From contig OY762926.1 in the NCBI GenBank assembly GCA_963666735.1, positions 1,376,001-1,440,000 of the forward strand: DNA of 64,000 nt, written 5' to 3'. Both the position numbers and the translations under genes were made by a program. The stretch comes from Gemmatimonadota bacterium. Lineage in GTDB: Bacteria > Gemmatimonadota > Gemmatimonadetes > Palauibacterales > Palauibacteraceae. Shown here in pieces: positions 1 through 64,000 of this stretch (positions within the stretch are counted from its first letter, which is position 1; each line of letters opens with the position of its first letter). Under the pieces are notes generated by a model. It saw only the letters and a list, made by a program, of their open reading frames with translations. It had not been told where the DNA came from and searched no databases.

Positions 1-126
1 CTTGCCGTACAGCGGGTGCGCGAGCCGCCGCTCGACGGACACCACGACGGTCTTTTCCATGCGGTCGCTCACGACCGTTCCGAGCCGAACCTTGCGCCGG
101 CCCTTCGTCGCCGATTGGTCAGCCAA
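1..126 (-). CDS. rpsQ: 30S ribosomal protein S17 (partial; 3' end off window)
   Basis: Manual translation from TTG at 126: [42 protein letters not shown], the S17 motif; follows rpmC. Confidence 0.93.
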
Positions 127-334
127 CCTGATTCTCCTCGCTACGCGCTCGCTCGGCCTGCACGGTCTTCAGTCGCGCAATCTCGCGACGCAAAGTCCTC
201 AGGAGCGACGGGTTCTCAAGTTCCTCGAACGCGGCCCTGTAGCGCAGACGAGCGATTTCGTCCTTCGCGCGGGTGAGTTCCTCGACGAGTTCCTCGTCGG
301 TGAGTTCGCGAATCTCCATCGCTTCCAGCGGCAC
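119..334 (-). CDS. rpmC: 50S ribosomal protein L29
   Basis: [10 protein letters not shown]...[20 protein letters not shown]10 operon position. Confidence 0.95.
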
Positions 335-745
335 TTAGTCCTCCCGCTCCAGAAAGCGTGTCTTGACCGGAAGCTTCGCCGATGCCAACTGCATGGCTCG
401 CCGCGCGAGTTCGATGTCGACCCCCTCGAGTTCGAACATCACCCGACCCGGCTTCACCGGCGCGACCCAGTACTCGGGGTTCCCCTTACCCTTCCCCATC
501 CGGGTCTCCGCGGGCTTCTGCGTGAGCGGCTTGTCCGGAAAGATGCGGATCCAGACTTTTCCACCACGCTTGATGTGCCGCGTCATCGCGACTCGAGCGG
601 CTTCGATCTGACGGTTCGTGATCCAGCCCGGTTCCACGGCCTGAAGCGCGTAGTCGCCGAACGAGACCTTGTTCCCGCGATGCGCGGCGCCGCGCAAGCG
701 CCCCTTCTGCTGTTTCCGGTACTTGATCCTCTTCGGCTGCAGCAT
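335..745 (-). CDS. rplP: 50S ribosomal protein L16
   Basis: [23 protein letters not shown] motif. Confidence 0.98.
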
Positions 746-751
746 GTGTCT

Positions 752-1444
752 CTATCCTCGCCCGCGGCCCGTACGGCGGCGGCGCCCGCCTGCCGTGTAC
801 GTCTGACCACGGCGGTCTTCCACGATCTCGCCATGAAAGATCCACACTTTCACGCCGATCGTTCCGAAGGTCGTCCGGGCCTGTCGCTCCGCGTAGTCGA
901 TGTCCGCTCGCAGCGTGTGCAGCGGCACGCGCCCTTCGTGATAGCCCTCCGAGCGCGCAATCTCGGCCCCGCCAAGCCGCCCGCCGCACTGAATGCGGAT
1001 GCCGCCGGCGCCGGCTCGCATCGCGGCCTGCACGGCCCGCTTCATCGCGCGCCGGAAGCTGATCCGCTGCGTCAACTGATGGGCCACGTTGTCCGCCACG
1101 AGCTGAGCCTGCGTCTCCGGCCGGCGGATCTCCTCGACGTTGACGGAAACTTCCGCATCCGTCAGCAGAGCGAGTTCGTCACGCAGCTTGTCGACCTCGG
1201 CCCCCCGCTTGCCGATGACGACGCCGGGGCGGCCGGTGTGGATCGTAACGACGATCTTGGACGGCTTGCGCTCGATCTCCACCTGGGCGATCGCCGCGTG
1301 CCCGAGCCGCGCTTGCAGGTACTTCCGCAACTTCTCGTCTTCGGCGAGGAGCTTCGGGAACTCCTTGCCCTGTGCGTACCAGCGCGACCGCCACGGCTTG
1401 ACCGCGCCGAGTCTGAATCCGTACGGGTGTGTCTTCTGGCCCAT
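752..1444 (-). CDS. rpsC: 30S ribosomal protein S3
   Basis: [35 protein letters not shown]. Confidence 0.98.
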
Positions 1445-1794
1445 TAGTCTCTCGTGTCCACGACGACCGTCACATGGCTGCTCCGCTTGAGCCGGGGGGT
1501 CGCCCTTCCGTAGGCGCGCGCGCGCCAGCGCCGAAGCGTCCTGCCTTCATCCACGTACGCCTCGCGCACATAGAGTTCGTCCACGTCCAGCGTTTCGCCG
1601 CCCTCGTCCGCTCTGTATACGGCGTTGGCGACGGCCGAACGGAGCACTTTTCCGATCGAGCGCGCCGCCTTCTTCTTCGAGAATTGCAGGATGGCGTAGG
1701 CGTCGTTGACGTCGCGCCCGCGAATCTGGTCGATGACCAGACGCATCTTCCGCGCGGACATCCCGAGGTTCTTCGCCCTGGCTGTCGCCTGCAT
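1444..1794 (-). CDS. rplV: 50S ribosomal protein L22
   Basis: Start re-picked at ATG 1794: [26 protein letters not shown]...RARAYGRA. Confidence 0.95.
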
Positions 1795-2078
1795 CAGACT
1801 CTGCCCCTCCGGTCTCGCGCGGAACCGGCGTGCCCGCGGAAGGTTCGCGTCGTTGCGAACTCTCCGAGTTTGTGCCCCACCATGTTCTCCGTCACGTAGA
1901 CCGGGATGAACTTGTTGCCGTTGTGCACCGCGAGCGTGTGTCCGACGAAATCCGGGCTGATGGTCGAAGCCCGGGCCCACGTCTTGATGACCGACTTGTC
2001 TCCGGAATCGTTCATCCGCTGCACCTTCATCAGCAGCTTCTCATCGATGTACGGTCCCTTTTTCACGCTTCTCGGCAT
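1794..2078 (-). CDS. rpsS: 30S ribosomal protein S19
   Basis: Start at ATG 2078: [12 protein letters not shown]...HNG...[13 protein letters not shown]. Confidence 0.97.
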
Positions 2079-2092
2079 CGGATCTCCCGCTC

Positions 2093-2932
2093 CTACTTCG
2101 TGGCTTTGCCGCGCTTGCGGCCGCGCACGATCAACTTGTCGCTCGGCTTGTGCTTCTTCCTCGTCTTGCGACCCTCCGGCTTGCCCCACGGCGAGACGGG
2201 TGGACGGCCGCCGGAACTGCGCCCCTCCCCGCCCCCGAGGGGATGGTCCACGGGGTTCATCGCCACGCCGCGCACCTTGGGCCGACGGCCCTTCCACCTC
2301 GAGCGGCCCGCCTTCCCGGCTCGAATGAGTTCGTGGTCGACGTTGCCGACCTGCCCGACCGTGGCCCGGCACGATTCCGGCACCATACGCATCTCGGTGC
2401 TGGGGAGCCGCAACGTGACCGTTCCCCGCTCTTTCGCGACGACCTGGACGGACGCGCCGGCCGAGCGGGCAAGCTGCGCGCCCTTGCCGGGCGCGAGTTC
2501 CACGCCGTGCACGACCGTCCCGAGCGGGACCTCGCGCAGTGGCAGGCAGTTCCCCACGTTCGGGTCGATCCCCGACCCGGAGAGGATGGTGTCACCGACA
2601 CCGAGACCTCTCGGGTGGAGGATGTAGCGCTTTTCCCCATCCGCGTAGTGGAGGAGCGCGATGCGGGCCGAGCGATTCGGATCGTACTCGATCTCCGCGA
2701 TGACGCCGGGCACGCCGTCCTTCCTGCGCTTGAAGTCGATGCGGCGGTAACGCCGCTTGTGGCCGCCCCCGCGCCTCCGGCTCGTGATGTGTCCGTGATG
2801 GTTGCGGCCGGACTTCTTCGGCAGACCCTCCGTCAGCGACCTCTCCGGCTCGCTGCGGGTGATTTCCTCGAACGTCGATACGCTGCGGTATCGGGAGGCG
2901 GCCGTCACCGGCTTGAACTTGCGAATCGGCAT
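2093..2932 (-). CDS. rplB: 50S ribosomal protein L2
   Basis: [29 protein letters not shown]. Confidence 0.98.
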
Positions 2933-2935
2933 CGA

Positions 2936-3292
2936 TCAGGCTCCCTCCAACACATCGACGGGACCGTCGGCGACTTCGATGATCGCCTTCTTCCAGTGCG
3001 GTCGCCGGCCCATCGTGCGCCCCATACGCTTCTTCTTTCCCCGCACGTTCATCGTGCGCACGGAGGTGACTCGCCTTCCCTCGAAGATCGCCTCGAAGGC
3101 ACGGCGGATTTCGATCTTGTTCGCGTCCGGCGCCACCTCGAAGGTGTACTTGGGACGCGGTTCCACATCGCCGCGGTCGATACGCGCCTGGAGACGCCGT
3201 CCCACCCCGTCGGTCCCCTCGGACTGCAGGCTGGTCGACGTCTTTTCCGTGAAGAGCGGACGCAGGATGATCTCGTTCGGCGAGCGCCTCAT
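2936..3292 (-). CDS. rplW: 50S ribosomal protein L23 (with internal insertion)
   Basis: RPLFTEK...KYTFEVAPDANKIEI...WKKAII; lies between rplD and rplB. Confidence 0.95.
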   Translation of the reverse strand: MRRSPNEIILRPLFTEKTSTSLQSEGTDGVGRRLQARIDRGDVEPRPKYTFEVAPDANKIEIRRAFEAIFEGRRVTSVRTMNVRGKKKRMGRTMGRRPHWKKAIIEVADGPVDVLEGA

Positions 3293-3936
3293 GCTTCACC
3301 TTCCCCGGCCGTATCGTCGACGGCATCGTCCGCCGCGTCGAAGACCGACGACTCGACGAGTACCAGGTCGGACCAGAGGATGTCATACGCCGACGCCTCT
3401 CCCCATGGGAGCACGCGCACCCCGGGCAGGTTCCTGGCCGACAGATGGACATCGGGTTTGTGGCCTTCCGTCAGGAGAAGGACGTTCTCGGACTCGCGGC
3501 CAAGGCTGGCCAGCAGAGCCGCGATGCGCCGGGTCTTCGGCGGATCGAAACCCAGAGGCTCGATGAGCGCGAGGTCGCCGTGCATGGCTCTCGTATTGAG
3601 TGCGGAGCGGATCGCCAGCCGGCGGATCCGCTTCGGTACCCGCACCCGATAGGAGCGCGGCCGCGGGCCGAAGACCACCGAGCCGCCGCGCCACAGCGCC
3701 GAACGAATCGAGCCGGCCCGGGCGCGTCCCGTCCCCTTCTGCCGCCACGGCTTCCGCGATCCGCCGCGAACGGTCGAGCGGGTCTTCGTCGACGCAGTCC
3801 CCTGTCGACGGTTCGCCAGCACGGCGGTGACGACCTGATGGAGCACGTCTTCATTGACCATGCCATCGAACGGGGTCTCGGGCAGGGCCCGTTCGGCCCC
3901 TGCCGTCCCGTCGGAGCTGTACGTCGCGACGTTCAT
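3289..3936 (-). CDS. rplD: 50S ribosomal protein L4
   Basis: RQGTASTKTR, KPWRQKGTGRARAGS. Confidence 0.98.
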   Translation of the reverse strand: MNVATYSSDGTAGAERALPETPFDGMVNEDVLHQVVTAVLANRRQGTASTKTRSTVRGGSRKPWRQKGTGRARAGSIRSALWRGGSVVFGPRPRSYRVRVPKRIRRLAIRSALNTRAMHGDLALIEPLGFDPPKTRRIAALLASLGRESENVLLLTEGHKPDVHLSARNLPGVRVLPWGEASAYDILWSDLVLVESSVFDAADDAVDDTAGEGEA

Positions 3937-4556
3937 CGACCCGACCTCACCATGACGAGGTTGTTTCGCGCTCCCGGGATGGAACCTTGAACGATCAGCA
4001 GGTTCCTTTCGGCGTCGACCCGGATGATCTTCCGGCTCATCGCCATGCGCTGCGTCCCTCCCATGCGGCCTGCCATCTTCCGCCCCTTGATGACACGGGA
4101 CGGATCCGTGCCGGCACCGATCGAGCCGGGGGATCGGAGAATGGACGTTCCACCATGGGAGCCGCGACCACCGGCGAAGCCGTGCCGCTTCACGACGCCC
4201 TGGAACCCGCGGCCCTTGGTCGTTCCGGTCACGTTCACCCGCGAACCGACGTCGAACATGCCGACCGTGAGTTCCTGACCCAGTTCGAGCTTCTCGCCCT
4301 CGAAGTCGAACTCCGCGAGGACGCGCGGTACGTAGTCGAGGCCGGCGCGCGCGGCGTGGCCCGCGGCCGGCTTCCGCACGCGGCTCTCCTTCACGCGACC
4401 GAAGCCCAGCTGCACGGCATCATAGCCGTCCTGCTCGGTGGTCTTGATCTGGACCACCGGACAGGGTCCGACTTCCAGAACGGTGACACCGACGGCCTTC
4501 CCGTCGCCGTCAAAGATCTGCGTCATGCCGATTTTTCGGCCGATCAACCCGGGCAT
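3933..4556 (-). CDS. rplC: 50S ribosomal protein L3
   Basis: Start at ATG 4556: [29 protein letters not shown]. Confidence 0.97.
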
Positions 4557-4560
4557 CTCG

Positions 4561-4869
4561 CTACTCGACTTTGATTTCCACATCGACGCCGGCCGCGAGA
4601 TCCAGCTTCGTCAGCGCGTCGATCGTCTGCGGACGGGAGTCATGGATATCGATGAGCCGCTTGTGCGTCTTCAGTTCGAACTGTTCCCGCGATTTCTTGT
4701 CCACGTGAGGACTCCGCAGGACCGTGAACAATTGACGGCGCGTCGGAAGCGGGATCGGCCCGCTGACGGACGCACCGGTCTTCTGCGCGGTCCGAACGAT
4801 GTCCGACGCCGTCTGGTCGATCACCGCTGGATCGAATGCTTTCAGCCGAATCCGAATCTTCTGCGCCAT
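4561..4869 (-). CDS. rpsJ: 30S ribosomal protein S10
   Basis: [24 protein letters not shown]. Confidence 0.98.
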
Positions 4870-4903
4870 ATGTGTGCGCCGTCTCGTTTTCCGGGGGTGT
4901 CCG

Positions 4904-6113
<1,210 letters not shown>

Positions 6114-6154
6114 GTGTCTCGTCTGCGTCTGTTGGCGGACGGCCCCTTCGCCGC

Positions 6155-8251
6155 CTACGAACCGTTGGCGGAGACAATCTCCGCCGTCTTGGAGCCCGGA
6201 ACTTCCTCGTAGTGCGAAAACTGCATGGTGTAGACCGCGCGACCCTGGCTGATCGAGCGCAGGGACGTCGCGTAGCCGAACATCTCCGACAGCGGCACGG
6301 ACGCGCCGACGACCTGGGCCGACGACCGCTGCGTCATGCCGCCGATCTTGCCCCGCCGACTGGAGAGGTCTCCCATCACGTCCCCGAGATAATCTTCGGG
6401 CGTAACGACTTCCACGTTCATGACCGGTTCGAGCAGGACGGGTTGCGCCCTGCGCGCACCTTCCTTGAGCGCGATCGAGCCGGCGATCTTGAAGGCCATC
6501 TCGCTGGAATCGACGTCATGGTACGAGCCGTCGATCAGCGTGGCCTTGATGTCGATGATCGGGTAGCCGGCGACGATCCCCGAATCCAGCGCCTCGCGAA
6601 TCCCCTGTTCCACCGAGAGCACGTACTCGCGGGGCACGTTTCCGCCCCGGATCTCGGAGTCGAAGATGAAGCCGCCACCGGGATCCGTGGGCTCGAGGTT
6701 GATGATCACGTGCCCGAACTGCCCGCGGCCACCGGACTGCCGCACGAAGCGGCCCTCCACCTTGCGGACGGCTTTGCGGATCGTCTCGCGATAGGCCACC
6801 TGGGGACGGCCGACGTTCGCATTGACCTTGAACTCGCGCTGCAGCCGGTCGACGATGATCTCGAGATGGAGTTCGCCCATCCCGCTGATGATCGTCTGCC
6901 CCGTCTCCTCATCGGTGTAGACGCGGAACGTCGGGTCTTCCTCGGCCAGCTTCGCGAGAGCCCCCGACAGCTTCTCCTGATCCGCTTTCGTCCGCGGCTC
7001 GATCGCCACCCGGATCACGGGTTCGGGAAAACTCATCGACTCGAGCACGATCGGATCGGTCGCCGACGAGAGCGTATCTCCCGTCCGCGTATGCTTGAGT
7101 CCGATCGCGGCCGCAATGTCGCCCGCGAATACTTCGTCGCGCTCCTCGCGCTTGTTCGCGTGCATCTGGAGCAGCCGCCCGAAGCGTTCCTTCCGCGCCC
7201 TGGACGAATTCAGAGCCTTCGAACCGGCCTTCGCCGTGCCGGAATAGACTCTGAAGTAGGTCAGGCGTCCCACATACGGATCGGTCGCGATCTTGAACGC
7301 GAGCGCCGCAAAAGGGGCCTCCTCGTCGGCCGCACGCTCGACCTCCGTCTCATCCTGCTGCGGAAGGTGGCCAGTGACGGGAGGGACATCGAGGGGGGAG
7401 GGGAGGAAGTCGATCACGGCGTCGAGCAGGCGCTGTACGCCTTTGTTCTTGAAGGCCGAGCCACACAGGATCGGCGTGATCCCGTTGGCCAGCGTCGCCT
7501 TCCGCACCGCGCCGCGGATCTCATCCTCGGTGAGCTCGTCCCCTTCGAGGTACTTCTCGAGCATGGGTTCGTCGTACTCGACCGCGGCCTCGATGAGGGC
7601 GCTCCGCAGTTCCGCCACCTGGTCCGCCAAGGCGTCCGGCACGGGGCCCTCGGTCCAGCGCGCACCCAGGGATTCATCGTCGTAGACGACCTTGATCTCA
7701 CGAATGAGGTCGACCATGCCCGTATAGAGTTCACCCTCGCCGAGGGGAATCTGAAGCGGATGCGCGTTCGCCCCCAGGCGGTCGCGCATCATCCGGACGA
7801 CATTCATGAAGTCGGCGCCGACGCGATCCATCTTGTTGACGAACGCGATGCGCGGGACCCCGTACTTGTCGGCCTGCCGCCAGACGGTCTCGGACTGCGG
7901 CTCCACGCCGCCGACGGCGCAGAAAAGAGCCACCGCGCCGTCGAGCACGCGGAGGCTGCGCTCCACCTCCACCGTGAAATCGACGTGCCCCGGCGTGTCG
8001 ATGATATTGATGCGGTAGGGTTCGCCGTCGTGCGTCCAGTTACAGGTGGTGGCGGCCGACGTAATCGTGATGCCGCGCTCCTGCTCCTGTTCCATCCAGT
8101 CCATCGTCGCGTCGCCATGATGCACTTCGCCCAGGCGATGCGTCCGGCCGGTGTAGAACAGCACCCGTTCGGTCGTCGTCGTCTTTCCGGCATCGATGTG
8201 CGCCATGATGCCGATATTCCGAAGCCGCTCGAGCGGCGTTCTTCTCTCCAT
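6155..8251 (-). CDS. fusA: Elongation factor G
   Basis: [32 protein letters not shown]. Confidence 0.99.
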
Positions 8252-8303
8252 GAGCCGATCTATTGGTCTCTATCTGTCGAACCTCGGGTGCCGGACGGAC
8301 TCA

Positions 8304-8774
8304 TTACCAGCGGTAGTGCGCAAACGCCTTGTTCGCGTCCGCCATCCGGTGCACGTCCTCCTTCTTCCTCACCGCCCCGCCATCGCCGCGGGCGGCGTCG
8401 AGCAGTTCACCGGCGAGCCGTTGCGCCATCGTCTTGCCTGAGCGGGATCGCGAGTACTGCACGAGCCATCGGCGCGCGAGTGAATCGCGCCGCCGGTACG
8501 ACACTTCCATCGGCACCTGGTACGTCGCGCCACCCACGCGCCGACTGCGGACCTCGAGGATGGGCTTCGCATTCTGCAGTGCCTGCCGGAACACGTTCAT
8601 CGCCGGCTGTCCCGTCTTCATCTCGATGCTTTGCATCGCTTCGTAGAAGGTCCGCTCGGCGAGGGACTTCTTTCCGTCCAGCATCAGCATGTTGATGAAC
8701 TTCGTGACCTCCGTGCTCCCGTATCGGGAGTCCGGAATCACCTCACGCTGTTCGGCACGGTTTCGTCGTGGCAT
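8304..8774 (-). CDS. rpsG: 30S ribosomal protein S7
   Basis: RRVGGATYQVP, MADANKAFAHYRW. Confidence 0.98.
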   Translation of the reverse strand: MPRRNRAEQREVIPDSRYGSTEVTKFINMLMLDGKKSLAERTFYEAMQSIEMKTGQPAMNVFRQALQNAKPILEVRSRRVGGATYQVPMEVSYRRRDSLARRWLVQYSRSRSGKTMAQRLAGELLDAARGDGGAVRKKEDVHRMADANKAFAHYRW

Positions 8775-8893
8775 CTCGTTTCGCCATATCCGGCTCCGGG
8801 TTCATCCGGAGACTTCGCAATAAAGCCCGGCCGCGGACTCCGAGGCCGGGCCCAACGGTGTCCGGCCCGCTCGAACTTCCGAAGGATCCCGAG

Positions 8894-9265
8894 CTATTTT
8901 CTCTTCTTCGAACCGTACTTCGACCGGCCCTGGTTCCTGTCGTCCACGCCCGACGCGTCGAGGGTCCCGCGGATGATGTGGTACCGCACACCCGGCAGAT
9001 CCTTCACTCGTCCGCCCCGGATCAGGACGATGCTGTGCTCCTGGAGGTTGTGGCCCTCGCCTCCGATGTACGCGGTGACTTCGTATCCGTTCGTAAGTCG
9101 CACGCGGGCGACCTTCCGCAGAGCCGAATTGGGCTTCTTCGGCGTCGTGGTGTAGACGCGCGTGCACACGCCGCGCTTCTGGGGGTTCCCCTCCAGCGCT
9201 GGCGCCTTGCTCTTCTTCCGGACCTTCCTGCGGCCCTTGCGAACCAGTTGATTGATGGTCGGCAT
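8894..9265 (-). CDS. rpsL: 30S ribosomal protein S12
   Basis: Start at ATG 9265: [32 protein letters not shown]. Confidence 0.98.
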
Positions 9266-9336
9266 TCCCGCTCCATCGCTCCCTTCGGCCGCACCGGTGC
9301 GCCGATCACCGAACTCGGGGCCCGGCCGTTGGGGGT

Positions 9337-9369
9337 AAAAAAATCGGGGACGGATCCGAACCGCCCCCG
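9337..9369 (-). terminator. Terminator-like hairpin plus U-run inside the rpsL leader
   Basis: Minus strand GGGGGCGG-TTCGGAT-CCGTCCCC-GA-TTTTTTT. Confidence 0.55.
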
Positions 9370-9404
9370 CGGCGACTGCCGACCGGTCGGTCGACAGACG
9401 AGAG

Positions 9405-9433
9405 AGAGTAGTCTTGAGGCCTCTCCGTGTCAA
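9405..9433 (-). promoter_or_regulatory. sigma70-type promoter for the rpsL-rpsG-fusA-tuf operon
   Basis: TTGACA-N17-TACTCT on the minus strand. Confidence 0.7.
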
Positions 9434-9504
9434 GAAACCTCCGTCGCGGAGAGGGGGCGCGGAGATCCCGTAAACGCACCCCCTGCTTCGGTGTCGGATG
9501 GACG

Positions 9505-12500
9505 TCAGGTCGTCATGACCGCGCCCTCCTCCGCCACGGCGGCCTCGTCTTCCCCGGCCTGATCCCGGAGGTCCGAGAAGAGACTCCTGGGCATCTCCTC
9601 GGGCACGACCCTGCGGCGCATGGAGTCGATCTGCGCCTTCAGCGCGTCGTCCACGAGAAACTCGATATCGGAGAATCGGTGCGTCCCCGTACCAGCCGGG
9701 ACCAGGTGACCGATGATGATGTTCTCCTTGAGCCCTCTGAGGCGGTCCTTCGCCCCGCGCACCGCGGCGTCGGTAAGCACGCGCGTCGTCTCCTGGAAGG
9801 AGGCCGCGCTGATGAAGGACTCCGTGGTGAGGCTCGACTTCGTGATCCCGAGCAGGATCGGCTCCGCCCGCGGGGGCTTGCCTCCACCCTCGAGAACCTC
9901 GCGCGTCGCATCGCGGAACTCCATCCGGTCGACATGCTCGCCTTCGAGGAATTCCGTGCCGCCCGGATCCGTGATGCGGACCTTCTGCAGCATCTGACGC
10001 ACGATCACCGCAATATGCTTGTCGTTGATCCGCACGCCCTGCAGGCGGTAGACCTCCTGGATCTCGTTGAGCAGGTACTCCTGTACCGCCCGGGGTCCCC
10101 GGACCCGCAGGATGTCGTGCGGATTCACCGGACCCTCGGAGAGACGGTCCCCCGCACGCACGAGATCTCCCTCGTGCACGCGAAGGTGCTTGCCGACGGG
10201 GATCTGGTACACCATCTCCTCGCCGTCGTCCATGGTCACGATGATCTCGCGCTTCCCGCGCTTGATCCCGCCGAACGAGACGCGCCCATCGACTTCGGTA
10301 ATCGTCGCGGGATCCTTCGGCCTCCGCGCCTCGAACAGCTCGGCAACCCGGGGCAATCCACCCGTGATGTCGCGGGTCTTGTAGGCCTCGCGGCTGATCT
10401 TGGCGAGCGTCTCTCCCGCGTTGACCGCCTGTCCGTCCTGCACCAGCAGCTGCGTGCCGACCGGTACGATGAACTCGCGCAGCTTGGCGCCCTTCCCGGT
10501 CACGATGTTGATCACGGGGTGGAGCTTCTTCTCGCGGTCGTCGATGATGACCTGCTGACGCCGTCCGGTCGCCTCGTCCAGCTCCTCGCGCACCGTCTCT
10601 TCCGGTACGATGTCCGTGAACCGGATCTGCCCCTTCTTGTCCGCGACGATCGGTTCGGAGTACGGGTCCCATCCGAAGAGCAGATCCCCATGCCCCACGT
10701 CGGTGTCGTCCTCCACGAAGAGCGTCGCCCCGTAGGGAATGGCGAGCCGCGACAGGATGCGGTCGTCCGGCGTCTTCATGAGGAGTTCGCCCTCACGGCT
10801 TGTAACGATCGTGTCGTCCGACGGACTCGTGACGGTCGTCACGCGCTCGAAAGCGATCCGGCCCTCCAGCTTGGAGCGCCTTTGCGTCTGCGCCGCGATG
10901 CGTGCCGCCGTCCCGCCGATATGGAAGGTTCGGAGCGTGAGCTGCGTGCCCGGCTCACCGATCGACTGCGCGGCGAGAATGCCCGCCGCCTCACCCAGAT
11001 CGACGAGTTCCATCGTCGCCAGATTGCGGCCGTAGCACTGCTGACAGATTCCGCGCCGGGACTCGCACGTGAGCACCGAGCGGATGCGGACCTGCTGGAC
11101 ACCGCTCTCATCGATGGCCCGCGCCCTCGCCTCCGTGATCATTCCCCCGGCCTCGACGATGACGTCGTCGTCGATGGGATCGATCACGGCTTCCGCCGCG
11201 ATGTTGCCGGCGACACGATCCGACAGCGGCTCGATGATGTCCTCGCCCTCCTTGAGCGCCGTGACATCGAGCCCGAGGATGGTGTTGCAGTCCTCCTCGA
11301 TGATCGTGACATCCTGCGCCACATCGACGAGCCGGCGCGTGAGGTAGCCGGCGTCCGCCGTCTTGAGGGCCGTATCGGCGAGCCCCTTCCGCGCGCCGTG
11401 CGTCGAGATGAAGTACTCGAGCACGCTGAGGCCCTCCCTGAAGTTGGAGCGGATCGGGCTCTCGATGATTTCCCCGATGCCACCGGTCAACTTCTTCTGG
11501 GGCTTGGCCATCAGACCCCGCATCCCCGCGAGCTGCCGGATCTGGTCGCGAGAACCCCGGGCGCCCGAATCGAACATCATGAAGATCGGATTGAAGCCGT
11601 GTCTCGATTGCTGGAGTCCGCGGACCATCGCGTCGGCGACATCGTTGTTCGCGTGGGTCCAGGCATCGATCACCTTGTTGTACCGTTCCCCGAAGGAGAT
11701 TACGCCGCGGTGGTACGCCTTCGTGAACCGGTTCACGTCCTCCTGGGCCTCGCCGAGGATCTCCTGCTTCTCGACCGGGATTTCCATGTCATCGAGTCCG
11801 ATGGAAACGCCGGCCTTCGTCGCGTTGCGGAACCCGAAGTCCTTGAGCTCATCGAGGAACGACGTGGTGTCCTCGAGTCCCGCGAGCCGGAACGACCGGA
11901 AGACGAGGTCCCCCAAGGCACCCTTGCCCAGCGTCTCGTTCACGTACGGCACCCGGGAGGGCAGGATCGCGTTGAAGAGGGCGCGTCCGACGCTGGTCAC
12001 GATCCACTTCCGCTCGACCTGGCCGTCGTCGGCCTCCTCGTCGATGAGCAGCCGAATCGGCAGGTGGTGGTCCGGCGTCCCCGCCTGCGAGCGCAGATAT
12101 CCCGCTTCCAGCGCCATTTCAACCTGGTCCGCGCTCGCGAAGTGAGGGAGGTCCGATCCCGACGCGTGTTCGTCGAAGTCCGGCCGAACCTTCGTCATGT
12201 AGTAGCATCCGAGGACCATGTCCTGGGACGGCGACGCGATCGGCCGGCCGTTCGCGGGTTTCAGGATGTTGTTGCTCGACAGCATGAGGATCCGCGCCTC
12301 GAGCTGCGACTCGAACGACAACGGAACGTGCACCGCCATCTGGTCGCCGTCGAAGTCCGCGTTGAACGCCGCGCACACGAGCGGGTGAATGCGGATGGCC
12401 TTCCCCTCCACGAGCACCGGCTCGAAGGCCTGGATCCCCAGCCGGTGAAGCGTCGGGGCCCGGTTCAGGAGCACCGGGTGGTCCTTGATGATGTCCTCGA

Positions 12501-13758
12501 GGACCTCGTAGACCGTCGGGTCTTCGAGTTCGACGAGCTTCTTGGCGCGCTTCACGGTCTCCGCGTGCAGCCGCCGCTCGAGTTCGTGGATGATGAACGG
12601 CTTGAACAGCTCGACCGCCATCTTCTTGGGCAGCCCGCATTGGTGCAGCCGGAGTTCCGGACCCACGACGATGACCGACCGGCCGGAGTAGTCGACGCGC
12701 TTTCCGAGCAGATTCTGCCGGAACCGGCCCTGCTTGCCCTTGAGCATGTCCGACAGCGACTTGAGCGGCCGCTTGCCCCGTCCGCGAATCGCCTTGCCGC
12801 GCCGCCCGTTGTCGAACAGCGCGTCCACCGCCTCCTGGAGCATGCGCTTCTCGTTGCGGAGGATCACCTCCGGCGCGCGCATTTCCAGCAGCTTCTTGAG
12901 CCGGTTGTTCCGATTGATCACGCGGCGGTAGAGGTCGTTGAGGTCCGATGTCGCGAACCGTCCACCGTCCAGCGGGACGAGGGGACGCAGATCCGGCGGA
13001 ATCACCGGGATCACATCCATGATCATGTGCTCGGGGCTGTTACGCTTCGAGACTTCGTCGTCGCTGTTGCGGATCGCGTCGATTACCTTGAGCCGCTTGA
13101 GCTTCTTCTTCTTCCGGTGCTTCGAGGTCTCGTGAACGACCTCGTAGCGCAGCTGCTCGGCGAGTTCGTCAACGTCCAGTTGTCCAAGTAGCGTCCGGAC
13201 TCCTTCCGCCCCGATTTCGGCGCGGAACTCGGTATCTCCCTCCTCGCGCGCCTTGTCCGTCAGCTCCCAGTATTCATCCTCTTCCAGAACCTGCTTGAAC
13301 TCGACATCCTGCCGGCCGGGCTCGGTGACGACATGCGCCGCGTAGTAGATGACCTTCTCGAGATCCCGCAGCTTCATTCCGAGCAGGTAGCCCATCTGGG
13401 AAGGAAGGGTCTTGAAGAACCAGATATGAGCCACGGGCACCGCGAGTTCGATGTGCCCCATCCGCTCGCGGCGAACCTTGGAGAGCGTGACCTCGACTCC
13501 GCACTTGTCACATATGTGGCCGCGGTACCGGATCCGCTTGAACTTCCCGCAGTGGCACTCCCAGTCCTTGACCGGCCCGAAGATGCGCTCGCAGAAGAGG
13601 CCATCGCGCTCCGGCTTGAACGACCGGTAGTTGATCGTCTCCGGTTTCGTGACCTCCCCGTGACTCCACGAACGGATTTCCTCGGGCGAGGCGAGCTTGA
13701 TCTGAATCCAGTCGAACTCGGACGAACCGGCACTGCGATTTCGCGGAAAATCGATCAT
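9505..13758 (-). CDS. rpoC: RNA polymerase beta' subunit
   Basis: [12 protein letters not shown] catalytic motif, N-terminal Zn ribbon, trigger-loop insertion; start ATG 13758 (alternative GTG 13764). Confidence 0.99.
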
Positions 13759-13777
13759 CTTCACCCTCTTGTTTTCG

Positions 13778-16700
13778 CTAGAACAGCGGCTCCGACTCGT
13801 CGCCGCCGAGCGACACGCTCAGCCCCAGCGCCTGCAGTTCCTTGACGAGCACGTTGAAGCTCTCGGGCACCCCGGGCTTGGGCAGGTTGTCGCCCTTCAC
13901 GATCGCCTCGTACACCCGGCTTCGTCCCGTCACGTCGTCCGACTTGACGGTCAGCATCTCCTGCAGTGTGTGGGCCGCGCCGTAGGCTTCCAGCGCCCAC
14001 ACTTCCATCTCCCCGAAGCGCTGCCCTCCGAACTGCGCCTTGCCGGCCAGCGGCTGCTGCGTGACAAGGCTGTAAGGACCGATGGAGCGCGCGTGGATCT
14101 TGTCGTCGACAAGGTGCGAGAGCTTCATCATGTAGATCTCGCCCACCGCGATATCCGCCACGAACTCATCGCCCGTGCGACCATCTCGCAGCCTCATCTT
14201 GCCGTTCGGACGCAGGCCCGCCCGCTCCAGCAGCTCGACAACGGCCGCGTCCACGCCCGAGGTGATCCTGCGCCGCCCCGAGAGCGCGGCGGTCTTCGGC
14301 CAGCCCTCCGACTCGAGCTTTGCCGCCGTGGTCGCGCCCGAGACATCGCGCACGACCCGGAGAACGAAGGAGGCCAGGCTGCGCAGGTACGGAGCGAGTT
14401 CACCTCCCCCTTCGAGATAGGCGTCGAGCGTGCGTCCGAGACTGGTCGGGTCATCCGACCCCGGAGCGTCTCCCTCCCAGGCCTGAATCTCGTTGACGAG
14501 CTTTTGAATCGTCTCGTACGGCAGTTCGGGCGGCTCCACGTCCGATCCGAGCGTACGAGCGGCCCAGTAGGCGCCTCCGATCTTCAGGAGAACGCCGATC
14601 TCATGCTCGGTCGCTCCCTGGAAGACGGGCGTATTCGCCTCGAACCCGAGAGCCCGCGCCGCCCAGCCCAGCGTGGTCTCGAGAATCTGTCCCACGTTCA
14701 TCCGGCTCGGTACGCCGAGTGGATTGAGCACGATCTCGACGGACTGTCCGTCGGGCAGAACCGGCATGTCCTCTTCGGGAACCACGCGGGCGATGATGCC
14801 CTTGTTCCCGTGCCGGCCGGCCATCTTGTCTCCCACCGAGATCTTTCGCTTCTCCGCCAGGTAGACCTTCACGAGCTGGACGACGCCCGGGGACAACTCG
14901 TCGGGCTGGAAGATCTTGTCGATGCCCTCCTCGGTACGCTCGCGTATCCGTTCCACTCGCGTGCGAGCCTCGGCCTCCACCCGGCGGATCAGGTCGTTCG
15001 ACTTCTCCGTCCTCACCTTCAGCGTCGAGAGGTCGATCTCTCCCAGGTCGATGCTCCGAAGTTTCGTCTTCGTCAGCTTCGTGCCCTCGGCGAACAGCGG
15101 CTCGAGGGAGCCCCGGCCGAGACACAGAAGCACCGTCTCCCCCTGTAGCAATTCGAGGATCTCCTCGTCCCGGGCTTCCATCACGCGTGCGATTTCGTCC
15201 CGCTCGCTCTCGCGCAGTTCGGCGATGCGCTCGCCGTGTTCCCGCTCCAGCAGCGGATCGTCGATTCGCCGCGAGAAGATCTTGACGTCGATCACCGTCC
15301 CTTCAACGCCGGGGGGGACGCGCAGCGAACTGTCCTTCACATCCTTGGCCTTCTCCCCGAAAATCGCCGTCAGCAGCTTTTCTTCGGGCGAAAGCTCCGT
15401 CTCCCCCTTCGGCGTGATCTTGCCGACGAGGATGTCTCCCGAGCGGACCGCCGCGCCGATGCGGACGATCCCCCGGTCGTCGAGGTCGACGAGCGCTTCC
15501 TCCGCCACGTTCGGGATCTCGCGCGTGATCTCCTCCATGCCGCGTTTCGTGTCCCGGACGTGGAGTTCGAGTTCCTGGATGTGGACCGAGGTGTAGACGT
15601 CGCCCTTGACCAGCTTCTCGCTGATCACGATCGCGTCCTCGAAATTGTGTCCGAACCAGGGCATGAAAGCGACGAGCGCGTTACGGCCGAGCGCGAGCGA
15701 GCCGCCATCCGTGCCGGCCCCGTCCGCGATCACATCGCCCGCTTCCACGCGGTCCCCGACCCGGACGATCGGCCGCTGGTTGATCGCCGTGTCCTGATTC
15801 GTGCGCCAGAACTTCCGGAGCCGGTAGGAGTCGTACTGCGTGAGGCGGGCGAGGGGAATCTCGCCGGCCGCCCGGCGGGGCTTGCCCGTGTCGACCTCGA
15901 CCTCGTCCGCCGTGACCCTCGTTACCGTCCCGGCGCGGCGCGCAAGCACGACGGCGCCGGAGTCGCGGGCCACCTTGCCCTCCAGGCCCGTGCCCACGAG
16001 CGGACGCTCGGGGAAGAGAAGCGGCACGGCTTGCCGCTGCATGTTCGACCCCATCAGCGCCCGGTTCGCGTCGTCGTGCTCGAGGAACGGAATGAGCGCG
16101 GGCGACACGGCCACCAACTGGTCCGGCGCGACATCCATGAAGTCGATCGCTTCCGGCGGCAGCAGCGGGTAGTCGTCGCGCCGCCGGCAGAGGACGAGCG
16201 AGCGGGCGAACGTCCCATCGGGGTTGAGTTCGGCGTTCGCCTGCGCGACAGCGTATTCCTCCTCTTCGCTCGCCGAGAGCCAGACGATTTCGTCCTGGGA
16301 AACCCGCTCGTTGACCACCCTGCGGTAGGGCGTCTCGAGGAAGCCCAGCTCGTTCAGACGGGAGTAGGTGGTCACGGACGTGATGAGCCCGATGTTCGGG
16401 CCCTCCGGGGTCTCGATGGGGCACATCCGTCCGTAGTGCGAGTAGTGCACGTCCCGCACTTCGAAGCCCGCGCGTTCCCGCGTCAGCCCACCCGGACCCA
16501 GCGCGCTCAGCCGTCGCTTGTGCGTCAGTTCCGAGAGCGGGTTCGTCTGGTCCATGAACTGGCTGAGCTGCGAACTTCCGAAGAAAGCCTGAATGACGGC
16601 GCTTACCGTACGCGCGTTCACGAGATCGTCGATGGAGATCTTCTCAGGGTCGCTGTTGATCGACATCCGCTCGCGAACCAGACGGGCCATGCGCGACAGT

Positions 16701-18376
16701 CCGACGGAAAACTGGTTCGCGATGAGTTCGCCGATGGACCGGACGCGGCGGTTCCCGAGATGGTCGATGTCGTCCGTGTATCCACGGCCCTCGTGCAGTT
16801 CGACCAGGTAGCGGATAATCGCCACGAAGTCGGACGGGTCCAGCACCACGAGTTCGCCCGCGGGGATCTCGAGACCGAGCAGTCGATACACGTCCTTGAG
16901 CCGGTGGTTGATCTTGTGTCGCCCCACCCGGCCCAGATCGTATCGCTTGGGGTTGAAGAAGAGCCGGTCGAGCGCGCCGCGGGCCGTCGCGAGGTTCGGC
17001 GCCTCGCCGGGTCGGACGAGCGAATAGATGGAGTGCAGCGCGGCCGCCTCGCTCGCCGTCGGGTCCTTCGCGAGCGTGTTGCGCAGCAGCGGCGACTCCC
17101 CGCGCGGACCACCCGTGAACACCAGGGCCTCGCGAGCCTTCTCCGCCTTGAGCTGCGCGAACAGGCTCGAATCGAAGCGCGCGCCCTTCTCGGCCAGGAC
17201 TTCTCCCGTGTCCTCGGCCACGACATCGGCGGCGAGCTGCGGACTCGAACTCCAGTCGCGGCGCATGGCGAGATCCTCGTAGGTCCCGCGCAGCGGTACG
17301 AACGTCGCGCTCGAGAACACCTCGACCTCCAGCACGCCCGCGCGCACGAGGCGCTCGAGGGCTTCTTCGCTCAACAGCTCCCCGCGGCGCACGATGAAGG
17401 CGTCTTCGTCCTCGAACACCTCGACACTCGTGATCTCCCGGTCGAGGATGCGCTGCAGCAACTCCGCGTCGAGCAGGTCGCCGAGGGCCGCAATCGGCTC
17501 TCCGCCATCCGCGCCGGCAAGGTCGCGCGCCAGCCAGTGCGGCGCGTCCGGAGCGGGCTCGTAGCCATGCAGTTCCAGCGCCTCGGGATCATCGTCGAAG
17601 TCAGGGTTCGCGATGCTCTGGGCCACCAGCGTCCCCGTGACCTCGCGATGCGCCGACGATTCCCCATCATCCTCCGCGTCGATCCGGACGAGCCGACGCC
17701 GACAGAAGCACTCGAGGATGTCCACGTCCCGCCCGTAGCCGAACGCCCGCAGCAGTGCGGTGGCGGGGAATTTCTTCTTCTTGTCGATATGGACGTGGAT
17801 CACGTCGTGGATATCGAGCGTGAATTCGACCCAGGAGCCGCGGAACGGGATGATCCGGGACGAAAAGAGGCGCGTGCCGTTGGGGTGCAGCGTCTCTTCG
17901 AATACGACGCCGGGGGAACGGTGAAGCTGGCTCACGATGACCCGCTCCGCCCCGTTCACGACGAACGTTCCCTGCTCCGTCAGGAGCGGCAGATCCCCGA
18001 GATAGACTTCCTTCTCCAGGATATCGCCCGGGCGCTTCTCGCCGTCCTTCCCGACCGTCTCGAAGATGACCAGCCGCAGCCGCGCCTTCAACGGCGCGGA
18101 GTAGGTCATGTCGCGCTCGATGCACTCCTCGACCTCGTACTTCGGCTCTCCGAGCGAGTAGCTGACGAACTCGAGCGAGAAGTTCTCGTTGACGTCCGTA
18201 ATCGGGAAAATCTCCCGAAAAACACGCTCGAGACCGAGATCCCGGCGCTCATCTTCCATCGCCTTCGATTGCAGCAGACGCTCGAACGCTTCCCGCTGGA
18301 CATCCAGGAAATGCGGCATGTGCATGGGGCGGGCGAGCTTGTCGAACGAGACCGCAAGTCTGCCGTTGGCCGTCAA
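13778..18376 (-). CDS. rpoB: RNA polymerase beta subunit (1532 aa, large insertions)
   Basis: [44 protein letters not shown] start. Confidence 0.99.
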
Positions 18377-18569
18377 ATCGTACCTCCCGCGGGGAACCCC
18401 GCGAGTACATGGGAGATGCGCAAATACCGGAGACCACCCGCAAGCGGTCGCGCCGGTTCGTGCATGGTGTGAGGTCGGACCCCCGCGTTACCGGCCCGGC
18501 TGCGATCCGTCCGCAGCCCGGAACCGATCGGATGATCGACGCCGGGGCCCGCCACGCTCTTCAGCGCGG

Positions 18570-18944
18570 CTACTTGAGATCCGCCGTGGCGCCCTGCTCT
18601 TCGAGCTTCGCCTTGACCTCCTCCGCCTCCTCCTTCGACACGCCTTCCTTGACGGGTCCGGGGGCGTTGTCGACGACGGCCTTCGCTTCCTTGAGACCCA
18701 GGCTCGTCACTTCACGCACGACCTTGATCACCTGGATCTTCTTGCTGCCTACCGCCGTGAGGACGACATCGAACTCCGTCTGTTCCTCCTCGGCGGCGTC
18801 TCCTCCGCCACCGGGAGCGGCGGCGACGGCGACCGGCGCGGAGGCCGACACGCCGAAGGTTTCCTCCATTTTGTCTTTCAGCTCGGCGGCTTCGAGCACC
18901 GTCAGCGAGCCGATCTGCTGCAGAAGATCGTCGATTTTGGACAT
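18570..18944 (-). CDS. rplL: 50S ribosomal protein L7/L12
   Basis: Start at ATG 18944; [26 protein letters not shown]. Confidence 0.97.
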
Positions 18945-19010
18945 GTTCTTCCGTTCCCTGGATCCTGTACGCATTCCGCACGCCCGCACGTCACGGGCAT
19001 GCGTACCACC

Positions 19011-19535
19011 TCAGGCGGACTCGTTCTTCCTTCCGACCTGTTCGATCATGTCTGCGATGTCGCGGAAGAGCGCATTCAGAGCGCCGGCGATGCCGGCAAC
19101 GCTCGCCGTGAGCCCGCCCGCGATGCCGCCGAGCAGAATCTCTCGCGAAGGCAGATCGGCGAGACGCCCCACTTCCTCCGGCGACGTTTCCACCCGGTTG
19201 ATGACGCCGACCTTTACCACCGGCCGGTCTTCGTTCGCTTTCGCGAATTCCTTCAGCACCCTCGCCGGCGCGACCGGGTCGGCGTCGCTGAGGATGAGCC
19301 CCGTCGGACCCTCGAGATGGGCGCTCAGGTCCGGGAGATCCAGATCCTCGAGCGCCCGCTTCATGAGGGTGTTCTTCACGACCCGATAGCTCAGGCCCTC
19401 GTCTCGGAGTCGCGTTCGGAAATCCGTGATCGCCTTCACGTCCAGCCCGGTGAAGTCGGTCAGGTAGATCGTCCCGCTCTCTTCGATCTGCGCAGTGAGT
19501 TCCTGCGTGACGCGCTGCTTTTCTTCGAGTTTCAT
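19011..19535 (-). CDS. rplJ: 50S ribosomal protein L10
   Basis: [21 protein letters not shown]. Confidence 0.96.
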
Positions 19536-19539
19536 GGAT

Positions 19540-20229
19540 CTATCGGTACAGGTCCTCGTCGACGGGAATACCGAGACCCATCGTGCTGGTCACGGTCACG
19601 CTCTTCACGTACCGACCCTTCGCCGCAGCGGGCTTCAACCGCACGATCTCGTCCATGAGCGCATCGAGATTCTCGCTCAGCTGGTCGAGTTCGAAGCTCA
19701 CTTTTCCAATCGGCGCGTGCACGTTGCCGGTACGGTCCACCCGGAATTCGATCTTGCCCGCCTTCGATTCGCGAACGGCGCGACTCACGTCCATGGTGAC
19801 CGTGCCGGCCTTCGGCGTGGGCATGAGGCCACGCGGACCGAGTATCCGGCCCAGCCTGGCAACATCCTTCATCAGGTCCGGCGTCGCGATCGCCACGTCG
19901 AAGTCGAGCCACCCCTCCTGAATCCGCTCGATGTAGTCGGTTCCGACGTAGTCCGCGCCAGCTTCCGTCGCTTCGGCCGCCCGGTCCGCCTTCACGAGAG
20001 CGAGCACGCGCACCTTGCGCCCCGTGCCTGCAGGCAGGATGACCGTGCCACGCACGATCTGGTCCGCCTTGCGCGGATCCACGCCCAGGCGCACCGCGGC
20101 TTCGACCGTCTCGTCGAAGTTTGCGAACGCCGTTGTCTTCACGCGCTCGAGCGCCTCGCGAGGCGCGAGGGCGCCATTCGACGGAGCGTCCCCTACGGCG
20201 GAGCGGTATTTCCTGCCGTGTTTCGGCAT
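19540..20229 (-). CDS. rplA: 50S ribosomal protein L1
   Basis: [25 protein letters not shown]. Confidence 0.98.
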
Positions 20230-20248
20230 GTCTCCCGGTCTCTCCCGA

Positions 20249-20680
20249 TCAGTCGGCCCGCTCGATCCCCATGGATCGTGCGGTGCCCGCGATCATCCGC
20301 ATCGCGGCCTCTTCATCCGCCGCGTTGAGATCCTTCATCTTGATTCTGGCGATCCTGCGCAGCTGGTCGTCCGTGACCCTGCCGACCTTCTCCCGATTGG
20401 GGACCGGGGAACCCGATTCGAGACCGAGTTCCTTCTTGAGCAGTTCCACCGCCGGCGGCGTCTTGGTGATGAAACTGAACGTCCGGTCCTTGTAGACCGT
20501 GATCTCGACCGGGATGATCGTGCCGGCTTCCTGCTGCGTCTGCGCGTTGAACGCCTTGCAGAAGTCCATGATGTTGAGGCCGTGCTGGCCCAGCGCCGGA
20601 CCCACGGGCGGGGCCGGATTCGCCTGCCCCCCCGGAATCTGCAGCTTGATGAACCCGGTAACCTGTTTCTTCGGCGGCAT
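20249..20680 (-). CDS. rplK: 50S ribosomal protein L11
   Basis: [24 protein letters not shown]. Confidence 0.98.
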
Positions 20681-21261
20681 CAGAACCCCTGCAACTGCGT
20701 GTAGTCCAGTTCAACCGAGGTCGGGCGCCCGAACAGGCTCACCTGCACGCGCACCTTGCCCTTCTCCGCAAACACTTCTTCCACCGTTCCGCTGAAATCG
20801 CTGAACGGTCCCTCCATGACTTCCACGACCTGCCCCGGCCGGAAGGGGATCTCCGTTTCCGGGCCCGCCTGCTCGAGTTCATCCGCGATCCCGAGAATCT
20901 TGTTCATCTCCTCGGTCTTGAGCGGCTGGGGATCCTTCCCGCTCCCGACGAACTTGATGACGCCGGGCACGTTGTTCACGACGTACATCGTGTTCTGGTC
21001 CAGCAGCATCTGAATGAGCACGTAGCCCGGGTAGAGCCGCTTCGTCGATTTGACGCGCTTCCCTCCCTTGATCTCGACAACTTCCTGCGTCGGGACGATG
21101 ACCTCGCGAATCGGGGGCTCATCCCCGTACTCCTGGATCTTCTGCTCCAGAAGCGTCTTCACTTTCTTCTCGTGGCCCGAATACGTCTGCAGCGCGTACC
21201 AGCGCAGCACATCCTCGGGAGATCCCGTCTGCGCGGCTCCCGCGCCCGCCGACTCAACCAC
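20680..21261 (-). CDS. nusG: Transcription termination/antitermination factor NusG
   Basis: [23 protein letters not shown] domain FGRPTSVEL; exact start uncertain. Confidence 0.96.
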
Positions 21262-21460
21262 CGAACGACCTGACGACGAACCGCACCGACGCCGCGAAGA
21301 CCGAATCCATGGCCCCGATGACGATGGCCATGATGAAGACGAAGATCAGGATGCCGATCGTTGCACCGCGCAACTGATCCTTGTCGGGCCATGTGACCCG
21401 ACGCATCTCGACCTGTACCTGTTCCGCGAATTCCTGGGTTCTTCTGACGATGCCGGCCAA
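21254..21460 (-). CDS. secE: Preprotein translocase subunit SecE
   Basis: EMRRVTWP motif plus one TM helix; upstream of nusG. Confidence 0.93.
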   Translation of the reverse strand: MAGIVRRTQEFAEQVQVEMRRVTWPDKDQLRGATIGILIFVFIMAIVIGAMDSVFAASVRFVVRSFGG

Positions 21461-21469
21461 TCGAATCCC

Positions 21470-21619
21470 TTACCGTGTTTCTTTGTGCATTGTGTGTCCG
21501 TTACAGCGGCGACAGTACTTCTTCTGCTCGGCCCGCTGCGGATGGGTCCGCCGATTCTTCGTCGTCGAATAGTTGCGCTCCTTGCACTGCGTACATTCGA
21601 GCGTAATCCGAGCCCTCAT
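21470..21619 (-). CDS. rpmG: 50S ribosomal protein L33 (Zn-ribbon, C+ form); absent from the ORF track
   Basis: Manual translation [49 protein letters not shown]. Confidence 0.95.
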
Positions 21620-21628
21620 TTGCGTTTC

Positions 21629-22838
<1,210 letters not shown>

Positions 22839-22942
22839 CTCGGACTTCGGGTTCGGCGGAGTGGCCCGCGACGGGCGCTTCTCCTGCTCGTCCTGCTCGC
22901 GCGCGGGCTACGCCCTTTGTTTCGTCAGTGGTCTCGTGAAGG

Positions 22943-23025
22943 TGGTGGGGGGAGGATTCGAACCTCCGAAGGCATAAGCCAGCAGATTTACAGTCTGCCC
23001 CGTTTGGCCGCTTCGGTACCCCACC
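22943..23025 (-). tRNA. tRNA-Tyr(GTA)
   Basis: GGTGGGG/CCCCACC acceptor stem, GCAGA-CTGTAAA-TCTGC anticodon arm, long variable arm, GGTTCGAATCC; CCA not encoded. Confidence 0.96.
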
Positions 23026-23109
23026 GCCGGTACCTGGCGCCCGATCGACGCCCGATCGATGAGTTCCAGGGTGCGCCGCTTCGGGGCGGCTGTTCGTCCG
23101 ACTCGACCG

Positions 23110-23182
23110 AGCTGGCGGTGGGACTCGAACCCACAACCTCCGGATTACAAATCCGACGCTCTACCGGTTGAGCTACGCCAGC
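23110..23182 (-). tRNA. tRNA-Thr(TGT)
   Basis: GCTGGCG/CGCCAGC acceptor stem, anticodon loop TTTGTAA, GGTTCGAGTCC; CCA not encoded. Confidence 0.96.
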
Positions 23183-23206
23183 GACCCTTCCGCACAATAG
23201 TCTTCT

Positions 23207-23236
23207 AACATATGGGCACGCGTGACCCACCGTCAA
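23207..23236 (-). promoter_or_regulatory. sigma70-type promoter for tRNA-Thr/tRNA-Tyr/tuf
   Basis: TTGACG-N18-TATGTT about 25 nt upstream of tRNA-Thr. Confidence 0.6.
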
Positions 23237-23284
23237 GGTGTTTTCGAGCATCCGATTCGGTCGCCGCTCGCGAGCGCCGGCGCG

Positions 23285-24760
23285 TCATCCTGCCGCCCCG
23301 AGGGGACGCGGCACCTGGACCGTGCGACCCCCCATCCGAAGGCGCGTGAACTCCGCCAGATCCTCCACGACCACCCCACAGGCTTCGAGTTCGGCGCGAA
23401 TCGCGTCGGCGCGCGCGAAGTCCCGGCTCGCCCGGGCGCGCTCACGTTCCCCGACGCGCGCCGTGGCCCAGGCGAAGAGCTCGTCGTCGTCACCGGATGA
23501 TTCCCGGTCCCGCACGGCCAGCACGCCGAAGATGCGATCGAATGCGTCGATCACGTCGAGGGCGGCCTCGGTGCCCGACGGGGCCAGGGGACGGGCGACG
23601 TCGAGCAGGTGATTCGCCTCCCGGACGAGCCCGAACACGGCCGAAAGCGCCTCACTCACGTTCAGGTCGTCATCCATCGCCGCCTCGAATGCGGCGCGCG
23701 CTCGCGCCGCGACCTTGCCGAGATCGGTCGACGCATCCGTCTCCGCCTCGCCGGCCTCGCGCGCGCGGTTCCTGAACTCGTGGAGGCGGGTCACGGCCTT
23801 CGCCGCGGCCTCCAAGCCGTCGAACGTGAAGTTCAGCTGGGCCCGGTAGTGTCCGCTGAGCAGCAGATACCGGATCGCGGAGGGCGCGTGTCCGCGTTCG
23901 ATCAGTTCCGGGATCGTGAAGCAGTTGCCGAGCGATTTCGACATCTTCCGGCCTTCCACCAGAAGGTGCTCGGCATGGAGCCAGAACTCCGAGAACTGCT
24001 TCCCCGTCGCCCCTTCCGACTGAGCGATTTCGTTGGTGTGATGCGGGAAGAGGTTGTCCACGCCTCCGGCATGGATGTCCAGCGTTTCACCCAGATGGTG
24101 CATCGCCATCGCCGAGCACTCGAGGTGCCAGCCCGGCCGGCCCGGCCCCCACGGAGAATCCCACACCGCTACGGCCCCGTCGCCACCGCGGTCGCCGCCC
24201 TTCCAGAGGACGAAATCTCTCGGGTCGTCCTTGTCGTACTCCTCATCTCCGGCGGCCCTGCCGGCCGCCTCGAGTTCCCTCGAGTCGATGCCCGCCAGCC
24301 GCCCGTATTCGGGGGAACGCCCGATCGCGAAGTACACGGAGCCGTCGCTCTCGTACGTGAGTCCCCGCTCGGAGAGGGCCTCGACCAGCCGGATCATCCC
24401 TTCGATGTAACGGGTCGCGCGCGGCCGGTGCTCGGGTTCCTCGAGCCCCAGCGTGTCCCAGTCCTCGAGGAACATCTCGATGACGGGATCCGTGACCCCG
24501 GCCAGCGGCACGCCCCGGGCGGAGGCCGCCGCGATCGTCCGATCATCGACGTCCGTCAGGTTCATGACCTGGCAGACCTCGTATCCCCTGAACCGGAGGT
24601 AGCGACGCAGCAGATCTTCCCACGTAAAGGCGCGGAAGTTCCCGATATGCGCGCGGTCGTACACCGTCGGCCCGCAGGTGTACATCCGCACCCGGCCCGG
24701 TTCGACGGGCTTGAACGGGCGGAGCCGCCGCGTCAGGGAGTCGTAGAGTCGGAGGCTCAT
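23285..24760 (-). CDS. cysS: Cysteine--tRNA ligase
   Basis: Start at ATG 24760 (MSLRLYDSLTR); YTCGPTVY, HIGN, GWHLECSAM, KMSKS. Confidence 0.97.
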   Translation of the reverse strand: MSLRLYDSLTRRLRPFKPVEPGRVRMYTCGPTVYDRAHIGNFRAFTWEDLLRRYLRFRGYEVCQVMNLTDVDDRTIAAASARGVPLAGVTDPVIEMFLEDWDTLGLEEPEHRPRATRYIEGMIRLVEALSERGLTYESDGSVYFAIGRSPEYGRLAGIDSRELEAAGRAAGDEEYDKDDPRDFVLWKGGDRGGDGAVAVWDSPWGPGRPGWHLECSAMAMHHLGETLDIHAGGVDNLFPHHTNEIAQSEGATGKQFSEFWLHAEHLLVEGRKMSKSLGNCFTIPELIERGHAPSAIRYLLLSGHYRAQLNFTFDGLEAAAKAVTRLHEFRNRAREAGEAETDASTDLGKVAARARAAFEAAMDDDLNVSEALSAVFGLVREANHLLDVARPLAPSGTEAALDVIDAFDRIFGVLAVRDRESSGDDDELFAWATARVGERERARASRDFARADAIRAELEACGVVVEDLAEFTRLRMGGRTVQVPRPLGAAG

Positions 24761-25380
24761 CGCCCACCTGGGGGAAGGTAGTGTTCCGTTCTCCAGATGC
24801 GGTAGGCGGCGATTTCCTCCGCACGACGCGCGCGGGAGATCTGCAGACAGCCACCCAACTGGCGATCCGACCGGTCGAGGATGAGTCCCGCGAGGACGCC
24901 GGCCTCGCGCGCGAACGCGAGTTCGTCCAGCGGCTCGTACGCGGGACCGCCGAAGAGGAGTCGCGCCGCGATCCACCCGTCGACGAACCCGTCGACCGCC
25001 TCGACTTCCCGGGAGACGAGCACGTCGCAGGCCACGTCGGGATCCTGACGCACGGCGTGCATTCGCAGAACCGCGTAACTCTCGTAGGCCCGGCCGGCCT
25101 CCCGCAGATTCCCCGGCATCACGAGCGCGGCGCTCGAATCCGTCACGACCTCGACCGCGTTCCACGGCCACGCATCCCGCGCCTCGGACTCGTCGAGGTC
25201 GCGGCCGAACGACCGGAAGTAGAGCACGAGAGGGTCCTCCACGAGATCGGTCATGAGGGAGTCGGAACGATCCCGGAAGCGGAGGAGGAGGTCGGCCTCG
25301 AACTCCGCGACACTGCCCGAGGGGGCCGTCAGGCGATACTGGGCGTCGACCGACTCCGCACCGACGAACCCGGCGAGCAC
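24757..25380 (-). CDS. Hypothetical, probably exported protein
   Basis: Stop overlaps the cysS ATG (ATGA); signal-like segment AAALVVLAGFVGAESVDAQ; start uncertain. Confidence 0.6.
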   Translation of the reverse strand: MLAGFVGAESVDAQYRLTAPSGSVAEFEADLLLRFRDRSDSLMTDLVEDPLVLYFRSFGRDLDESEARDAWPWNAVEVVTDSSAALVMPGNLREAGRAYESYAVLRMHAVRQDPDVACDVLVSREVEAVDGFVDGWIAARLLFGGPAYEPLDELAFAREAGVLAGLILDRSDRQLGGCLQISRARRAEEIAAYRIWRTEHYLPPGGR

Positions 25381-25417
25381 GACCAGCGCCGCAGCGACCC
25401 GCAGTCGGCGGCTCCGG

Positions 25418-25894
25418 CTACCGGCCGTCCGCCGTGAGGACGAGTTGGGGGCGTTCCGCCTCGGAGTCCGGCCGCCGGTCGAGGAGGCCGGCGAATTCGA
25501 GAACGTCATCGCCCGCCCCGCCGAGCAGTTCGCGCTCGCGGGCGAGCAGATTGTTCGAGACTTCGAGCGCCGAGCGCTCGCCGGTCCAGTGCTCCTCCAC
25601 CACATCCCAGCCAAGCTCCTCTCCGATCCGATGCGTCACATACGCACAACAGAAAACATCATCCAGAAAACCGTACGGCCCGACCTCATCTTCCGGGATC
25701 ACATCGTCCGGGCTCACGAGGTAGGCGATGGCCGCATCCACCAGAATCCTCTGCTGCCGGGTCAGGCGCGGGTCCTTCATGAGGGTGAACATCAACAAAC
25801 CGTAGACGGGCGCGAGGATGACGACGTCACGCAGCGTGCCGGCGTATCGTGCGACCTGATCCTTCAGGCCCTGGAGGTAGGCGCTGCTTGGCAT
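25418..25894 (-). CDS. YkvA/DUF1232-family membrane protein
   Basis: AIAYLVSPDDVIPE...GFLDD motif; GGAAGGGG RBS before ATG 25894. Confidence 0.8.
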   Translation of the reverse strand: MPSSAYLQGLKDQVARYAGTLRDVVILAPVYGLLMFTLMKDPRLTRQQRILVDAAIAYLVSPDDVIPEDEVGPYGFLDDVFCCAYVTHRIGEELGWDVVEEHWTGERSALEVSNNLLARERELLGGAGDDVLEFAGLLDRRPDSEAERPQLVLTADGR

Positions 25895-26050
25895 CCCCTT
25901 CCAATCCCGATCCCGGTGGATCGCGCTACCGGGCGGCCAGCCCGACGGGTACGACCCGGCGGCGGGCGCGACGCCCAAAACATACAACCGGCTCTTTCCC
26001 CCTGTAACCCCTTCACTCCGCGCGGTGGCGGGGTCCGGGCGCGCGACGGA

Positions 26051-27907
26051 CTACTCGACCGTCACGGTCTTCGCGAGGTTCCGGGGACGATCCACGTCGC
26101 AGCCCCGCAGGACCGCGATATGATAGGCGAGAAGCTGGAGCGGAACGACGTTGACGATCGGTTGCAGGAGAGGCAGCGTCGCGGGCACCGGGATCAGGTG
26201 ATCCACCTTCCGGGCGAGTTCGGTCTCCCGGCGGGTCACGAGCGCGATCACGCGGCCGCCGCGCGTCCTAACCTCCTCGATGTTCACGAGCACCTTCGAG
26301 TAGACGGCGCCGCGCGGAGCCATGAAGACGACGGGCATGTCCTCGTCGATGAGCGCGATCGGGCCGTGCTTCATCTCGGCCGCCGGGTATCCCTCGGCAT
26401 GGATGTAGGAGATCTCCTTCAGCTTGAGCGCCCCCTCGAGGGCGATCGGGAAATTCGGGCCCCGCCCCAGATAGAGGAAGTTGCGAGCAGGGGCGAACTC
26501 CTCCGCCAGCCTCCGGATGTGGTCCTCCGTCGCCAGAACTTCCTCGATGAGGGCGGAAAGCCCGTCGAGGGCGCGCACGAAGCCGCGGCCCTCCTCGCGG
26601 CTCATCCCGCGCCGCCTCGCCATCATGAGGCCGAGGAGCGCGAGGGAGACAACCTGCGCCACGAAGGCCTTCGTGGACGCGACGCCGATTTCCGGACCGG
26701 CGTGCGTGTAGATTCCGGCGCGCGTCTCCCGCGCGATCGTCGAGCCCACCGCGTTGACGACGCCGAAGGTGGGGGCCCCCAGCCGTCCGGCTTCCCGCAC
26801 GGCCGCGAGCGTATCCGCCGTCTCTCCGGACTGCGAGATGCCGCCCACCAGCGTCCCCGGGGCGATGATCGGGTTCCGGTACCGGAACTCGGAGGCGTAC
26901 TCCACTTCGACCGGGAGGCGCGCGAGTGCCTCGATGAGGTATTCTCCGACGAGCGCGGCATGCCAACTCGTTCCGCACCCGGTGAGGACGATGCGCTCGG
27001 CCCCGTCGAGCTCCGGGCGGAACTCGTCGAGCCCGCCCAGCCGAGCCGTGCCTTCCTTCGCCAGCAGCCGCCCCCGCATCGCATCGCGCACGGTGTGCGG
27101 CTGTTCATGAATCTCGCGGAGCATGAAGTGGGGGTATCCCGCCTTTTCGATCTTCTCCAGGTCCCAGTCGACGCGGCTGACTTCCTTCGGGACGGGCTCC
27201 CATCCGACGCGGCCGCGGTCTCTCCCGACATCGATGGTCTGGCGCCCCGACGACGTGAGGACGGCCATTTCGTCGTCCTCCAGGTACACGATGTCGCGGG
27301 TGTGTTCGAGAACCGCCGCCACGTCCGAAGCCACCCAGGTCGCTTCTTCGTCCGTCTCTCCGATCCCGAGCAGCAGGGGGGCGCCGCGGCGGGCGACGAC
27401 GATGCGCGCGGGGTCGTGCACGCTCATGACCGCAAGCCCCAGCGTGCCCTCCACCTGGGTCAGTGCGGCGGCGACGGCGCGTTCCAGGTTCCCCTCGAAC
27501 GCTTCCTCGATCAGGTGCGCCACGACCTCGGTATCGGTCTCCGACGTGAAGCGGTGGCCGAGTTCCGAGAGCTTGGTTCGCAGTGCGTCGCAGTTCTCGA
27601 TCACACCGTTGTGGACCAGCGCCACGTCGCCGCGGCAGTCCGTCAACGGGTGGGCATTGGCGCGGGTGGGCGCGCCGTGCGTCGCCCAGCGAGTGTGAGC
27701 GATGCCGGCCCTTCCGGAAGGCGGGACTTCGCCGAGCCGCTCCGCCAGGTCGTCGACGCGGCCCGCGCACTTATGAAGATCGAGCCCCGAACCGGTGTGG
27801 ACGGCGAGGCCCGCCGAGTCGTACCCGCGGTATTCGAGGCGGCGGAGTCCGTTCAGAAGAAGGGGGGCCGCCTCCCCTCCACCGACGTATCCTATGATGC
27901 CGCACAT
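26051..27907 (-). CDS. glmS: Glutamine--fructose-6-phosphate transaminase
   Basis: MCGIIG N-terminal Cys, HTRWATHG, HNGVIEN, RNLAKTVTVE. Confidence 0.98.
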   Translation of the reverse strand: MCGIIGYVGGGEAAPLLLNGLRRLEYRGYDSAGLAVHTGSGLDLHKCAGRVDDLAERLGEVPPSGRAGIAHTRWATHGAPTRANAHPLTDCRGDVALVHNGVIENCDALRTKLSELGHRFTSETDTEVVAHLIEEAFEGNLERAVAAALTQVEGTLGLAVMSVHDPARIVVARRGAPLLLGIGETDEEATWVASDVAAVLEHTRDIVYLEDDEMAVLTSSGRQTIDVGRDRGRVGWEPVPKEVSRVDWDLEKIEKAGYPHFMLREIHEQPHTVRDAMRGRLLAKEGTARLGGLDEFRPELDGAERIVLTGCGTSWHAALVGEYLIEALARLPVEVEYASEFRYRNPIIAPGTLVGGISQSGETADTLAAVREAGRLGAPTFGVVNAVGSTIARETRAGIYTHAGPEIGVASTKAFVAQVVSLALLGLMMARRRGMSREEGRGFVRALDGLSALIEEVLATEDHIRRLAEEFAPARNFLYLGRGPNFPIALEGALKLKEISYIHAEGYPAAEMKHGPIALIDEDMPVVFMAPRGAVYSKVLVNIEEVRTRGGRVIALVTRRETELARKVDHLIPVPATLPLLQPIVNVVPLQLLAYHIAVLRGCDVDRPRNLAKTVTVE

Positions 27908-27914
27908 TCGCCGA

Positions 27915-29300
27915 TCAGACCCCGCGTCGTACCAGGGCGTCGATCCAGTCCGCGCGTTCGCCCGCCAGTTCCTCCCCGGGTGCCTCCGCCATGATGCGGA
28001 AGATCGGCTCGGTCCCGGACGGTCTGGCGTGGATCCACGACCCATCCGGCCACTCGAGCCTGATCCCGTCCTGCCGGTCCATCTCCGCTTCGGACGGGGC
28101 CGCGGCCGCGATCGCGGCGAGCGACTCCTCCATGCCCAGTCCTTCCCGGGAGATCGTGCGCTTCACGATCCGGTACGAGGCACGCTCGCCGACGACGGCG
28201 CCGAGCGTGGAACGGCTCTCCGCGAGGAACTGCAGGATCAGGGCGGCGGCCAGCGGGGCGTCCCGCGTGAGGTGGAGTCCCCCGTAGATGACGCCGCCGT
28301 TTCCCTCTCCCCCGATCGAACTCCCCACCTCGAGCATGCGGGCGACGACGTTGGCCTCCGCTACCGGCGTGCGGATCAGCGGTACGCCGACGCGATCCGC
28401 CGCGTCCTGTATCAGGCGGCTCGCGGAGAGGTTCGTCACGACGGGCGCGGGCTCGCGCGCGGCGACGAGTTCGACGGCCAGCGCCAGCGTCCAGTCTTCG
28501 CCCACGGGACGCCCGTTCTCATCCACGAGGGCAAGCCGGTCGACATCGGGATCCACGGCGAAACCGATGTCCGCGCGCACCTCCGTGACACATTCGGAGA
28601 GCTTTCCGAGGTTCTCCACAAGAGGCTCGGGCGGGCGGGGGAAGCGGCCGTCCGGTTCGAGATCGAGCCCGCTCACCCGGCAGCCGAGACGCTCGAGCAG
28701 CGGGAGCATGATCGGCCCCCCGGCGCCGCGCACACAGTCGAGTGCCACGTGGAACGCGTGCGACGCGATGAGTTCGCGGTCGATGATCGGCAGCGACAGA
28801 ATCCGCTCGACGTGGGCGCGGCCGGCGCCTTCCCGCGCGCTTCGGTCTCCCATGCGCGCGGACGCTGCGTATTCGATGGAGTCGATCTCTCCCTCGAACC
28901 TTCGCTGGACATCCCGTCCGGCCGGCGGCGAGAGAAACCGCCCCTCGCGCGCCACCAGCTTGAGCCCGTTCCACGGCGCGGGGTTATGGGAGGCCGTGAC
29001 GAGGAGTCCGCCCACCGCCGCCTCGTCCTCCTCCACGGCGAGGAGACCCGTGGGCGTCGCCACGATCCCGAGGTCGCACACATCCAGCCCGGCGGCCCGA
29101 ACCCCCGCCGCCACGGCGTCGAGCAGCACCGGCCCGGAGACGCGGCTGTCGCGGCCGATCAGGACATGCCCCCGGCCGGGAGCCCCGGCGGCGATGTGGG
29201 TGGCGAAGGCCGCGCCGTAGCGGGCGGCGATGTCGGGCGTGAGCCCTCGTCCCACGATGCCGCGAATGCCTGAGGCAGAAACGATGAGCGACCTTGACAC
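27915..29300 (-). CDS. glmM: Phosphoglucosamine mutase (alpha-D-phosphohexomutase family)
   Basis: GTG 29300; SGIRG, TASHNP phosphoserine motif, DPDVDR, GGEGNGG, RPSGTEP; directly upstream of glmS. Confidence 0.85.
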   Translation of the reverse strand: MSRSLIVSASGIRGIVGRGLTPDIAARYGAAFATHIAAGAPGRGHVLIGRDSRVSGPVLLDAVAAGVRAAGLDVCDLGIVATPTGLLAVEEDEAAVGGLLVTASHNPAPWNGLKLVAREGRFLSPPAGRDVQRRFEGEIDSIEYAASARMGDRSAREGAGRAHVERILSLPIIDRELIASHAFHVALDCVRGAGGPIMLPLLERLGCRVSGLDLEPDGRFPRPPEPLVENLGKLSECVTEVRADIGFAVDPDVDRLALVDENGRPVGEDWTLALAVELVAAREPAPVVTNLSASRLIQDAADRVGVPLIRTPVAEANVVARMLEVGSSIGGEGNGGVIYGGLHLTRDAPLAAALILQFLAESRSTLGAVVGERASYRIVKRTISREGLGMEESLAAIAAAAPSEAEMDRQDGIRLEWPDGSWIHARPSGTEPIFRIMAEAPGEELAGERADWIDALVRRGV

Positions 29301-29498
29301 GCTGCGTTCTCCAAGTTTTCCGGCGGGATCGAATCTGCCGACCGTGAGACGGACGCGGGATCTTAATGGTTGGGCGTCCGCGCGGCTTGCGGCGGCCTCT
29401 CCGGTCGCCCTCCCCTCGCGGCGGGAATACCTTGCGCGCTCGACCGCGATGCGTCGTGCCACGCGTCGTCTGCCTCTACCCGAGCCGGAGATGAAGAC

Positions 29499-30659
29499 GT
29501 GGACCCAGCCGCCCGACGGTTCGGAACCCGGGCCATTCACGCCGGGCAGCGCCCCGATCCCGCGACCGGGGCGATCATGATGCCGATCTTCCAGACATCG
29601 ACCTACGTCCAGGACGCCGTCGGTTCGCCGCGCGACGGTTACGACTACGCGCGGGTCAGGAACCCCACGCGCGACGCCCTCCAGGCGAATCTGGCCGCTC
29701 TCGAGAACGGGCGGTACGGCGCGGCGTTCTCCTCGGGTCTCGCCGCGACCGAAGCCATCGTCAAGACGGTGCTCAACGCGGGCGACCACCTCATCTGCGG
29801 CGCGGATGTCTACGGGGGCGTCGATCGCATGCTGCGCCACGTGTGGGAGCGGTTCGGAGTCGACTTCGATTTCGTGAACACGGGGGATCTCGATCAGGTT
29901 CGCGCCGCGATCCGCCCGGAGACGCGTCTCATCCACGTCGAGACGCCGAGCAATCCGACGATGACGATCACGGATATCGCGGCGTGCGCCGCGGTCGCTC
30001 ACGAGGCGGAGGCCGTATTGTCCGTCGACAACACCTTTGCGACGCCCTTTCTCCAGCGTCCGCTCGACGATGGCGCGGATGTCGTGATGCACTCGACGAC
30101 GAAGTTCCTCAACGGTCACAGCGACATGATCGGCGGCGCGCTGCTCACGAACTCCGAAAAACTCGCCGAGGGTTTTCACTTTCAACAGAAGACGAGCGGA
30201 GCCATCCCGGGTCCCTTCGACTGCTGGCTCGTCCTGCGCGGCACGAAGACGCTGCACCTGCGCATGCCGGCCCACTGCCGCAACGCGCAGCGGGTCGTCG
30301 ATGTCCTGCAGGGGCACGACGAAGTCGAAGCCGTGCGCTATCCCGGGCTCGAGAGCCATCCGCAGCACGCCCTGGCCGGGCGCCAGATGCGCGACTTCGG
30401 CTCGATGGTGAGCTTCGACCTGGGCACGGAGGAACGGGCCAACCGCTTCGCCGGACTCACGGAAGTGTTCCAGCTGGCCGAGAGTCTGGGCGGGGTCGAG
30501 AGTCTCGTATCCATTCCCTTTTCGATGACCCACGCTTCGGTACCTGACGAAAAGAAGCGGGAGATCGGGCTGGGGCCTGGACTCGTCCGACTGTCGGTGG
30601 GCGTGGAAGACGCTGACGATCTTGCGGAAGACATCGAGCAGGCCCTCGCCCGTCTCTGA
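29499..30659 (+). CDS. Cystathionine gamma-synthase/gamma-lyase family PLP enzyme
   Basis: [49 protein letters not shown] before GTG 29499. Confidence 0.93.
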
Positions 30660-30714
30660 GCGGCGGGGAACGCGGTGCCGCAGTCTCGACCGTCGAAACA
30701 GCGAAACAGGGAGT

Positions 30715-30741
30715 TGAAACAGGGAATCGGGGCCGGACGTA
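30715..30741 (+). promoter_or_regulatory. Putative SigW-type ECF promoter for the M48 peptidase
   Basis: TGAAAC-N17-CGTA, matching the B. subtilis SigW consensus elements. Confidence 0.5.
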
Positions 30742-30819
30742 AGGCCGGGAGCGCGGAAGCCGGTCCCGCGAATCGGCCGGCTCACATGAGCGCGACTTGA
30801 CGCGCAAGGGGGGGGATTG

Positions 30820-31809
30820 ATGTCGGCAGGCGACGAACACCAGAGACGGATCCTCACACAGATCGCCGCGGTCTCGTGGGAACACCCGGCGGACCGGGCG
30901 GCACTGAATGCGCTCCGCAGGATTCCGGGGTTCGACCTCGCCCTGCGAAAGATCCTCGCGCTGTTCGGGGAGCGCGCGCTCCGGCTGGCCTTCAAGGCGA
31001 ACGCGGTGCGCACGTCGGAGACGCAGTACGCCTGGATTCACGCGCGTCTCGCCCGCGTCTGTGAAGTGCTCGACGTGGAGAAGCCGCCGGAGTGCTACAT
31101 CTCGCAGACGCCGATCGTGAACGCGGGAGCGGTCGGCTTCGGCGAACCGTTCATCGTCCTCAATTCCTCCATGCTCGAGATTCTCTCCGAGGATGAGGTC
31201 GAGAGCGTGCTCGGTCACGAGGTCGGACACATCCTGTCCGGTCATGTGCTCTACCGGACCCTGCTGATCCTGATTCTCAACCTGGTGATTCTCCGATACA
31301 CGCTCGCGGGGTTGGCGCTGCGGCCGATTCTCATGGCCCTCATGGAGTGGTACCGGAAGAGCGAACTCTCGTCGGACCGGGCCGGGCTCCTCGCGGTGCA
31401 GAATCCGCGGGTCGCGATGTCCGCGCTGATGCAGCTTGCGGGCGGCGGGCGGGGCGTCACCCTCAACCTGGACGAGTTCATCGCGCAGTCCGACGAATAC
31501 CGGGCCGGCGGCGATCTCCTCGACGCCGTCTACAAGGTGCTCAACGTGCTCGGCCAGACCCATCCGTTCGCCGTGATCCGCGTGGCCGAACTGCGCGACT
31601 GGATCGAGAGCGGCGAGTACGACCGCATTCTGGCGGGCGAATACCAGCACCGGGACGAGAACGACGACCGCCCGTATCGCGAGGATCTTCGCGACGCGGC
31701 GAAGGGCTATCAGGACGGCGCGCGCGAACTCTTCGACGAGGTCGACGCTGCGGTGGATCGATTGCGGGATCGGCTGACCGGCGCCTTCAAGGGACGCTCG
31801 GAAGACTAG
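30820..31809 (+). CDS. M48-family (HtpX-like) Zn metallopeptidase
   Basis: NAGAVG, HEVGH (HExxH), ELSSDR, THP. Confidence 0.9.
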   Translation: MSAGDEHQRRILTQIAAVSWEHPADRAALNALRRIPGFDLALRKILALFGERALRLAFKANAVRTSETQYAWIHARLARVCEVLDVEKPPECYISQTPIVNAGAVGFGEPFIVLNSSMLEILSEDEVESVLGHEVGHILSGHVLYRTLLILILNLVILRYTLAGLALRPILMALMEWYRKSELSSDRAGLLAVQNPRVAMSALMQLAGGGRGVTLNLDEFIAQSDEYRAGGDLLDAVYKVLNVLGQTHPFAVIRVAELRDWIESGEYDRILAGEYQHRDENDDRPYREDLRDAAKGYQDGARELFDEVDAAVDRLRDRLTGAFKGRSED

Positions 31810-31863
31810 GAGCCCGCGGCAAAAGCCGTTGCCGGAGCGCGGCCGGCACGTCATCCTCCCGCC

Positions 31864-33192
31864 ATGAAACTCCTCATCATCGGCAGCGGCGGCCGGGAGC
31901 ACGCCTTCACGGACTGCCTACGCCGCGACGCACCGGACGCCAGAATCTACGCGGCCCCCGGCAACCCGGGCATGCTGGGCAGGGCGGAACTCGTCGACAT
32001 CCCGGCCGGAGATACCGGAGGCCTGCTCGACTTCGCGGCGGGGCGGGGCATCGACCTCACCGTCGTCGGCCCAGAGGCCCCTCTCGCGGCGGGCATCGCC
32101 GACCGCTTCGCCGAGGCCGGCCTGCCCGTCTTCGGGCCCGACCGGGCGGGAGCCCGCCTCGAGGCTTCCAAGGCGTTCGCCAAGCAACTGATGCGCGACT
32201 GCGGCGTTCCGACGGCGGACCACGAGACGTTCGACGATGCCGCGGCGGCGTTGGACTACGTCGCGGGCCACGAGGAACCGCTCGTAGTCAAGGCTTCCGG
32301 CCTCGCGGCCGGCAAGGGCGCCATCGTCTGCGAAACGCGCGGGGAAGCCCGGACGGCGATCGGAGAGATGATGGTCGACCGCAAATTCGGGGACGCCGGC
32401 GGGCGGGTCGTGATCGAGGAGTTCATGCGCGGCGTGGAGCTGTCCGTGTTCTTCGTGGCGGACGGCGAGCGCGCCGTGCCGCTGCTCACGTCCCGGGATT
32501 ACAAGCGGGTCGGGGAGGGCGACCGCGGCCTGAACACCGGCGGCATGGGAGCGTACTCCCCCGCGGCCCCGGCGGATCCGGACTTCATTGACGAAGTGCG
32601 CCGCGAGATCGCGCAACCGGTGCTCGACTCGATGGCGGAGTCCGGCGCCCCTTATCGCGGTTTCCTGTACGCCGGGCTCATGCTGACCGCCGATGGGCCG
32701 CGCGTCGTCGAGTTCAACTGCCGGATGGGAGACCCGGAGACGCAGGTCGTACTGCCGCTCACGAGGTCGAACCTGCTCGAGCCAATGCTGCGGGTCGCGC
32801 ACGGCGAATCGCTCGCGGGCTGGCGCCCCGAAGCCACTCCCGGACACGCCCTCGTCACGGTCATGGCGAGCGCGGGGTATCCGGAGAGTTCGGATTCCGG
32901 GCGGCCGATCGGGATTCCGGCCTTCGACCCCGGCAAGGTGAGGGTGTTTCACGCCGGGACCGCCATGAAGGAGGGGCGGCTGGTCACTGCCGGAGGGCGG
33001 GTGCTCGGGGTCACCGGGTTCGGCGGGACGCTCGAGGAAGCGGCGCGGCGGAGCCGCGCGGCCGTGGCCCGGATCCGATTCGATGGCGCCCATTCGCGAT
33101 CCGACATCGGGTGGCACGAACTGGATTCCGGCCTGCTCGGTCCGGACGAAGCGGCGCGAATGCATCCTTCGGGAACCGCCTCGGACGGTTAG
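31864..33192 (+). CDS. purD: Phosphoribosylamine--glycine ligase
   Basis: GSGGREHA, VVGPEAPL, GLAAGKG, NTGGMGAY, EFNCRMGDPE. Confidence 0.98.
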   Translation: MKLLIIGSGGREHAFTDCLRRDAPDARIYAAPGNPGMLGRAELVDIPAGDTGGLLDFAAGRGIDLTVVGPEAPLAAGIADRFAEAGLPVFGPDRAGARLEASKAFAKQLMRDCGVPTADHETFDDAAAALDYVAGHEEPLVVKASGLAAGKGAIVCETRGEARTAIGEMMVDRKFGDAGGRVVIEEFMRGVELSVFFVADGERAVPLLTSRDYKRVGEGDRGLNTGGMGAYSPAAPADPDFIDEVRREIAQPVLDSMAESGAPYRGFLYAGLMLTADGPRVVEFNCRMGDPETQVVLPLTRSNLLEPMLRVAHGESLAGWRPEATPGHALVTVMASAGYPESSDSGRPIGIPAFDPGKVRVFHAGTAMKEGRLVTAGGRVLGVTGFGGTLEEAARRSRAAVARIRFDGAHSRSDIGWHELDSGLLGPDEAARMHPSGTASDG

Positions 33193-33201
33193 CGGCTCAT
33201 C

Positions 33202-34053
33202 GTGCCGGAACTCCCCGAAGTCGAGACGATGCGCCGGGACCTCGCCCCGCTGCTCCGAGGCCGGCGGATCCGCCGCGTCCGCGTCCATCACGACGATCTG
33301 ATCCTCGGAGGGCTTTCGGCGCGGTCGTTTTCCCGCGCCGTGCTCGGGCGCGCCTTCGGAGACGCGGACCGCCGGGCCAAGCACCTGCTCTTCCCGCTCC
33401 ACGCGGCGGAGGGGATCGACGGTCCGGTGGAGCAATTGATGCGCGTCCAGGTCCGCATGACCGGCCGTTTCGCGCTCGCCTCGGAACGTCCCGACTCCCC
33501 GGAGTTCCGGCATCCGGGCCTCGACCTCGAACTCGACGATGGCCAGACGCTGTTCTACGACGACGTCCGGCGTCTCGGCGGCTTCGACCTGCTGACGCCC
33601 GAGGCATGGAAGGCCCGCGCGGACGCGCTCGGGCCGGAACCCCTCGGCCGAACGTTCACCGCCGCGCGGCTGGCTCGGATCGTCGCGCCGCTGCGGGCCC
33701 CGATCAAGAACACGCTGCTGGACCAGCGGCGGATCGCGGGTGTGGGGAACATCTACGCCAGCGAGGCATTGTACCGCGCGGGGATCGACCCGCGCCGACC
33801 CGCCGGTTCGCTCGACACGGAAGAGGTGCGCCGCCTGCACCGGGCGGTCAGGGCGGTCTTGCGCGAGGCGATCGAGAGCGCGGGGACGACGCTCAGGGAC
33901 TATCGCGCCGTGAACGGCCGCTCGGGCTCCTTTCAAACGCGGCTGGACGTCTACCAGCGCGAAGGAGTCGGGTGCCCGGGTTGCGCCCGGCCGATCAGTC
34001 GGATCGTGCAAGCCGGACGGAGTTCGTTCTTTTGTGCCGGCTGCCAGAGCTAG
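33202..34053 (+). CDS. mutM: Formamidopyrimidine-DNA glycosylase
   Basis: PELPEVET, AGVGNIYASE, C-terminal CPGC...CAGCQ Zn finger. Confidence 0.97.
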   Translation: MPELPEVETMRRDLAPLLRGRRIRRVRVHHDDLILGGLSARSFSRAVLGRAFGDADRRAKHLLFPLHAAEGIDGPVEQLMRVQVRMTGRFALASERPDSPEFRHPGLDLELDDGQTLFYDDVRRLGGFDLLTPEAWKARADALGPEPLGRTFTAARLARIVAPLRAPIKNTLLDQRRIAGVGNIYASEALYRAGIDPRRPAGSLDTEEVRRLHRAVRAVLREAIESAGTTLRDYRAVNGRSGSFQTRLDVYQREGVGCPGCARPISRIVQAGRSSFFCAGCQS

Positions 34054-34216
34054 CGTCGCCCCCCCGGTGACCGGATCGGCGCATGCCGACGACGGCCTTC
34101 GGTGCGCATATTGGTCGCGGAACGGTGTAGGGTGGGTCGACACCCGGCACGCCACTTCGGCGGCGGCGATCCGGCCGCTGCCGGCGCGCCGCCGCGACCC
34201 GGAGGGACAGGATCGA

Positions 34217-34810
34217 GTGAGCTACTCGGATCACAGCGAGCAGACGCTGGTGGAGATGTGTCTCCGCGGCGACGAGCGGGCCGCACGCGAGATCGTGCTT
34301 CGGTTCGAACGTCCGGTCTTCTCTCTCATCTTCCGAATGGTGCGGGACCGTGAACTGGCGGAGGACCTGGCTCAGGAAACGTTCGTCCGCACGCTGAACA
34401 ATCTCCGCAGGTACGATCCCTCCTACAAGTTTTCCTCCTGGCTCTTCAAGATCGGCTACAACCTGACGATAGATCATCTGCGCAAGAAGGAACTCGATGT
34501 CGTTTCCATGCACGGGGCGCCGGACGCCGTGACCCCGGACCGCCAGGCCGCAACGGAAATCACGCTCGTCTCGGGCGACGAACGACCGGATGAACTACTC
34601 GAGGCCCGCGAACTCGGATCCGAGATCGAAGCGGCCATCGGACAACTGCGACCCGAATACCGAACCGCGATCCTGCTGCGGCACATCGAGGGCTACGCGT
34701 ACGACGAAATCGCGCAGGTGATGGAGATCCCGCTCGGGACGGTGAAGACCTATATCCACCGGGCAAGAAACGAATTGAAGGCCGCTCTCGTACATCTGAC
34801 GGAGCCGTAG
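34217..34810 (+). CDS. ECF RNA polymerase sigma factor, SigW-like
   Basis: AEDLAQETF, KFSSWLFKIGYNLTIDHLRKK, YDEIAQVMEIPLGTVKTYIHRAR; GTG 34217. Confidence 0.92.
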   Translation: MSYSDHSEQTLVEMCLRGDERAAREIVLRFERPVFSLIFRMVRDRELAEDLAQETFVRTLNNLRRYDPSYKFSSWLFKIGYNLTIDHLRKKELDVVSMHGAPDAVTPDRQAATEITLVSGDERPDELLEARELGSEIEAAIGQLRPEYRTAILLRHIEGYAYDEIAQVMEIPLGTVKTYIHRARNELKAALVHLTEP

Positions 34811-34864
34811 CAGGCCCGCGGGTGCTTCTTCCGCGGGTTGCCGACGCCTCCAGGGAGAACAGGA

Positions 34865-35656
34865 GTGAACTTGTCGCACCTTACACCTGAGGGAATCGAG
34901 CGATTCGCCAGCCGGAGGTCGGCGGCGTCCCCGCACGGCACGATGGCCGACCATCTGGCCGCGTGCGCCCGTTGCCGGAAGGAAGTGGAGGCGCTGCGGG
35001 AGGTCGTCGCGTTTCTCGAAGGCCTGACCCCGCATCGGCCGACCGACGGATTTGCGGAGGGGGTCGCACGGCGGATCGACTTCGCGGGCGCCGCGCTCGA
35101 CCGCCGGTTGGCACAGTTGCCCGAGTGGTCGCCCGCGCCTGCCTTTGCGAGCGATGTCCTGGCGCAGGTCGACCTGCCTCACCCGGCGCTCGATCGCGCG
35201 CTCTCCGGGCTCCGCACCTGGTCCCCCGCCCCGGCGTTCGCCTCGGCCGTCATGGCCCGCGTGCGATTGCCGGTCCCGTGGCCCGAGCGCCTCCTCCGCT
35301 TCGCGCGGCGGCGCCGGGCGGCGCTGGCCACAGCGGGTGCGGCCACGCTGACCGTGTCGGGAGGCGCCGCGGCCTGGCTGTTCGGCGCGCAGGGCCTGGC
35401 CCCCGGTCAGCTTATCGCAGTCGCCCTCAGCGGTGCGCGGACCGTGCTTGTCGACACCATGCTCGCGGCGGGCCGCCTGGCGTACCGTTTCGGCCTCGTG
35501 GACGCGGGCGGATCGATTGCCGACCGGATCAGCCCGACCGCCGCGCTCGGCAGCCTGGCCTTGTCGAGTCTCGTCGGGCTCGCCTCTCTCTGGTACATGG
35601 CCAGACTGTTCCGGCAGCCGCTCCCACGACGCGTTCGCATCGAGAGGGCCGCATGA
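34865..35656 (+). CDS. Zn-binding (ZAS) transmembrane anti-sigma factor with internal repeats
   Basis: HLAACARC (Hx3Cx2C) directly after the ECF gene; C-terminal hydrophobic segments. Confidence 0.8.
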   Translation: MNLSHLTPEGIERFASRRSAASPHGTMADHLAACARCRKEVEALREVVAFLEGLTPHRPTDGFAEGVARRIDFAGAALDRRLAQLPEWSPAPAFASDVLAQVDLPHPALDRALSGLRTWSPAPAFASAVMARVRLPVPWPERLLRFARRRRAALATAGAATLTVSGGAAAWLFGAQGLAPGQLIAVALSGARTVLVDTMLAAGRLAYRFGLVDAGGSIADRISPTAALGSLALSSLVGLASLWYMARLFRQPLPRRVRIERAA

Positions 35657-37254
35657 CCCGGGGGCTGACGTTCCTGGCCTGTCTCGCGGTCGCGCTTCCC
35701 GCCAGCGCGCAGGAGGTCGGCATCGCCGACGCCGCGATCACGCTCTCGGCCAGCGGCCGGGCCGAACTGTGGTTCGAACTGGAGAGCGGAACAGAGCATC
35801 GACTTCGCTTCGAGGGCGAGACCGTCGAGGTCGACGGAATCGGGGTCGGATCCTATGCGGAGCGCGGCGGCCTGGAGAGCGCCTGGCGCGAGTTCCTCCG
35901 CGAACACGCGGGAGAGGATGCTCCCGCGGTGCGCGGCGGCCTGGTCGATTTCCGGCGGTTCCTGGAGGAGTGGAGATCGTCGGAGGAGGCCACCGACCGG
36001 GACGCGGCCCTGGCCCTCGCCGGTCGGATCGACGCGATTCTCGGGCTCGCCGCGCCGTCGCCGACCGGCGCGGCGCCCGCCCTTCCGACGGGCGAGGCGG
36101 CGCCGGCGGTGTCCGATCGATCCGGACCCATGCAGATCGTTCCCGGCGGACTGGGTTTCGACGTCACCGGCGAGCTGGATCGCCTGCGCGACGCGCTCGA
36201 CCGGCTCGGCGACTCCGGCGAGTCCATTGAGGATGGGCTGGCCATGATCGTCCACGGCGACTATGAGGTCCTCGCCGAGGCCACGATCCCCGGAGATGTC
36301 GCCATTCTCGACGGAACACTGCGACTCGCCGGGGGCGTCGAGGGCGACATCCTCGTGCTGGACGGCACGCTCGTGCTGGACGGCGGCGCCCGCGTGCGAG
36401 GCGACGTGCTTCAGGTGGGAGGCGACGTCGACTTCAGCGAGGAGGCGACGAGCGTCGAAGGGGAGATCCTCTCCGACATCCGGCTGGCGCCTTCGGAACC
36501 CTCCGCGAGGTCGGCGCCGGACGCTCCCTCCGTTCAGCGGGTCGAGTCGTTCGAAGCCCCGATGCGGATGCGGCCGGCGCAGCCGGGCCTCGGATCGCGT
36601 CTCGCGCGCAACTTCGGACGGGCCGCGGAGGGCGTGGTCGCCGCGGGGTGCGCGTTCATCGTCCTCGCCGCCCTCGGCTTGCTGCTCGTGTATTTCGGGC
36701 GCCGCCGACTGGAAACCGTCTCGGATACGGTTCGGCTGGAGTTCGCCCGTTCGTTTGCCATGGGCCTCGCCGGGGAGGTGCTGTTCCTTCCCGTGCTTCT
36801 CGTCCTCACGGTGCTGGTCATCACTATCCCGGTCGCACTCTTCCTCATTCCCGCAGTGGGGTTCGCCCAAGTCGCCGGATATCTTGCGGCGGCGCACGCC
36901 GGCGGCGAGATCTTCGCCCGACGCCGCTTCCGCTCCGAATGGCTGGAGAGACTCCGCCGCTCGAACTCCTATTACTACGTCGTCAGCGGACTCGCGCTTC
37001 TGATGCTCCCCTTCGCCGCCGGCGCCGTCCTGTGGGTGTTCGGCGGCGCGGCGGACTTCGTACGCGGCCTGATCCTCTTCGTAGCCATCGTCGGCACATG
37101 GGTCGTCGTCACGGCCGGTTTCGGGGGCGTCCTGCTCACGCGGGCCGGCGGAAGGAGCGTCGTGATCGACTGGTCCGCGGACAGCGCCCCCGATGGCGGT
37201 GCGTCGCCGGGGGCCGGGACCGATACGCCATCCAACACCGTAGATGATGCCTGA
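35653..37254 (+). CDS. Exported/membrane protein with bactofilin-like (polymer-forming) beta-helix repeats and C-terminal TM bundle
   Basis: Signal peptide ending ASA-Q; repeats GDVAILDGTL/GDILVLDGTL/GDVLQVGGDV; about 5 TM helices; ATGA overlap with the anti-sigma gene. Confidence 0.7.
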   Translation: MTRGLTFLACLAVALPASAQEVGIADAAITLSASGRAELWFELESGTEHRLRFEGETVEVDGIGVGSYAERGGLESAWREFLREHAGEDAPAVRGGLVDFRRFLEEWRSSEEATDRDAALALAGRIDAILGLAAPSPTGAAPALPTGEAAPAVSDRSGPMQIVPGGLGFDVTGELDRLRDALDRLGDSGESIEDGLAMIVHGDYEVLAEATIPGDVAILDGTLRLAGGVEGDILVLDGTLVLDGGARVRGDVLQVGGDVDFSEEATSVEGEILSDIRLAPSEPSARSAPDAPSVQRVESFEAPMRMRPAQPGLGSRLARNFGRAAEGVVAAGCAFIVLAALGLLLVYFGRRRLETVSDTVRLEFARSFAMGLAGEVLFLPVLLVLTVLVITIPVALFLIPAVGFAQVAGYLAAAHAGGEIFARRRFRSEWLERLRRSNSYYYVVSGLALLMLPFAAGAVLWVFGGAADFVRGLILFVAIVGTWVVVTAGFGGVLLTRAGGRSVVIDWSADSAPDGGASPGAGTDTPSNTVDDA

Positions 37255-38176
37255 TGCTCCGCTGGCCCGCGCGGCGGCGCGGATGCTGCCGGTCGTGCTC
37301 GTTTCGCTGTCGCTCGGCGGAGCGCTGACGCCGGGCGCCGCGCAGGAGTGGCGGGACTTCCGGACGGCGCGGCAACTGGGCGACCTGGAAGCGCTGAAGA
37401 TCGAACTGATGTACGCGGGCGGGCGACTCGACGTATCCCCGTCGGACACACAACTGCTTTACGATGTGCGGCTCCGTTACGACGCCGAACGTTCCCTGCC
37501 CCGTCGCGGATGGCGCCGAGCCGGTCGAACGGGGCACTTTCGGCTGGCCACGGCTTCGTCTTCCGAGGACCGGCGCGATGCCGCCGAAGCGATGCGGTCC
37601 GGCGAGCTGGAAATCGAGCTCGAGGATCTCCCTCGCGATGCGGACGCGGCGGGAAGGCTGGACCTGTCGCTGAACTCCTCGGTGCCCACGGATCTGCGGC
37701 TGGGGATCGGTGCCGGACGAGCGCGCCTCGACCTCGGCGGCGCCCACCTTACGGCGCTTGAGATCATCACCGGAGCCGGCGACGTGGAGGTCGGTTTCGC
37801 CCGCGAGAACCGCGCGGCAATGGAGTTGCTGTCCATCAAGTCGGGCGCGACCGCCTTCATGGCCGAGAACCTCGGCAACGCCCGGTTCCGGCGCCTGGAG
37901 TTCTACGGTTTCGTCGGCGACGTGGTCCTGGACTTCTCGGGATCCTGGCGATCGAGCGCCGAGGCCGAGATCAGGATGGGGCTGGGCGAACTCCTGATGC
38001 GGGTTCCGGCGCATATCGGCGTCCGCGTTCGGCGTAGCGGACTCGCCTCACTGAACGCGGCGGATTTCAAGAAGGTGGGAGACTACTGGTTGAGCCCGAA
38101 CTGGGAGACGGCACGCGTGCGGCTGGAGATCACGCTGGTCGCCGGGCTCGGCTCCGTCATCGTGGAGCACGGCTAA
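37244..38176 (+). CDS. Exported beta-repeat protein, LiaF/DUF2154 (toast-rack)-like
   Basis: Signal peptide; repeating GAGRARLD/GAGDVEV/GVGD/GLGELL beta units. Confidence 0.55.
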   Translation: MMPDAPLARAAARMLPVVLVSLSLGGALTPGAAQEWRDFRTARQLGDLEALKIELMYAGGRLDVSPSDTQLLYDVRLRYDAERSLPRRGWRRAGRTGHFRLATASSSEDRRDAAEAMRSGELEIELEDLPRDADAAGRLDLSLNSSVPTDLRLGIGAGRARLDLGGAHLTALEIITGAGDVEVGFARENRAAMELLSIKSGATAFMAENLGNARFRRLEFYGFVGDVVLDFSGSWRSSAEAEIRMGLGELLMRVPAHIGVRVRRSGLASLNAADFKKVGDYWLSPNWETARVRLEITLVAGLGSVIVEHG

Positions 38177-39081
38177 CCCTCCTCGCGGCCGGCTTCCACC
38201 GCCTCCAGGCGGGCGACGGCCTCGGACGCGATCCCTGCGAAAGCCCGGGATTCCGGTGCGTCCGGTCTTCCGATCGACGTCGGGACCCCTCGATCGCTCT
38301 CCTCGCGAACCGCCACGCCGAGCGGCACGGCGCCCAGGAAGGGCACGTCGATCGAACCGGCGAGTCGCTCACCGCCGCCGGCGCCGAAGATGTTGTGCGT
38401 CTCGCCACACCCGGGACACGCGAAACCGCGCATGTTCTCGACGATGCCGAGAACCGGCACCTCGAGCTTCTCGAACATCCGGATACCGCGCAGCACGCCA
38501 CCGACCGCCACATCCTGGGGCGTGGTCACCATCACCGCTCCGTCCACGCGCACGAGTTGACACAGCGACAACTGCGCGTCGCCCGTTCCCGGCGGCAGAT
38601 CGATCACGAGGTAGTCGAGTTCCCCCCATGCGACCTGCTGGAGGAACTGGCGGATGACCCCCATGATGATGGGTCCGCGCCAGATCGCCGGGGCGTCCTC
38701 TTCGATGAGAAAGCCGATGCTCATGAGCTTCACCCCGTGCGCCACCAGGGGCACGACCTCTTCGCGGTCGATCCGGGGCTTCTCCTGGATACCGAACATC
38801 GTCGGGATGTCCGGGCCGTAGATGTCTGCGTCGAGCAAGCCGACGCGATGGCCCTGCCGGGTCCAAGTCGCGGCAAGATTCGTCGAGATCGTGGATTTTC
38901 CGACGCCGCCCTTACCCGAACTCACCGCGACAACGCGACCCACGCCCGGCATGGGCGGCGCCTGCGAGGGATGCCGGCGCGCCTCTTCGCGGTGCCCTCC
39001 CTTCGGCGGCGGCCCCTGGCGCCCGGGCGGGGGGTCCATGATCGGAAGCGGCCGGGGGCCGCGAGTCGGTTTGTCGGACAC
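38173..39081 (-). CDS. Mrp/ApbC/NBP35 Fe-S cluster carrier ATPase
   Basis: SGKGGVGKST, DADIYGP, DLPPGTGD, VTTPQ, ENM, CPGC. Confidence 0.95.
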   Translation of the reverse strand: MSDKPTRGPRPLPIMDPPPGRQGPPPKGGHREEARRHPSQAPPMPGVGRVVAVSSGKGGVGKSTISTNLAATWTRQGHRVGLLDADIYGPDIPTMFGIQEKPRIDREEVVPLVAHGVKLMSIGFLIEEDAPAIWRGPIIMGVIRQFLQQVAWGELDYLVIDLPPGTGDAQLSLCQLVRVDGAVMVTTPQDVAVGGVLRGIRMFEKLEVPVLGIVENMRGFACPGCGETHNIFGAGGGERLAGSIDVPFLGAVPLGVAVREESDRGVPTSIGRPDAPESRAFAGIASEAVARLEAVEAGREEG

Positions 39082-39095
39082 GGGTCGGCGCTCGA

Positions 39096-39347
39096 CTACG
39101 CGACGGCCTCCACGGAATGGACTATTGGAAGCGCATGGCAGAGGTGCTGTTCGATCCCGGCACGAAGCGTGGCGGTCGACATGGGACAGTCGTAACAGGC
39201 GCCGACGAGCCGGACCGCGACGCGTCCGCTTTCCGCGTCGAACGAAACGAGTTGAATGTCCCCTCCATCCACGCGCACCGCGGGACGGATGTCGTCGAGG
39301 AATCTCTCGATCTCATCGAGTGTGCTCTCAACGGTGGCGATGCTCAA
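39096..39347 (-). CDS. NifU C-terminal/Nfu domain Fe-S protein
   Basis: IRPAVRVDGGDIQLV...GACYDCPMSTATLRAGIE; TTG 39347. Confidence 0.88.
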   Translation of the reverse strand: MSIATVESTLDEIERFLDDIRPAVRVDGGDIQLVSFDAESGRVAVRLVGACYDCPMSTATLRAGIEQHLCHALPIVHSVEAVA

Positions 39348-39454
39348 ATCGTTTGGATCCTGGCGCGGGTCGGGGAGCGCTTCCGTGCCCTGCCGGCACC
39401 TCGAAGTCGACGTTCCAGCGGGCTTGAGAAAGGTAGGATTCCGCCGTCCGGCGG

Positions 39455-41854
39455 TCAACGAGAGCCGGGCAGAAATCGGAGCTCGCTTTCCGCCGTTGCG
39501 GACGGCCGGCCCGGGCGGAGTTCGATGAGCGGACTCTCGGTCCACACGGCTCCCATGTCTCGATAGTGTGGATCGAGCGGGTTCCCGGCCTGGCCCGTGG
39601 GCAGCAGGAAGTAGCCCGCCATGTCCGCGGGCGCGGCGCGAGCGACGAATCTCGCGCTGGGGCCGTATTCGCTCACGACCGGGGACCGCCACGCCGTGGA
39701 GTCGAGACGCGATCTCAGAGACGGGGCGTCGGGGCGAACCGTGTGGGGCCCGCCACGCGACGGATAGGGTCCGACGTGGAAACCGAACAGGCGGTCGAGC
39801 AACGCCACGGTTCCGAGCGGGTGGGCCGACCGCTCGCGGTGGATTTCTCCCCACGAGCTCGCGGGTACGCCCGCCGCGGTGCGGGCCGCCTCTTCCTCCA
39901 GCGTCTCGAGGCGCTCGACCTCCGGCGTGCGCGCATCGTCGATCCAGGCGCTGTCGCCGGTCTCGACGATCTCCATGAACGCGAGATCGGGGAACCACCC
40001 GTCTCCGCCCTCGAACTCGTCGGCGACGATGAGTTCGCGCAGGCGGTAGAGCCAGGTGAAGAAGGGGACGGCGCCCCGACTTTCCGTTTCGGTACGCAGG
40101 TCCCAGCGTTCGAGCCGAAGCGCGAGCGAATCGAGGCCCGCGCGGCGCGCGGCGCGGACGGCGCGTGGCCGGTAGCGCTCGGCCCAGAGGCTGTGGCTGT
40201 CCAGCTGCGCCTCGCGCATGTCCTCCACCGTCCAGTCCGACGCCCGAGACACGAGGTCATCGATGCGCCGGGCCCGGAACGGCGCCGGATAGTACGCGCC
40301 CACTCGTCCGAACAGGGGCCGCGCCTGGAGGTTGTTCGCGCTGACCAGATATCCCCGTCCCGGATCTCGTAGCGCCGGCATCGCCTCCGGTGGCCAGAAG
40401 CCCGGCCAGCCCGCGGGCAGGCGCTCGAAGGAGATCGGGGAGGCGCCCTCTCCCGTCCGGCGCAGGGGCACGGACCCCGCCATGCGGTAGCCGATCTCTC
40501 CGCTCGACGCCGCATAGATCACGTTCTGGTGGGGCGAGCGAAAGTACGCGACCGCCTCCACGAACGCGTCAACATCGGAGGCCCGGTTCATCCGGAGGAG
40601 CGCCGCAAAGGGACCCCCGGGCTCAAGTCCCGTCCACAGCAGCGACAGCGTGAGTCCTCCGGCCGGGACGACGTCCGTGATCACCGGGCCGCGCGCCGTC
40701 GAACGTACCACCCAGGTCTCCGGCTCGTCGCGACCCCGCACGTGGATCTCCTCCGTACGGGTTCTGAAGGGTCGCCAGTCATCGGGGTCGCGATACATGG
40801 ACCCGTCGAGGTTGATGCTTTCGACGATGAAGTCCGCGTCGTCCACCTCCGCGTTCGTGAACGACCACGCGACACCCCGGTTGAGCCCGACGATGACGCC
40901 GGGAGCTCCCGGGATGGAGAGGCCCGCCACGGCCAGGTCCGAATCCTCGGCCACGATGGAGTTGAGGTACCATGTGGACGGCGCGCGGAGGGCGAGGTGC
41001 ATGTCGTTTGCGAGCAGCGGAACGCCATCCGCGGTGCGCGAGCCCGCCAGAGCCCACGAGTTCGAGGCGTGGAAGCCGAAGCGGGAGAGATAGGTCAAAG
41101 GGTCGGGGGATGAAGCCGCGGCGCCCGGGTCCGGAGGCATCGGGGTCTCCGCGAAGGCGATACGCGGCGGCGCGGTGCCGGAGGGGAGCGTGTCCTGGAG
41201 GATGGTGGGCCCCCACGCGGGGTATCCGGCCCCCAGCGCCCGACGGTGATCCGCGTCGAGCGTCGCGAGCGCCGTGATCCGGTCCAGTTCCTCCCGCCAC
41301 TCGGAGAGATCCAGCGACATGATGCGCCCGATCGAAAGGGACGCCTGCGGACTCCAGCGCTGCGGCTCGATGCCGAGGATAAGGAATTCGGGGGGCCACG
41401 GCCCTCGCCAGCTCGCGATGCGGGCGTTGACGCCCTCCGCGTAGGCTTCGAGCAGGGCCTGCTCCGATTCCGCCATGTCGTCGAGTTCGCGGCCCGCCGC
41501 CGACCACAGGTCCAGCGTGCGCGCAAGGCGGTCCGCGTCCAGGGCGATCGGACCGAAGAGTTCGGCCAAGCGTCCGCGCGCGACCCGCTGGAAGAGTTCC
41601 ATCTGCCACAACCGGTCCGAGGCGTGCATGAACCCCTGGACGCGCATGACGTCGAGTTCGGTCCCGGCGGCGATGGAGGGAACCGCCCACTCGTCGAACG
41701 TGACGACGGCCGGCTCCGCCAGGCCCGGGAGGACGTGCCGGCCGGATCGCGGCTGCATGGATCGTTGCAGATGGAACCACGCAAACGTCGTGAGAACCCC
41801 CACAACCACAAGGCCGGCCGCCAGCGCGACTCCCGCTCGGCGCCGAAGGCTCAT
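39455..41854 (-). CDS. Penicillin acylase family (S45) Ntn hydrolase
   Basis: DRLWQMEL, beta-chain nucleophile SNSWAL, LANDMHL, PTGQAG; N-terminal anchor. Confidence 0.93.
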   Translation of the reverse strand: MSLRRRAGVALAAGLVVVGVLTTFAWFHLQRSMQPRSGRHVLPGLAEPAVVTFDEWAVPSIAAGTELDVMRVQGFMHASDRLWQMELFQRVARGRLAELFGPIALDADRLARTLDLWSAAGRELDDMAESEQALLEAYAEGVNARIASWRGPWPPEFLILGIEPQRWSPQASLSIGRIMSLDLSEWREELDRITALATLDADHRRALGAGYPAWGPTILQDTLPSGTAPPRIAFAETPMPPDPGAAASSPDPLTYLSRFGFHASNSWALAGSRTADGVPLLANDMHLALRAPSTWYLNSIVAEDSDLAVAGLSIPGAPGVIVGLNRGVAWSFTNAEVDDADFIVESINLDGSMYRDPDDWRPFRTRTEEIHVRGRDEPETWVVRSTARGPVITDVVPAGGLTLSLLWTGLEPGGPFAALLRMNRASDVDAFVEAVAYFRSPHQNVIYAASSGEIGYRMAGSVPLRRTGEGASPISFERLPAGWPGFWPPEAMPALRDPGRGYLVSANNLQARPLFGRVGAYYPAPFRARRIDDLVSRASDWTVEDMREAQLDSHSLWAERYRPRAVRAARRAGLDSLALRLERWDLRTETESRGAVPFFTWLYRLRELIVADEFEGGDGWFPDLAFMEIVETGDSAWIDDARTPEVERLETLEEEAARTAAGVPASSWGEIHRERSAHPLGTVALLDRLFGFHVGPYPSRGGPHTVRPDAPSLRSRLDSTAWRSPVVSEYGPSARFVARAAPADMAGYFLLPTGQAGNPLDPHYRDMGAVWTESPLIELRPGRPSATAESELRFLPGSR

Positions 41855-42426
41855 GGGTCCCCGCCGTCCGCCGGAGCGGGAGACTGCGGCTCCGCATCGA
41901 GCAGGGCGTGGCGTAGCGACACATACCGCTCGCCGTCACGAATGACGAGCGCCCGGGCGACAAGGTCATCGAGCAGCCCGCGTACCCGGTCGAGAGGAAG
42001 TTCGAGCCGGTCGGCGAGCGGAGACGCGCCGGTGCGGCCGAGACTCCATATCTCGCGCCACACCGCGGAGGCGCCGGGATCGAGCGCGCCCATCAGCAAC
42101 GGTTCCCCGTCGGTACTCTCGGCAGCGGCCGCGAGCCCCCGGTGCCGCAGGACCGAGTCGATCGGCCCGAGGTGGTGCTCCGCGATCCCGCGAAAGAGGA
42201 TGAAGGACCGGCGCGGCGAGGCGTCCGAACCGAGCAGGACCAGCTTCGCGACGATTTCGTCCGCGCAGGAGAAATCGATCACGGGGACGTGGCGCAGGTC
42301 GAGGACCGCGAGGACGGTGCGGTCGGCATCGGCGATCTGGCGTTCGACCGTCGCCCGCACCGTCCGTCCGGTCGGACGCGTGACGAGGTAGCTGAACAGC
42401 GTCGTGTGGGCGACCGCCGGTCTCAC
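41851..42426 (-). CDS. STAS-like (DUF4325-type) plus C-terminal winged-helix protein
   Basis: LVTRPTG, VLDLRHVPVIDFSCADEIVAKL (STAS-like); GASPLADRLELPLDRVRGLLDDLVARALV (wHTH-like); start uncertain. Confidence 0.65.
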   Translation of the reverse strand: MRPAVAHTTLFSYLVTRPTGRTVRATVERQIADADRTVLAVLDLRHVPVIDFSCADEIVAKLVLLGSDASPRRSFILFRGIAEHHLGPIDSVLRHRGLAAAAESTDGEPLLMGALDPGASAVWREIWSLGRTGASPLADRLELPLDRVRGLLDDLVARALVIRDGERYVSLRHALLDAEPQSPAPADGGDP

Positions 42427-42430
42427 GCGA

Positions 42431-43333
42431 TCATGTCCCTTCTCTCTCGACCCGCTCGGGCAGGACAATCAGCACCTGAGCGCCGGGAAAACGGGGCAGA
42501 TCCGTGCTGAGCGGCTCGCCTTCGTCCCAGTCCGGCACCCTTGCGATGCTCGCATCGCCGCTTCGGATGCGGATGGCGCCGTTCCACTTGATGATCTGGC
42601 TTCGGATCGCCTGCAGGCCCTGGCCGCGACCGGGATCCGCGAAGCGCGACTCGCCGCGCAGAAAGGCCGCTTCCAACGCGGCTGCCGCCGACCACCGCTC
42701 TCCATAGCGGCGCGCATGCTCGGCGCCCAGGGAGCCCTCGAAGCCCACGCCCACATCCATCACGGCGAGCACGACGACGTCGCGGCCCAGACGTCGCTGC
42801 CACCGGTACCGCTGCGCACACACCCAGCCGATCGAGTTGGCGTGTTCGAGGATGTTCTGGCACACCTCCGACAGCATGACGGAGAAGTGGATCACGGCGG
42901 GGCGGGGGTAGCCGAGCCGATCGTGCAGGATGCGCTGCGCCCGGTCCCGCACACCCTCCACGACCGAATGGACATCCTCGTGCGAGCGGATCGTCGTGAC
43001 TTCGATGAGGGCATCGGAGATCTCGAGAGACGGCTTCGGCAGCTGCTTCAGATCGAACACCTGTGCGGCGGCGGGCCAGAAGCGCATGCGGTTGATGTAG
43101 GAACGGACCTCGGAATCTCGCGGAGGCTCGATCAGCGGAGGCAGCCCCGTGCGAAGGCGCGCCTCCTGACCGACCGCCAGCAGGCCGATGAGCCCGTACG
43201 GCGACACCCAGCCGACGGAGCGGGCATCGAGCAGGAGACGGGCCGCCGGATTGCCCTCCGACCGGACGCGCCGGACCAGCGTCTCGAAGGAAACCTCGTC
43301 CAGGCGTTCGGGGACGCGGACGACCCGGCTCAC
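42431..43333 (-). CDS. N-terminal STAS-like plus GHKL/HATPase_c (RsbW/SpoIIAB-like) kinase
   Basis: N-box SEVCQNILEHA, G1 DVGVG, G2 GRGQGL; no HisKA His box; GTGA overlap with the PfkB gene. Confidence 0.75.
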   Translation of the reverse strand: MSRVVRVPERLDEVSFETLVRRVRSEGNPAARLLLDARSVGWVSPYGLIGLLAVGQEARLRTGLPPLIEPPRDSEVRSYINRMRFWPAAAQVFDLKQLPKPSLEISDALIEVTTIRSHEDVHSVVEGVRDRAQRILHDRLGYPRPAVIHFSVMLSEVCQNILEHANSIGWVCAQRYRWQRRLGRDVVVLAVMDVGVGFEGSLGAEHARRYGERWSAAAALEAAFLRGESRFADPGRGQGLQAIRSQIIKWNGAIRIRSGDASIARVPDWDEGEPLSTDLPRFPGAQVLIVLPERVEREGT

Positions 43334-44355
43334 GCGGCCCCGCCCGCCGGACACCCGGCCCTGCCGGTCAGGAGGCCGGTCTCGGAGCGCAGGTACTCGC
43401 CGAGTCCGGATGCGCCGCGGAATCCAGCGTTCCGTTGCGCCGCCCGCGTCGCCGCCCCGACGGACGACTCGAGATCCTCGCCGCTCAGCATCGTGACGAA
43501 GCAGGTCGCCCCCCACACGTCTCCGCAGCCGGTCGGGTCGCCCCCGGACACCGGCACCTCGGGCTCCACCTTCCCGCTCACGAGCGCTTCCGCAGGCGCA
43601 ACGGCGCCGGGCGGCGGGGGCGCATCGGCCGGCGCCTGCCAGAAGCTGCGGGTCGCGACCCAGGCGGCGCCCCGCTCCCCGAGCGTGACGAGGAGGCCGC
43701 GCGTGACCGGACCCACCACGTCCGCGGCGAGCGCCCATGGATCTTCCCAGCCCGCCGCCAGCATGCCGAGTTCATCCTCGTTCAGCTGCACGACATCGAA
43801 ACAGGAGAGCCAGGCGCGCCAGTCGTCGAGCGGACGCGGAGATCGCACTCCGTCCGTCCCCACTCCGAGCATCAACGAGTGCAGATCGGCATAGACCGGC
43901 CCTCCCGTCGCCGCCCGCAGCGCCGCGGCGGCGGGGAGGTCCACCTCCCAGCCGGCGATGAAATTCACGTAGATCGCGTCGCACGAGCGTGCGAGGGGCA
44001 CGAGTTCCTCCCGGGTCCAGCCCGGCACTCCGCCCGTGAGCTTCTCGGAGCGCCGCGCGTCATCGAGGTAAATGAGTTCGACCCGGTTGTTCGGTTCCGT
44101 CACGGTCCACACGCCATCGAAGGAGTCGACCCGCTCGAGCCCCCCGAGGAAGAGGTCCGCCGCCTCGCGCATGTCCCTTCCGATCTTGAGAATCGGAAAC
44201 AGCGTCCAGCCTTCCCCGGCCTCCGCCAGGGCGGCGTCGGCGGCAGCCAGCGCGTAGCCGATCCCTCCCCATTCCTCGACCGGCCCCTCCCGGCCGATGT
44301 CCCGGGCGCGGATCGTATCCCAGACCATCGTCCCCACGACCCCGAGCCGCGGCAT
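43330..44355 (-). CDS. PfkB/ribokinase-family carbohydrate kinase
   Basis: VVGTMVWD, QLNEDE, VTLGERG, DPTGCGD. Confidence 0.85.
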   Translation of the reverse strand: MPRLGVVGTMVWDTIRARDIGREGPVEEWGGIGYALAAADAALAEAGEGWTLFPILKIGRDMREAADLFLGGLERVDSFDGVWTVTEPNNRVELIYLDDARRSEKLTGGVPGWTREELVPLARSCDAIYVNFIAGWEVDLPAAAALRAATGGPVYADLHSLMLGVGTDGVRSPRPLDDWRAWLSCFDVVQLNEDELGMLAAGWEDPWALAADVVGPVTRGLLVTLGERGAAWVATRSFWQAPADAPPPPGAVAPAEALVSGKVEPEVPVSGGDPTGCGDVWGATCFVTMLSGEDLESSVGAATRAAQRNAGFRGASGLGEYLRSETGLLTGRAGCPAGGAA

Positions 44356-44358
44356 GAC

Positions 44359-45351
44359 TCAGAGGGGTCCGAGCCGCGCGACGCGGAACACGGCGGCGGC
44401 CCCGATGACTCCCGCCATGCCGCCGAGTTCGGTGCGCACGATCCGGCAGGCCTCGGCCGCCGGCCGGAACGCCCGCTTCCTGACCTCACGGCGCAATGGA
44501 TCGAAGAGGTGCTTGCCCGCCCGCGTCACCCCCCCGGAAACCACGATCATCTCCGGGTTGAGAACGTTGATGAGGTTCGCCAGGCCGGTCCCGAGATATC
44601 CCGCCGTCTCGCGCATCACGTCGGCGGCATACTGGTCGCCCGCCACGATGGCATCGGATACGGCTTCGGCCGTGACCGCCCGCAGGTCGCCACCCACGAG
44701 ATCCGGAAGCATGCTCTCGGCGCCTGCCTTCAGCCCTTCCACCGCGCGCGCCGCGATCGCGGGCCCGGAGGCGTAGGCCTCCAGGCAACCGTAGCTGCCG
44801 CACGCGCACTTCCGGCCCGTGGAATCGATCGTCATGTGTCCGATCTCCGCGGCCGCGTCCGAGGCTCCGTGGTAGAGTTCGCCGTCGAGCACGATGCCGC
44901 CGCCGATCCCCGTCCCCAGAGTGATACCCACGAGGTTGTCGACCCCCCGCCCCGCGCCCCGCCACCACTCCCCGAGCGTGGCGGCGTTCGCGTCGTTGTC
45001 GAGTTCGGCTTCGAGTCCGGTTCCCTTCACGATCAGGTCGCGGAGAGGGAAGTTCCGCCACCCGAGATTCGGCGTCTCGATCACGGTGCCCGTGTCGCGG
45101 TCCAGCGGCCCGGGCGCCCCCATTCCGACCCCGACGATCGCGTCCTCGTCGAATCCGCCCTCGCGCGCGGCATCGCGCTTGACGTCGCGGATCATCGACA
45201 CGATCCGGTCCACGACGAATTTCGCGCCGATGTGGGCGTCCGTGGGCAGCGAATGCATGCCGAGCACGGTGCCGCCGTCCACCGGAACGGCGCCGACGTT
45301 GATCGTGGTTCCCCCAAGATCGACGCCGATGATGTGGTTTCTTCCGCTCAC
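44359..45351 (-). CDS. ROK-family sugar kinase (glucokinase/NagK-like)
   Basis: GVDLGGT, DNDANAA, LGTGIGGG, EIGH, CACGSYGCLE; no N-terminal HTH; GTG 45351. Confidence 0.92.
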   Translation of the reverse strand: MSGRNHIIGVDLGGTTINVGAVPVDGGTVLGMHSLPTDAHIGAKFVVDRIVSMIRDVKRDAAREGGFDEDAIVGVGMGAPGPLDRDTGTVIETPNLGWRNFPLRDLIVKGTGLEAELDNDANAATLGEWWRGAGRGVDNLVGITLGTGIGGGIVLDGELYHGASDAAAEIGHMTIDSTGRKCACGSYGCLEAYASGPAIAARAVEGLKAGAESMLPDLVGGDLRAVTAEAVSDAIVAGDQYAADVMRETAGYLGTGLANLINVLNPEMIVVSGGVTRAGKHLFDPLRREVRKRAFRPAAEACRIVRTELGGMAGVIGAAAVFRVARLGPL

Positions 45352-45473
45352 GCCCCTACCCGCCTCCCGCTGGTGGGACAGCCCGCCGCCCGGTACGCTT
45401 CGGAGAATCATAGACCGGCGAGCCGAACCGCTCCAGCCGCCCCGGGGCCGGTGATCCTGGCAACCCGTGGCTG

Positions 45474-47288
45474 CTAGTCGCTCTCGACCTGCAGGACGGC
45501 GAGAAAGGCCTCCTGGGGGATCTCGACGCTCCCGACCTGCTTCATGCGCCGCTTCCCCTCCCTCTGCTTCTCGAGGAGCTTCCGCTTTCGCGTGATGTCG
45601 CCTCCGTAGCACTTGGCGGTGACGTTCTTGCGCAGCGCCTTCACCGTCGTCCTCGCGATCACGTCCCGCCCGATCGCCGCCTGGATCGCCACGTCGAAGA
45701 GTTGCCGCGGGATGAGTTCCTTGAGCTTGCGGGCCATCTTCTGCCCGAAATCGTAGGCCCGGCTCCGGTGCACGATGACGCTCAGTGCGTCCACGGACGC
45801 CCCGTTGAGGAGGATATCCAGCTTCACCAGGTCCGAACGCTCGTGGCCCGTCACCTCGTAGTCGAGCGAAGCGTATCCGCGCGAGACGGACTTCAGCTTG
45901 TCGTAGAAGTCGAGCACGATCTCGCCCAGGGGCATCGAATAGGAGATCTCGACCCGGGTGGGATCCAGATACTGGAGGTCGACGTACTTCCCGCGCCGAT
46001 CATGGCAAATCTTCTGGATCGCGCCGATGTACTCGGCCGGCGACACGACGCGAACCCGGACGAAGGGCTCCCGCACTTCGCTGATGTGGACGCGGTCCGG
46101 CATCTTCGACGGGTTTTCGAGCTGGACCTCGTCGTCGTTCGTGAGCGTCACCTGGTACTCCACGCTGGGCAGCGTCGTGATGAGGTCGACGCCGAACTCC
46201 CGGTCCAGCCGCTCCTGTACGATCTCCAGGTGGAGGAGCCCCAGGAAGCCGCACCGGAACCCGAAGCCGAGCGCGCCCGATGTCTCCGGCTCGTAGTTGA
46301 GGCTGGCGTCGTTCAACTGGAGCTTTTCGAGCGCCTCGCGGAGTTCCTCGAACTGGTCGGAGTCCGTCGGATAGACGCCGGCGAAGACCATCGGCTTCGC
46401 TTCCCGGTAGCCGGGGAGGACCTCCGCGGCGCGATCTCGGGCGTCCAGCACCGTGTCGCCGACCCGCGTATGGCCCACGTTCTTGATCTGGGCCGTGAGA
46501 TACCCGACCTCCCCGCAGCGGAGGGCGCCGGCGCGCTCGAACCCGAGTCGCATGAAGCCGACCTCGTCGACCTCGTAGACCGCCTCGTGGCGTCCGAAGC
46601 CGATGCGCATGCCCTCGCGCAGTTCGCCATCCACGACGCGCAGCATGGGCATCGCCCCGCGATAGCGGTCGTACTGCGAGTCGAAGATGAGCGCTCGCAG
46701 CGGCGCCCCGGGGTCTCCGTCCGGGGCCGGGATGCGCTCGACGATGGCGTCGAGGACCGCGTCGATCCCCGTCCCTTCCTTCGCGGAGACCTGGATCGTC
46801 GAGGCGGGATCCACACCGATCAACTCCGAGATCTCCGCCGCGGCACGTTTCGGGTCGGCCGCGGGGAGGTCGATCTTGTTGATCACGGGGACGACCTCGA
46901 GATCCGCCTCGAGCGCGAGGAAGAGGTTCGCGAGCGTCTGCGCCTCGATGCCCTGAGTCGCGTCGACGACGAGGAGGGCCCCCTCGCACGCGGCGAGACT
47001 CCGGCTCACCTCGTAGGCGAAGTCGACGTGCCCCGGCGTGTCGATGAGGTTGAGCTGATACTCAACCCCGTCCCGGTATCCGTAGGCCATGCGAATCGCG
47101 TTGAGCTTGATCGTGATCCCGCGCTCGCGCTCGAGTTCCATCGAGTCGAGGACCTGTTTCCGCATCCGGCGCGCGTCCACGGTGCCGGTACGCTCGAGCA
47201 GCCGGTCGGCCAGCGTCGACTTCCCGTGGTCGATGTGCGCGATGATGGAGAAATTCCGGATGCGCTCCGTGCTCCGGGGCGCGGTCAC
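45474..47288 (-). CDS. lepA: Elongation factor 4
   Basis: [41 protein letters not shown] 47288. Confidence 0.98.
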
Positions 47289-48058
47289 AGTTCCACCACC
47301 AGTCCGTCGTACGCCGGCGTGACGCCGGCCGGGAGGCGCTGTTCGATTTCCTCGTGTCTCGTCCTGTGCGCGATGTGCGTGATGTACGTGCGCCGGGCTC
47401 CGAGTCGATGCGCCGTCTCCGCAGCCTCCTCCATCGAGAAGTGTCCGGGATGCGGGTCGCCGAACCAGAGCGCGTTCGTCACGAGGACGTCGACGCCCGC
47501 GAACACCTCCATGGCATCCTCGGGTACTGACTTCGCATCGATCAGGACTCCGAGACCGCCGACGCGGAATCCGTAGCTGCGGTACGCTCCGTGCGGAAGC
47601 GCAACGACCCGCAGCGCGAGCCCGCCGGGCTCGATGATGTCGCGGTCGTCGAAGAGCCTCAGATCGAGTCGCGGCACTGCGGATCCGGGCTGGGAAGGGG
47701 TGTCTCCCCAGATATACGAGAAGCGGCTCCGGATGCCGGCGTCGAACTCGCGCGCCACGTAGAACGGGATGGGCCGCCGCTCCCGGAGAGAGAAGATCCG
47801 CAGATCGTCGATCCCGTGCGCATGGTCCGCGTGCTCGTGCGAGAGAAAGACGGCGTCCAGCCGCTCGACGCCCGCCCGGAGCAACTGAAGCCGAAGTTCC
47901 GGAGGCGTGTCCACGAGAAGACGGGCCCCTCCGGCTTCGATGAGGAGTCCGTGGCGCGTGCGTCGGTCCCTGGGGTCCGACGAGCGGCACGTCGCACAGT
48001 CGCAGCCGATCACCGGAACCCCGAAGGAAGTGCCGGTACCGAGAAAACGGACTCTCAC
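47285..48058 (-). CDS. MBL-fold metallo-hydrolase (PhnP/YycJ-like)
   Basis: [27 protein letters not shown]. Confidence 0.9.
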
Positions 48059-48088
48059 GGGCCGGGCGTCAGTGGCGGAGGAGGCGGA

Positions 48089-49537
48089 TCACAACTCTTC
48101 GACGCGCATCATGTTGGTCGTGCCGGGGACGTGGAAGGGGACTCCGGCCGTCACCACGAAACGCTGCCCCGCCTCGCCCATGCCCAGCTCGAGGGCCACA
48201 TCCCGGGCCTTGTCGAGCATGCTCGAATAGCTGATTCCGCCGTGGAAGAGGATCGGCTGCACGCCCCACACGAGCGCCAGCTGGTTGTACGTCCTCCACT
48301 GGTCCGTGATCGCCAGGATCGGGACCGAGGGACGCTGCGCCGACACGATGCGGGCCGTGTAGCCGCTCTGCGTGAACGTCACGATGAACGGCGAGCCCAC
48401 GCGCTCGACCGCGATCAGCGACGACGCCGCGATCGCGCCCGATGTCGTCTGCTGGATCTTCGAGAAGCCCTCCACCTGCTTGCCGGCCCGCCCGGTGCGT
48501 CCCAGCCGCTCGTGCTCGATTCGACGGATGATCCGGTCCATCGTAAGGACGGCCTGCACCGGATACCCGCCCGCGGCGGTCTCGGCCGAGAGCATCACCG
48601 CATCGGTGCCGTCGAGCAGTGCGTTCGCGACGTCCGATACTTCCGCCCGCGTCGGCTGCGGGCTCTCGATCATCGACTCCAGCATCTGCGTCGCCGTGAT
48701 CACCGGCCGCGCCCGTTCCTGCGCCAAGCCGATGATTCGCTTCTGGATCATCGGCACTTCCTCGTACGGCAGCTCCACGCCGAGGTCGCCCCGCGCAACC
48801 ATGACGGCGTCGCTCAGAGGCAGGATCTCCGCCAGGTTCTCCAGCGCCTGCGACTTCTCGATCTTCGCGATGAGCAGGCACCCCCGGTCCATCTTCCGGC
48901 GGGTCGTTTCGAGGTCGGCCGGTTGCCGCACGAAGCTCAGCGCCAGGTAGTCGATGACCTGTTCGACGGAGAACTCGATGTCCGCGATGTCCTTCTCGGT
49001 CAGCGCCGGCGCGCCGACCCGCACGCCCGGGAGATTGATCCCCTTCTGGGATCTGAGGACGCCGGCACTGAAGGCCACCGCCGAAACCCACGGCGGGTCA
49101 TGGCAGACTTCGCGGACCGCGAACTCGAAGTGCCCATCGTCCAGAAGGATCCGGGTTCCGGGCTCGGCCTCCTCGGCCAACTCCGGATACGTGGTCGGAA
49201 TCCGTCCGCGCGGCGTGCTGCCCGCGGGGGGATCTTCGCCTTCGGGAAAGAACCAGTACGTGCTTTCAGGCTCGATATCGAGCTGGTCGCCCGGCAGATC
49301 CCCGACCCGGATCTTCGGTCCCCCGAGATCGCCGACGATCGCCACCGGCCGGCCGACCTCGCGGGCCACGTCCGAGATCTTCCGTACCATGCCGGCGGCG
49401 CGATCCGTCGACGTATGAGTGAAGTTGATGCGAACTGCGTCGGTTCCGGCCTCAATCAGGTCGTGCAGCACGTCCCGGTCCCAGGAGGCTGGGCCGATCG
49501 TGCTGACGATCTTCGCTCTGCGGAAACCTGCGCTCAT
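48089..49537 (-). CDS. pyk: Pyruvate kinase
   Basis: KIVSTIGPAS, GPKIR, MVARGDLG, ATQMLESM, PTRAE. Confidence 0.97.
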   Translation of the reverse strand: MSAGFRRAKIVSTIGPASWDRDVLHDLIEAGTDAVRINFTHTSTDRAAGMVRKISDVAREVGRPVAIVGDLGGPKIRVGDLPGDQLDIEPESTYWFFPEGEDPPAGSTPRGRIPTTYPELAEEAEPGTRILLDDGHFEFAVREVCHDPPWVSAVAFSAGVLRSQKGINLPGVRVGAPALTEKDIADIEFSVEQVIDYLALSFVRQPADLETTRRKMDRGCLLIAKIEKSQALENLAEILPLSDAVMVARGDLGVELPYEEVPMIQKRIIGLAQERARPVITATQMLESMIESPQPTRAEVSDVANALLDGTDAVMLSAETAAGGYPVQAVLTMDRIIRRIEHERLGRTGRAGKQVEGFSKIQQTTSGAIAASSLIAVERVGSPFIVTFTQSGYTARIVSAQRPSVPILAITDQWRTYNQLALVWGVQPILFHGGISYSSMLDKARDVALELGMGEAGQRFVVTAGVPFHVPGTTNMMRVEEL

Positions 49538-49570
49538 CCGTGGCCCAAATGGCGTGGGAGGCCACGGTTC

Positions 49571-49900
49571 CTATCCAGGCAGCCGGCCAGCCTCCGAGAG
49601 ATCGGGTCGGTGGGCTACGATCCACTCGTGCATATGCTGCAACTGGCCGAGCGGGAGCCCCTCGAGGGATTTTATCTGCAAGCCCGGGATGATACAGGCG
49701 GCGGCGCGGCGGAGAAAGTAAGCGCGCTGGCGGCGGCGCTGTTCCGGGTTGAGGCTCGTACCGCCGGGGATGTCCGGGATCGGCTCCATGAGGCGGCGGT
49801 AACTGTAGACTTCGCGGGCGGAAAACTCTGCGGGGATCAGATAGGCGTGGCCTTCGAGTTCGAGGGTGCCGTCCGATGAGATGGCAACGGGACCTGCCAT
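49571..49900 (-). CDS. Hypothetical protein (109 aa)
   Basis: Strong AGGAGG RBS and own putative promoter; no family recognised. Confidence 0.7.
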   Translation of the reverse strand: MAGPVAISSDGTLELEGHAYLIPAEFSAREVYSYRRLMEPIPDIPGGTSLNPEQRRRQRAYFLRRAAACIIPGLQIKSLEGLPLGQLQHMHEWIVAHRPDLSEAGRLPG

Positions 49901-49940
49901 GTCCAGCCTCCTTACGCCTTACGTAAGCTGCCAGAGACGC

Positions 49941-50004
49941 AAAAAACCGTGCCGCCGGAAGGTCGGACAATCTCCTCGATTCCCCTTCATCCCAGCCACA
50001 CGGT
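49941..50004 (-). other. Long imperfect stem-loop followed by a U-run (possible sRNA or attenuator)
   Basis: Nested pairings ACCGUG/CACGGU, GCUGG/CCGGC, AAGG/CCUU, AAUC/GAUU, then a U-run. Confidence 0.45.
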
Positions 50005-50023
50005 CCTCGGGCTTCCAGGATCT

Positions 50024-50053
50024 ACTATAGGCTTGAACGTGCCCTCGATGCAA
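50024..50053 (-). promoter_or_regulatory. sigma70-type promoter for the 49571..49900 unit
   Basis: TTGCAT-N18-TATAGT. Confidence 0.55.
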
Positions 50054-50138
50054 ACTTCCCGTCCCGTTCCGCGCCGGGTTCGGGGCCCGGACACCGCCCG
50101 GGGGAGGATCGGGCCGTGACCGGGCGTGGGCGGGATAT

Positions 50139-50168
50139 TTGACGCGCCGCCGCAGCGGCCGCTAAACT
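50139..50168 (+). promoter_or_regulatory. sigma70-type promoter for rpsU
   Basis: TTGACG-N18-TAAACT. Confidence 0.6.
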
Positions 50169-50223
50169 TCGGCTCTGTTGCGCCTACGGGCCGCCAGAGT
50201 TGCCCTGCCAGGGAGGCTTACAC

Positions 50224-50424
50224 TTGCAGTACACGCTACGCGACAACGAAGAACTCGACCGCGCGCTGCGGAAATTCCGCCGCAAGGTCCAGCGAGCCGG
50301 GATCTTCCGGGATATCAAGAAGCATCGGTTCTACGAGAAGCCGAGCGAGGCGCGCCGTCGCAAGATGAAGGCGGCGGAACGGCGTCGGCGTCGGCGTCGG
50401 CGTCGCCAGAAGGCCCGCCGCTAG
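50224..50424 (+). CDS. rpsU: 30S ribosomal protein S21
   Basis: GGGAGG RBS then [16 protein letters not shown]...FYEKPS. Confidence 0.93.
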
Positions 50425-51671
50425 CCGGCAGTTCTCCCCGCAGTCTCGCAGTCTCGGGAAAAGCGGCGTTCGACGTACCCGTCGAGAATCTGCAGGAACT
50501 CCTCCACAATCCCGTCGCCGCGCAGCGTCGAGTGGTGTTCGCCATCGACGTAGACGGGCGCAGTCGGCGCCTCGGCGACCCCCGGTAGCGAGATACCGAG
50601 GTCCGCATGCTTCGACTCGCCCGGCCCGTTGACCACGCACCCCATCACGGCCACGGAGAGGTCCTCGACGCCGGGATAATGCTCCCGCCAAGCCGCAAGA
50701 CGATCCGCAATATGGCTTTCGACGTCGAGCGCCAGCTGCTGGAAGAAGGTGCTCGTCGTCCTTCCGCAGCCGGGGCACGCCGTCACCTGAGGCTTGAAGC
50801 TCCTCAACTCGAGCGACTGCAGCAGCTGCTGCGCGATCCGGACCTCCTCGGTCCGGTCGGCGCCGGGTTCCGGTGTCAACGACACGCGGATCGTGTCGCC
50901 GATCCCCTCCGAGAGCAGGATGGCGAGGGCGGCCGAGGACGCGACCGTGCCCTTCCGCCCCATCCCCGCTTCCGTGAGTCCGAGGTGTAGCGGGTAGTCG
51001 CAGCGGGACGCGAGTTCGCGGTACACGGTCACGAGATCCGGCACGCGCGACACCTTCGCGCTGAGCACGATCCGGTCGGGCTCTAGACCGAGGCTTTCCG
51101 CGGTTTCGGCCGAGGCCAGCGCGCTCTCCACGATCGCGTCGAGGGTCACCCGGTGCGCATCCAGCGGCTCCGCGCGGCGCGCGTTCTCATCCATGAGCCG
51201 GGTCAGGAGCATCTGGTCCAGCGAGCCCCAGTTGACGCCGATGCGGACGGCCTTGTCGTGCTCGATCGCGCAGCGAATGATCGTCGCGAACTGCTCATCG
51301 CGCCGCTTTCGGCCGACGTTGCCCGGGTTGATGCGAAACTTGGAGAGGGCGGCAGCGCAGTCGGGATGGCCGGGCAGGAGGATGTGCCCGTTGAAGTGGA
51401 AGTCGCCGACGAGCGGGACTTCGATCCCCAGGCCCAAAAGATGTTCCGCGATCCGCGGCACCGCTCGGGCGGCACGTGGCGTATTCACGGTGATGCGGAC
51501 GATTTCCGAGCCCGCCTCGCAGAGTGCCCGGACCTGGTCCGCCGTGGCCGCCACATCCGCCGTATCGGTGTTCGTCATCGACTGGACGACGATGGGATGG
51601 GCGCTGCCCACCCGAACGCCTCCGATGTCGACGGACTTCGTCGAGCGACGTGAAGAAGTGGGAGTGTTCAA
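50421..51671 (-). CDS. ispG: (E)-4-hydroxy-3-methylbut-2-enyl-diphosphate synthase
   Basis: [38 protein letters not shown]. Confidence 0.97.
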
Positions 51672-51701
51672 GGGCTTACTGCTGTGGATGAACCGGTGGC
51701 G

Positions 51702-54341
51702 TCAACCGCACTCGCTGTAGCCGCAAGCGTAGCACTTCGCGCAGCCTTCCTCAAAGGCGAGGCTGCTGCCGCACTCCGAGCACGCTCCGAGGAAGAGCCG
51801 GGCCGCCGACTCCTGGTAACGTTCGATCACGGGGCGCTGCGCCGACCGGGCACCCCCGTTCGTGTTCTTGCTCCGAGCGGTTTCGACATCCTCGATGGGA
51901 AGCGTCTGCTGAATTCCCTCCTTCTCCTCGAGGTAGCGTTCGATGACCTGAGCGATCGCGTCGGGGCCGGACAGCACCTTGCTCGCCCCGAGTCCGACGG
52001 CCCGGTCGGAAGAAATCCCGCGCAACTGCTTGTGCACATCGCGCAGCGAGATCCCCGAGCGCAGGGCGAGCGAACACAGCCGTCCGATGGCTTCGGCATC
52101 CGCCATCGCCGCTCCCCCCGTCTTGCCGAGGGCGACGAAAACCTCGAACGGACGACCCTGATCATCCTCGTTGATCGTCACATACATCGTACCCAGCGGC
52201 GACTCGATCTGCCGGGTGTGGCCTCGCAGAACCTTGGGCCGCTGCCGCCTCTCGACGCGGCGCATTCTGGAACCTTCGAGTTCGGTGATCCGCCGCTGAT
52301 TCTTCTCGACGGCATTCTCGAGCTTCCGGTTGTGCGCACGCAGTTCGCCGTTCTGCGTCTCCGCGTCGGCGAGCCGGGTCAGCGTGTCCGCGAGATCTCC
52401 GGCAAGTTCGGGCTCCACGTCGACGGCTTCGAGCCGGACTCCGTCCGCGGCAACGGCCGAGCCGCTCTCGCTCGTCTGACGCTGGACATCCTTCGCCGTC
52501 GAGCCTGTCGACAGCACCTGCTCGTCACGCGACCCATCGCGGTAGACGGTGACCCCCTTGCACCGCAACTCGTACGCCATCTCGTAGATCTTGCGCACGT
52601 CCTCCTCCGTGGCGGTCGTCGCAAAATTGCACGTCTTCGAGATGGCGGAGTCGCAGTGCGCCTGAAACGCCGCCTGCATGCGGATGTGCTGCTCGGGCGG
52701 AACATCGTGCGCCGTGACGAAGATCCCCTGGACATCCCCCGGCACTTCATCGAAGTGGATGTGGCCCTCGTCGGCGATGCGCTGCATCAGCTCCTCGGAG
52801 TACCAACCCCCTTCCTTCGCACGGCGCACGAAGTCCGGATTCACATCCGGCATCAGCACGCCTGCCTGATTCCTCATGAATGCGACCGCGAACAACGGCT
52901 CGATCCCACTTGAACACCCCGCAATGATCGAGATGGTCCCTGTCGGAGCGACCGTCGTCAGGTTGCAGTTGCGGAGCCGGCGTTCCGGGCGGATCCGGTG
53001 GCCGTCGGCGTCCCGCGCGCACGTCTCGTCGGGACCCCAGATCGATCGCTCCCACTCGGGAAAGACGCCGCGCTCGGCGGCCAGCCGTTCGGACTCGACC
53101 TTGGACTCCTCGTCGACGAACTTCATCAACTCGCGCGCGAGTTCGACGGCGCGCTCGGAGCCGTAGGGTTCGCCGATCCTTACGAGCAGGTCGGCCCATC
53201 CCATGATTCCGAGACCGACGCGGCGGATCCGCTGCGACAGGTCTTCGATTTTCGGGAGCGGATAGCGGTTGGCATCGATGACGTTGTCGAGGAAACGAGT
53301 CGATGCGTGGACGGCCCTTCCGAGCCCGTCCCAGTCGATCCGACCCTGATCGTCGACGAAGTAGCCGACGTTGATCGAGCCGAGATTGCACACGTCGTAG
53401 GCGAGCAGCGGCTGTTCGCCGCAGGGATTCGTGGCTTCGTAGTCGCCGAGGTGCGGGACCGGGTTGTAGCGGTTCGCCTCGTCGATGAAGAAGACCCCGG
53501 GCTCGCCGTTCCGCCACGCGCTGGAGATGACGCTCGAGAACACCTCCTCGGCGTTTAGCCGATCCACGACATCGCCGGTCCGCGGGCTGATGAGATCGTA
53601 GTCCGAACCCGTCCGGACCGCCGCCATGAAGGCGTCGGTAACCCCGACCGAGATGTTGAAGTTCGTGATCCGCGTCTTGTCGGCCTTGCACCCGATGAAG
53701 TGGCGGATGTCCGGATGATCGACGCGCAGGATGCCCATGTTCGCGCCCCGTCGCGTGCCGCCCTGCTTCACGGCCTCGGTCGAGGCGTCATAGACCTCCA
53801 TGAAGCTGACCGGGCCGCTCGCCACGCCCATCGTCGACTTGACGACGTCGCCGGAAGGACGAAGGCGGCTGAAACCGAACCCGGTGCCGCCTCCGCTCTG
53901 ATGGATGAGGGCCATGTCTCGCAGCGTCTCGTAGATGCCGTCGAGACTGTCCGGAACGGGGAGCACGAAGCACGCGGAGAGTTGCCCCAGCGGACGCCCG
54001 GCGTTCATGAGCGTGGGGCTGTTCGGCTCGAAGACGCCGTCGGCCATCAGGTGATAGAAGCGTTCCGTGCATTCGCGGATCGCCTCGTCCGTCGCCCCGT
54101 AGCGGCCGTCCTGCGACGCGACGACGTCGGCCACGCGCCAGAAGAGGTCGCGCGGCCCCTCGATGGGTTCGCCACGGTCGTTCTTCTTCAGATACCGGCG
54201 CGCCAGCACCGTCCGCGCGTTCTCGGCAAGTCCGGGCTCGGCGAGGCCGGCCGGCCTGGCATTGGATCCCATCCGCATTTCACCCCGCACCGGAGCGCTC
54301 GTCGACGCGCCCTCCCGCACCGCCACATCCGGTGGATTCAT
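51702..54341 (-). CDS. nrdJ: Class II (adenosylcobalamin-dependent) ribonucleotide reductase with TSCPD domain and C-terminal Zn ribbon
   Basis: PNSPTLMNAG, LSACFV, TNPCGEQ, APTGTIS, EEGCAKCYACGYSECG; no adjacent nrdB; start uncertain. Confidence 0.93.
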   Translation of the reverse strand: MNPPDVAVREGASTSAPVRGEMRMGSNARPAGLAEPGLAENARTVLARRYLKKNDRGEPIEGPRDLFWRVADVVASQDGRYGATDEAIRECTERFYHLMADGVFEPNSPTLMNAGRPLGQLSACFVLPVPDSLDGIYETLRDMALIHQSGGGTGFGFSRLRPSGDVVKSTMGVASGPVSFMEVYDASTEAVKQGGTRRGANMGILRVDHPDIRHFIGCKADKTRITNFNISVGVTDAFMAAVRTGSDYDLISPRTGDVVDRLNAEEVFSSVISSAWRNGEPGVFFIDEANRYNPVPHLGDYEATNPCGEQPLLAYDVCNLGSINVGYFVDDQGRIDWDGLGRAVHASTRFLDNVIDANRYPLPKIEDLSQRIRRVGLGIMGWADLLVRIGEPYGSERAVELARELMKFVDEESKVESERLAAERGVFPEWERSIWGPDETCARDADGHRIRPERRLRNCNLTTVAPTGTISIIAGCSSGIEPLFAVAFMRNQAGVLMPDVNPDFVRRAKEGGWYSEELMQRIADEGHIHFDEVPGDVQGIFVTAHDVPPEQHIRMQAAFQAHCDSAISKTCNFATTATEEDVRKIYEMAYELRCKGVTVYRDGSRDEQVLSTGSTAKDVQRQTSESGSAVAADGVRLEAVDVEPELAGDLADTLTRLADAETQNGELRAHNRKLENAVEKNQRRITELEGSRMRRVERRQRPKVLRGHTRQIESPLGTMYVTINEDDQGRPFEVFVALGKTGGAAMADAEAIGRLCSLALRSGISLRDVHKQLRGISSDRAVGLGASKVLSGPDAIAQVIERYLEEKEGIQQTLPIEDVETARSKNTNGGARSAQRPVIERYQESAARLFLGACSECGSSLAFEEGCAKCYACGYSECG

Positions 54342-54394
54342 TGCCGCCCCCGCCTTCCTGTTCACGACCGTCCACAACTCAGGTCAATCCGCAG

Positions 54395-54414
54395 AAAAAA
54401 CCGGCTTCGGCCGG
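54395..54414 (-). terminator. Intrinsic terminator-like hairpin in the nrdJ leader
   Basis: CCGGC-CGAA-GCCGG-TTTTTT on the minus strand. Confidence 0.55.
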
Positions 54415-54538
54415 GACCCGACGACCGCGCGAGTCGAATGCCGGCCTAGGCCGGGAAGCCTGACGGACGCGGAGATCGACTTACCCCGCGCCCACCGTTC
54501 TGGTTCTTCTTGGAAGACCGCTGTGGGCCATCGTGCGG

Positions 54539-54588
54539 TTTTCCACGACTCCACAGCTTTTCCACACAAAACCCGTGTTTTTTCCACG
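54539..54588. promoter_or_regulatory. Cluster of DnaA-box-like sites
   Basis: TTTTCCACA at 54558-54566 (exact TTWTNCACA match); TTTTCCACG at 54539 and 54580 (one mismatch each). Confidence 0.55.
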
Positions 54589-54592
54589 CGCA

Positions 54593-54608
54593 CCGCTATA
54601 TGTGGTGG
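54593..54608. promoter_or_regulatory. NrdR box 2
   Basis: CCGCTATATGTGGTGG vs consensus acaCwAtATaTwGtgt. Confidence 0.8.
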
Positions 54609-54615
54609 CTTCCAG

Positions 54616-54644
54616 ATGATAACTACACCATATGTTGTGGTCAA
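54616..54644 (-). promoter_or_regulatory. sigma70-type nrdJ promoter
   Basis: TTGACC-N17-TATCAT, overlapped by NrdR box 1. Confidence 0.75.
54625..54640. promoter_or_regulatory. NrdR box 1
   Basis: ACACCATATGTTGTGG, 32 bp from box 2 (typical tandem spacing). Confidence 0.85.
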
Positions 54645-54675
54645 GCCGGCGAACCGCGCCTCCCGGGCCTGCCGG

Positions 54676-56403
54676 CTAGACCGCCCGCCGGGTGCGCAGG
54701 ATCCAGAGTCCGGCCCCGCCCAGAGCGGCCACGCCGGCGGAGAGCGCGCCGGTCCGCGGCTCGAGCAGGAGGAAGGCGCCGAGGGCGAACATCGCCCCGA
54801 ACAGAAGCAGCGTGGCCCCGGCCGTCCGGAGCAGCGCCTCGCCGAGGGGAAGGTCGGGAGAAACGCCCGCGCGTTCGCGGATCGCACCCCAGCCCGGTCC
54901 GGCGGGCCGCACCCGTCGACAGAACTCCACCAGGGTCGCCTCGTCCTCGGCGCGCGTGAGCCACATCACGGGAAGCCAGACCGCGGCCGACCCGAAGGCG
55001 GTCAGCGCGAGCCGCGTCCCGAATTCCATCGCGCCGAACGCCGGCAGGTAGGAACAGAGCGCGATGGCGAAACCGGCGAGCATGGAGGCGAGTTCGGCCC
55101 AGGCGTTCACCCGCCACCAGAACCAGCGCAGGATGAGCACCGCCCCGGGCCCCGTGCCGATGGCGATCATGAACCGAAAGAGGGCCCCGATGTCGTTGGC
55201 GAAGAACGCTGCCGCCGTCGCGGCCGCCACGATGCCGACCGAGGCGAGCCGACCCAGCAACACGAGTCTCGCGGCCGGGGCGTCCGGGTCGACGAAGCGG
55301 GCGTAGAGGTCGTTCACGAGATAGCTCGCGCCCCAGTTGATCTGTGTCGAGACGGTCGACATGAAGGCGGCGAAGAACGACGCGACGACGAGGCCCAGGA
55401 GGCCGGCGGGCAGGTAGCGCAGCATGAGCATCGGGTATCCCAGATCGGGATCGGCCAGATCCGGAAAGACGACGACGGCCACGAGTCCGACGAGCACCCA
55501 GGGCCACGCGCGGACCACGTAGTGAAGCCACACGAACCACCATGCGGCGCGCTCGGCGTCCGCTTCGGAGCGGCAGGCGAGAAGGCGCTGCACGAACTCG
55601 CCCCCGCCATCGGAACGGCGGAACGCCCACCACTGTATGCCGAGGTAGGCGAGGAAGGTCCCGAACGGGAGGGCTTCGGACCCCGGCCGGGGCACCATCT
55701 CCAGCACATCGCTCCGCCCCGCCGCCGCGAGTTGGGCCTTGAGTTCCGCGATCCCCCCGATTTCCGCCAGCGCGAAGGCGGCCACGAGAATGGCCCCGAA
55801 GAGCGCGAGAAAGAACTGGAAGAAGTCCGTCGCGACGACACCCCACAGCCCGGCGATGCTCGCGTAGGCGAGCACGAAAATGGAGAGGGCCACGACGGCC
55901 CACAGGCGCTCGTCTCCCGGCATCCAGCCGGACAGGTCGGGAAGGAGCCCGAGAGCCTCGACGACCTTGCGCATGGCCAGCATCACGAAGCCGATCGAGA
56001 TGCAGTTGATCGGTACCGCGAACAGGAAGGCGCGCGTGGCCCGCAGGACGGCGGCGGGGCGGCCGCCGTAGCGAAGTTCCGTCAGTTCCACGTCCGTGAC
56101 GATCCCGGCGCGGCGCCACAGGCGCGCGAAGAGGTAGATGAGGAGAAGATGGGAGAGGCCGAAGGACCACCATTCCCAGTTGCCGGCGATGCCCCGGCGC
56201 GCGATGAGGGCCGAGACATAGAGCGGAGTGTCCACCGAGAAGGTGGTCGCGGCCATCGACGTGCCCGCAAGCCACCATGGCAGCGCGCGGCCCCCGACGA
56301 AGAAATCGACGATGCTCCCGCGCGCCCGGCGCGAGAGCCACAGTCCGACGCCGAACGTGAGCGCGAGGTAGATCGCGACGATCCACCAATCGGCGGGGCT
56401 CAA
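54676..56403 (-). CDS. Sodium:solute symporter (SSS) family transporter
   Basis: DFFVGGRALPWWLAGTSMAATTF, GLWGVVATD, AAFMSTVSTQINWG; many TM helices; TTGA overlap with nagZ. Confidence 0.9.
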   Translation of the reverse strand: MSPADWWIVAIYLALTFGVGLWLSRRARGSIVDFFVGGRALPWWLAGTSMAATTFSVDTPLYVSALIARRGIAGNWEWWSFGLSHLLLIYLFARLWRRAGIVTDVELTELRYGGRPAAVLRATRAFLFAVPINCISIGFVMLAMRKVVEALGLLPDLSGWMPGDERLWAVVALSIFVLAYASIAGLWGVVATDFFQFFLALFGAILVAAFALAEIGGIAELKAQLAAAGRSDVLEMVPRPGSEALPFGTFLAYLGIQWWAFRRSDGGGEFVQRLLACRSEADAERAAWWFVWLHYVVRAWPWVLVGLVAVVVFPDLADPDLGYPMLMLRYLPAGLLGLVVASFFAAFMSTVSTQINWGASYLVNDLYARFVDPDAPAARLVLLGRLASVGIVAAATAAAFFANDIGALFRFMIAIGTGPGAVLILRWFWWRVNAWAELASMLAGFAIALCSYLPAFGAMEFGTRLALTAFGSAAVWLPVMWLTRAEDEATLVEFCRRVRPAGPGWGAIRERAGVSPDLPLGEALLRTAGATLLLFGAMFALGAFLLLEPRTGALSAGVAALGGAGLWILRTRRAV

Positions 56404-57860
56404 CCGCCTGTCCCGCCGGGCCGCGTCCCCGCCGCCGCGCCGACCGCGGAGCGCAGCCAGTCCGCGGCGGCTCGCTCCATCACCGTCTCGGTGGACCACG
56501 CGCAGATGCCGGGGACGCCGAGCGCATCGAGCCAGCGGCGGTGACCGAGCAGGACGACGAGGCCGCGGCGCGCCGAGCGGATGAGGGCGCGCGTCTGCTC
56601 GACGACTTCGGCGGCGGGCGCGCCGCGGCCCTTCCAGCCGCGAGGCGTCGCGGCGAGCACCACGATGCACTGCCCGGAGTCCGCGTCGTCGGTGATCCGC
56701 CAGCCGGCCGCGCGCAGCTCGCCGGCGACGATCGTGCCCAACGCTCCCGCCCGGCCGGCCGGCGGCCCGACATCCGGATCGTCGGACACTCCGACGACCC
56801 GCGTTGGCGTCCGCGGCGTCCAGCCGCGCAGGACCTTCACGTCTCCCACGATGGTATCCCGGGCGAACGCGACCGGCTCGAACTCCGGCCGCGACGTTCG
56901 CGCGGAAAGCGGGCAGCCGCGGGCCGAGCGGGTCAGGGCCTCCTCGAGCCTGGCGGCAAGGAGCGCGTCGTCGGCGGCCCGCGCCAGCGCAGCGACCGTC
57001 GCACCGGCATCCACCGGGTAGCAGATGAGGTCGCACCCGGCGGCGACCGCCTCGACCGCGGCGCTCGCATCGTCGGGGCCGGCGCCGCCCATGATCATGG
57101 CATCCGTCGTCACGACGCCCTCGAAGCCCAGCCGTCCGCGAAGGAGCCCCGAGACGATGTTCGGCTCCACCGTCGCCGCCCGCTCGCCGCCGAGCGCCGG
57201 GTAGGCGACGTGCGCCACCATCACGCTGGCGACCCGGTCCGCCGCGGCCGCGAAAGGCGCGAGATCTTCCTCGAGCAGTTCGGCGGGGGCATCGATGGAG
57301 GGAAGTCCGATATGCGAGTCCTCGGTCGTCCGGCCGTGGCCCGGAAAGTGCTTCGCGCACGCCGCGGCTCCGGCGGATTGGCAGGCGTCGACCCAACGAA
57401 CACCCATCTCTCCGACGCGCCGCGGATCCGGGCCGAAACTGCGCGTGGCGATGATCGGGTTGTCGGGTTCCGCATCCAGATCGAGTACCGGTGCGATCAC
57501 CCAGTTGATCCCGACGGACAGCGCTTCCCGAGCCGTGACGCGACCCGCCGCGGCGGCTGCGTCGCCGGGATCCGGATGCGCCGCGAGAGCCGCGGGTGGC
57601 GGCAATTCGATCAGACCCCGGATTTGCTGACCCGCTCCCCGCTCGAGGTCCGCCCCGATCCAGAGCGGCCGCGCCGCGTCGTCGCGGATCCGTTCGACCA
57701 GACGCCCCACTCGTTCCGCGTCGCCGCCGAACAGAATGAATCCACCCACCCCGAGGGCGAGCGCCCGGTCCGCACGCCTCTCCACGTCATCGGGGGACCA
57801 GCGATCGAGCCGGAGCGCCTCGATGACGACCCCGGCCGGGCCTACGTCGGATCCGGTCAC
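56400..57860 (-). CDS. nagZ: GH3 beta-N-acetylglucosaminidase
   Basis: NagZ signature KHFPGHGRTTEDSH, DLERG, TTDAMIM nucleophile; GTGA overlap with anmK. Confidence 0.85.
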   Translation of the reverse strand: MTGSDVGPAGVVIEALRLDRWSPDDVERRADRALALGVGGFILFGGDAERVGRLVERIRDDAARPLWIGADLERGAGQQIRGLIELPPPAALAAHPDPGDAAAAAGRVTAREALSVGINWVIAPVLDLDAEPDNPIIATRSFGPDPRRVGEMGVRWVDACQSAGAAACAKHFPGHGRTTEDSHIGLPSIDAPAELLEEDLAPFAAAADRVASVMVAHVAYPALGGERAATVEPNIVSGLLRGRLGFEGVVTTDAMIMGGAGPDDASAAVEAVAAGCDLICYPVDAGATVAALARAADDALLAARLEEALTRSARGCPLSARTSRPEFEPVAFARDTIVGDVKVLRGWTPRTPTRVVGVSDDPDVGPPAGRAGALGTIVAGELRAAGWRITDDADSGQCIVVLAATPRGWKGRGAPAAEVVEQTRALIRSARRGLVVLLGHRRWLDALGVPGICAWSTETVMERAAADWLRSAVGAAAGTRPGGTGG

Positions 57861-58984
57861 GCGGCGGTCCGTACGCCGAGCAGGCGGGGACCGCGCGCAC
57901 CCGTGGCCCATGGAGCGTTGGCCGGATAGCCGAGCACATGCTGTCTCGCCAGGAGTGCGAAGGCCACGGCCTCGCGGGCGTCCGCGTCGAGGCCGAGGAC
58001 GGACAAGTCGCGGACGGGCACGGGATCCAGCAACTGCTCCAGTCGCGATGCGAGAACCGGGTTCCGGGCTCCGCCGCCGCAGAGGTAGCACGCCATCGGA
58101 GCCTCCTCGATCCACCGGTAGGCGTCCGCGATGGTGCGCGCCGTGAGTTCCGCCAGGGTCGCGACCGCGTCTTCGGGTGACAGCGCGGAGTGCCGCCGCA
58201 GCCAATCCAGCAGCCGATCCCGCGAGAAGCGCTCGCGTCCCGTCGACCGGGGCGGTGGCTGGCTGAAGAAGGGATCGCTCAGCCAATCCGAGAGAGCGTC
58301 TTCGCTCGCGACGCCGCGCCGAGCCATCTTCCCGTCGAGATCGAAGCGGGATCGCCCGTCCGTAAGGAACTCGACCGCGCCATCGATGAGCACGACCCCC
58401 GGGCCGGTGTCGTAGGCCTGCGGCGTCGCCCCGCCGGCTGCGGCGGGGAGCGCCGTCACGTTGCCTATTCCACCGATGTTCTGAATCGCGCGTGATTCCC
58501 GGGCGCGAAAGAGGAGCCAGTCGGTGTAGGCCGTGAGGGGCGCGCCTTCCCCGCCCGCCGCCACATCCCGCACGCGGAAGTCCGACACCACCGCGCACGA
58601 CGTGCGTTCGGCGATGACCGCCGCCTGGCCGAGTTGCAGCGTCGCTCCTCCCCGGGCGTCCGCCGGAGGCTCGTGCCACACGGTCTGGCCGTGGCTGCCG
58701 ATCGCTTTGATGTCGACCGGCTGGAGCGAGGCGGAAGCCAGCGTCCGGTTCACCGCCGCGCCGATCCTCTCACCCAGCTCGAAGTCGAGCGCGCAGATCG
58801 CCGCGGCGCTCCCCGAAGTGATGGCCTTCGCGATCCTTCCGCGCGCCGCGCTGTCGTAGCTCTCCGTCTCGAAGGCGACGACGCGCCATTCCGCCGGGCG
58901 CTCGCCGTCGCCCGCCGTCTCGACGATGGCCACGTCGATGCCGTCCAGCGAAGTCCCCGACATCACGCCGATCCACAGAGTCAC
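57857..58984 (-). CDS. anmK: Anhydro-N-acetylmuramic acid kinase
   Basis: GVMSGTSLDG, GSHGQT, DVAAGGEGAPL, NIGGIGN, DTGPG, REAVAFA. Confidence 0.95.
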   Translation of the reverse strand: MTLWIGVMSGTSLDGIDVAIVETAGDGERPAEWRVVAFETESYDSAARGRIAKAITSGSAAAICALDFELGERIGAAVNRTLASASLQPVDIKAIGSHGQTVWHEPPADARGGATLQLGQAAVIAERTSCAVVSDFRVRDVAAGGEGAPLTAYTDWLLFRARESRAIQNIGGIGNVTALPAAAGGATPQAYDTGPGVVLIDGAVEFLTDGRSRFDLDGKMARRGVASEDALSDWLSDPFFSQPPPRSTGRERFSRDRLLDWLRRHSALSPEDAVATLAELTARTIADAYRWIEEAPMACYLCGGGARNPVLASRLEQLLDPVPVRDLSVLGLDADAREAVAFALLARQHVLGYPANAPWATGARGPRLLGVRTAA

Positions 58985-60423
58985 GCGTCCGCCTCGGTCA
59001 GCAATGCCGGGTGCACGCGCTCGCGCAGCCTCGTTTCGTGCGCGGCATCGTGCTGCGCGACGCCTCGCAGAAACTGATACAGCGTCAGTGTCTCGGAGCC
59101 GACGCGGGCGCGACGAGAGAGGGACTCCGCGACCCGCACCGGACCGTCGGCCACGGCGGCCACGGTGAGGGCCCTCTCCGCGGAGAACCCCGCCGTCTCG
59201 ATCTCGAAGCCGCGTTCGGGCGGAGAGGCGTTCGCCGTCCAGTCCTCGAAAGTCGGGAGCGACCCCGTCGAGTCGGCGGCCGCGAGCCATCGCTCGACTC
59301 GCGGCCGCACGGCGCTCCGCTCGAAATCCGCCAGGTGCGCGGCGTGCTGGCCCGGCGTCCACGCGGTTCGGCGGGCGGCGATGCGCTGCCCCTTCGCTTC
59401 GGCTGCGGCGCCGGCCGCGCGCGCGGCGGCGAGACGGGCCGGCGTGGCGCTCAGTCGCGCGAGCAACGCCGCGCCGTCGGGCCAGCCCGGCGCCGCCGGG
59501 TAGCCGCCGTAACGGGGACGCTCCGGGCCGCCGAAGCGCTCGACCGCAAGGCCCAGGAAGCCGTCCGCGCAGTCGAGGTATCGCTCGGCCAGGGCGCGGT
59601 CGACCCGCAGGGCGTGCATGGCCAGCGCCGTCTTCACCGCGCCGCCCGTGCGGATCAGAGCGCGGCGCGCTTCCTCGCGCGATGCGCCGGTGAGCGTGGC
59701 GAAAATGCGGAGCCCGCGGTCGACCAGCTTGGCGGATCGCGCCCGCAGGTCGACCATGAGATTCTCGAACACGCGGCCGCTGCGGATCATCGCCCCCGTG
59801 GTGATCGTATTGAGCACGAGCTTCGTGGCCGTCCCCGCCTTCATGCGGGTCGAACCCGCGATGATTTCGGGCCCGACGAGCGGCAGGATGAGGTGGTCCG
59901 CCAGCTTCGCGACCTCCGCGGGCGGCGACGTGCAGCCGAGAAACGCGGTCCCCGCCCCGCGCGACGCCGCCTCCGCCAGCGCCCCGAGGACGTACGGCGT
60001 GGTGCCCGATGTCGCGATCCCGAGCACGAGATCCGCGGGCGAGATGCCGAACGCCCGTACCGCCTCGGCCCCTCCCTCCCGGGAATCCTCCGCCCCCTCG
60101 GCGCTTCGCACGAGCGCGCCGGCTCCCCCCGCGATGATCGCCTCCACGAGGCCCGGGTCGACGCCGAACGTGGGCGGACACTCCGCCGCGTCGAGCACGC
60201 CGAGGCGGCCACTCGTTCCCGCGCCGACGTAGACGAGACGCCCGCCGCGGCGGAAGCGCTCCACGACCTCATCGATGACGCGTGCGAGCGCGTCCGCCTG
60301 CGAGGCGACGGCCTCCGGCACGGCGCGATCTTCCGCCTGTATCATATGGACGATCGTCGCGCTGTCCGCACGATCGATGGCGCGGGTCCGCGGGTTGCGC
60401 CCCTCGGTTAGACGGGGATCCAA
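58981..60423 (-). CDS. murQ: N-acetylmuramic acid 6-phosphate etherase fused to a C-terminal DinB/YfiT-like domain
   Basis: LTEGRNP, GAGTSGRLGVLDAAECPPTF, GAED, GSTRMKAGTATK; extra about 170 aa with WTPGQHAAHL...HDAAH. Confidence 0.93.
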   Translation of the reverse strand: MDPRLTEGRNPRTRAIDRADSATIVHMIQAEDRAVPEAVASQADALARVIDEVVERFRRGGRLVYVGAGTSGRLGVLDAAECPPTFGVDPGLVEAIIAGGAGALVRSAEGAEDSREGGAEAVRAFGISPADLVLGIATSGTTPYVLGALAEAASRGAGTAFLGCTSPPAEVAKLADHLILPLVGPEIIAGSTRMKAGTATKLVLNTITTGAMIRSGRVFENLMVDLRARSAKLVDRGLRIFATLTGASREEARRALIRTGGAVKTALAMHALRVDRALAERYLDCADGFLGLAVERFGGPERPRYGGYPAAPGWPDGAALLARLSATPARLAAARAAGAAAEAKGQRIAARRTAWTPGQHAAHLADFERSAVRPRVERWLAAADSTGSLPTFEDWTANASPPERGFEIETAGFSAERALTVAAVADGPVRVAESLSRRARVGSETLTLYQFLRGVAQHDAAHETRLRERVHPALLTEADA

Positions 60424-60566
60424 GCGTCAGGTCCTCGGGAGCCCTGCGGCTCGTTGGTGGAGTTCGCGGCATCCGGGTACACTTAGCCGTTAGCGGCAAG
60501 CGCAAACGTAGGAGGTTCGCCCCGGGGGCGGGAGTCGCGCCGGTTCGAAGAGGAGAGACGCGCCAC

Positions 60567-61322
60567 GTGAGTGCCGGCCCTCAGAGGACGCAGAATCCAA
60601 CGCGGAATCCGACGCAGAGTCCGGGGACCGACCTCGTCCTCAGGCGCCTTTCCGAGCGCTTCGCCATCCCCGACAAGCCTCGACTCGCCCCGCTGGACGA
60701 ACTCGTGCTCACGATCCTCAGCCAGTCGACGACCGACGAGAACCGGGATCGTGCCTGGCGCACTCTCGCGGCGCGGTATCCGGCCGAGGAAGGCGGGGAG
60801 GCGGCGGGCGGAGCGTCGCCCTCGGCGTCGGCCGGGCCGGTCTCCTGGGAATCCGTGCTTCGAGCGACGCCGGCCGAACTGCAGGACGCCGTCCGTGTCG
60901 CGGGCCTCGCCAACCAGAAGGCTCCGGCCATCCACGCCGCTCTCGCGCGACTCCGGGCCGAGGTGGGTCGGATCACGCTCGACCACCTCGAGGAGATGGC
61001 CGATGAGGAGGCGATCGCCTATCTCACGACCTTCCGGGGAGTCGGGGTGAAGACCGCCGCGTGCGTGCTCTGCTTCTCGCTCCGCCGGCCCGTGCTCCCG
61101 GTCGATACGCATGTCCTTCGCATCGCACGGCGCCTCGCATGGGTTCCGCCGCGAGCTTCGGCCGACCTGACCCACACCGCCCTCTCGCGGACCGTCGCTC
61201 CCTCCGAGCGGTTCCGCATGCACATGCTGCTCATCACGTTCGGTCGTTCGCTCTGCCGCGCCAGGGCTCCGCGCTGCGGGGAATGCCCTCTCGAACCCGA
61301 GTGTCCGAGAATCGGCGTTTGA
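60567..61322 (+). CDS. nth: Endonuclease III family (HhH-GPD) DNA glycosylase
   Basis: TILSQST, GVGVKTA, PVDTHV, CRARAPRCGECPLEPEC 4Fe-4S motif; start uncertain. Confidence 0.85.
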   Translation: MSAGPQRTQNPTRNPTQSPGTDLVLRRLSERFAIPDKPRLAPLDELVLTILSQSTTDENRDRAWRTLAARYPAEEGGEAAGGASPSASAGPVSWESVLRATPAELQDAVRVAGLANQKAPAIHAALARLRAEVGRITLDHLEEMADEEAIAYLTTFRGVGVKTAACVLCFSLRRPVLPVDTHVLRIARRLAWVPPRASADLTHTALSRTVAPSERFRMHMLLITFGRSLCRARAPRCGECPLEPECPRIGV

Positions 61323-61346
61323 CGGGCGCGCAAGCCGGGGTCGACG

Positions 61347-62114
61347 TCATCCTCCGATGTTCGGAAGCCCGAACACCAGGGGCTCGTCCAGCCGCAGCCT
61401 GAGGATCGCCCCGACCGGGAGCGCCGGCTCCGCTCCCTCGGCATCGAGGAGGATGGCGGAACCCCTCACGGCTCCCGCCGCGGCGCCCGCGATGGCGCTC
61501 TGACGGCCGCCGGCGAGGACGCGGCCCAGATTCATCCGGGCCTCCGCGCCGGCCGCGGCTCCAGGCCCCGGTACGATCTCCACCACGGAAGCGGATATGG
61601 GCCAGGCTTCGCCGTTGAAGAAGACATCGACGAAGCGGACTTTCACCATCACGTGTTCGCCGTCCCCGCCAGCTTCACCGCCCTGCCCGCCTTCCTCCCC
61701 GCCAGCCGCGGCCTCGACCGCGGTGATCTCGCCATTTATCAGCGAATTCAGCGGCACCAGGATCATGTTGTTCTCGATCAGCGGACGCGTCACGCCGAAC
61801 TTCAGGGCGTCCCCGGGCCGCAGATTGCCCGGCCGGATCGGGTCGAGGAGTTCGACCTCCAGTTCCGCGCCGGTCTGCACGGTCACCATCGTGTAGGTCA
61901 TTTCGGGCGCGCCGCCCGGCTCGGCCGCCGGTCTCCCGGCCACCGGCGGAGGCGGCGTTCGCCGCACGGGTGACGCGGGCGCCGCGCTCTCCGTCGCCGC
62001 ATCGGGCGCGTCCGCGCTCCCCTCCGCTCCGGGACCAATTTCCGGCGCGCAGCCGATGACCATCGAGGTCATCGCGCCGAGCGCAACGAGAGTCGCCGAC
62101 GTCGTCCGTTCCAT
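61347..62114 (-). CDS. Lipoprotein with Pro/Ala linker and TrbI/VirB10-like C-terminal beta domain
   Basis: Lipobox VIG-C; GAELEVELL...ILVPLNSLINGEI...AIAGAAAG...LPVGAILRLRL. Confidence 0.6.
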   Translation of the reverse strand: MERTTSATLVALGAMTSMVIGCAPEIGPGAEGSADAPDAATESAAPASPVRRTPPPPVAGRPAAEPGGAPEMTYTMVTVQTGAELEVELLDPIRPGNLRPGDALKFGVTRPLIENNMILVPLNSLINGEITAVEAAAGGEEGGQGGEAGGDGEHVMVKVRFVDVFFNGEAWPISASVVEIVPGPGAAAGAEARMNLGRVLAGGRQSAIAGAAAGAVRGSAILLDAEGAEPALPVGAILRLRLDEPLVFGLPNIGG

Positions 62115-62216
62115 CCTGTTCCTTCCCTCGTGTCGTTGTACGGCCTGCAACCCGCGCATACGTTCGAACCGTGCGACCCGCAGAATAAACGCCCGGCCGG
62201 CTCCCGCGGAGACATC

Positions 62217-63998
62217 TTGAAATCGCTCAGAGCGTTGCTACCCTACTTCCGCCCGTACCGCCTGGGTATCGCGGCCGGGCTTACGCTCGTGATCGTGAGC
62301 AACCTGTTTACGGTCGCAGGCCCCTGGGTGCTCAAGATGGCGGTCGACGCGCTGGAAAGGGAACTCCACCCCGACCTCATCCTGCGCTACGCTCTCGTGC
62401 TCACGGCGATTTCCGTCGTGGCCGGCGCGACGAGATTCTGGATGCGCAAGCTGCTCAACGGGCTGAGCCGCCGCATGGAGACGGATATCCGGAGCGCCCT
62501 CTTCGCGCACCTCCTCAGGCTCCCGCCGCAGTTCTTCGACGCCTGGCGCACGGGCGATCTGGTGAGCCGCGCGACGAACGATGTCCAGGCGGTCCGCATG
62601 GTCGCCGGACCCGCGATCATGTACGCGGTGAACACCGCCACCGTCGCGACGCTCGCGCTCGGGCTCATGATCTGGATCGATCCCATGCTCACGGTCCGGG
62701 CGATGATCCCGATGGTCGTCCTCCCTCCCATCGTGTTCATCTTCGGCCGGCAGATCCACGAGCGCTTCGAGAAGATCCAGGCCCAGTTCTCGGAGATCTC
62801 CAACTTCGCCCAGGAAAATCTGGCGGGGACCCGCATCGTGAAAGCGTACGCGCGCGAAGAGGCCCAGGCCCGGCGTTTCGAGACCCTCAACCGGGACTAC
62901 AAGTCGCGCAATCTCTCCCTCGCCCGCGTGTGGGGGCTGTTCCATCCGTCGCTCATGTTCTTCACGGGCGTCGGCGCGGTCGTCGTCCTGTGGTTCGGGG
63001 GCGGACAGGTCGTCCGCGGCGCGATTACGCTCGGCGATTTCGTCGCCTTCTCCTTCTACCTCACGATGCTGATGTGGCCCATGATCGCGCTCGGCTGGGT
63101 CACGAACCTCTTCCAGCGCGGCGCCGCCTCGATGGGCCGCCTCAACGACCTGTTCGACATCGTTCCCGCCGTCCGCGACCCGGAGTCGCCCGTCACGCTC
63201 ACGTCGGCGCGGGGCGCGCTGGCGTTCGACGACGTTTCCTTCCGCTATCCCGGGACGGAGCGGGATGTGCTGCGGGACATCTCCTTCCGGATCGAGCCGG
63301 GACAGACGGTCGCCATCGTCGGCGCGACCGCGAGCGGAAAGTCCACGCTGGCCGCGCTCATCCCCCGCCTCTATGACGTGACGGCGGGGACGATTCGCTT
63401 GGATGGCGTGGATATCCGGGAACTCGACCTGGGTTCGCTGCGCGACTCGATGGCCTTCGTACCGCAGGAGCCGTTCCTGTTCAGCATGCGGCTGAGGACG
63501 AACATCGAACTCCGGCGTGGAGAGATGGATGCGGGCGAGGCGATCCCGGACGAACTGCGCAGCGCGCTCGCCGTCTCGCAACTGGAGAAGACGCTCGCCA
63601 TCCTTCCCGACGGGATCGACACGCGTCTGGGCGAGCGCGGCATCAATCTCTCGGGCGGGCAGAAACAGCGCGCCACGCTGGCCCGGGCGGTCCACCGCGA
63701 CGCGCCCGTGCTCATCCTGGACGACGCCCTGTCGGCCGTGGATTCGGAAACGGAAACCGCGATCCTGGAGGCGCTCCGGGAGTACATGTCCGGGCGCACC
63801 TCCATCATCGTCTCTCACCGCGTGTCGGCCGTGCGCACCGCCGACGCGATCCTGGTCCTGGACGACGGACGCCTCGTCGAGCGCGGCATCCACGAAGATC
63901 TGATCGCGGCCGACGGGGTCTACGCGCGGCTGCTTCGCCGCCAGCTCGTGGCCGAGGAACTCGAGCGCATCGAGCAGCGGCGCGTCGCGAGCGCCTGA
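62217..63998 (+). CDS. ABC exporter, fused TMD-NBD (MdlA/YheI-like)
   Basis: Six TM helices, Walker A GATASGKST, LSGGQKQR, ILDDALSAVD, SHR; TTG 62217. Confidence 0.93.
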   Translation: MKSLRALLPYFRPYRLGIAAGLTLVIVSNLFTVAGPWVLKMAVDALERELHPDLILRYALVLTAISVVAGATRFWMRKLLNGLSRRMETDIRSALFAHLLRLPPQFFDAWRTGDLVSRATNDVQAVRMVAGPAIMYAVNTATVATLALGLMIWIDPMLTVRAMIPMVVLPPIVFIFGRQIHERFEKIQAQFSEISNFAQENLAGTRIVKAYAREEAQARRFETLNRDYKSRNLSLARVWGLFHPSLMFFTGVGAVVVLWFGGGQVVRGAITLGDFVAFSFYLTMLMWPMIALGWVTNLFQRGAASMGRLNDLFDIVPAVRDPESPVTLTSARGALAFDDVSFRYPGTERDVLRDISFRIEPGQTVAIVGATASGKSTLAALIPRLYDVTAGTIRLDGVDIRELDLGSLRDSMAFVPQEPFLFSMRLRTNIELRRGEMDAGEAIPDELRSALAVSQLEKTLAILPDGIDTRLGERGINLSGGQKQRATLARAVHRDAPVLILDDALSAVDSETETAILEALREYMSGRTSIIVSHRVSAVRTADAILVLDDGRLVERGIHEDLIAADGVYARLLRRQLVAEELERIEQRRVASA

Positions 63999-64000
63999 CC

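Follow-up and report, generated by a model that had tools for sequence, protein, structure and literature searches.

SpoIIAB and RsbW kinases phosphorylate serines of STAS-domain proteins. A related architecture is found in CapK and CapS, a bacterial kinase and its target described as a switch through which DNA damage acts on phage-defence genes (Chambers, Rani, Min, Villa, Corbett, EMBO J 2026;45:5079, PMC13373217). CapK, a STAS-GHKL kinase described without a sigma partner, was shown to phosphorylate CapS, a STAS-wHTH repressor. The N-terminal HTH of CapK was found to be dispensable, W68 (an ssDNA-stacking Trp) was needed for activation by ssDNA, and K237 and K239 are predicted ssDNA contacts (PMC13373217). 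CapS, with structures 9Z71-9Z73, contacts DNA through N145, K151 and a GG wing (G169-G170), and its gene is flanked before and after by intergenic promoters with TTAA palindromes (PMC13373217). The same paper describes VapKSC, in which VapK is an HTH-less STAS-GHKL kinase, VapS carries a short inhibitory helix and the third gene encodes the PIN toxin VapC (PMC13373217).

The gene pair analysed here, A and B, lies in a window of 64,000 nucleotides (the whole stretch of DNA analysed) from a Gemmatimonadota bacterium. An earlier note on this window had proposed the pair as an undescribed switch in which a kinase phosphorylates a serine of a DNA-binding protein. Since phosphorylation of a STAS-wHTH repressor by a STAS-GHKL kinase has already been published for CapK/CapS, the pair is no new kind of switch; profile alignments show A and B to be distant relatives of CapK and CapS, homologous over the full length.

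Domains and predicted interaction of the two proteins

The features of the locus are as follows.

39455..41854, minus strand: penicillin-amidase-family gene, overlapping the B stop
41851..42426, minus strand: gene B, CapS-like protein (GTG start, 191 aa), DUF4325-like STAS plus winged helix
41902..42084, minus strand: B winged helix, residues 115-175; keeps the fold but has a short wing and lacks CapS N145, K151 and G169-G170
42268..42270, minus strand: codon of B Ser53, predicted phosphoacceptor, aligned with CapS Ser54
42431..43333, minus strand: gene A, CapK-like kinase without the N-terminal HTH (GTG start, 300 aa), STAS plus SpoIIAB-like GHKL
42446..43018, minus strand: A GHKL domain, residues 106-296, from fold match and invariant motif residues
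42782..42808, minus strand: A basic/aromatic beta-hairpin, residues 176-184, at the place of CapK K237/K239
43043..43333, minus strand: A STAS domain, residues 1-97, from fold match and CapK alignment
43330..44355, minus strand: PfkB-family kinase gene, sharing 4 nt at its stop with the A start
44359..45348, minus strand: ROK-family glucokinase (context)
45474..47288, minus strand: lepA, start approximate (context)

Gene B starts 4 nt past the A stop, as the earlier note had it, and its stop overlaps the next ATG. Both are real coding genes, as synonymous changes exceed non-synonymous ones in comparisons with same-genus loci: 47:9 and 56:19 for A (two of four loci, the other two without an ungapped match), and 28:13, 42:17, 45:17 and 43:25 for B (all four loci).

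All Pfam HATPase matches to A were sub-threshold and NCBIfam gave none; B had no match in either database, and a PDB sequence search returned weak matches only. On the AlphaFold2 model of A (pLDDT 88), residues 1-97, which include LLLDARSVGWVSPYGL (residues 33-48), resemble STAS folds (RsbS 6jhk: Z 9.0, rmsd 2.8, 92 aligned), and residues 106-296 are best matched by SpoIIAB (1l0o: Z 13.3, rmsd 2.6, 133 aligned), with RsbW-type proteins next. The N box SEVCQNILEH (155-164), G1 DVGVG (193-197) and G2 GRGQG (235-239) are present, and E156, N160, D193, G195, G197, G235, R236, G237 and G239 are each invariant in 64/64 loci. By Pfam there is no HisKA domain in A, whose STAS domain joins the SpoIIAB-like fold directly, and its partner is a STAS-wHTH protein, not a receiver; the pair thus lacks these hallmarks of a two-component histidine kinase system. 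The earlier reading of A, an N-terminal STAS region and GHKL boxes with no His-phosphoacceptor domain, is therefore borne out.

Fold searches on the model of B (pLDDT 93) likewise uphold the STAS domain and wHTH-like C-terminus proposed previously: the STAS part matches RsbS (6jhk: Z 11.1, rmsd 3.5, 106 aligned) and SpoIIAA (1tid_B: Z 9.6), and residues 115-175 match winged helices (Z 8.3-9.5). Csa3, a CARF-wHTH protein and the top Foldseek match (TM 0.30, rmsd 11.8), was dropped for the STAS matches from VIA-align, and PADLOC matches of A to an N-terminal stretch of DrmA (E 9e-8) and of B to CARF (E 0.024) were read as shared domains, not as system calls. Ser53, within VIDFSCADE (residues 49-57), sits at the start of STAS helix 2, as in SpoIIAA/RsbV/RsbS-type substrates, and was invariant in two sets (121/121 proteins and 64/64 loci), which agrees with its suggested place as a SpoIIAA/RsbV-like phosphosite.

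Against a CapK profile, A aligned over residues 10-289 (HHalign 99.1%, E 4e-19), with the catalytic N-box N160 (codon 42856-42854) on CapK N218. B aligned with a CapS profile over residues 12-166 (97.1%, E 6e-11), with S53 on S54; it took this 8-sequence profile to reach significance, one CapS sequence alone scoring a non-significant 5.7% against the B profile. The profiles included the characterised proteins WP_001567866.1 and WP_001567865.1. CapS structures were absent from all fold-search results, the libraries used perhaps not containing them. A Nostoc/Chloroflexota group bridges the two families: an HTH-less kinase gene precedes a CapS-like gene in 16/20 of its loci, the CapS-like genes are matched by the B profile as well as by the CapS profile, and 7 of the 12 loci scanned had PADLOC defence matches. 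In both capKS and the A/B locus the kinase gene is directly followed by the substrate gene. A differs from CapK in beginning at the STAS domain, as does VapK; a Sphingobium CapK-like protein also lacks the N-terminal HTH.

The predicted A-B complex scored 0.89, against 0.00 for the best of three controls; among solved complexes 116/157 attain this mark, among mismatched pairs 2/215. The prediction runs agreed in at least 96% of contacts, with partner pLDDT of at least 89. In the model, A docks B as SpoIIAB docks SpoIIAA, and Ser53 is placed on the A N-box helix, touching E156, S155, Q159 and G239; the evidence consists of residue contacts, and the pass may mirror likeness to solved SpoIIAB-SpoIIAA and RsbW-RsbV complexes. 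Together with the homology to CapK/CapS, this model supports the kinase-substrate relation suggested earlier, and it is highly probable that A binds B and phosphorylates Ser53 using ATP.

Genomic setting and history of the pair

The pair usually lies inside a lepA-ROK-pfkB-(Cys/Met enzyme)-ftsEX operon. The neighbours conserved across loci (lepA, GT9, ROK, PfkB, the Cys/Met PLP enzyme, ftsEX and M23) are housekeeping genes, and no immune operon adjoins the pair among them. The pfkB gene precedes A in 47/50 loci and is found in genomes lacking A/B as well. In the window, the penicillin-amidase-family gene stands downstream of B, where a block of the Cys/Met PLP enzyme, ftsEX and M23 is usually found. 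A Pfam scan of the same-strand genes from pyruvate kinase to nifU found no sigma factor or PP2C gene, in line with the earlier note, and the neighbourhood survey gave no sigma gene among the conserved neighbours. The opposite strand carries an ECF sigma gene at a distance of 7 kb. Two SpoIIE-type phosphatase genes are present in the genome, unlinked to the pair, and separate RsbW-like genes stand beside SpoIIE genes. No PIN/VapC toxin gene was found among the window neighbours or the gene families common to 20 wide loci, which sets the locus apart from VapKSC, as does the winged helix that B carries instead of the short inhibitory helix of VapS. A sequencing run labelled as RNA contained contigs of related strains only and has no bearing on transcription.

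A and B were both present in 133 of 151 genomes, none having a single gene of the two. A was directly upstream of B for 134/134 B matches, and the genes were adjacent in 133/133 genomes, from eight Gemmatimonadetes families that form one clade (f1-f8; FastTree support 1.0, neighbour genes). Families f9 (14 genomes) and f13 (one genome) gave no ortholog, only two distant paralogs (E 2e-9 and 3e-11); the impression of a pair core across the class (133/134) was therefore rejected as a sampling effect. In 7/7 loci of family f9 the Cys/Met gene directly follows pfkB, overlapping it in six. As the same operon exists with this empty site in sister families, the pair was likely gained once and kept. 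It persists without pfkB (loci L035 and L048), after relocation (L045) and with the downstream block replaced (this window); in one genome (G104) A and B left ROK/pfkB together, with a cyclophilin-like gene between. This vertical core pair in a housekeeping operon contrasts with the patchy occurrence of CapK/CapS beside immune operons.

Any assignment of a donor for the cassette would be tentative, as there are closer relatives outside the Gemmatimonadetes (38-44% identity, labelled Deltaproteobacteria and Nitrospirota). The Nostoc/Chloroflexota group, placed as sister clade by a long-branch tree, was dropped from that position once these relatives appeared, and a viral-contig scan with the Nostoc kinase returned nothing. 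No paper on the Gemmatimonadota pair was found in the searchable, non-subscription literature, and the strings Gemmati, Longimicrob and Palauibacter are absent from the supplement of PMC13373217, of whose 14 files 12 were covered (all except 11 and 14).

Output of B and alternative readings

We favour, with a probability of roughly 0.55, a reading in which A and B are CapK/CapS homologs that became fixed within a housekeeping operon, with A the likely kinase of B Ser53 and B a likely phosphorylation-gated protein-interaction switch, not a CapS-type operator-binding repressor. B may instead still be a phosphorylation-controlled transcription factor like CapS, with a diverged recognition helix and with promoters elsewhere or at the operon head. 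The winged-helix fold is confident, and the B homolog CapS is a proven repressor (PMC13373217). Of 61 inspected loci, a set enriched for short matches, 47 have the domain intact, 11 have it truncated and 3 lack it; its intactness in most orthologs counts against loss of a DNA-binding role. It is also under purifying selection in this genus similar to that on the STAS domain (syn:nonsyn 46:15 and 101:32, respectively), and only 25/134 B profile matches stop by position 141.

Nevertheless, control of a common regulon would require the recognition helix to be conserved, and its surface columns vary in B, often with acidic residues. At N145, K151 and G170 the CapS proteins show no variation (8/8), and K/G is kept in 16/16 bridging proteins; in full-length B these columns are variable, D/E (34/47) and deleted (47/47), respectively. 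The recognition helix has a net charge of -1.15, against +2.88 in the CapS-type comparison, and the wing has 6 residues, against 14-15. Columns conserved to at least 95% number 17/91 in the STAS domain and 2/56 in the winged helix, and the truncated orthologs keep just the last helix and wing, the three others ending before the domain. The junctions also leave no intergenic operator beside B: they mostly overlap, with A-B gaps of at most 20 nt in 57/61 and gaps to the next gene of at most 25 nt in 53/59, the corresponding capKS gaps being 38 and 132 nt. No A-B junction contains TTAA (0/61), and 2/61 loci have it after B; the missing junction space is the stronger point, because high GC makes TTAA rare. 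A promoter/terminator scan stayed at chance level. The loss of the CapS DNA-contacting residues suggests that B signals by a route other than CapS-type DNA binding, so that of the earlier note's claim of a kinase directly controlling a DNA-binding protein, the winged helix stands and the DNA-binding role is doubtful for this branch; we regard the transcription-factor alternative as rather unlikely. R158, R159 and R163 of B are fairly conserved, which, with the purifying selection, would allow another kind of nucleic-acid binding.

An input from a metabolite or from cysteine redox, in place of ssDNA, is improbable; B would then directly regulate a neighbouring enzyme or FtsEX in a switch tied to ROK, PfkB and the Cys/Met enzyme. 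Consistent with it are the translational coupling of the pair with pfkB and the Cys/Met gene, Cys54, a residue that is Phe in CapS and adjoins Ser53 in 63/64 B proteins, and the lost CapK W68 (residue 10 of A, aromatic in 1/64 A proteins against Trp in 7/7 proteobacterial CapK). Against it, the operon occurs without the pair in sister families and in other classes, and the pair outlasts the loss or replacement of these neighbours.

Similarly improbable is the more specific proposal that an immune-regulatory ssDNA sensor of CapK/CapS type was captured a single time by a core operon and put to new use, so that A still senses ssDNA, through W42 and the hairpin, and B, having given up DNA binding, is a phospho-gated adaptor for an essential target, e.g. 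the FtsEX-EnvC division machinery with which the pair is co-transcribed. Activation of A by ssDNA is in itself a tentative possibility: residues 177-185 hold at least four K/R in 55/64 loci and W42 (codon 43210-43208) is kept, while the W68 column is lost. W42 is aromatic in 64/64 A proteins, although an aromatic residue here is common in STAS domains. The ssDNA-site Phe (F54) and Lys-Lys of VapK fall at W42 and the 178-179 hairpin, in a mapping made by eye from Appendix Table S2 of the paper. A role as SOS substitute was weakened by the presence of lexA in this genome, the one genome examined, so the pair is not needed for it there.

Classical partner switching, with A as anti-sigma factor, B as antagonist and the sigma factor encoded elsewhere, is very improbable: the kinase domain of A does match SpoIIAB best, then RsbW-type proteins, and the STAS domain of B matches SpoIIAA/RsbV, but A has an extra STAS domain and B a winged helix, 0/61 class genomes had a SigB/F/G-type sigma over the TIGR02980 cut-off, no sigma gene is among the conserved neighbours of 20 wide loci, the genome has RsbW-like genes of its own beside SpoIIE genes, and the nearest characterised homolog, CapK, has no described sigma partner.

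Proposed mechanism and implications

In the favoured reading, a protein-interaction switch, the ancestor of the eight families would have acquired a CapK/CapS-like cassette by a single insertion at the junction of pfkB with the Cys/Met PLP gene, and its descendants would have kept it. Single-stranded nucleic acid in the STAS-GHKL groove may switch A on. Phosphorylation of Ser53 would probably break the contact that buries it, by analogy with the CapS dimer or the VapS-VapC complex, and would free B from itself or from a partner without a fixed nearby gene; as in VapK-VapS, phosphorylation would gate protein contact, not DNA binding. Reset could come from one of the two unlinked SpoIIE-type phosphatases.

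Relative to the searchable literature, a vertically inherited housekeeping version of a CapK/CapS-type pair is new. The pair apparently entered a defined operon junction in a single event and has been retained by eight families, and its kinase-substrate interface is nearly frozen while the CapS-type DNA-binding surface is lost. Since the proteins are small and the assays of the CapK paper apply, this reading is directly testable. If B has another output, an anti-phage regulator would have been domesticated into core physiology, and this would be a third output of the GHKL-STAS module, after the repressor CapS and the antitoxin VapS. If the ssDNA-sensing adaptor proposal were true, most Gemmatimonadetes would possess a fast, post-translational, LexA-independent DNA-damage checkpoint.

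The gene pair and its predicted complex

The two open reading frames reported in the earlier note were confirmed on the minus strand, separated by 4 nt:

43333-42431, minus strand: gene A, STAS-GHKL kinase, 300 aa
42426-41851, minus strand: gene B, STAS-winged helix protein, 191 aa

In the window, the start of A is overlapped by the stop of the upstream pfkB, and the next ATG after B is overlapped by the stop of B. Synonymous changes were in excess in A/B in same-genus comparisons. The named homologs were from Gemmatimonadota, with Ca. Palauibacter nearest. The domain composition proposed for both proteins was supported by structural matches of their models. In the A model (pLDDT 88), residues 1-97 form a STAS domain and residues 106-296 a GHKL domain; the latter was most similar to SpoIIAB (Z 13.3, rmsd 2.6, 133 aligned), while His-kinase domains all scored below it (Z 9.7 or less). 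The B model (pLDDT 93) combines a STAS domain, matching RsbS (Z 11.1) and SpoIIAA (Z 9.6), with a winged helix at 115-175; DUF4325 matches were weak for B orthologs (best E 9e-4).

The predicted phosphoacceptor of B, Ser53, is indeed conserved, being invariant in the query and its 120 best matches and in 64/64 loci (63 genomes across the class). In the same 64 loci, A residues E156, N160, D193, G195, G197, G235, R236, G237 and G239 are invariant. The A-B complex predicted with ATP and Mg scored 0.89, versus 0.00 for the best control (the mark was attained by 116/157 solved complexes and 2/215 mismatched pairs), with runs agreeing in at least 96% of contacts, a partner pLDDT of at least 89, and Ser53 contacting E156, S155, Q159 and G239 of A. 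As similar complexes have been solved (SpoIIAB-SpoIIAA), this pass may reflect likeness to them rather than binding of this copy.

Relationship to CapK/CapS

The earlier note proposed this switch as a candidate undescribed one, which could not be upheld. In the published account (Chambers et al., EMBO J 2026, PMC13373217), CapK, an HTH-STAS-GHKL kinase activated by ssDNA, phosphorylates the STAS-wHTH repressor CapS at Ser54, which splits the CapS dimer and derepresses the adjacent immune operon. There, ssDNA activation was abolished by W68A, phosphorylation was strongly reduced by N218A, the HTH was dispensable, and a related pair, VapK-VapS, gated the VapC toxin. Using profiles of loci with the characterised CapK/CapS proteins and seven relatives, A was homologous to CapK (99.1%, E 4e-19, A residues 10-289) and B to CapS over both domains (97.1%, E 6e-11), with S53 on S54; one CapS sequence used by itself gave no significant match to B.

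The sole plasmid tblastn match of A was a Nostoc kinase, whose gene is followed by a STAS-wHTH gene and then an MBL plus E1/E2/JAB operon. Of 21 loci with relatives of this kinase in Nostocales and Chloroflexota, 20 were examined; in 16, a CapS-like gene lies downstream of the HTH-less kinase, and these 16 bridging proteins match both the B and CapS profiles. At E 0.001 or better, the A profile recovered 1,811 clusters (50%-identity representatives), including full-length non-ortholog relatives of 38-44% identity labelled Deltaproteobacteria and Nitrospirota. Taken with the profile homologies, these data indicate that the proposed kinase-repressor switch is a mechanism already described and, as judged from sequence, that A is one of a broad family of HTH-less CapK-like kinases.

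The pair likely resembles CapK/CapS in action at the phosphorylation step. It is not a CapKS member as defined, however: W68 and the DNA contacts are missing, as are the promoters and immune cargo. The Gemmatimonadetes branch was described neither in the literature searched nor in 12 of the 14 supplementary files of PMC13373217.

PADLOC matches (CBASS, pPIWI-RE, MBL plus E1/E2) were found in the cargo of 7/12 Nostocales/Chloroflexota loci scanned and none in that of 5. Proteins of ~1,200 aa directly follow the CapS-like gene in Chloroflexota pairs (L091, L093, L097-L099, L101); the four scanned had no PADLOC match, and they are candidates for uncatalogued defence cargo.

DNA binding and possible input

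The suggestion that B is a DNA-binding target of the kinase stood as regards the winged helix fold, but not as regards the CapS DNA contacts, the wing and the intergenic space. Across 8 CapS and 16 bridging proteins, the recognition helix and wing show strong conservation (K151 and G170 each in 24/24), with a net helix charge of +2.88 and a wing of 14-15 residues. Full-length B proteins (47), by comparison, vary at the N145 column and have D/E at the K151 column in 34; their wing has lost its GG and measures 6 residues, and the mean helix charge is -1.15. Columns reaching 95% conservation in B numbered 2/56 in the winged helix versus 17/91 in the STAS domain. With three loci left out (contig ends, or a frameshift that may be present), 61 were inspected, a set in which short matches are over-represented. 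The winged helix is reduced to its last helix and wing in 11 of them, and B stops before it in 3; in an unselected set, 25/134 B profile matches end by position 141. The A-B gap is at most 20 nt in 57/61 loci and the gap after B at most 25 nt in 53/59 (-4 or -1 in 39/59, versus 3% at random positions), mostly shorter than the 38 and 132 nt of the capKS locus; TTAA occurs in 0/61 A-B and 2/61 post-B junctions. Two observations count against loss of DNA binding: the fold is kept in most orthologs, and purifying selection acts on the winged helix in this genus (46:15 synonymous to non-synonymous changes). The winged helix does have a role, but CapS-type operator binding is unlikely.

The CapK W68 column is Trp in 7/7 proteobacterial CapK and aromatic in 1/64 A proteins. 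W42 of A, aromatic in 64/64, falls at the VapK ssDNA-site Phe, as mapped by eye from the appendix of PMC13373217, and the hairpin at the CapK K237/K239 position carries at least four K/R in 55/64. Activation of A by ssDNA is plausible. Cys54 of B (window 42265-42267), adjoining the phospho-Ser, is present in 63/64 B proteins, whereas CapS and the bridging proteins have Phe there. A carries Cys158 on its N-box helix in 63/64, and thiol modulation is possible.

The window's genome contains lexA, two SpoIIE phosphatases unlinked to the pair, and RsbW-like genes separate from A. A classical anti-sigma role for A is disfavoured, since none of 61 genomes of the class had a SigB/F/G sigma factor above the cut-off.

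Distribution and history of the pair

Both genes occur in 133/151 genomes of the phylum, comprising every genome sampled from families f1-f8, and only one of the two in none; A lies just upstream on the same strand for 134/134 B matches. No A/B match was found in 17 genomes of other classes, and a targeted search of 14 f9 genomes and one f13 genome found no A ortholog, only two distant paralogs; a pfkB homolog was present in 17/21 genomes of that search. In 20 wide loci the order is lepA-(GT9)-ROK-pfkB-A-B; next come a Cys/Met PLP enzyme (16/20) and then ftsE, ftsX and an M23 peptidase gene (13/20 each). The exact A/B position of f1-f8 is empty in f9, where pfkB directly precedes the Cys/Met PLP gene in 7/7 loci (L114-L120, e.g. 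L114:3854-5898), overlapping in 6. In a FastTree of LepA+ROK+PfkB (32 rows), f1-f8 form one clade (1.0) with f9+f13 as sister and other classes outside. Given this empty site and clade, a single gain is the most parsimonious explanation. The operon can do without the pair, which itself was kept despite pfkB loss, relocation (G104) and downstream-block replacement (window genome); the neighbourhood is therefore weak evidence on its targets.

Several variants were observed in other genomes. In G104, the pair is no longer next to ROK/pfkB, and a cyclophilin-like gene (so called on the basis of its sequence) separates A from B (L045:5685-8563); the same genome also has a distant kinase paralog standing alone (L079:4932-5756). 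G076 carries a second, diverged pair with Gly replacing Cys54 (L077, G076:C4:5914-7292). In G037 (L080:3244-5633), a second, distant STAS-GHKL kinase precedes 113-aa STAS-like, small HTH-like and receiver-like genes (labelled by eye), which is a further arrangement of the module. In family f4, a ~105-aa gene with a weak Molydop_binding (double-psi barrel) match overlaps the B stop, also in a lineage with a STAS-only B (L049):

L036:8701-9030: f4 small gene
L038:8510-8821: f4 small gene
L049:7678-8001: f4 small gene

Within the window, the PfkB-family gene (43330-44355, minus) is atypical (Pfam E 3e-5, under cut-off); across the phylum, most genomes tested have a homolog beside ROK. A 109-aa ORF upstream of pyruvate kinase (49571-49900, minus) has no Pfam match. 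An ECF sigma factor, a putative anti-sigma, a membrane protein (weak bactofilin match) and a LiaF-like gene (34034-38176, plus) form a separate convergent operon with mrp; in L034, L035 and L047, parts of it are also present close to the pair.

Taken together, the A/B pair is a domesticated, CapK/CapS-like variant, and the output of B is most likely a phospho-gated protein contact.
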